From the NCBI GenBank assembly GCA_035533915.1, contig DATLSX010000038.1, positions 81,019 to 105,018 of the forward strand: a stretch of DNA of 24,000 nucleotides. Direction: 5' to 3'. The position numbers and the translations under genes were made by a program. The notes beneath the pieces were generated by a model that worked only from the letters and a program-made list of their open reading frames with translations, was not told where the DNA came from and ran no database searches. Below are positions 1 to 24,000 of the stretch, piece by piece. Numbering within the stretch: position 1 is the first letter of the stretch; each line of letters begins with the position of its first letter. The DNA is from Streptosporangiaceae bacterium (GTDB lineage: Bacteria; Actinomycetota; Actinomycetes; Streptosporangiales; Streptosporangiaceae).

Positions 1-563
1 GGGGGAGCGGGCTTGGCTGGGTGACCGCGGAGTACGCGATGCTGCCGAGATCTACCAACACCCGCAGCGACAGGGAATCGGTCAAAGGCCGGCTCGGCGG
101 TCGTACTCAGGAGATCTCCCGGCTGGTCGGCCGGTCGCTGCGTGCCTGCGTCGACCTGAAGGCACTTGGCGAGAACTCGATCGTGATCGACTGCGATGTG
201 CTCCAGGCGGACGGTGGCACCAGGACAGCCGCGATCACCGGCGGCTACGTGGCGCTCGCCGACGCGGTCCGCTGGCTCCAGGACAGAAAGCGCTGCAAGG
301 GCAACCCGCTGACGGCCTCGGTGGCGGCTGTCAGCGTCGGTATCGTCGACGGCGCTGCCATCCTTGACCTGTGCTACCCGGAGGACGTCGCGGCCGAGAC
401 CGACATGAACGTGGTCTGCACCGGCGACGGGAACTTCGTCGAGGTACAGGGAACAGCCGAGCGCGAGCCGTTCGGCCGTGCGCTACTCGACGAGCTGCTT
501 GACCTGGCCGTGGCGGGCTGCGCGGATCTGACCGCGATCCAGCAGAAAGCACTGGCCACCTGA
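1..563 (+). CDS. rph: Ribonuclease PH, 3' portion (5' end lies upstream of the window)
   Basis: Frame 3 is open from base 3 ([21 protein letters not shown]...) and continuous with track ORF 21..563. RNase PH signatures AEYxMLPRxT, EIxRLxGRSLR and [18 protein letters not shown]. Stop TGA at 561-563. Confidence 0.95.
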
Positions 564-600
564 CCAAGGTGCGCGCCGTGGCCGCGCACGCGGTAGGAGT

Positions 601-733
601 GCGCGGTCGCCGGGGAGCGCGCGGTCGCCGGGGGAGCGCGCGCGGTGGGAGCGCGCGCCGGGGGAGCGCGCGACGTGGGAGCGCGCGCCGGGGGAGCGCG
701 CGACGTGGGAGTACGCGCCATGAGCGGGAGCAG
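601..733. repeat. Degenerate GC-rich tandem array of about 8 units (15-18 bp, each ending GGGAG(C)), with a perfect 30-bp-period core at 645-711
   Basis: Read directly: GCGCGGTCGCCGGGGAGC / GCGCGGTCGCCGGGGGAGC / GCGCGCGCGGTGGGAGC / GCGCGCCGGGGGAGC / GCGCGACGTGGGAGC / GCGCGCCGGGGGAGC / GCGCGACGTGGGAGTAC / GCGCCATGAGCGGGAGC. Bases 651-680 are identical to 681-710. Confidence 0.9.
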
Positions 734-741
734 GACACGCG

Positions 742-1356
742 ATGTCGAGTGATCTACCAAGGCTGGTGCTCGCGACAGCCAATCCGCACAAGATCATCGA
801 GCTCACTAGGATCCTGGCCGCGGGGCGGGTCGGCGTGGAACTGGTCGGGCTAGGTGAATACCCCGGAGCTCCCGACGTAGCCGAGACAGGCGCCACATTC
901 GCCGAAAACGCGCTGCTCAAGGCCGGCGCTATCGCCGAATTCACCGGACTACCCGCGGTGGCCGACGACTCTGGGCTGTGCGCCGACGCGCTGAACGGCA
1001 TGCCGGGCGTGCTGTCGGCGCGATGGTCCGGGCGGCATGGTGACGACGCCGCGAACCTGAGGTTGCTGCTCGACCAGCTCTCCGATATCCCGGAGGACCG
1101 GCGGGCAGCGCATTTCGCCTGCTCGGCAGCGCTGTACCTGCCGTCAGGGCGAGAGCACGTCAGCGAGGGGACGCTGCGCGGGCACCTGACCAGGGAGCCG
1201 CGCGGCAGCAATGGTTTCGGCTACGACCCGATTTTCGTTCCGGAAGGGGACGACCGCACGACCGCGGAGATGAGCCCGGCCGAGAAGGACGCGATCAGCC
1301 ACCGCGGCCGCGCCCTGCGCGGCCTAGCGCCTGTGATCGCCGCCCTAGTGTGCTAG
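742..1356 (+). CDS. rdgB: Non-canonical purine NTP pyrophosphatase (RdgB/HAM1 family, dITP/XTP pyrophosphatase)
   Basis: 204 aa. LVLATANPHKxxE N-terminus, DDSGLCxDALNGMPGVLSARW, GSNGFGYDPIF and SHRGRAL motifs typical of RdgB/Ham1. SD-like GGGAGCAGGA lies upstream of the ATG at 742. rph-rdgB is a conserved gene pair. Confidence 0.93.
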   Translation: MSSDLPRLVLATANPHKIIELTRILAAGRVGVELVGLGEYPGAPDVAETGATFAENALLKAGAIAEFTGLPAVADDSGLCADALNGMPGVLSARWSGRHGDDAANLRLLLDQLSDIPEDRRAAHFACSAALYLPSGREHVSEGTLRGHLTREPRGSNGFGYDPIFVPEGDDRTTAEMSPAEKDAISHRGRALRGLAPVIAALVC

Positions 1357-1373
1357 CGCTCCCCCAGCCCGCC

Positions 1374-1497
1374 GGTTCCCGGCCGGCCCCAGCCCGCCGG
1401 TTCCCGGTCGGCCGGTCGCACCGATGGCCCGTTGGTTCCCGGCCGGCCCCAGCCCGCCGGTTCCCGGTCGGCCGGTCGCACCGATGGCCCGTTGGTG
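1374..1497. repeat. Perfect 60-bp-period tandem duplication (about 2.07 copies), with a partial third copy of its first ~19 bp at 1362-1380
   Basis: 1374-1437 is identical to 1434-1497 (GGTTCCCGGCCGGCCCCAGCCCGCCGGTTCCCGGTCGGCCGGTCGCACCGATGGCCCGTTGGT). It lies between the convergent stops of rdgB (1356) and the lipoprotein gene (1538). Confidence 0.95.
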
Positions 1498-1529
1498 CTG
1501 CTCTAGCGACACCAACGGGCCATCGGTGC
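1478..1529. terminator. Perfect 20-bp stem / 12-nt loop hairpin between convergent genes (candidate bidirectional terminator, no U-tract)
   Basis: GCACCGATGGCCCGTTGGTG (1478-1497) pairs with CACCAACGGGCCATCGGTGC (1510-1529). The loop is CTGCTCTAGCGA. It sits 122 nt after the rdgB stop and 9 nt from the lipoprotein gene stop. Confidence 0.6.
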
Positions 1530-1537
1530 GATGTCGG

Positions 1538-2407
1538 CTAGGCCTTCGGCAGCGGTGCCACCTGATGGGGATCTGGCAGCAGCACGCGGACTGGCTGGTT
1601 GATCGAGGTCACGCCGAAGTCCGTGGTCACAGTCTCGCCGCGGACGGACTCGATGATCTCGGCCTGCCGGATCAGGTGCCGGGCGTCAATCCAGACGCGG
1701 AAGCGGACCGGGTTGGTCCCGATCGCGTGCAGCATAGTTCCGAGCAGCTTGCGCTGCTGCGGGGAGAGTTGCGCAAGGGCGGTGGACGGCGAATAAGAGC
1801 CGGAGTACACGTTGGTAGCTATTCCGTTGACAACGGCCGAACCGGCCAGGCGGACGTCCGTTGACGAGGAGAAAAGCCGGGTCTGGTCGAGCGGATTACT
1901 GCCTTCCAGGTTTTGCAGCAGGGTGCCGAGGGTTACCCCGGATTTGGAGGAAAGCTGGGACAGGTCGGCCTTGATCCAGACCTTACCGGAAGACCTGGCG
2001 AAGGCTGGATCCTTGAAGTAGACCGCCGAATCGGTCAGTATCTCGTCCAGTTGGGTACTCGGTGCTTTCGCGGCGTTTACGGCGAGTTCCACTTCGATAA
2101 GCTTTGTCGGCTTCTGCTGGATCTGGACCGTGCCGACCAGGCCGCCCTGCGTCGTGCCGGTCGACTGCACATCGATTCGGGCGCTGAGCGTGTTCACGTG
2201 CCCCGACGCGCTGTCCGCGAGTTGCAGCGCATGCAGTGCCGTGACCGTCCCGGCGGGCAGTGCGGGAGTTGCGGCACCCGAGCAGCCGGACATAGCGGCG
2301 CATGCCGCGGCGCTGACAGTAATCGCGGTGACCGAAGCCGACGACCGCCGTCGATAGCGGAAGAAATCGCCACGCTTAATAGCAGAATGACGCCTAAGCA
2401 AAGTCAT
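1538..2407 (-). CDS. Putative secreted lipoprotein (LolA/LppX-like size and layout; family not assignable by eye)
   Basis: Track ORF 1538..2428. I prefer the Met at 2407 (MTLLRRHSAIKRGDFFRYRRRSSASVTAITVSAAACAAMSGCSG): basic n-region, hydrophobic h-region, lipobox-like A-M-S-G-C. The mature ~250 aa are T/S/V/Q-rich. The 5' codons are AT-rich, so the start is uncertain. Confidence 0.6.
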   Translation of the reverse strand: MTLLRRHSAIKRGDFFRYRRRSSASVTAITVSAAACAAMSGCSGAATPALPAGTVTALHALQLADSASGHVNTLSARIDVQSTGTTQGGLVGTVQIQQKPTKLIEVELAVNAAKAPSTQLDEILTDSAVYFKDPAFARSSGKVWIKADLSQLSSKSGVTLGTLLQNLEGSNPLDQTRLFSSSTDVRLAGSAVVNGIATNVYSGSYSPSTALAQLSPQQRKLLGTMLHAIGTNPVRFRVWIDARHLIRQAEIIESVRGETVTTDFGVTSINQPVRVLLPDPHQVAPLPKA

Positions 2408-2650
2408 AAAAAAATCGTAGCAGCGCATGGTGCGCCGAGGGCTGTAATTGCGAAGTTGCTATTCTGCATAATTGGCGGCTTCTCGCATAGTACGGGCAAT
2501 GCGACGGCCTAATTGCCGTAATGCGCCGTGGCGATTGTCGTGACAGGGAGTTGGCTGGCGCCGCGATGTTGCTTGCCGGGCGGACGTGCGGTTCGGTTCG
2601 CGGCACTAGCTGGCCGCCCGGTACGGTAGGGACTGACCGGAGGGAAGTGC

Positions 2651-3130
2651 TTGGTGACCGAGATACGGCTAGCGGCGGGCGATCCCGCACCCGACTTCAG
2701 CCTGCCCGACGCGGACGGCAACCTGGTCAGCCTGGCGTCGCTGCGTGGCCAGCGGGTGATCGTCTACTTCTACCCGGCGGCGATGACGCCCGGGTGCACG
2801 AAGCAGGCCTGTGACTTCAGGGACGCAGGGAAGGAGCTGTCCGAGGCGGGATACGCCGTGCTGGGAATCTCGCCGGATAGCTCGGCGAAGCTCGCGAAGT
2901 TCCGCGACCGCGACGGCCTGACGTTCCCGCTGCTCTCCGACCCGGGCCTGGGCGTGCTGAAGGCTTACGGCGCCTACGGCGAGAAGATGCTGTACGGGAA
3001 GAAGTCGGTCGGCGTCATCAGGTCGACCTTCGTGATCGATCCCGACGGAGTGGTCGAGCGGGCCTACTACGCTGTCAAAGCCACCGGACATGTCGGGCGA
3101 CTGCGTAGAGAACTGGGCCTGGCTCACTGA
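2651..3130 (+). CDS. bcp: Thioredoxin-dependent thiol peroxidase (Bcp-type peroxiredoxin)
   Basis: 159 aa. GDPAPDFSLPDADGNxVSL, VYFYPAAMTPGCTKQACDFRD (peroxidatic Cys in PGCT, resolving Cys 5 residues later), GISPDS, FPLLSD. SD GGAGGGA at 2639-2645. Start is TTG 2651 or GTG 2654. Confidence 0.93.
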   Translation: MVTEIRLAAGDPAPDFSLPDADGNLVSLASLRGQRVIVYFYPAAMTPGCTKQACDFRDAGKELSEAGYAVLGISPDSSAKLAKFRDRDGLTFPLLSDPGLGVLKAYGAYGEKMLYGKKSVGVIRSTFVIDPDGVVERAYYAVKATGHVGRLRRELGLAH

Positions 3131-3218
3131 ACCGGACTAAATAGTACGACTACTTAGTTCCAGGCTGATATGACTTGGTCTGATGGAATCTGGTCGGTCA
3201 GGGAGACCGGCCGTCTTC

Positions 3219-3291
3219 GGGGCCGTAGCCCAACGGCAGAGGCACAGGATTTAGGATCCTGCCAGTGTGGGTTCGAATCCCACCGGCCCCA
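3219..3291 (+). tRNA. 73-nt tRNA with anticodon UAG (would read Leu CUA/CUN) but a class-I body (5-nt variable loop); isotype uncertain
   Basis: Cloverleaf read by hand: acceptor GGGGCCG/CGGCCCC; U8 A9; D arm GCCC-AACGGCAG-AGGC (13:22 mismatch); anticodon stem CAGGA/TCCTG with loop TTTAGGA (U33, UAG, G37); variable loop CCAGT; T arm GTGGG-TTCGAAT-CCCAC; discriminator A73. No encoded CCA. Confidence 0.85.
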
Positions 3292-3301
3292 CTCGGTCTG
3301 A

Positions 3302-3625
3302 TTCTGCGGCCGAGCGCTGCCATCCCGGCTTTCTGGCGGGCAGCAGCAACGTGTCGCCATCGCCCTGATCAGCTCGCCACGCCTGGTCCTCGCCGACGAG
3401 CCCGCCGGGAACCTCGACTCCCCCACTGGCGCCGACATCCTCAAGCTCCTCCTGCTCGTGCGCCAGGAACAGGGCGTGACCATCATCATCGCCACACACG
3501 ACGCTGAGTTCGCAGCGGCAGCCGGCCACATCATCCGCCTCATCGACGGCCAGATCACTGAGGACCCGCAAGCCGCCCCGGTGTTCGATGCGCCTGGCGG
3601 CACCACCGGGTCCGGACCCTCCTGA
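3302..3625 (+). pseudogene. 3' remnant (~107 codons) of a MacB/LolD-type ABC transporter ATP-binding protein; no start codon, Walker A or Q-loop
   Basis: Frame 2 is open from 3302, right after an in-frame TGA at 3299-3301. It reads [89 protein letters not shown]...*, giving ABC signature LSGGQ, Walker B LVLADEP and H-loop ATHD. It has no Met, so it is absent from the ORF track. Confidence 0.8.
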
Positions 3626-3766
3626 ACCGACTCCGGCTCAATGAGCTGTAGCACTACCGTGCGCTCAGCCTTCTCCGGAGAACCGCTCCCACGCCGCCTG
3701 CCTCGGCACGCCAAGCTCCTCCTTGAGCCGTGCGGACTCCAGGTGTGAAAGCTGGAGGAGGCGTGC

Positions 3767-4804
3767 TCAGGCTGCTGGCTTCGAGGACCGGAATCGGCTG
3801 ATCACTGCGCCGCCGAACCAGGCCATCTCCTCATGCTGCGGTGAGAACTGGAGCAGCAGCAGGCCGACCCCGGCATCGGAATAGGCCTGGATCCGGTCGG
3901 CGATCTGGTCCGGAGTGCCGATCAGCCCGCTGCGCAGGCCACGATTCGAGACGCTGTATTCCTCTAGCGAGACCCTGGACTCCAGCTGCGAGCCTTCGAT
4001 GAAGTCCTGGTAGGAGGCGTATGCCTCGGGGGAGGAGCGGACATCGAGTATCCGGTCGAGTTCCGCGCTGACCTCGGCTTGCGTGTCCCGGCAGATCACG
4101 TATCCAGATACGCCGAATTCCAGCGGTGACTGGCCGGTCGCCGCTCGGAGCGCGCTGAGTTCGGCGACTTTCGCGGCGATTACCTCCGGCGCGTCGCCGT
4201 GCATCACGTAGGCGTCGGCCTGGGCGGCGATGACCGCCTTGGCTTTCGGCGACTCGCCGCCCATGTAGACCACCGGGGGACGGCTTGGCTTCGGCTCCAG
4301 TACGGTCCGGTCAAACTGGTACAGCGGGCCGTCGTGGGTCACCGTGTCCTCGCGCAGCATCCGGGAGATGACTTCCAGCCATTCCTCGGTGCGGGCATAC
4401 CTGGCGTCGTGCACGTCGAAAGGTGCACCGTACTGGTTCGCCTCGTCCTTCCACCAGGACGAGACTACGTTGAGCGAGATCCGGCCAGGGGCGATCACGT
4501 CGAGCGTGGACAGTGCCTTGGCGGTCAGCGCGGGCGAGTGGTAGTTAGGCCTGACCGCGAGCATCAGCTCCAGCGTGCTGGTCACCGCTGCCACTGCGGG
4601 CGCCAGCGTCCAGCAGTCCAGCGACGGGGCACGGTGGCCTTTGATGTCATTCAGGTTGAGTTCGGCGATCAGCGATAAGTCGAAGCCATGCTGCTCGCTG
4701 GCCACCGCCAGGTCCCTGATATACGGCCAGGCGATGGTCATACCCTCGTCGGAGACATTGCGCAGCCAGCCACCGAAGATCGGCATCCAATAGCCAAAGC
4801 GCAT
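3767..4804 (-). CDS. LLM-class (luciferase-like) flavin-dependent oxidoreductase/monooxygenase
   Basis: 345 aa. [14 protein letters not shown]-terminus, [19 protein letters not shown] and a C-terminal GVGLLLLQF layout typical of bacterial luciferase-like TIM-barrel monooxygenases (RutA/SsuD/SfnG-like). The ATG lies 5 nt after the ATP-grasp stop. Confidence 0.85.
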
Positions 4805-4809
4805 CGCGC

Positions 4810-5775
4810 TTACGCCGCCTTTCTGTTCTCGTCCGCAAGCAGCCGCCTCAGGTAAGCGGCCACCGCACGCTGGGCCGATCTGGGCGCGGCAGCCTCTATC
4901 GCGGCGTTGTAGTTCGTCGTCGTATTGATGTCGTAGGTCACGAGCCTGCCGTCCGCCGTCTCGATGAACTCAAAGCCAGCTATCTCGATTCCGCGCCGCC
5001 GGGCGAAGTCGACGTACCGGCCGGTGATCGGATGGTCGAAACCCTCCCGGAGCGCGAACAGGTCCGGCACCGGCCCGCCGCCGACCGCGCGCCCGCCGCC
5101 GACCGCGCAGGCGTCGGCGGGGCAGAGCTGGAACCCGCCTAGCGCCGTGTCGGCGGTGATCGCGTAGACGAACTCGCCGCCCACAATCTCCGCCCTGGTG
5201 ATGCGCGGCTTGGCGGAACGCAGATACTCCTGCAGCAAGGTGATACCGTCCACCGGCGGCTCGTACTCCGCCGAGGCCAGATAGGCGTCGAACTCGTCGT
5301 GGCTGTCGAACAGCCGCACACCGAGCCCTTTGCCACCCTGATTGTGCTTGCTGATGAACGGCGCCGGCAGCCTTGCGGCGGCGGCGGTGAGCTCGCGGGT
5401 CCCGGCGACAGCTACCGTCCGCGGCACGTCGAAACCTGCCGCGCGTAACGCGACAAGCTGATCGACCTTGCTCATCTCCAGCTCAAGCACGCGACGCCCG
5501 TTCACGACCCGGCGGCCGCACGACTCCAGCCAGCTGAGCACGCCACGGGTCTGGTCCTTAGCGTGCGGATGGCCGCGAGTGTGCGACGACGCGCTCATCC
5601 GGGACCAGAACACCCCTTCGGGCGGCTGCATCCCCAGATCAAGCAGGCTGTCACCGAGCAGCCACTGCTCATACGGAACGTCCGCCGCGTCCAGTGCCGT
5701 CCCCACCGGCGCGAACCAATCCGGATTCTCGTGAAGTACGTAAACCTTCACTATCGCCTGACCTTCCGCAGTCAC
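4810..5775 (-). CDS. ATP-grasp domain ligase (RimK/alpha-L-glutamate-ligase-like)
   Basis: 321 aa. SKVDQLVALRAAGFDVPRT, PFISKHNQGGKGLGVRLF (Lys plus Gly-rich loop), TLLQEYL, and GIEIAGFEFIE...LVTYDINTTTNYN (Mg/ATP-binding E..N region). An alternative start is GTG at 5751 (VKVYVLHENPDW), preceded by GGAAGG. Confidence 0.8.
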   Translation of the reverse strand: MTAEGQAIVKVYVLHENPDWFAPVGTALDAADVPYEQWLLGDSLLDLGMQPPEGVFWSRMSASSHTRGHPHAKDQTRGVLSWLESCGRRVVNGRRVLELEMSKVDQLVALRAAGFDVPRTVAVAGTRELTAAAARLPAPFISKHNQGGKGLGVRLFDSHDEFDAYLASAEYEPPVDGITLLQEYLRSAKPRITRAEIVGGEFVYAITADTALGGFQLCPADACAVGGGRAVGGGPVPDLFALREGFDHPITGRYVDFARRRGIEIAGFEFIETADGRLVTYDINTTTNYNAAIEAAAPRSAQRAVAAYLRRLLADENRKAA

Positions 5776-5835
5776 GTCGCTGAGATCAGCGTAAGCCTGT
5801 TGCGCTCCATTTCAGCCCGCCAGGCACGATCCCTG

Positions 5836-6987
5836 TCATCCGTCGGCCGGGACGCGCCACTCGAGCTGGGTTCCGCCGCCCGGCCGGCTGGTGGCCACGA
5901 ACGAGCCGCCGAGAAGCTGAGCCCTGTCCCGCATGTTGCGCAGGCCGCTGCTGCGGGTGACCTCCCCGAGTCCCCGCCCGTTGTCGCTGACTCTGAGCAC
6001 CAGTTCGCGCTCGGCGCTTAGAACCACCGTGGCCGCCGTGGCCTGGGCGTGGCGTGCGATGTTGGACAGAGCCTCGCGGATCACCGCGAGCAGGTGGACG
6101 CTGACCTCAGCCGGGACGCTATCGAGAGTGCCGGCGAAGCTGACCTGCGGGGCAAAGCCAAGCGCAGCGGTCGCGTCCGACGCGAGGCTCAGGATCTGAT
6201 CGCGCAGGTCGGCCGACTCAGCGCGGTTGCGGCGGCGGTCCGCGAAGATAGCATCGCGGATTTCGGCGATCGAGATGTCGAGTTCCCTGATCACCGCTTC
6301 GATCCTGGCGAACGCTTGCGGAGGTGCCACCAGGGCGGCCATGCCTTGCAGGCTCATCCCGGCGGCGAATATCCGGCCGATGACCCGGTCATGCAGGTCC
6401 CTGGCCATCCGGTCGCGGTCTGCCAGGACTTCCTGGTAGGCGCGCGCGGCAGCTACCTGGGCTTCGGCCGCCAGCCGGCTGGTGATGTCTCTGGCTACTG
6501 CCGAATAGCCGATCATCGTTCCGTCGGGGTCACGCATCACCGACATGGTGATCGCGATATCGACGAGAGATCCGTCTTTGCGTTGCCACCGTGTGTCGTG
6601 GGTCGCGGCCCGGCCGGAGCGCACCTGCTGCACGATCTGGTCGAAATCGGCTTGTAGCTCGGCTGGGATGAGGGTGAACCGCTTGCCGACGATCTCGGTC
6701 GCGGTGTAGTCGAACAGCCGCTCGGCACTGGGGTTCCAGGTGGTGATGATCAAGTCCGGGGTTACCGAGACCATCGCGTCTTCGGAGGAGAGGACGATTG
6801 CCGCCAGCTGGGCCTCGGCCAGCCGCGCGGTCTCCAGCTCGTGGTGGAACGCGATCAGCCCGCGGTTGGTTTCCTCCAGCTCGCGGGTGAGGTTGGCGAT
6901 CTGTTGCCTGCTCGCAGCGAGCTCGGCTTCGGCGGCCGCCAGCTGCTCGGCCGCGCCGGGAATCCCGCGGCAGGACTCGGCGGTCAC
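5836..6987 (-). CDS. Cytoplasmic sensor histidine kinase: N-terminal coiled coil, PAS, HisKA_3 (NarL-partner type), HATPase_c
   Basis: 383 aa with no TM segment. Coiled coil AEQLAAAEAELAASRQQIANLTRELEETNRGL. PAS (ITTWNPSAERLFDYTATEIVGKRF...WQRKDGSLVDIAITMSVMRD). H-box MARDLHDRVIGRIF. N box EALSNIARHA. G boxes SDNGRGL and GLRNMRDRAQLLGG. Its GTG overlaps the upstream stop (GTGA at 6984-6987). Confidence 0.9.
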   Translation of the reverse strand: MTAESCRGIPGAAEQLAAAEAELAASRQQIANLTRELEETNRGLIAFHHELETARLAEAQLAAIVLSSEDAMVSVTPDLIITTWNPSAERLFDYTATEIVGKRFTLIPAELQADFDQIVQQVRSGRAATHDTRWQRKDGSLVDIAITMSVMRDPDGTMIGYSAVARDITSRLAAEAQVAAARAYQEVLADRDRMARDLHDRVIGRIFAAGMSLQGMAALVAPPQAFARIEAVIRELDISIAEIRDAIFADRRRNRAESADLRDQILSLASDATAALGFAPQVSFAGTLDSVPAEVSVHLLAVIREALSNIARHAQATAATVVLSAERELVLRVSDNGRGLGEVTRSSGLRNMRDRAQLLGGSFVATSRPGGGTQLEWRVPADG

Positions 6988-8042
6988 GGGGCATCCCCGC
7001 GGGTATCCCGGACGACGAGCACCGTGGCATCGTCGGTGCCTCGCTGGTAGTCGCGGTACAAGATGGCCGCTATGACTGCGGGGTCGCGGCGCAGCAGCCC
7101 TGGGTAGCTAGCCACTTCCCAGTGGCGGCGGATCCCGTCGGAGGCCAGGATCAAGGTGGCATCCGGGCCCCACTGGTGCGTCAGTTCCCTGGCGCGTGGC
7201 AGCGCCAGCTCAGTGCCCGCGGCTCCGTCGTGGCTGACCAGGCCATGGCTGCTGGCACCGTACAGGAGCAGCCCGCTAATGTTGCCGACCCCGGCGTAGA
7301 CCAGCTCGCCGCGTGCCGGGTCGATGACGCAGACTCCCAGTACCCCGCCTCGGGTGCCGCGCATGGCCTCATGCGCCCGCCGCAAGGATTTCTCCGGGCC
7401 GGCTACCGGGCAGGCACTGAATGCCGCGATGGCAGCCTGCGCAGCAGCGGCGGCCTGCGGGCCGTGTCCAAGCCCGTCGACGACCAGGGCAGCCAGGCGG
7501 TCGCCCGCAGCCAGGCGGTCGTCTTGAGCGACCGCCCAGCCGTCACCGGATTCGCCGGACCCGCCCAGCGGGACGTTCACGCCGCCCCAGGCGAAGTCCT
7601 CGTTCCCGGCTGGTGCACAGCCGTGCAGACGGGCCAGGATTATGGTCCCGGCCGGCCCGGTGTAGTGGTCGAAGACGGCGGACAACCGCCGGACGCTGGC
7701 CAGGCCCAGGCCCAGGCCCAGGCCCAGGCCGAGTCCGCCCGCGTGCGGCCGATCGGCGAGACGCTGCATTGGCGCCGGGGAGAGACTGCCCGGCCGCAGC
7801 CCGGGCCCGTGGTCGACGGAGATCAGTTCGATCCCGCCGCCGGCCGGACGGCAGAGCAGGTAGCCGCCGGAGGCATGCCGGAACAGGTTGGCTGCCAGCT
7901 CAGTAGCCGCGAGTTCGGCCTCGCTTGCCCGGATGGCAGGCAGCCGAGCCGCCATTCTGGCGACGGCCCGCCGCGCCGCGCCCACGTCCTCCTCGGCGCC
8001 GATGGCGAGCCGCAGCTGCGGCTCCTGGCTCAGCGCGCCCAT
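6984..8042 (-). CDS. Fusion protein: RsbW/RsbT-like HATPase (Ser kinase-like) domain plus PP2C/SpoIIE-family phosphatase domain
   Basis: 352 aa. N-terminal N box ELAATELAANLFRHA, G1 VDHGPGL, G2 GGLGLGLGLGLGLA. C-terminal PP2C motifs GDGWAV, VVDGLGHGPQAA, GVGNISG, LILASDGI, DDATVLVVR. It overlaps both neighbouring genes. Confidence 0.88.
   Translation of the reverse strand: MGALSQEPQLRLAIGAEEDVGAARRAVARMAARLPAIRASEAELAATELAANLFRHASGGYLLCRPAGGGIELISVDHGPGLRPGSLSPAPMQRLADRPHAGGLGLGLGLGLGLASVRRLSAVFDHYTGPAGTIILARLHGCAPAGNEDFAWGGVNVPLGGSGESGDGWAVAQDDRLAAGDRLAALVVDGLGHGPQAAAAAQAAIAAFSACPVAGPEKSLRRAHEAMRGTRGGVLGVCVIDPARGELVYAGVGNISGLLLYGASSHGLVSHDGAAGTELALPRARELTHQWGPDATLILASDGIRRHWEVASYPGLLRRDPAVIAAILYRDYQRGTDDATVLVVRDTRGDAP
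7489..7524 (-). repeat. In-frame 18-bp tandem duplication inside the phosphatase gene (DRLAAG / DRLAAL)
   Basis: GCAGCCAGGCGGTCGCCC (7489-7506) is followed by GCAGCCAGGCGGTCGTCT (7507-7524). The protein reads AQDDRLAAGDRLAALVVDGLGHG. Confidence 0.9.
7701..7730 (-). repeat. In-frame hexanucleotide microsatellite (CAGGCC)5 inside the phosphatase gene, encoding an expanded (Gly-Leu) run
   Basis: Five perfect CAGGCC units at 7701-7730, flanked by degenerate units GCTGGC and GAGTCC. On the coding strand this reads GGLGLGLGLGLGLAS, which is the G2 box of the HATPase-like domain. Confidence 0.95.
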
Positions 8043-8458
8043 TTGGTGATCACCACGGTCGTTCCTGACCCGCTGGCCGACGTGACATTCATCTCGTCGG
8101 TGAGCCGGCCGGCACCTGGCAGGCCCAGTCCCAGGCTGCCGCCGGTGCTGAATCCGTCGGACAGCGCCGCATCGAGATCAGGGATACCCGGGCCCTGGTC
8201 GCTGAACGTTGCCCGGACGCCGCGGCGGCCGCTGTCCTGGACCTGTTCGACCTGCAGGGTGCCGCGCGATCCGGTGGCGTAGGTGAGGATGTTGCGTGCC
8301 AGTTCGCTGCCGGCCGTGATCAGTTTGGTCTGGTCAACCAGCCCCAGCCCGGCGCTCAGCGCCTCGGCACGCAGCAACTGGCGAACGCGGATCAGGTCGG
8401 CCGCGTCGGCGATGGCGACGGCAACCGCGGTCGCCTCAGTCAAGCCGACGGCTGCCAT
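8030..8458 (-). CDS. RsbT-like anti-sigma regulatory factor (serine/threonine kinase, HATPase_c_2 type)
   Basis: 142 aa. N box GSELARNILTYA, G1 SDQGPGIPD, G2 STGGSLGLGLPGAGRL. This is the size and order expected of the third gene of an RsbR-RsbS-RsbT module. It overlaps both neighbours. Confidence 0.88.
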   Translation of the reverse strand: MAAVGLTEATAVAVAIADAADLIRVRQLLRAEALSAGLGLVDQTKLITAGSELARNILTYATGSRGTLQVEQVQDSGRRGVRATFSDQGPGIPDLDAALSDGFSTGGSLGLGLPGAGRLTDEMNVTSASGSGTTVVITKWAR

Positions 8459-8816
8459 CGCTTCGAAGCCGGCGCAACAGCGCCATGCCCTGCTCGGCGT
8501 TGAGCGCCGTGTCCAGCTTCCCCATCGGCACGCCCAGCTCGACGAGGGTGATCGCGACCGCCGGCCGCATCCCGACGATCGCCGCTTCGGAACCTAGCAG
8601 CCGGATCATTCCCACTACCCGGGCCAGCGCCCTGGCGATGAACGAGTCGACCACGGCCAGGCCGCTGACGTCGATCAGCGTCCCGGTCGCCCCTCGCCGG
8701 GCCACCTCCCTGGTGAGCTGCTCTTCCACCGCGATTACCGTGGCATCGTCAAGGTCGCCCTGCAGGCTCACCAGCAGAGTGTCCCCGACCTGCATGATCG
8801 GTACTACCCCGGTCAC
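8436..8816 (-). CDS. RsbS-like single STAS-domain protein (anti-sigma-factor antagonist family)
   Basis: 126 aa. VPIMQVGDTLLVSLQGDLDD, IDVSGLAVVDSFIARAL (conserved phosphorylatable Ser in the DSF context), AAIVGMRPAVAITLVELG. GTG start overlaps the RsbR-like stop (GTGA at 8813-8816). Confidence 0.9.
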   Translation of the reverse strand: MTGVVPIMQVGDTLLVSLQGDLDDATVIAVEEQLTREVARRGATGTLIDVSGLAVVDSFIARALARVVGMIRLLGSEAAIVGMRPAVAITLVELGVPMGKLDTALNAEQGMALLRRLRSDGSRRLD

Positions 8817-10075
8817 GTCTGGCCGCCGGCGGTCACTGTCGCGACGGCGCTTGCCGCCACGCCTGCGCGTTCGTGCACCATCAGCAATGCCAGTTGCAGC
8901 GCGTCGCGCAGGGTGTTGCGAGTGCGAAGCCTGCCCAGGTCGATGCCCAGGTGCACGATCGCCTGAGCGGTCTCTGGCCGTACCCCGCTCATGATGCTCG
9001 CGGCGCCCATCAGCGTGGCAGCCTGGACCGTCCGCAGCAGGTGCTGGGCTACTTGCGTGTCGATCGTCGGCACTCCGCTGACATCCAGGATGATCACCTC
9101 GGCCTGATGCTCAGCGATCTTCTCCAGCAGGCCCTCGGTCAGCCGGGCGGCCCGCGCGGAGTCCAGCGTCCCGATGATCGGGAGCGCCAGTACCTTGTCC
9201 CACAGCTGGATCACCGGCGTGGACAGCTCCATGATCTCGTCGCGCTGCCGGCGCAGCCGCTGTTGCTGCTCACGGCGCTCGGTAGCATCGCGGATCGCCG
9301 CGACCGCTCGCGGGCCGCGGTCGGTCTCCAGCGGGCTCAGGCTAATCTCCACCGGGAACTCGGTGCCGTCCCGGCGAATGCCGGACAGCTCTAGCCCGGC
9401 GCCCATCGGGCGTGCCCGCGCGGCGCTGAAGAACTCGTCGCGGTGCCGCGGGTGGCGCTGGCGGAACCGCGGCGGCACCAAGATCTCTACGTCCTGCCCG
9501 GTCAGCTGCTCCCGGCTGTAGCCGAACAGCCGCTCCGCCTGCCGGTTGACTAGCTCGATCCGCCCGTCAGGAGCCGCGATCACGATCGCGTCAGGAGCCG
9601 ATTCCAGCAGTCCGCGGAACATCACGTCGGCCTGATGGCGATCGCTGATGTCCCTGGTGACCCGGGCGTACCCGGTGATCGACCCGTCTTGCCCGTGGAT
9701 CGGCGCCGTGATCACGCTCGCCCAGAACCGCTGCCCGTCCTTGCGGACCCGCCAGCCCTCCGACTCCAGGCGCCCGGTCTCCTCGGCCTTGCGCAACTCG
9801 GCCTCGGCTGCCCCTGCCGCCTGCTCTTCGTCGGTGTAGAACAGCGACACCGGTTTGCCGAGGACCTCTGCGGCCGCGTAACCAAGCAGTGCCTGGGCGC
9901 CTGCGTTCCAGCTCGCAATGTTGCCCTCGGCGTCGAGATTGATGATCTCGTAGTCGGCGGCGGCGTCGAGCAGTGCTTCTAGATCGTGCAACCGCGGACC
10001 CGCGTCCGGCTCGCCGTCTGGCATTGCGGCCATCACTAACCCCAATCCCCGGCGTCGGCCGGATTCCATCCTCAC
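8813..10075 (-). CDS. RsbR-like stressosome sensor protein: two N-terminal PAS domains plus C-terminal STAS domain
   Basis: 420 aa. PAS1 (INLDAEGNIASWNAGAQALLGY...WRVRKDGQRFWASV). PAS2 (SAPDAIVIAAPDGRIELVNRQAERLFGY...GIRRDGTEFPVEISLSP). STAS (STPVIQLWDKVLALPIIGTLDSARA...ILDVSGVPTIDTQVAQHLL...SGVRPETAQAIVHLG). The true start may be ATG 10033 (MAAMPDGE), preceded by GGGG. Confidence 0.88.
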   Translation of the reverse strand: MRMESGRRRGLGLVMAAMPDGEPDAGPRLHDLEALLDAAADYEIINLDAEGNIASWNAGAQALLGYAAAEVLGKPVSLFYTDEEQAAGAAEAELRKAEETGRLESEGWRVRKDGQRFWASVITAPIHGQDGSITGYARVTRDISDRHQADVMFRGLLESAPDAIVIAAPDGRIELVNRQAERLFGYSREQLTGQDVEILVPPRFRQRHPRHRDEFFSAARARPMGAGLELSGIRRDGTEFPVEISLSPLETDRGPRAVAAIRDATERREQQQRLRRQRDEIMELSTPVIQLWDKVLALPIIGTLDSARAARLTEGLLEKIAEHQAEVIILDVSGVPTIDTQVAQHLLRTVQAATLMGAASIMSGVRPETAQAIVHLGIDLGRLRTRNTLRDALQLALLMVHERAGVAASAVATVTAGGQT

Positions 10076-10340
10076 CGCCCTATGCTGATCGTACCGGGAT
10101 GCTCACCTCTAAAGCCGGGCAGTTCCCCGCCAGCGGCGGGCGCGCCGCTGGGCTCAGCGGATGACCTGCGCTCAGGCGCGGAGGCGTGCCTAGTGGTACG
10201 AATAGCGGAAGGTAACTTAGTCAAAAGGCCATTCAGCGAGCGGCGTTACTATGACCTGGTGCACGTCGAGAGCAGGCCAGGACCCGATGTGAGCGTGCCG
10301 TGCCAGCAAGTCGCGGCGGGCGAGACGAGGTCCGCCCAGG

Positions 10341-10400
10341 CGGGTTCCGCTCACGCGGGTTCCGCTCACGCCGGTTCCGCTCACGCCGGTTCCGCACAGG
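10341..10400. repeat. Four tandem copies of a 15-bp unit (CGGGTTCCGCTCACG) in the divergent rsbR-like/TetR control region
   Basis: CGGGTTCCGCTCACG, CGGGTTCCGCTCACG, CCGGTTCCGCTCACG, CCGGTTCCGCACAGG. If translated in the long 10082 ORF, it reads in frame as (GSAHA)n. Confidence 0.95.
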
Positions 10401-10522
10401 GCGACGTTGTTCAGGCTGACGCGCTGCCGGTCGGTGCTGCCCGGCGCACCCGTGCGCCGGTTGTCCCGCTGCTTGGCGGTCTGGCGGAAGGCAGCGACCA
10501 GGAAGACAGGTCCGCCGACGAG

Positions 10523-11125
10523 GTGGAGCCGACGGACGGTCGCGCCGCCAGGTCGCACCGGACCCGGCGCGCCATCATAAACGCCATGCGGGTCCTGCAT
10601 GCCGAAGGTGACCTGCGCCCGACTGCTCCGCGGATCGCTGAGCGAGCGGGCGTGTCGCTGCGCACCGTCTGGCAGCAGTTCGCCGACATGGAAGCGCTGC
10701 TGATCGAGTCTGTCAACCGGGACAAGGAGATCCTCCGGTCGCTGGTGAACCGGATCGACCCAGATCAGCCGCTGGCCGCGCGGATCGAGTCGTTCGTCAG
10801 CCAGCGGGCCCGCGTCCTTGAGGAGATGACTCCGACGTGGCGGGCGGCCCGCATCCACGAACCGTTCTCCGATCAGCTGCGGGACGACCGGAAGCGAAAG
10901 ACCGACGGGGGACGGGCGGAACTTGAGACGGTATTCGCGGCCGAACTGGCCCAGCTTCCGCAGGCGCAACGGGATCAGCTTGTGGACGCTCTGCATGCGA
11001 TCAGCCTCTGGGCGTTCTGGGAGACTCTGCGCACCGACCTCAGGCTGAGCCCGGCGCGGGCCAGGGCACTCCTGCTGGACACCTTCGCGGCGTTGCTCTG
11101 CCATGCCGGGTTCTCTGTGACCTAG
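10523..11125 (+). CDS. TetR/AcrR-family transcriptional regulator (N-terminus uncertain; ORF is open from 10082)
   Basis: HTH region RRAIINAMRVLHAEGDLRPTAPRIAERAGVSLRTVWQQFADMEALL, followed by a ~150-aa helical effector domain. GTG 10523 is the nearest in-frame start before the HTH. Other candidates are GTG 10289/10295 and ATG 10082. Confidence 0.8.
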   Translation: MEPTDGRAARSHRTRRAIINAMRVLHAEGDLRPTAPRIAERAGVSLRTVWQQFADMEALLIESVNRDKEILRSLVNRIDPDQPLAARIESFVSQRARVLEEMTPTWRAARIHEPFSDQLRDDRKRKTDGGRAELETVFAAELAQLPQAQRDQLVDALHAISLWAFWETLRTDLRLSPARARALLLDTFAALLCHAGFSVT

Positions 11126-11319
11126 CCGAAGCAGCCGCCAGCAGCGGAAATGGGGTCAAGGCCGGTCGCCCCGGCGAAGCGCGGAGCCGCACCGGACGGA
11201 CCGAAACACCACGTTAAGTACCGTGCGCCGGCTATTGAACCTGCACGAGTCGTGCAGATATCTTGACCTCATTGCCCGGAGTGCCGGGCATGGTCACCTC
11301 CGACAATGGTGAGGCCCGC

Positions 11320-13200
11320 ATGAGTGCGACCGCGGAAGAATTGTCCCCCACCCGGCCCGGCGGAGCGTCCTGGCTATGGCGTCGTCAGCTTGACTCGTAT
11401 CCCGAGACGACGGCACGCGTCACGTACCTAGCCATCACCGTTCTTGCCACGATCACGCTGTACTACGAGCTCTACGTGGGCGGTTCGGTATCCACGCTGA
11501 TCCTGAACAACCTGCACATGTCATTCACGTTCTTCGTCACCACCCTGGCTTTCGGGAACCTGCTCGGAGCGTTCGGCTCGCTCTTCGCAGGAATCACCGA
11601 CCGGCTTGGCCGCGCCAACCTGGTGGTCTTCGGCCTGCTCTTCACCGGGGTTTTCGTAGCCTTCGTACTGCCAGCCGCCACCAGCAAATGGGTCTTCACG
11701 GTCGAAAGCTTCGTGGTCGGCATCGTCGAAGGTATCTGCCTGGTTGCTACCCCGGCGCTGATCCGTGACTTCTCGCCGCAGGTCGGCAGGGCTACCGCGA
11801 TGGGTTTCTGGACCAGCGGCCCGGTACTCGGCAGCCTCATCGTCGCCGAGGTAGGCACGCTCACGATCCCGGCGACCGTCACTAGCCCGCGGTTCTGGAC
11901 GCACGAGTACGTCATCTGCGGCATCGCCGGCCTGATCGTGTTCCTGGTCGCGCTGATCGGCCTGCGCGAGCTCTCGCCGGCCCTGCGCGACCAGCTCATG
12001 GTGACCATGCACGACCGCGCGCTGATCGAAGCTCGCGCGAAGGGGCTGGACATCGAGGCGGCGCTGAAGCGCCCGTTCCGCCAGTTGCTCAAGCCGGACG
12101 TCGTCGTCTCGGCCTTCGCCGTATCGATCATGCTGCTCATCTACTACACGGCAGTCGGATTCGCCGTCATCTACCTGTCCACAGTCTTCGGCCTCGGCCT
12201 CAAGGACGCCAACGGCCTGGGCAACTGGAACTGGGGCTTCAACGTCATCGCGGTGATCCTGATCGGCATGGTCTCGGACCGGTTCCGGGTGCGGAAGCCG
12301 TTCATGGTGGTCGGCGGCATCGGTGCCGCGGTGATGACCGTGGTCTATCTCATGCAGGCAGGGCATCACCCGAGTTACTACGCCCTTGCCTACATCCTGG
12401 CCGGGCTGTCATTCTTCCTCGGCGTGGCCTACACGCCGTGGATGGCCAGCTTCACCGAGACGGTCGAGGCGCGCAACCCGGCGCTCACCGCCACCGGGCT
12501 CGCCATCTGGGGCTGGATCATCAGGATCGTGGTATTCGCTGCCTTCCTGGTCATCCCGCACGTCGTCACCTCGGTCACGCCCCTGGTGAACTATGGCGGG
12601 CAGGTCCAGGCATATGCGACTCAGTACAAGAGCCAGCTCGCGTTCGCGCAGACTCACCCGGCCATCGTCGCGACGGCTCAGAAATACCAGGTTCAGGCCG
12701 CCAACGCGCAGAAGTTCGCGCCCGAACTGAAGGTGATCCAGGCCAATCCGGTGATTTTCACCAAGCTGGCGGCTTACCCGAACCCGGCGACGATCCCGCC
12801 GAGCCTCCTCGCTCAGGCCGTTGCCGCGGCCGGCGGCGGTTCGACCGGGCTCCAGGTCCTGCAGACCATGGGAGCCAACAAGGCTGCCATCGACGGCGTC
12901 ATCGCGGTCGCGCCGCAGCTGCAGACGCTGGCCCCGTTCCAGGCGCAACTGCTGGCGCTGTCGAAGGTCCCGCCGTCAGCGTTCGCGTATCTGAGCGCGC
13001 ATGGAACGGCTGTGCAGAAGGCCGCGACGCAGACCGTCGGCCAGTGGAAGGACTGGTACTGGGTTTGCTTCGGCGGGATCGTGTTCTTCCTGCTCAGCAT
13101 CCCGCTGCTGCGCGGCCGGTGGAGCCCGTCCGCCGCCCGCAAGGACGAGCAGGAGCACGAGGCCAAGGTGGATGCCGAACTGGCGGCGCTTAACGCCTGA
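11320..13200 (+). CDS. MFS transporter with a ~200-aa C-terminal extension carrying one extra TM helix
   Basis: Track ORF 11263..13200. I prefer ATG 11320 (GGTGAGG 6 nt upstream). There are about 12 hydrophobic helices up to ~residue 445, with MFS loop motif GxxTDRLGR (GITDRLGRAN). Then an A/Q/P-rich segment, a final helix WYWVCFGGIVFFLLSIPLL and a charged tail. Confidence 0.85.
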   Translation: MSATAEELSPTRPGGASWLWRRQLDSYPETTARVTYLAITVLATITLYYELYVGGSVSTLILNNLHMSFTFFVTTLAFGNLLGAFGSLFAGITDRLGRANLVVFGLLFTGVFVAFVLPAATSKWVFTVESFVVGIVEGICLVATPALIRDFSPQVGRATAMGFWTSGPVLGSLIVAEVGTLTIPATVTSPRFWTHEYVICGIAGLIVFLVALIGLRELSPALRDQLMVTMHDRALIEARAKGLDIEAALKRPFRQLLKPDVVVSAFAVSIMLLIYYTAVGFAVIYLSTVFGLGLKDANGLGNWNWGFNVIAVILIGMVSDRFRVRKPFMVVGGIGAAVMTVVYLMQAGHHPSYYALAYILAGLSFFLGVAYTPWMASFTETVEARNPALTATGLAIWGWIIRIVVFAAFLVIPHVVTSVTPLVNYGGQVQAYATQYKSQLAFAQTHPAIVATAQKYQVQAANAQKFAPELKVIQANPVIFTKLAAYPNPATIPPSLLAQAVAAAGGGSTGLQVLQTMGANKAAIDGVIAVAPQLQTLAPFQAQLLALSKVPPSAFAYLSAHGTAVQKAATQTVGQWKDWYWVCFGGIVFFLLSIPLLRGRWSPSAARKDEQEHEAKVDAELAALNA

Positions 13201-13409
13201 GGCTGCCCGGGATCGCGTGCTTGCGCCTGAAGTCGCTGATTCGGCGCGACCTTGGTGGCGTGGGCAGGTGGCCTGAGGTTAGGAAGGGCAGCGCTGGCCC
13301 GGCGGGTCCGATGAGGCCTGCCGGGCCAGTGCTGGTATGGACGGTCGGGCGCAAGCCGCTGGCGGTCGGCTGGCGGTCGGTATCGGCGGCCCTGGGAGAA
13401 GCGTGCCGC

Positions 13410-14765
13410 ATGACGGAGAACGTGCTTGACCTAGCCGACCGGCTCTGGCGGGGCGAGGTAGCAACCGGGGACTATCACCCCTTCAGTCACCTGGGCGGCC
13501 TGGCCGAGATCTGCGAGGGCGTTGCCTTCGTGCCGTCGTTCGCGAACGTCTCGGCGTTCACTACCGCGGACGGTCTCGTGCTGGTGGACACGGCTAGTTC
13601 CTTTGTGGCCGCCGCGGTGCACAAGGAGCTCCGAAGGTGGACCAGCCAGCGGCTGAACACCGCGGTCTACTCGCACGGTCACATCGACCACGTGTTCGGC
13701 GTGCCGGTCTGGGAGGACGAGTCGGATCAGCGGGGCTGGCCGGCCCCGGTGGTGATCGCGCACGAGGCGCTGCCGGCCCGGTTCGACCGGTACATCATGA
13801 CGGCTGGCTACAACGAGGTGATCAACCAGCGGCAGTTCGGCGTCCCCGGCCTGCGCTGGCCGGTGGAGTACCGCTACCCGGACCGGACCTACCGCGACGA
13901 GCTCGCGCTGGAGGTCGGCGGTACCGGATTCGAGCTGCGGCACGAAAAGGGCGAGACCGACGACCACACGGTGACCTGGGTACCGGACCGGCGGGTGCTG
14001 TGCTGCGGCGACCTGTTCATCTGGGCGTCGCCGAATGCCGGCAACCCGCAGAAGGTTCAGCGCTACCCGAAGGAGTGGGCCGCCGCGCTCCGCCAGATGC
14101 TCGAGCTGGGACCGGAGTACCTGCTGCCCGGGCACGGTCTCCCCGTCGTCGGGGCTGATCGAGTCAGCCAGGCGCTCACGGACACAGCCGACCTGCTCGA
14201 TTCGCTGGTCGACCAGACCCTTGCGGTGATGAATGGCGGCGGCAGGCTAGACGACGCCATTCATGGCGTCGTGCCCCCGGCGCACCTGATGGACCGGCCG
14301 TACCTGCGGCCGGTCTACGACGAGCCCGAGTTCATCGTCCATACCGTCTGGCGGCAGTACGGCGGCTGGTGGGACGGCAACCCGGCAAGCCTGAAGCCCG
14401 CGCCGGAACGGGCGCTCGCCGTCGAGCTGGCGGCGCTAGCCGGCGGCGCTCAGGTGCTCGCCGACCGGGCACTAGCACTGGTGACCGCGGCACCGGCCGA
14501 TGCCTGGTCGGCTCCCTCCGGCCCGGACGCTGCTATGAATGCCGGTGGCGCGCGTGCTGCGGGGCGTGGCGACGGGCCGGGTGCCGAGGCCGCATTGCGT
14601 CTCGCGGGGCATCTGGCTGAGCTGGCCTGGCTGGCCGCTCCTGGCGATCGAGGCATCGCGCGGATCAGGCAGCAGGTCTACACGGCGCGAGCTGATGCCG
14701 CGACCTCGACGATGGCGACCGGCGTCTTTCGCTGGGCAGCCCATGAATCAGACAGTGCTCCATAA
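13410..14765 (+). CDS. MBL-fold hydrolase of the alkyl/aryl-sulfatase (SdsA1/BDS1-like) family, short form without an SCP2-like C-terminal domain
   Basis: Track ORF 13221..14765. I prefer ATG 13410 (GGGAGA upstream; MTENVLDLADRLW). Metal motif YSHGHIDHVFG, plus TDDHTVTWVPD, CCGDLF, PGHG, and the alkyl-sulfatase dimerisation-type motif WRQYGGWWDGNPASLKP. Confidence 0.82.
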   Translation: MTENVLDLADRLWRGEVATGDYHPFSHLGGLAEICEGVAFVPSFANVSAFTTADGLVLVDTASSFVAAAVHKELRRWTSQRLNTAVYSHGHIDHVFGVPVWEDESDQRGWPAPVVIAHEALPARFDRYIMTAGYNEVINQRQFGVPGLRWPVEYRYPDRTYRDELALEVGGTGFELRHEKGETDDHTVTWVPDRRVLCCGDLFIWASPNAGNPQKVQRYPKEWAAALRQMLELGPEYLLPGHGLPVVGADRVSQALTDTADLLDSLVDQTLAVMNGGGRLDDAIHGVVPPAHLMDRPYLRPVYDEPEFIVHTVWRQYGGWWDGNPASLKPAPERALAVELAALAGGAQVLADRALALVTAAPADAWSAPSGPDAAMNAGGARAAGRGDGPGAEAALRLAGHLAELAWLAAPGDRGIARIRQQVYTARADAATSTMATGVFRWAAHESDSAP

Positions 14766-14784
14766 GCTTCGGCGCGGCGGGCGG

Positions 14785-15474
14785 CTACCAGGATTCGAGC
14801 AGGGCCGGCAACTCGGACAGCCGGCTGATCACCGCGTCCGGCCTGGCGTCTTCGAACGGCGGCACTTCCGAGTTCGGGAGCAACACAGCGCGCATTCCGA
14901 CGCTCTTCGCCCCGTGGATGTCGTCCCAGGGCCGGTCTCCGACGAAAACGCAGCGGTTGGCTTGGCTCACGCCCACCGCGGTCATTGCCGCGAGGAACGC
15001 CTCTGGGTGCGGCTTGGTCCAGTCGATCTCGCTGCTGTAGACGGCGCCGTCGACTAGGTGCAGGATGCCATCGCGCCGGAATACCTCTTCGTGCCAGTTT
15101 CGCGGCCATAGCGTGTTGGACAGGACCCCGATCTTGATGCCCCGCGATCGCAGCGAGCCGAGTACCGCGGCTCCATCCGGATCGGTAAGGGTGTGCGGCT
15201 CCCAGGCGCTCAGGTAACTGGAGATCAGGGCGTCCGTCGGATCGATGCCGGCGCGCTGGAGTACGCCGAAGATCGTGGCGCTGCGCAGTTCGGTCCGCGC
15301 TCGTTCCCATAGCTCATCCTCAGCCGCACATGCGGCAGCGGCACGTTCGAGATGATCGGGAAAGTGCGGCGCGCACACCGAACGCCACAGCTCAAGCTGG
15401 TCGATGGTGTGCCAGGGAGTCAGCGTGCCACCCCAGTCGAAAATCACAGCCTCTATCGCCACGTCCTTGATCAT
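14785..15474 (-). CDS. HAD-superfamily hydrolase (subfamily IA-like phosphatase)
   Basis: 229 aa. Motif I VIFDWGGTLT (DxG variant of DxD), motif II VLSNT, motifs III/IV KPHPEAF...FVGDRPWDDIHGAKSVGMRAVLL. Confidence 0.85.
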   Translation of the reverse strand: MIKDVAIEAVIFDWGGTLTPWHTIDQLELWRSVCAPHFPDHLERAAAACAAEDELWERARTELRSATIFGVLQRAGIDPTDALISSYLSAWEPHTLTDPDGAAVLGSLRSRGIKIGVLSNTLWPRNWHEEVFRRDGILHLVDGAVYSSEIDWTKPHPEAFLAAMTAVGVSQANRCVFVGDRPWDDIHGAKSVGMRAVLLPNSEVPPFEDARPDAVISRLSELPALLESW

Positions 15475-15908
15475 ATCCGCGGACTAGCTGCTCCTAGTGG
15501 CGAGATTGCCGGTTATGACCCGGTGCGACGCGCTTGGCGATTACCTGCTTCCGAGCCCAGAGCAAGGATTGCGGACGGCAGCGATACGTAACGATTGGCC
15601 TGGCCGTCCCTGACCGCTTCAAGGACACCGAGATGGCAGATTACGTGGGCGCTGCGCGCGCTCGACGTGGCGAGGGACCGGCTGGCCGGCGTGATCAAAT
15701 CAGAGCTTGAGTCGGCCGCCTTCGGTAATGTCCGATCCGGAATGTGGTCACGCAGATCGGAGCCCGCCAGGCGCTGATCGACACGGCGCACGACCTGGCG
15801 GCAGGCCGGGGTTAGCGCGACTCGCCTGGGAGCGGGCCGAGCGTGCGGGGTGCGGGTCAGCCTGGGACACTGGAAGCACGACTGTGCTCAGCCGAGAAAG
15901 GATGTGTG

Positions 15909-16202
15909 ATGGCCGACAAGGACAGCACAGTGCAGGTGCACGGCACGGTCTCAGGAGACGGCAGGGTGGCGAAGCGGGACTCCGACGACATCATCGCTGA
16001 GATCGAGCGCACCAGGCAGAACCTGGCACACACCATCGACTCGCTCGCGGACCGGGTCAGCCCGGCAAGCAACGTCCGGCGACTAAGGGAACGCGCGGCT
16101 GAGCAGCTGAGCAAGCCGGAGACCCAGCTTGCCGTGGCGGCGGTCGCCCTGGCGGTGACTGGTATCGTCATCTACCGGCTCTTCGGCCGCCGTCGGTCCT
16201 AG
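15909..16202 (+). CDS. DUF3618-domain small membrane-anchored protein
   Basis: Preferred start is ATG 15909 (GAAAGGA 7 nt upstream; the track ORF starts at 15843). DIIAEIERTRQNLAHTIDSLADRVSP is the typical DUF3618 helix. C-terminal TM is LAVAAVALAVTGIVIYRLF. Confidence 0.8.
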   Translation: MADKDSTVQVHGTVSGDGRVAKRDSDDIIAEIERTRQNLAHTIDSLADRVSPASNVRRLRERAAEQLSKPETQLAVAAVALAVTGIVIYRLFGRRRS

Positions 16203-16207
16203 CCGGT

Positions 16208-16243
16208 CGGCGGCGGCGCGCCCCCGTGCGCGTGCCGCCGCCG
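16208..16243 (+). terminator. GC-rich hairpin 6 nt after the DUF3618 stop (candidate intrinsic terminator, no U-tract)
   Basis: CGGCGGCGGC (16208-16217) pairs with GCCGCCGCCG (16234-16243). An inner GCGC/GCGC stem closes a CCCCGT loop. Confidence 0.5.
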
Positions 16244-16450
16244 GCCAGCGCAGGCTGGCGTCAGCGCACGGCTGCCGTCCAGCAGTCCCCGAATTCGGCT
16301 TGCCGAAACCGGTCATCCCAGTGGAGCTAGTGCATGACGACCGACGAACAGCCCGTCACCAGTTACCAGGAACGCCCGAATCCTGCGTCTGCGCACCAGG
16401 CGGCCTGGGAATGGGACGAGACTCTTTAGGCCGGCTCGGCTCGCTACTAC

Positions 16451-17125
16451 GTGACCGGGCGGATGCCGTACCCGGTGGCCGTGGCCGACGAGCTATACCG
16501 GGAACTAGACCTGGACGGCACCGGTCGTCTGCTCGATGTCGGCTGCGGACCGGGCGCTCTGACCTTGCTGCTTGCGCCGCTCTTCGAATCGGCCGTCGGC
16601 CTCGACGTTGACCAGGACATGATCGCCGTCGCGGCGGAGCGGGTGGAGCGCGCGGGCATCACCAACGTCGCCTGGCGAGTCCTGCGGGCAGAGAACATCT
16701 CGGCCGGCTTGGGAACCTTCCGGGTCGCGACCTTCGCCCAGTCATTTCACCGGCTGGACCGGCCTCGCGTGGTGCGGCTGGTGCGGCGGGCACTTGAGCC
16801 ACGCGGCTGGTTGGTGCTGGTGTACGCATCAACTCTGCCCGCTGGGTTCCCAGAGGACGACGATGCCGTGCTGGCCGCCGCCGGATTAACCGGACCGGTA
16901 CGGCTGGAGGTCGGCGGGGGAGCGGTCTGGGAGCGGACCGAGGACGAGATCGTGGCGTCGGTGTTCTCGCTGTCAAGTGCGACTCCGCACCTGTTCGGTG
17001 AGCGCCTGCACCAGTTCGAGCGCGAACTGCGCACCCTGCTGCGGCTCAGCTCCCCGGACGGGCGCTTCTGCGAACAGCGGCGTTCGATCGCGCTGCACGC
17101 GTGGCGAGCCGGCGAGCTGCCCTAG
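16451..17125 (+). CDS. Class I SAM-dependent methyltransferase (N-terminus possibly disrupted, see findings)
   Basis: 224 aa from GTG 16451. Motif I LLDVGCGPGALT, post-I DVDQDMI, plus FRVATFAQSFHRLD. The same frame upstream carries ATG 16334 and a TAG at 16427-16429. Confidence 0.85.
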   Translation: MTGRMPYPVAVADELYRELDLDGTGRLLDVGCGPGALTLLLAPLFESAVGLDVDQDMIAVAAERVERAGITNVAWRVLRAENISAGLGTFRVATFAQSFHRLDRPRVVRLVRRALEPRGWLVLVYASTLPAGFPEDDDAVLAAAGLTGPVRLEVGGGAVWERTEDEIVASVFSLSSATPHLFGERLHQFERELRTLLRLSSPDGRFCEQRRSIALHAWRAGELP

Positions 17126-17159
17126 CCCGCGCGGTGCGCCAGCGGGCGCCGGGGAGGCG

Positions 17160-17552
17160 TCATTGCTCCGCTTCCTGCGTGAGGGCGGCGTACTCGGCGG
17201 CGGAGAGCAGGCCGGGCGGCACCTGGTCGGCCGAGTCGAGCTGGATCTTGAACAGCCATCCCGCTCCGTACGGATCGGAGTTGACCAGCCCAGGATCCTC
17301 GTCGACTTCCGGGTTGACCTCGGTCACCTCGCCGTCGGTCGGGCAGTAGATGTCGCTGACCGACTTGGTCGACTCCACCTCGCCGCAGGGATCGCCCGCG
17401 GTCACTCGGGTCCCCGGTGCTGGCGCCGTGACATAGACCACGTCGCCGAGGGCACGCTGAGCGTAGTCGGTGATGCCGACCCGGGCGATCGAGTCCGTGA
17501 TCGCCACCCACTCGTGCTCGGCCGTGTAGTACAGCTCTTCGGGAACGCTCAT
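17160..17552 (-). CDS. gcvH: Glycine cleavage system H protein (lipoyl carrier)
   Basis: 130 aa. YTAEHEWV, GITDYAQxxLGDVVYV, lipoyl-lysine motif EVESTKSVSDIY, DPYGAGWLFK. Confidence 0.95.
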   Translation of the reverse strand: MSVPEELYYTAEHEWVAITDSIARVGITDYAQRALGDVVYVTAPAPGTRVTAGDPCGEVESTKSVSDIYCPTDGEVTEVNPEVDEDPGLVNSDPYGAGWLFKIQLDSADQVPPGLLSAAEYAALTQEAEQ

Positions 17553-17680
17553 GGTGTCACCCTTCTCCTGCCGGTTTCCGGTGCCGCACTCGCCCGTCTG
17601 GAGCGCGGCACCCGCTGAGCGATATTCGTTATCCTTGGTGTTCTTGTTGCCAACGCTGTTGGTGCCCGGTTCGAGCCAGC

Positions 17681-18862
17681 TCAGTCTCGTGCGGGCCTGC
17701 GGTAAAACGGCAGCGGCACCAGGGCCGCGGGTTCGGCTTTGCCGCGGATGTCGAACGCGAGCGGTCCGCCGGGGCCGAAGTACTCGGCATCCGCCTGGCC
17801 AGCCGTTTCGGCCTCATGCGCCGACTGCGCGCCGCGCGCTACGTCCGCGGCGATGTAGGCCATCGCGATCGGCTTGCCGAGGGTGGGGGATGGCGCCCCG
17901 CTCGTAACGGTTCCGCACGGTACGCCGTCCCACAGCACCGGGTAACCGTGCCTGGGGATCCGCCTGGTCAGCCCGACCAGGCCGACCAGGACTCGGGACG
18001 GCTCTTGCCGCGATCGCTGCGCCAGGGCGGCGCGGCCGACGAAGTCGGCTGGCTTGTCCAGCTTGACGACCCGGCCCAGGCCGGCATCGAACGGGGTGAC
18101 GTCCCGGCTGAGCTCGTTGCCGTAGAGCGGCATTCCGGCCTCGAGCCGCAACGAGTCGCGCGCAGCCAGGCCTGCCGGGACCAGTCCGTCGCCGCGGCCG
18201 GCTTCGGTGAGCGCCTGCCAGACGGTACCCGCGTCCGCTGGCGTCGCGAAGATCTCGAACCCGTCCTCGCCGGTGTAGCCGGTCCTGGCCAGAAGTGCCG
18301 TGCACCCGGCGACCACGGCAGGGTAACTGGCGTAGTACCGCACCTGGTCCAGGTCCACGTCGGTCAGTCCGGCCAGGATTCCTGCTGACCTCGGGCCCTG
18401 GATCGCGATCAGCGCGTAGTCGTCGGTGCGGTCGGCGACGGCCGCGTCGTGGCCCTCGGCACGCGCGGCCAGTTCGGCCGCGACGGTACGGGCGTTCGAT
18501 GCGTTCGCGACGACGAGGAACTCCTCGTCGGCGAGCCGGTAGACGATCAGGTCGTCGATGACCCCGCCGTCCGGTGCGCAGATCATCGTGTACCTGGCCC
18601 GGCCGGGCACGATGGCCGACGCCGCGCCGACGAGCGCGTAATCCAGGGCGGCCGCCGCGCCTGGACCGGTCACGAACAGTTCGCCCATGTGGGACAGATC
18701 GAACAGGCCAGCTGCTGACCTGACCGCGTTGTGCTCGGCGGTTTCGCTGCCGTAGCGCAGCGGCATCAGCCAGCCCGCGAAGTCGGTCATGGTCGCGCCA
18801 AGTCCCTCGTGCACGTCGGCCAGCGGAGTGCGCCGGACGGCCGGGGACTGCTGATCTGGCAT
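17681..18862 (-). CDS. gcvT: Glycine cleavage system aminomethyltransferase (T protein)
   Basis: The track ORF runs to 19144, but ATG 18862 (MPDQQSPAVRRTPLADVHEGLGATMTDFAGWLMPLRYGSE) is preceded by AGGAG and gives a typical 393-aa GcvT. Also FDLSHMGE, RTGYTGEDGFE and LEAGMPLYGNEL. Confidence 0.93.
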   Translation of the reverse strand: MPDQQSPAVRRTPLADVHEGLGATMTDFAGWLMPLRYGSETAEHNAVRSAAGLFDLSHMGELFVTGPGAAAALDYALVGAASAIVPGRARYTMICAPDGGVIDDLIVYRLADEEFLVVANASNARTVAAELAARAEGHDAAVADRTDDYALIAIQGPRSAGILAGLTDVDLDQVRYYASYPAVVAGCTALLARTGYTGEDGFEIFATPADAGTVWQALTEAGRGDGLVPAGLAARDSLRLEAGMPLYGNELSRDVTPFDAGLGRVVKLDKPADFVGRAALAQRSRQEPSRVLVGLVGLTRRIPRHGYPVLWDGVPCGTVTSGAPSPTLGKPIAMAYIAADVARGAQSAHEAETAGQADAEYFGPGGPLAFDIRGKAEPAALVPLPFYRRPARD

Positions 18863-19028
18863 GGGTGACTCCTGGGGCGACAGGATGGTCGGCGGAGCGC
18901 GGCGCATCCGGCTGACGATGCGCCAGCCGGCGCGGTAGTGCTGGCTCAGCCTATCGCTGAGCGGATTTGGCCGGCTGCCCGGCGCGGCCCGACTGGCCGT
19001 ACGGGCGGTGTGCTGCGACGATGGAACT

Positions 19029-19307
19029 ATGACGCTGCTTACCGATGACGAGATCACGGCCGCACTCGGCCGCGCGCCCGGCTGGGAACAGGCCGGCAAC
19101 GCGATCACCCGCACGGTCAAGCTGGGAGATTTCCGTGATGCCATGCTCTACGTGGGGGCCGTGGCACACCTGGCTCAGTCCGCCAACCATCACCCGGACA
19201 TCGCGATCTCCTGGAACCAGGTCACGCTGACCTTGTCGACCCACTCGGCCGGAGGGCTGACCGAGGCCGACTTTGCCCTGGCCGGCCAGATCAGCGCCCT
19301 GCCGTAA
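19029..19307 (+). CDS. 4a-hydroxytetrahydrobiopterin (pterin-4-alpha-carbinolamine) dehydratase, PCD/DCoH family
   Basis: 92 aa from ATG 19029 (the track ORF starts at GTG 19008). LTDDEITAAL...W, F.DFRDAMLYVGAVAHLAQSANHHPDI..SWNQVTLTLSTHSAGGLTEAD carries the HHPD signature. Confidence 0.9.
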   Translation: MTLLTDDEITAALGRAPGWEQAGNAITRTVKLGDFRDAMLYVGAVAHLAQSANHHPDIAISWNQVTLTLSTHSAGGLTEADFALAGQISALP

Positions 19308-19525
19308 GTTCTGCTCAGGCGGTAAGGGCACCGTCACGGCTAAGGTCGGCTGCCGAGCATTCGTCCGCGACCTGCTGGAGCGGCAGGCCGAGTACTGCCG
19401 CGAGCGCGGCGACGGTGAAGAACGCCGGGGTGGATCGAGGCGATCGGTGCCTCCGGGCGGGTGGTGGCGCGAGCCCTGGCCGCCGTGCGCGCCGCGGCGA
19501 CAGCGGGCACCCAGCACTTGACTGC

Positions 19526-19561
19526 GGGCTGATGCCGGGCTGATGCCGGGCTGATGCCGGG
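19526..19561. repeat. 11-bp tandem repeat (GGGCTGATGCC) x3.3
   Basis: GGGCTGATGCC GGGCTGATGCC GGGCTGATGCC GGG, read directly. It lies in the convergent PCD/P450 spacer. Confidence 0.95.
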
Positions 19562-19570
19562 TTTGTGATC

Positions 19571-19620
19571 TTGTCCTGCGGACGGAGCCGCGCCCCCGTG
19601 CGGCGCCGTCCGCAGGACAA
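19571..19620. other. Long interrupted inverted repeat (15-bp outer stem plus 5-bp inner stem, C-rich apical loop); function unknown
   Basis: TTGTCCTGCGGACGG (19571-19585) pairs with CCGTCCGCAGGACAA (19606-19620). An inner GCCGC/GCGGC stem closes GCCCCCGT. No flanking U/A tract on either strand. Confidence 0.6.
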
Positions 19621-19915
19621 TGACCCTGCCGCTCGTCGCTGCCCTCGTATCGACGCGTGCCCTGTCCTGGCCGTTGAGCCAGAACGGCACCGCGTCCCCC
19701 GGACGAAGGCCCCCCTCCGCGACGCGCGGCTTCCCCCATTCCCCGACGGCCCACTTCTGCGGTCCGGCAGAAGCCGGAAGTGCGCCGCCTGAGGTTCTAG
19801 TTATACACGTTGTCCAGGCAAGACTACAGGGAGTTACAGAAATGACACTCACAGTTACGTCCTGAGCTGGCCGAGGGATCCGGTGCCGTGGTGCTCGCGC
19901 GGTGCCTGCCGGCGG

Positions 19916-21187
19916 CTAGCCGATTTCGCAGGGCAGGCGCTTGATGCCGTTGATAAAGCTGGAGAGCAGGCGGTCGGGCTCACCGGCGGCGCGGATGTTC
20001 GGCACCCGGTGCAACAACTCGCGCAGCATGACCGTGATCTCGCGCCTGGCCAGGTGCGCGCCGAGGCAGAAGTGCGGGCCGGCACCGCCAAAGCCGACAT
20101 GCGGATTCGGCGAGCGGGTGATGTCGAAACGATCCGTGCCAGAGCCGAAGACCGATTCGTCACGGTTGGCGGACCAGTACATCAGCGCGCACTTGTCGCC
20201 TTCGCGGTACTGGTAACCGTTGATCACCGCATCACGGGTCACCGTCCGGCGCATCCAGATCACTGGCGACACGTACCTGACGATCTCCTCGGTCGCGGCG
20301 GCGATCCGGCCGTCAAAGTCGGCGAGCAGCAACTCGCGCTGGTCGGGGTGCTCGGTCAGCAGCACCAGTGCATGCGTGAGGGCGGTCCGGGTTGTCTCGT
20401 TCCCCGCTACGACGAGCAAGATGAAGAAGGAGGCCAGCTCGGCTGGCGCGAGGTGCTCGCCGTCAACGTTGGCGGTGGCTAGCGCGGTGATCAGGTCGCT
20501 GCCTTGGCTGCCGGCCCGTTCGGATGCCAGCGTGGTCACCATATCCGCGAGCTCGCCGCCCGCGGTCAGGAGCTGGGCGACCGCCGTGTCCATGTCTTCG
20601 CTGAGGAATTCGGGATCCCCGCCGGCCAAGATGATGTTGGTGTTCCGCAGCACGTTCTCGTAGTGCTCGTCACCCATCCCCATCATGTCGCAGATGATCT
20701 TCAGCGGCAGCCGGGCAGCTACGTTCTGGACAAAGTCGCACGGCCCGGTCGCCAGCAGGTCGTCGGCAATCTTGGCGGCGGTGCGCTGGACATCGTCTTC
20801 GAACTGCTTGATCATCCTTGGCGTAAACGCACGGGAAACGATCCGGCGCAGCCTGGCATGCCGGGGATCGTCCATGTTGATCATCGAGCCGAAGTACTCG
20901 TTGAACTCCGGCGGCAGGTCGACAAGGCTGGTCGCGCCCTGGGCAGAGGAGAAGATGTCCGGGTGGCGGCTGGCCTCAAGCACGTCCGCATGCTTGACCA
21001 GCGCGTAGTACCCCTGTCCCTCGGTGGTGAACGGCGTCTCAGGGTCCGCGTAGTAGGGCGGAGAGTCGAGCTGACGAAGCTTGGCGAACGCTGCGTGCCG
21101 CCCGGTAAGCGGCAGCGCCCAGAACTCGTTCTGCGACAGGTCAATGTCACCGGTGGCAGGGGTGGGAGATGGTGCGGACGTGCTCAC
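19916..21187 (-). CDS. Cytochrome P450, CYP124/CYP125/CYP142-like (lipid/sterol side-chain hydroxylase clan)
   Basis: 423 aa, GTG start 21187 with GGAAGG upstream. I-helix VVAGNETTRTAL, ExxR EEIVRY, heme loop FGGAGPHFCLGAHLARRE. The N-terminal half (FWALP...GYYALVKHADVLEASRHPDIFSS, GSMINMDDPRHARLRRIVSRAFTPR, LPLKIICDMMGM) resembles mycobacterial CYP124/125/142. Confidence 0.9.
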   Translation of the reverse strand: MSTSAPSPTPATGDIDLSQNEFWALPLTGRHAAFAKLRQLDSPPYYADPETPFTTEGQGYYALVKHADVLEASRHPDIFSSAQGATSLVDLPPEFNEYFGSMINMDDPRHARLRRIVSRAFTPRMIKQFEDDVQRTAAKIADDLLATGPCDFVQNVAARLPLKIICDMMGMGDEHYENVLRNTNIILAGGDPEFLSEDMDTAVAQLLTAGGELADMVTTLASERAGSQGSDLITALATANVDGEHLAPAELASFFILLVVAGNETTRTALTHALVLLTEHPDQRELLLADFDGRIAAATEEIVRYVSPVIWMRRTVTRDAVINGYQYREGDKCALMYWSANRDESVFGSGTDRFDITRSPNPHVGFGGAGPHFCLGAHLARREITVMLRELLHRVPNIRAAGEPDRLLSSFINGIKRLPCEIG

Positions 21188-21239
21188 GGTGTGCCACCTT
21201 CCAGGTCAGTTCAGTTCAGTACATATTGACAGAGCATGC

Positions 21240-21272
21240 GTCACCATCGCTAGGGGTCCGCTATATGGTGAC
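21240..21272. promoter_or_regulatory. Perfect 8-bp inverted repeat with 17-bp spacer upstream of the P450 gene (candidate operator)
   Basis: GTCACCAT (21240-21247) ... ATGGTGAC (21265-21272), 53-85 nt upstream of the P450 start codon. The surrounding sequence is unusually AT-rich (CAGTTCAGTTCAGTACATATTGACAGAGCATG). Confidence 0.35.
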
Positions 21273-21349
21273 CTAGCCCCGTTTGCCCCTGGCGAACGGT
21301 GCTGTACCTGCCTGGCGGCCCCGCGCCTGCCGGGAGGTCCCGCCAGCGC

Positions 21350-22021
21350 TCAGGAGTCTGCCGATATGAGCCTGGGCAGGTAACCGAGCACGTCCACGAG
21401 TTGCCCGACCGAGATCTTGCCCTTGCGCAGGATCGTTGCTTCCGCGCCGCCGCAGTCGACGATCGTGCTGAGCGTGGTGGGACTGATCTTCCCGCAATCC
21501 AGGAAGATCGAGACCTGACCGGCAAGATCGGCGGCGGAGTCCGGGCCCTCGACGATGGCGCTGGTCGCACTGCGCGCGGCCGAGGCCAGCAGCGGCCCAG
21601 TTCTCGTCAGCAATTCGACGGCCACGTCGTTGCCCGGCACCCGCACCTGCACCAGGCGTTCGTCACCACCGATGTGCCAGCGCAACGACGGAGAGGCAGG
21701 AACGATGAGGGTCAGCGGGCCGGGCCAGAATGCGTCGGCAAGCTTCCGGGCGCTTTCCGGGGCGTTCAAGGACACTCCGTCGAGCACCTGCTTGTCGCTT
21801 ATCAAGACTTGCAGGGGAGTAATCTCGTCGACTCCTTTCACCGAGCGAATGGCGTGGGCCGGAGACTCGGCAAACGCATAACCCGCCAGCGCGTATGCTG
21901 TATCCGTCGGAATGACGATGAGGTTTTGGCTGAAGACCGCGGAGACAGCGGCGGCGATGCCCTGCGATCGCGCGTCCTGGTCCGTGCAGTCGAAGATCTG
22001 CACCGCGTGGCTCCCATTCAA
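21350..22021 (-). CDS. YrdC/Sua5/YciO-family protein, paralogue 1 (stand-alone YrdC domain; catalytic tetrad partly substituted)
   Basis: The track ORF starts at TTG 22021. GTG 22003, preceded by GGGAG 7 nt upstream, is a better start. VIPTDTAYAL, FWPGPLTLIV, VRVPGNDVAVELL, LSTIVDC, ILRKGKIS. The KxR position reads KGV and the SxN position reads SAA. Confidence 0.85.
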   Translation of the reverse strand: MNGSHAVQIFDCTDQDARSQGIAAAVSAVFSQNLIVIPTDTAYALAGYAFAESPAHAIRSVKGVDEITPLQVLISDKQVLDGVSLNAPESARKLADAFWPGPLTLIVPASPSLRWHIGGDERLVQVRVPGNDVAVELLTRTGPLLASAARSATSAIVEGPDSAADLAGQVSIFLDCGKISPTTLSTIVDCGGAEATILRKGKISVGQLVDVLGYLPRLISADS

Positions 22022-22247
22022 CAGATCCCGTGCGGGCAGGCTGCTCGGGTCCAGCCTCCGGTCCGGGCACGCGCGACATCCTTCTCGCCTCGCGTGTCGC
22101 CTGCGGGGTCACGCTAGCATGACGGCTGGTAATAACGTGGAGCCGGGCGAGTGGCAGCAGCCCTTGCCTGCATGAAGCTGCCGGTGCCGCGTGGTGAACG
22201 TATCCGGCCGGGGGCCGCGGCTCGGGACCGACAAGGAGCATGCACGC

Positions 22248-22979
22248 GTGACGAAGTTCGAGTTTATGCGGTCGCATTCCAGCAGCGGAATGCTTACGCT
22301 TTCGCAAGTGGCTCGGATTTCGGACAGCTTGCGCGGCGGTTCGCTCGCGGTCTTGCCGACGGAAACTGGATATATGCTCGCTGCGGTAGCTACCTTGCCG
22401 GAATCTGTCGAGCATGCATTCGCCGTGAAATCCCGGCAGACCGCGAAGGTAATGCATGTAGCCTGCGCGTCGCTGGAGATGGCGCAGGAAGTCGGCCAGC
22501 TCTCGCCGGACGCACTGCGCCTGCTCGGCGCGTTTACCCCTGGCCCGCTCTCGGTGATCGTGCCCAAGACCGCAGTGCTTCCTGATCGCCTGGTGACGCT
22601 TGACGGAACGGTCGGAATCCGGATACCTGATCATCCCGCGACGCTTCAGGTGATTCACGAGGTCGGCAAGCCACTGACTGCGACTAGCCTGAATGTCAGC
22701 GGCGCGGCATCCGTGCCGCTGGAAAAGCTGGAACTCGACACGCTGAACTGGCCTCCGGGCGAGGCGGTCCACGTCCTGGCCGACGACGAATCGATCCGGT
22801 ACGACCTGCCGTCCACGCTGGTGCGGTTGTCTGGCGGGCCGCCTGAAGTCCTCCGGGCTGGTCCGGTCACCGAAGCTGACGTGCGACGGGTCGCCGGCCT
22901 GCCGGGCTACCTGGAAGCTGCTGGCCAGGGTCCGCCGCAGGTTGGTTTACCGGACCTGGCAGCGAGCTTCGGGTCATGA
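22248..22979 (+). CDS. YrdC/Sua5/YciO-family protein, paralogue 2 (L-threonylcarbamoyladenylate-synthase-like, canonical motifs)
   Basis: GTG 22248 is preceded by AAGGAG (22233-22238); the track ORF starts at 22191. VLPTETGYML, AVKSRQ (KxR), FTPGPLSVIV, IRIPDHPATLQVI, PLTATSLNVSG (SxN), STLVRL, VLRAGPV. Many A/T-ending codons. Confidence 0.85.
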   Translation: MTKFEFMRSHSSSGMLTLSQVARISDSLRGGSLAVLPTETGYMLAAVATLPESVEHAFAVKSRQTAKVMHVACASLEMAQEVGQLSPDALRLLGAFTPGPLSVIVPKTAVLPDRLVTLDGTVGIRIPDHPATLQVIHEVGKPLTATSLNVSGAASVPLEKLELDTLNWPPGEAVHVLADDESIRYDLPSTLVRLSGGPPEVLRAGPVTEADVRRVAGLPGYLEAAGQGPPQVGLPDLAASFGS

Positions 22980-24000
22980 TCGCGATCGCGACCGTGTGCT
23001 CGATATCGGCCAGGCCGAGCAGCGCGCACGCGATCCGGGCGTCGCCGGACCGCAGCGCCAGCCAGGCCGCGCCAGCGAGGTGATGGACGGCGAGGTCCAG
23101 GTCTGCCGGAACGGCGTTCGACCGAAGACAGGCCGCGATAACTCGAGCGAGCGCTGCGAGGCCGTACTTCCCCGGCTTCGGCAACTGGGCTTTTTCAAGT
23201 GTCGTCAGCCAGGGACCACATCCGTCGGAGGCGTCGCTGTACAGGCCAGGTCCCGCGCTCTGCCAGTCGCATGCCACCTGGTGGGCCGCCGCCCGCACCC
23301 GCAGGCTCAGGCCGGTCAGCGACTCGTCACCGGTCACCGGGCCAGTCCAGCCGTCATCTGCCGGGCAGTCCGCACGCTGGACTGGCCGGGTGCGCTGCCC
23401 CCCGGCTTCGGCCGCCTGGAGCGGTTCAGGTCGGGTGATCCGAACCTCGAGTTCAGGATCAAGGCCCAGCTCGGTCGCGGCGCGTTCGAGATGACAGCCG
23501 AGGAGAGAGATCGGCCACGGACCGATTCTGGGCAGCGGCCCGGCGTCGCGCATCCGTAGCCGCTGCCAGCTAACCAGCGGCTGACCGCTGGCATCGACGG
23601 CTTCGGCAGTCCAGCACGACTCGGCGTGCTCAACGGAGGCCAAGGCGACGTGCTTGGCGCTGCTCGGGCGCCTCGCGGCCGTCCGCGGCTTCGGAACGTG
23701 CGCGGTTGCCGGAACGTGCGCGGTTGCCGGGGCGTGGCCTATTTCGGTGACGCGGATCAGCACCACGCCGCCTACCTTCCGGTCGTGGAAGGTCACGGAG
23801 TCACAGCCGGCGAAGAGCAGCCTGCGATGCGGAACGCACGCCTGCACCAGTTGCAGCGTCGCATCGCTGATCCCGGCACTGCCCAGGACCAGATCGGACG
23901 GTACCTGCTGGCCGCAGGAGCCGGTCGGGCCGAACCAGGTCGATCCGTCCACGCCGCGGTCCAGCGCGGTGGCTGCTCGCGAGTTCCTCGGGCGGATTGT
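22867..24000 (-). CDS. Hypothetical protein; frame stays open to the window edge, so it may be the C-terminus of a larger protein (weak hot-dog/DH-like and PPTase-like motifs only)
   Basis: Track ORF 22867..23952 (GTG start), but the same frame is open to base 24000 (TIRPRNSRAATALDRG-VDGSTWFGP...). Motifs seen: WFGP, SDATLQ (DxxxQ), LGLDPELE (GxDxE). It carries an in-frame 18-bp duplication. The 3' end overlaps the convergent YrdC-2 gene by 113 nt. Confidence 0.5.
   Translation of the reverse strand, partial: TIRPRNSRAATALDRGVDGSTWFGPTGSCGQQVPSDLVLGSAGISDATLQLVQACVPHRRLLFAGCDSVTFHDRKVGGVVLIRVTEIGHAPATAHVPATAHVPKPRTAARRPSSAKHVALASVEHAESCWTAEAVDASGQPLVSWQRLRMRDAGPLPRIGPWPISLLGCHLERAATELGLDPELEVRITRPEPLQAAEAGGQRTRPVQRADCPADDGWTGPVTGDESLTGLSLRVRAAAHQVACDWQSAGPGLYSDASDGCGPWLTTLEKAQLPKPGKYGLAALARVIAACLRSNAVPADLDLAVHHLAGAAWLALRSGDARIACALLGLADIEHTVAIAIMTRSSLPGPVNQPAADPGQQLPGSPAGRRPVARQLR
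23692..23727 (-). repeat. In-frame 18-bp perfect tandem duplication (encodes HVPATA HVPATA)
   Basis: CGGAACGTGCGCGGTTGC occurs twice (23692-23709 and 23710-23727). The protein reads GHAPATAHVPATAHVPKP. Confidence 0.95.

Follow-up and report, generated by a model that had tools for sequence, protein, structure and literature searches.

A type I tRNA-Leu(UAG) gene with a short variable loop occupies the bcp-linked tRNA-Leu(UAG) slot in Streptosporangiaceae and other actinobacterial clades

Introduction

A type I leucine tRNA is encoded on the chromosome of Streptomyces coelicolor. In this bacterium, four type II tRNA-Leu species stand beside a single type I species, tRNA-Leu(CAA), whose variable loop is A44-C45-A46-G47-C48, and its single leucyl-tRNA synthetase (LeuRS) leucylates both types, with kcat/Km values of 6.25 s-1 uM-1 for type I and 14.2 s-1 uM-1 for type II (Fan, Huang, Ji, Wang, NAR 2019; PMC6614811). 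U8:A14, the main identity element for both types, was important for charging, as was a variable loop no shorter than 5 nt; A73 was without importance. Attempts to delete the type I gene failed. The LeuRS of Escherichia coli, whose identity set consists of A73, A14, A15:U48, G18G19:U55C56, and U54:A58, could not aminoacylate the type I tRNA of S. coelicolor. The ability to do so mapped to the leucine-specific domain of LeuRS, and the L732/G733 region of this domain in the S. coelicolor enzyme was tied to type I acceptance. Human mitochondrial LeuRS charged the S. coelicolor type I tRNA, and the S. coelicolor LeuRS failed on human mitochondrial tRNA-Leu(UUR) (all PMC6614811).

A short variable loop was also described in the tRNA-Leu(TAG) of mycobacterial tRNA clusters (Behra et al., BMC Evol Biol 2019; PMC6582537). 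The rule that bacterial tRNA-Leu are class II, which was the premise of the initial annotation of the locus described here, no longer applies to this phylum (PMC6614811, PMC6582537). In the literature that we searched, Fan et al. was the only paper with the exact wording "type I tRNALeu" or "type I/class I tRNA-Leu", and we found no account of a type I UAG isoacceptor that resides on the chromosome. Two papers on tRNA arrays did not discuss the length of the variable arm (PMC5966550, PMC8421152).

Here, we describe a short tRNA gene with a UAG anticodon in a Streptosporangiaceae bacterium. The window, by which we mean the whole 24,000-nt stretch of DNA that was analyzed, carries this gene directly downstream of bcp, and we compared the gene and its neighborhood with those of actinobacterial relatives and with tRNA genes of phages.

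Results

ARAGORN called a tRNA-Leu(tag) at 3219-3292 (+), which was the sole tRNA of the window. The Rfam tRNA model RF00005 matched 3219-3291 from end to end with 61.9 bits, compared to a gathering score of 29 (E = 2e-11). Thus, both programs and our own reading of the sequence bore out the initial annotation at 3219-3291, namely a tRNA of class I size whose anticodon is that of a leucine CUN reader; the anticodon call was the same, and the covariance model gave the gene anything but a low score. The tRNA reads GGGGCCG UA GCCC AACGGCAG AGGC A CAGGA UUUAGGA UCCUG CCAGU GUGGG UUCGAAU CCCAC CGGCCCC A. It is 73 nt long, with a 7-bp acceptor stem, U8, G37, and A73, and the CCA end is not encoded. 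The gene and its parts are as follows.

3219..3291 (+), type I (short variable loop) tRNA-Leu(UAG), 73 nt; identified by ARAGORN, Rfam, and pairing in 80 distinct orthologues
3219..3225 (+), acceptor 5' strand GGGGCCG, paired with CGGCCCC at 3284-3290; 6 of 7 pairs covary
3228..3243 (+), D arm GCC-CAACGGCAGA-GGC with a 3-bp stem, unpaired C13/A22, A14, A15, and G18G19, a tRNA-Leu layout; the same loop string is found in type II at the orthologous locus
3245..3261 (+), anticodon arm CAGGA-UUUAGGA-UCCUG with U33, UAG at 3252-3254, and G37; all 5 stem pairs covary
3262..3266 (+), 5-nt variable loop CCAGU (positions 44-48), the hallmark of type I; family consensus NCAGU
3267..3283 (+), T arm GUGGG-UUCGAAU-CCCAC; 3 of 5 pairs covary
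3291..3291 (+), discriminator A73; invariant in the 80 orthologues and present in 131 of the 132 listed phage family members

The features by which Fan et al. recognized type I tRNA-Leu were all present: a leucine anticodon, a 5-nt variable loop, U8:A14, G18G19 with U55C56 (D loop CAACGGCAGA), and U54:A58. Every member of the E. coli LeuRS identity set was found as well. Canonical type II tRNA-Leu has a variable arm of more than 10 nt that forms a stem-loop, and here the window tRNA differs in having only 5 nt. It does share the D arm and A73 of type II tRNA-Leu.

The body of the tRNA had been described as having a D loop of the Gln/Glu type and as disagreeing with its anticodon. Neither description held up when the gene was compared with other tRNAs. 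The D loop CAACGGCAGA of the window corresponds to GAACGGCAGA in two of the type II tRNA-Leu(UAG) genes that occupy the same chromosomal slot in relatives (L303 and L313) and to AAAUGGCAUA in most of the others. In L303, the D arm of the type II gene is GCG-GAACGGCAGA-CGC, with A14, A15, G18G19, and the unpaired 13/22 placed as in the window. With the anticodon masked, the median identity of the window tRNA was 0.79 to short leucine tRNAs, which had been selected by the body pattern, and 0.73 to long (type II) leucine tRNAs and 0.60 to 0.67 to the other isotypes, neither of which had been so selected. Gln and Glu, at only 0.61, were among the least similar isotypes, and we rejected a Gln/Glu-like body on the basis of the D-arm comparison and the masked identities.

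Similar results were obtained with phage tRNAs. A BLAST search of phage genomes with the 73 nt matched 110 records, and the best matches listed were annotated tRNA-Leu genes located in tRNA arrays of Rhodococcus, Gordonia, and Streptomyces phages. The tRNA-Leu of Rhodococcus phage Francesca matched at 89% over 64 nt, and that whole gene was about 82% identical to the window gene. Further matches came from Mycobacterium phages and cyanophage P-RSM6. In the match summary alone, similar tRNA-Leu genes were also seen in Cronobacter, Enterobacter, Pseudomonas, Lactobacillus, and Prochlorococcus phages. If those of the enterobacterial phages are type I as well, their charging would raise a question, as E. 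coli LeuRS reportedly fails on the type I tRNA of S. coelicolor.

Viral contigs were then scanned with an anticodon-free pattern that ran from the D arm through the T loop (GTAGCCCAA-N1-3-GG-N-AG-N28-33-GGTTCGAATCC). Among the matches listed, 132 of 133 viral-contig tRNAs carried leucine anticodons (UAA 49, UAG 35, CAA 23, CAG 11, GAG 10, and AAG 4), and 131 of these 132 had A73. The tRNA-Ser and tRNA-Tyr genes of the same viral loci retained their long arms. The window tRNA fits this phage and tRNA-array type I family, whose members combine a GUAGCCCAA-N1-3-GG-N-AG ... GGUUCGAAUCC body with A73 and a leucine anticodon. Thus, the body and the anticodon of the window tRNA are not at odds: the D arm is of the leucine type, and phage tRNAs with the same body nearly always carry leucine anticodons. 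As a separate observation, C33 replaced the near-universal U33 in 7 of the 132 listed phage type I tRNA-Leu genes (L006, L054, L061, L089, L091, L112, and L118); an example is the anticodon loop CCCAGGC of L112 at 11013-11089. The C33 of these phage tRNAs could be related to evasion of anticodon nucleases.

The body was also inspected for determinants of other isotypes. The alanine determinant G3:U70 was absent, as was the proline combination of C1:G72 with a G35G36 anticodon, and A73 excludes the isotypes that have G73, U73, or C73. The remaining A73 isotypes are recognized via their anticodons.

To follow the gene in relatives, we used a set of 80 distinct bcp-linked type I orthologues from the genome scan described below. 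In this set, 99.9% of the cloverleaf cells were standard pairs, and compensatory changes (i.e., changes on both sides of a pair) were found at 14 of 20 pairs. The acceptor stem provides an example: GGGGCCG/CGGCCCC in the window corresponds to GCCGGCG/CGCCGGC in another orthologue. The covariation score was 0.56 compared to 0.13 in shuffles, none of the 500 shuffles reached 0.56, and slid controls scored no higher than 0.11. The invariance of the D stem and D arm, the T loop, and the anticodon in this set was partly imposed by the search pattern, and the same pattern partly fixed the invariance of U8 and A14 in the 80 orthologues. The D-stem variants U11-A24 and U11-G24 were present in a sample that had been selected by bcp (L263 and L250). 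The conserved block began and stopped exactly at the ends of the tRNA, and the flanks had diverged.

The substitution pattern thus points to a gene that is under selection as a tRNA. It also bears on whether the gene is a pseudogene or a silent, unexpressed relic. This reading could draw on the missing CCA and on the lack of a recognizable sigma-70 promoter or intrinsic terminator. Against it stand the perfect cloverleaf, the plentiful compensatory substitutions, and the sharp conservation at the gene ends compared to the diverged flanks. In addition, CCA encoding varied among the orthologues themselves, being present at some gene ends and absent at others. We consider a pseudogene or relic very improbable.

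The tRNA gene is preceded by rph, rdgB, an open reading frame (ORF) without assignment, and bcp, in this order, and is followed by a truncated ABC ATPase gene and then a gene for a luciferase-like monooxygenase. The two features immediately upstream of the tRNA are as follows.

2651..3130 (+), bcp (thiol peroxidase, AhpC/TSA), the upstream same-strand neighbor; Pfam PF00578, 8e-41
3131..3218 (+), bcp-tRNA spacer, not conserved in the orthologue comparison

The length of this spacer ranged from less than 20 nt to about 90 nt across orthologues. A scan found no sigma-70-type promoter in the window's spacer, nor an intrinsic terminator, although scans of this kind are uninformative for actinobacteria. 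The very short spacers of some orthologues fit read-through from, or co-transcription with, bcp, and bcp is likely to be the co-transcription partner of the tRNA. Such read-through would be a further point against a silent relic.

Several other features of this neighborhood were noted. The ORF between rdgB and bcp (1538-2428, -) encodes 296 amino acids and had no Pfam match. Homologues with 29 to 60% identity were found in the loci of many relatives, and they lay between rdgB and bcp where both were present. The spacer of the window contains an AT-rich near-palindrome, ACTAAATAGTACGACTACTTAGT, at about 3148-3172, which is absent from the orthologous spacers; these are shorter and GC-rich. In L178, whose spacer is otherwise short, a unit of about 19 nt, GCCTGAGCGGGTGCTGGGA, is repeated about three times in tandem. 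The public contig also has a called gene of 186 amino acids (3154-3714, -) that overlaps both the tRNA and the ABC fragment in antisense; this ORF had no Pfam matches and is probably an artifact of gene calling in DNA of high GC content. Farther downstream, a cluster at 5836-10075 (-) encodes a PAS-histidine kinase, a SpoIIE-type phosphatase with HATPase_c_2, and PAS-PAS-STAS proteins, and it looks like a partner-switching signaling module.

A scan of 185,579 species genomes with the UAG version of the body pattern yielded at least 119 loci. About 85 of these at least 119 loci were listed as a solo tRNA-Leu(UAG) of 73 to 77 nt that adjoined a bcp homologue, often together with rph and rdgB. 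The carriers of such solo, bcp-linked type I genes that were listed included Streptosporangiaceae, Micromonospora, Pseudonocardia, Actinomycetospora, Thermobifida fusca, Nonomuraea, Catellatospora, Actinospica, Jatrophihabitans, and metagenome-assembled genomes (MAGs) of Actinomycetota. Actinopolyspora mortivallis DSM 44261 and Nonomuraea salmonea JCM 3324 also have type I in the bcp slot. The pairing of bcp with tRNA-Leu(UAG) has therefore been kept across several actinobacterial orders. The remainder of the listed loci included 15 tRNA arrays, and the leucine tRNAs of arrays that had several were 74 to 78 nt long.

Because the genome-scan sample had been chosen by tRNA sequence, a second sample was drawn by the bcp protein alone, from metagenome contigs. 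A tRNA-Leu(UAG) on the same strand lay directly downstream of bcp in 73 of the 75 bcp-selected loci with room for one. All 73 of these tRNAs had the anticodon UAG, which confirmed this anticodon in a sample not picked by tRNA sequence. By architecture, 35 were type I (74 to 77 nt) and 38 were type II (84 to 87 nt), and none of the loci had both.

We compared the two architectures that share this slot. The type II slot gene reads GCGGGCG UG GCG AAAUGGCAUA CGC G GCAGG UUUAGGU CCUGU UGGUGGCGACACCGU GGGGG UUCGAAU CCCCC CGCCCGC A, and it was about 68% identical to the window gene when the variable region was excluded. The acceptor, D, and anticodon stems differed, and there were no intermediates between type I and type II among the slot genes compared. 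We therefore rejected the idea that type I arose by simple deletion in the neighboring type II.

The genus Nonomuraea provided a natural comparison. The bcp slot of Nonomuraea gerenzanensis holds a type II gene; its closest bcp relatives, which are other Nonomuraea, hold type I. The flanks were 79 to 86% identical at the DNA level on both sides, and only about 0.4 kb around the tRNA could not be aligned. When the N. gerenzanensis record was searched with the 73 nt, there was one match only, to a tRNA array (L003, 2845-3224). This array has Ala, Gly, Leu, Glu, and Arg tRNAs, and the gene matched is its type I tRNA-Leu(AAG). The 11.85-Mb N. gerenzanensis record is filed as a plasmid in PLSDB, and it is evidently a mislabelled chromosome.

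In a tree of rph, rdgB, and bcp together (61 taxa, 543 columns), the tRNA type switched twice, with a bootstrap range of 1 to 4 switches, and the window was placed inside a large clade in which all members had type I. A tree of bcp alone had suggested at least seven switches between type I and type II. We rejected this number as single-gene noise, given the two switches in the concatenated tree.

Type I tRNA-Leu genes were also observed in tRNA arrays of Acidobacteriota and Pyrinomonadaceae MAGs (L127, L147, L186, L209, and L240). These arrays have 20 to 34 genes with tandem type I tRNA-Leu of 76 to 78 nt, and up to four type I tRNA-Leu genes (UAG, GAG, CAA, and UAA) stand side by side. The Acidobacteriota arrays also contain tRNA-Ile(tat) genes of about 93 nt, and a tRNA of L209 (1788-1863) was called with the 4-base anticodon tgat.

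On the other side of the tRNA, the initial annotation had reported gene wreckage and had taken it as a sign of accessory origin. The wreckage is real and consists of one truncated gene, which provides context outside the tRNA.

3302..3625 (+), 5'-truncated ABC-transporter ATPase pseudogene; Pfam finds the end of ABC_tran only

This fragment starts 11 nt past the tRNA, at a point close to the LSGGQ signature motif, and corresponds in alignment to residues 113-196 of a Nonomuraea salmonea homologue (L195). Its frame is closed by a TGA at 3299-3301. An ABC ATPase homologue lies about 2.5 to 6 kb downstream of the tRNA in several relatives (in L195, 3 kb downstream and on the same strand), which suggests that the fragment arose by a deletion that ended at the 3' flank of the tRNA. 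The truncated gene reflects a variable downstream region and not the origin of the tRNA itself. The accessory origin did not survive the comparison with relatives, as the bcp pairing is conserved across several orders and the window falls within a clade that is entirely type I.

We also looked for traces of mobile elements. The window had no phage, integrase, or tRNA-array genes, and no att-type repeat of the tRNA 3' end was found in the window or in the extended contig; we therefore rejected an att-type duplication left by an integrated element. A second piece resembling tRNA-Leu(UAG) was found in none of 186 solo loci.

Discussion

The gene at 3219-3291 folds as a tRNA, covaries as a tRNA among its orthologues, has a leucine-type body, and sits in the slot that holds a type II tRNA-Leu(UAG) in relatives. 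We put the probability at roughly 88% that it is a resident type I tRNA-Leu(UAG), an ordinary decoder of CUA/CUN codons that is charged with leucine; we infer that it is expressed, that it is leucylated, and that it is the sole copy. The initial annotation had left room for an unusual leucine acceptor, and the leucine body and the orthology of the tRNA-Leu(UAG) slot support that option.

In the model that we favor, the tRNA would be transcribed together with bcp or just after it, processed by RNase P and 3' trimming, and supplied with CCA by the CCA-adding enzyme. Leucine would then be attached by a single LeuRS, whose gene lies outside the window; bacterial LeuRS ignores the anticodon and reads the core (U8:A14, the G18G19 D-loop layout, and A15:U48) and the 3' end. 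CUA, and by wobble probably the other CUN codons, would be decoded normally as leucine, and G37 would be suited to m1G37 methylation, as in other CUN readers. CUA accounts for 27 of the 540 leucine codons in 16 ORFs of the window; because CUA codons are in use, a decoder is needed.

An alternative is that the gene is a supplementary tRNA-Leu(UAG) derived from a mobile element, a remnant of a phage or a tRNA array that is redundant with a type II gene elsewhere and that boosts CUA decoding or once served a phage. The closest database matches are indeed phage tRNA-Leu genes, such as that of Francesca, and tRNAs with this body are also found in the arrays of Acidobacteriota, Chitinophagaceae, and actinobacterial MAGs. 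Moreover, a truncated gene abuts the 3' end of the tRNA, and the window comes from a 262-kb metagenome contig of an uncultured, high-GC actinobacterium rather than from a whole genome. However, the window lacks phage, integrase, and array genes as well as an att-like repeat, and none of the 186 solo loci carried a second tRNA-Leu(UAG)-like piece. A supplementary gene would also be hard to reconcile with a conserved bcp slot that holds type I or type II but never both in the sampled loci, or with a type that tracks the host clade with so few switches among 61 taxa. We regard this alternative as improbable.

We give the least credence to a deliberate mistranslation tRNA, whose body would be recognized by a synthetase other than LeuRS and which would deliver a different amino acid to CUN codons, as the initial annotation had considered by analogy with tRNA-ProX of Streptomyces, because the support for it comes down to the textbook class II expectation and the tRNA-ProX precedent in the phylum (PMC10404621), whereas the body is of the leucine type in its D arm and in its phage relatives, the determinants of other isotypes are absent, no dedicated synthetase gene is adjacent, and a mistranslator that replaced the only CUA decoder of a clade would recode the proteome.

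The resident reading has several implications. Type I tRNA-Leu is an established form in actinobacteria and phages, so the clash between anticodon and body disappears, and the apparent clash is no evidence of programmed mistranslation. The gene has this known form and lies at the same chromosomal position as the ordinary tRNA-Leu(UAG) of relatives, which makes a deliberate mistranslation device unlikely. As a caution, mismatches between isotype models and anticodons should not be taken as signs of recoding. In whole actinobacterial clades, among them Streptosporangiaceae, Micromonospora, Pseudonocardia, Thermobifida, and Jatrophihabitans, the resident CUA decoder breaks the textbook class II rule.

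What is new here is modest: the resident tRNA-Leu(UAG) beside bcp is the armless form in whole actinobacterial clades, and the two architectures alternate at this slot. The type I allele of the slot belongs to the same family as the phage and array type I genes, which cover all six leucine anticodons, so a mobile-element reservoir is possible. We tentatively suggest, as a scenario that is less likely than not, that type I and type II replaced one another on rare occasions, as a cassette of some 0.4 kb whose flanks stayed intact, and that mobile elements may be the reservoir for a clade-wide replacement of the canonical CUA decoder. If this were true, LeuRS tolerance of an armless tRNA-Leu would be widespread and not a Streptomyces oddity, and the question would arise of what selects for the swap, e.g., escape from nucleases that target tRNA-Leu. 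Natural genome pairs, such as N. gerenzanensis and N. salmonea, are suited to the study of how LeuRS co-evolved with the loss of the variable arm.

Among known systems, the type I tRNA-Leu(CAA) of S. coelicolor is similar to the window gene in that both are chromosomal and actinobacterial and have a 5-nt variable loop (ACAGC there and CCAGU here), U8:A14, G18G19, U54:A58, and A73. This likeness rests on the described features rather than on an alignment. The two differ in anticodon, CAA there and UAG here, and the UAG isoacceptor of S. coelicolor is type II. The S. coelicolor gene is essential, and its product was shown to be leucylated by the single LeuRS. The lineage is different as well, as there was no Streptomyces among the matches listed.

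The tRNA-Leu genes of the mycobacterial clusters (PMC6582537) and of actinophage arrays have the same anticodon, UAG, and the same type I architecture as the window gene. The phage copies and the window gene have in common the D arm GCCCAA..GG.AGAGGC, an NCAGU variable loop, the GGUUCGAAUCC T arm, and A73. However, the mycobacterial and phage copies lie in dense arrays on phages, plasmids, and islands and are extra to the normal type II genes, whereas the window gene is solo, chromosomal, and located beside bcp. The canonical type II tRNA-Leu(UAG) shares with the window gene the anticodon loop UUUAGGN, the D-loop layout, A73, and the slot downstream of bcp; unlike the window gene, it has a 15-nt variable arm, UGGUGGCGACACCGU, and is 84 to 87 nt long.

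The tRNA-ProX of Streptomyces and Kitasatospora belongs to the same phylum and has an anticodon that seemingly does not fit its body (PMC10404621). That body, however, is demonstrably a proline body, and the gene usually lies beside a dedicated ProRSx. The window tRNA has a body that groups with leucine tRNAs and no adjacent synthetase gene and thus does not resemble a dual-identity tRNA of this kind. Finally, the type I tRNA-Leu of animal mitochondria has a short variable loop and A73 like the window tRNA, but it works in a separate compartment with a LeuRS of its own.

Follow-up and report, generated by a model that had tools for sequence, protein, structure and literature searches.

A tetrad-rewired TsaC paralogue head to head with a tetrad-complete TsaC-type enzyme in a lineage with an empty tsaC slot

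TsaC/Sua5 belongs to the roughly 60 proteins that are universal, and a genome is assumed to hold one active copy of it, joined in some genomes by YciO. Within the 24,000-nucleotide stretch of a Streptosporangiaceae genome analyzed here (the window), two stand-alone proteins of this family, Y1 and Y2, are encoded side by side, the former with most of its catalytic tetrad replaced, and the question raised is which of them serves the genome as its TsaC and what the other is kept for. The preliminary description of the locus proposed a foreign pair, one member active and one degenerate, working as a unit outside tRNA modification.

Y1 (positions 21350..22003, minus strand, 217 aa) and Y2 (22248..22979, plus strand, 243 aa) both match PF01300 (Sua5_yciO_yrdC), at 108 and 130 bits respectively in Pfam, and they lie head to head on opposite strands, neither with a Sua5_C domain, just as first described. 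Both start with GTG, that of Y2 with AAGGAG just upstream; the bounds of both genes rest on the conservation of N-termini, on Shine-Dalgarno sites and on gene calls in the protein collection. In P. abyssi Sua5 numbering, the tetrad K56xR58/S143xN145 forms the ATP site and the triad T33/S181/R195 the threonine site, and yeast Sua5 needs every one of these residues for its activity (PMC10321239). The PTETGY, K-S-R and S-L-N motifs reported for Y2 are indeed present, and its tetrad and triad are complete (7/7), as they are in all 12 Y2-family sequences of our site table. Y2 passes TIGR00057 marginally (128.8 bits, cut-off 123.2), a model that is nondiscriminating, with a YciO orthologue scoring 185 bits. 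Its dN/dS is 0.21. The Y2 clade is narrow, is marked by the motifs TATSLN and MHVACAS and is separate from canonical actinobacterial TsaC; the outer relatives are nearly all metagenome proteins, one of them from a Promethearchaeota MAG, and we name no donor lineage from them.

Y1 was placed in register by gapless alignments, made with MAFFT and, to P. abyssi Sua5 (6F89), with HMMER. It keeps T33, K56, S181 and R195, four of the seven active-site residues, and carries R58→V, S143→A and N145→R, so that three of the four tetrad positions are changed and only K56 is left. The earlier reading of KGV thus stands, whereas its 'SAA' was one residue out of register (A-A-R) and its count of two changes too low. 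Across the 31 sequences of the Y1 clade in the site table, position 58 is V, M, L, I or F, S143 is replaced by A in 97% and N145 by R in 100%, and the threonine-binding triad is invariant (100%); new invariant motifs have arisen as well (PLQVLIS, SAAR and VGQxVDVLGYMP). The fold is that of TsaC: phmmer matches Y1 to P. abyssi Sua5 at E = 1e-19, and an AF2 model (pLDDT 94.2) superposes on 6F89 with a Foldseek TMq of 0.90 and an rmsd of 2.0 Å. Its dN/dS is 0.145 (canonical tsaC of the genus, 0.167), and the reading frame is unbroken in 14 congeners as well as in >60 metagenomic clusters, whose identity goes down to 45%. With the fold and the threonine triad present and the KRSN tetrad absent, we do not file Y1 among the TC-AMP synthases and class it instead as a tetrad-rewired TsaC, a new subfamily. 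Most likely it no longer makes TC-AMP and, being under strong purifying selection, serves the same pathway either by partnering through ligand binding or as a neofunctionalized protein. Arg145 could nonetheless stand in for the lost Arg58, which might leave Y1 able to bind nucleotide and perhaps even active.

As to the origin of Y1, its clade (support 100) is sister to canonical actinobacterial TsaC in the tree, the two grouping together with support 96, and both proteins measure 217 aa. Judged by these data, Y1 is a descendant of the canonical actinobacterial TsaC lineage. It is sister to every sampled actinobacterial TsaC on a long stem, for which long-branch attraction is possible. A recent duplication of the genus's own tsaC is unsupported, the latter grouping with Microbispora. 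Nor is Y1 the ordinary YciO orthologue that had been considered as an alternative: it scores 23 bits (E = 4e-4) against E. coli YciO (1K7J/1KK9) and lies with TsaC in the tree, versus 219 bits (E = 5e-64) for the true YciO orthologue of the genus ('type B', 209 aa), which was not found in the present genome assembly (87% complete).

This genome (G000) contains three PF01300 matches, namely Y1, Y2 and HypF, the last encoded by a separate 779-aa gene on contig C160, and Y2 is the sole tetrad-complete stand-alone YrdC protein in the assembly. Canonical actinobacterial tsaC resides in the slot prfA-prmC-[tsaC]-wecA-atp, as it does in congeners G005, G011 and G009, where it occupies the prfA-prmC slot. 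Here, prmC is followed after 92 bp by a GT4 wecA/rfe-like gene and the slot is empty; the assembly is 87% complete in 198 contigs, and the absence of tsaC holds for the assembled part. Nine other Y1 genomes (G001, G043, G015, G054, G014, G012, G019, G021 and G348), some of which are 95–98% complete, show an equally clean gap. Because canonical tsaC is missing and tsaE, tsaB and tsaD are present (contig C196), Y2 is most likely the housekeeping TC-AMP synthase, not an enzyme of secondary metabolism, and it is probably the only TC-AMP synthase of the genome. The preliminary description had itself named this outcome, Y2 as the only TsaC, as one that would count against its proposal. Our verdict from gene content is that the housekeeping tsaC of this lineage appears to have been displaced by a foreign-type TsaC (paralogue displacement).

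The distribution across the genus follows the same division. In 22 genomes tsaC is intact (KGR/SAN) and no further TsaC accompanies it. In another 14, Y1 is present without canonical tsaC and invariably with one other enzyme, whose tetrad is complete: Y2 (10 genomes), a cassette tsaC (G021, G023) or a long Sua5 (G012, G019). These 14/14 and 22/22 counts come from related congeners and thus represent few independent events. The cassette is a low-GC tsaE-tsaB-tsaC-tsaD, and in G021 Y1 lies directly downstream of it. Genome G009 has such a low-GC cassette together with an in-place tsaC that bears the parallel changes R58V and N145K. Trees of the P450 and of prfA+prmC put G009 and the present genome near the base of the Y1-bearing group with weak support. 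Genomically, the pair behaves as the unit it was proposed to be: Y1 has a Y2-family gene upstream of it, on the other strand, in 9 congeners and in 7/7 more distant contigs, the two stay adjacent across seven unrelated contexts, and the distance matrices of Y1 and Y2 correlate at r = 0.86 (Mantel, 0/2000 permutations as high). The pair is also found in the more distant G348, and some distant pairs adjoin integrase, transposase or FtsK-like genes. Such co-inheritance and adjacency fall short of proving a physical or functional interaction, and the presence of Y1 without Y2 in four congeners and a frameshifted Y2 in G007 argue against an obligate Y1–Y2 complex.

The pair sits in an inserted segment of about 1.7 kb (21188..22866) that runs from the start of a P450 gene to the stop of a PKS-like gene, whose tail the 3′ end of Y2 overlaps by 113 nt. 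The PKS-like gene encodes a KS-AT-KR-DH protein of 1991 aa, the tail of which had been taken for a 'DH/PPTase-like' ORF. Three congeners that lack the pair (G011, G017 and G005) show the empty site, with the PKS-like gene directly beside the P450 gene at a distance of ~75–190 bp, and the two neighbors are conserved at 81–84% identity in pair-less congeners. It is this empty site, together with the phylogeny, and not base composition, that leads us to call the Y1/Y2 module an insertion. The foreign origin first suggested on composition is supported in this form, as an insertion. The lower-GC patch does exist, with GC at 0.645 for Y1 (7th percentile) and 0.641 for Y2 (6th percentile) against 0.687 for the genome (~4000 long ORFs); the dip is mild, GC3 is unremarkable (0.80, 39th percentile, and 0.72, 18th percentile, respectively), and the adjoining, vertically inherited P450 gene is equally low (0.651), so that composition was rejected as proof.

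Between the two genes lies a spacer of 244 bp (22004..22247), first put at ~230 bp, which from its alignment and reading we take as a divergent control region common to Y1 and Y2 and which includes the putative Shine-Dalgarno sites of both. An alignment of the spacers of 10 congeners and 2 distant pairs brought out the near-palindrome GTCACGCTAGCATGAC (22108..22123), which is kept in all congeneric spacers and is unique in this genome. GTCACGCTAGCATGAC may serve as an operator or may consist of two overlapping −10 elements (TANNNT), and we treat it as a candidate for either. A search of the spacer for a sigma-70 consensus promoter or an intrinsic terminator, a test that is uninformative for actinobacteria, found none, and Rfam gave only sub-threshold chance matches for known RNAs or riboswitches.

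The explanation we favor, and consider reasonably probable, is that the inserted two-gene module took charge of the initial step in the t6A37 modification of tRNA. The resident tsaC would have been deleted from its prfA-prmC-[tsaC]-wecA/rfe-atp slot, and Y2, of a lineage other than canonical actinobacterial TsaC, would make the TC-AMP used by TsaD, TsaB and TsaE. Y1 would have retained the fold, Lys56 and the threonine triad while its ATP/PPi site was rewired (R58 to a hydrophobic residue, S143 to A, N145 to an invariant R), and it would be coexpressed with Y2 from the common 244-bp divergent spacer. Its role may be to bind Thr, N-carboxy-Thr or TC-AMP and pass it on to TsaD; alternatively, it may perform a second, tetrad-independent function of actinobacterial TsaC. 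More tentatively, and with doubts on our part, the two proteins might constitute a two-subunit TC-AMP synthase or hand-off system, in which Y2 would make the unstable TC-AMP and Y1, a pseudo-TsaC with its threonine pocket intact and its phosphate pocket remodeled, would bind TC-AMP or N-carboxy-threonine and deliver it to the actinobacterial TsaD/TsaB/TsaE. If so, canonical actinobacterial TsaC would have a separable docking or carrier role that has to be kept whenever a foreign TsaC does the catalysis, and the in-place R58V/N145K tsaC of G009 would be a second, independent case of the same split.

Several other explanations can be set against this take-over. Y1 itself might be a working TC-AMP synthase and the true successor of tsaC, with Arg145 replacing Arg58 and with Y2, the cassette tsaC or the long Sua5 redundant or condition-specific. 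In line with this, Y1 occurs in all 14 congeners without canonical tsaC, under a constraint like that on canonical tsaC itself, and it retains K56 and the entire threonine triad; moreover, a basic residue arose at position 145 twice (R in Y1, K in the G009 tsaC), each time with loss of R58, which looks like a coupled swap and not decay. Yet a second, tetrad-complete enzyme accompanies Y1 in every one of its 14 genomes (that of G007 being the frameshifted Y2) and such an extra occurs in none of the 22 whose tsaC is intact, and every tetrad residue is required in yeast Sua5 (PMC10321239). Y1 has lost S143 too. We therefore regard a catalytically sufficient Y1 as unlikely. Loss of three of the four tetrad residues might instead mark Y1 as a decaying, functionless remnant, but this is poorly compatible with its intact frame across congeners and metagenomic clusters, its new invariant motifs, its low dN/dS of 0.145 and its confident AF2 model, and we give it hardly any credence.

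A role apart from tRNA modification, as originally proposed, would make Y1 and Y2 a heteromeric enzyme that adenylates a non-tRNA substrate together with the P450 and PKS-like genes. In HypF and in enzymes of the TobZ/GdmN type, carbamoyl activation is indeed the work of YrdC-like domains, the fold of Y1 matches these domains weakly (TM 0.70 and 0.49), and the pair is placed between the P450 and the KS-AT-KR-DH protein. Since those neighbors are directly adjacent in pair-less congeners and the pair resides in seven other contexts elsewhere, we consider them incidental to it on comparative grounds. With canonical tsaC gone, at least Y2 is needed for t6A; Y1 follows tsaEBCD in G021; and both proteins are single-domain, with no fused Kae1-like transferase domain. 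This substrate switch is accordingly very improbable, and no better a case can be made for canonical tsaC hiding in the unassembled 13% of the genome and the pair being an accessory and inessential duplicate that may be mobile. The modest completeness of the assembly, in which the YciO orthologue of the genus is missing as well, and the mobility genes beside some distant pairs speak for such a duplicate, but the tsaC slot is assembled and empty here and in nine further Y1 genomes, nearly complete ones included, and canonical tsaC is seen nowhere in slot-empty Y1 genomes.

Under the favored take-over of t6A synthesis, the locus records an ancestral TsaC-lineage protein that was retained long-term, its ATP site specifically rewired, while a foreign TsaC displaced the housekeeping gene, and parallel rewiring of this kind turns up wherever there is another TsaC. 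These patterns suggest that actinobacterial TsaC-type proteins have a second role that does not depend on the tetrad, and the Y1 type offers a natural separation-of-function variant with which to seek it. Annotation pipelines label Y1, Y2 and even YciO 'L-threonylcarbamoyladenylate synthase', and sequences without the tetrad were filtered out of the published family survey (PMC10321239). Because TIGR00057 passes all of them and surveys that filter on the tetrad exclude Y1-like proteins by design, this class has been both misannotated and overlooked.

Among known systems, TsaC/Sua5 (EC 2.7.7.87; 6F87/6F89, 3AJE, 9DSQ, 1HRU) is closest: Y2 shares its domain, stand-alone TsaC architecture, tetrad and triad, and differs from canonical actinobacterial TsaC in its separate narrow clade and its location outside the prfA-prmC operon, whereas Y1 shares the fold, the actinobacterial TsaC length and a sister clade and lacks R58, S143 and N145. 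In HypF and TobZ/GdmN, the YrdC-like domain retains the tetrad, is joined to a Kae1-like transferase domain and performs carbamoyl-adenylate chemistry. Its fold is that of Y1 and Y2, which in contrast stand alone, the Y1 model being less similar to these domains in structure than to TsaC. YciO is a widespread, conserved KRSN-less TsaC paralogue that coexists with active TsaC and does not replace it (PMC4615747; bioRxiv 10.1101/2024.07.01.601547). Y1 is likewise a conserved paralogue without the tetrad alongside a tetrad-complete TsaC; unlike YciO, it groups with canonical actinobacterial TsaC and is encoded head to head with Y2. Active/inactive paralogue pairs of tRNA modification typically arise when two genes replace a single-gene enzyme, and in ADAT2–ADAT3 and Trm61–Trm6 a catalytic subunit is found beside a conserved, catalytically degenerate paralogue. 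Tetrad-complete Y2 beside conserved, tetrad-rewired Y1 resembles this arrangement at the level of the genes, with the difference that Y1 persists with other TsaC types where Y2 is absent.

The pair consists of two genes diverging from a 244 bp spacer, Y1 (21350–22003, minus strand, 217 aa) and Y2 (22248–22979, plus strand, 243 aa), with bounds set by N-terminal conservation, by Shine-Dalgarno sites and by gene calls in a protein collection. In agreement with the preliminary description these are stand-alone, head-to-head YrdC ORFs, each with a single PF01300 domain and both without Sua5_C. On one side lies a P450 gene (19916–21187, minus strand), followed farther out by pterin dehydratase and gcvT genes, and on the other the C-terminus of a PKS-like gene (22867 onwards, minus strand) encoding a 1991-aa KS-AT-KR-DH protein, of which the ORF first taken as "DH/PPTase-like" is the C-terminal part. 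Y2 and the PKS-like gene are convergent and overlap by 113 nt (22867–22979), the overlap stemming from about 20 aa that only the G000 copy of Y2 carries at its C-terminus and that its orthologues do not have (G000 being the window's own genome, in which it spans C38:81019–105018). The spacer contains the near-palindrome GTCACGCTAGCATGAC (22108–22123), which occurs once in the G000 assembly (6.26 Mb, 198 contigs, GC 0.687, completeness 87%), is kept in all congeneric spacers and was not found in those of distant Y1/Y2 pairs; a search of the spacer for an Rfam family or consensus promoter returned neither.

In P. abyssi Sua5 numbering, ATP is bound by K56xR58/S143xN145 and threonine by T33, S181 and R195, and yeast Sua5 activity required every one of these residues (PMC10321239). 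Residue states were read from a HMMER alignment to 6F89 and a MAFFT alignment of 31 Y1-clade, 13 canonical and 12 Y2-family sequences. All seven residues are present in Y2. Y1 retains T33, K56, S181 and R195, while position 58 is V in the window's Y1 and M, L, I or F in the rest of its clade, and S143 is replaced by A in 97% and N145 by R in 100% of the 31 sequences; its tetrad thus reads K-x-V/A-x-R, and the "SAA" motif reported earlier is out of register by one residue. The Y1 fold is predicted to be intact: its AF2 model (pLDDT 94.2) has a TMq of 0.90 to P. abyssi Sua5, with lower similarity to YciO (0.80), E. coli TsaC (0.72), HypF (0.70) and GdmN (0.49). Nor is Y1 decaying, with a median dN/dS of 0.145, next to 0.206 for Y2 and 0.167 for the canonical tsaC of the genus (type A), values that are approximate because dS is near 1.

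Only three PF01300 matches are present in the G000 assembly, namely Y1, Y2 and a 779-aa HypF; tsaE, tsaB and tsaD are found on contig C196. In 22 congeners type A tsaC (217 aa, KGR and SAN motifs) occupies the arrangement prfA-prmC-[tsaC]-GT4(wecA/rfe-like)-atp, which is the usual one in actinobacteria. In G000 the GT4 gene follows 92 bp after prmC with no tsaC between, and the same clean gap is seen in genomes G001, G043, G015, G054, G014, G012, G019 and G021 and in the more distant G348 (GCA_036495525.1), where a Y1/Y2 pair provides the sole PF01300 genes. Inserted between Y2 and Y1 in the latter assembly (L051 3348–7715) is a BM3-like 1455-aa FHA-FHA-P450-flavodoxin-FAD-NAD fusion with two FHA domains. 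The genus's YciO orthologue (type B, 209 aa, E = 5e-64 to 1KK9; for example G015, L023 7660–8298) was not found in the G000 assembly.

We surveyed 39 MAG-quality genomes of the genus including G000, the congeners being related so that counts represent few independent events. Intact type A tsaC is present in 22, with YciO and HypF as the only other TsaC-like genes; 14 possess Y1 (68–72% identity to the window's Y1) and lack type A tsaC, neither gene is present in two incomplete genomes, and G009 is a special case described below. Every one of the 14 genomes with Y1 encodes exactly one further kind of tetrad-complete enzyme: Y2 in ten, a long Sua5 with Sua5_C domain in G012 and G019, and, in G021 and G023, a tsaC that belongs to a low-GC tsaE-tsaB-tsaC-tsaD cassette. 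The Y2 orthologue of G007 (10-contig assembly) is split by a frameshift (L033 9342–10086), possibly an assembly (long-read indel) error or else a real loss. Beyond the genus, 300 genomes from 56 genera of the order all lack a Y1-type protein.

The cassette (GC 0.53–0.60 versus about 0.69 for the host) is apparently mobile and occurs in G021 (L026 123–2903), G023 (L022 6165–10288) and G009 (L027 82–1733). It is additional to native tsaE/B/D and is seen only in genomes with a tetrad-degenerate canonical-lineage TsaC. In G021 Y1 lies directly downstream on the same strand; in G009 the cassette abuts the prfA operon just upstream of prfA, and type A tsaC is still in place (L027 4448–5101) with K-S-V and S-A-K motifs (R58V, N145K) and a raised dN of 0.185 versus 0.102 for the 22 congeners. 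These substitutions arose independently of, and in parallel to, those at the corresponding two positions of Y1, and the gene may represent an early stage of the transition seen there. Between tsaB and tsaC the G023 cassette holds a predicted membrane protein (L022 7768–8385) and a highly divergent extra YrdC-like gene (8397–9119; PF01300 at 69 bits) with no recognisable tetrad, both on the minus strand, which by sequence would be a second pairing of an active with a degenerate YrdC.

A family tree groups the Y1 clade (support 100) with canonical actinobacterial TsaC as its sister (96 for the two together). Type A tsaC clusters with Microbispora, and Y2 belongs to another clade, made up of stand-alone TsaCs that carry TATS[L/A]N motifs. 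The PKS-like gene directly adjoins the P450 in the pair-less genomes G011, G017 and G005, which marks the pair as an insertion with incidental neighbours, contrary to the proposed tie with them. Foreign origin had also been suggested from A/T-ending codons in a lower-GC patch. The dip is real but mild, with GC of 0.645 for Y1 and 0.641 for Y2 (7th and 6th percentiles among about 4000 long ORFs) and GC3 of 0.80 and 0.72 (39th and 18th), and by itself is no evidence of such origin, the syntenic, vertically inherited P450 having a GC of 0.651. In distant Y1 relatives (45–66% identity) the K-G-M and SAAR motifs are conserved, and all seven contigs examined have a Y2-family gene upstream of Y1 in opposite orientation; the two genes are immediate head-to-head neighbours in five of them and are separated by one gene in the other two. 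The seven genomic contexts all differ, one with an integrase and DDE transposase and another with FtsK- and DUF932-like genes. Y1 and Y2 distances correlate over 16 pairs (r = 0.86, reached in 0 of 2000 Mantel permutations), which shows co-inheritance, though not necessarily contact.

The best-supported reading of these comparisons is paralogue displacement, in which Y2 would now be the source of TC-AMP (L-threonylcarbamoyl-AMP) and Y1 a protein of the ancestral type that has been kept while its ATP/PPi pocket was rewired. Gene neighbourhood would tie the role of Y1 to genes for t6A, the tRNA modification started by TsaC/Sua5, and not to the P450 and PKS-like genes. That Y1 persists in genomes where another type of TsaC stands in for Y2 argues against an obligate Y1–Y2 complex and for a putative role compatible with any active TsaC. 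Y1 might itself be active, with Arg145 compensating for Arg58, a reading disfavoured because every Y1 genome has a complete enzyme.

TIGR00057, an NCBIfam "equivalog", gives the YciO orthologue 185 bits, well over the 123-bit cut-off, so that automatic annotation would give YciO, Y1 and Y2 alike the name TC-AMP synthase. The main survey of the family excluded sequences without the tetrad (PMC10321239), and our literature search turned up no account of a tetrad-rewired subfamily that derives from canonical TsaC and is paired with an active TsaC. Horizontal transfer accompanied by loss of the resident copy is already documented in this family (PMC10321239), and a tetrad-less TsaC paralogue is known in YciO (PMC4615747; bioRxiv 10.1101/2024.07.01.601547).
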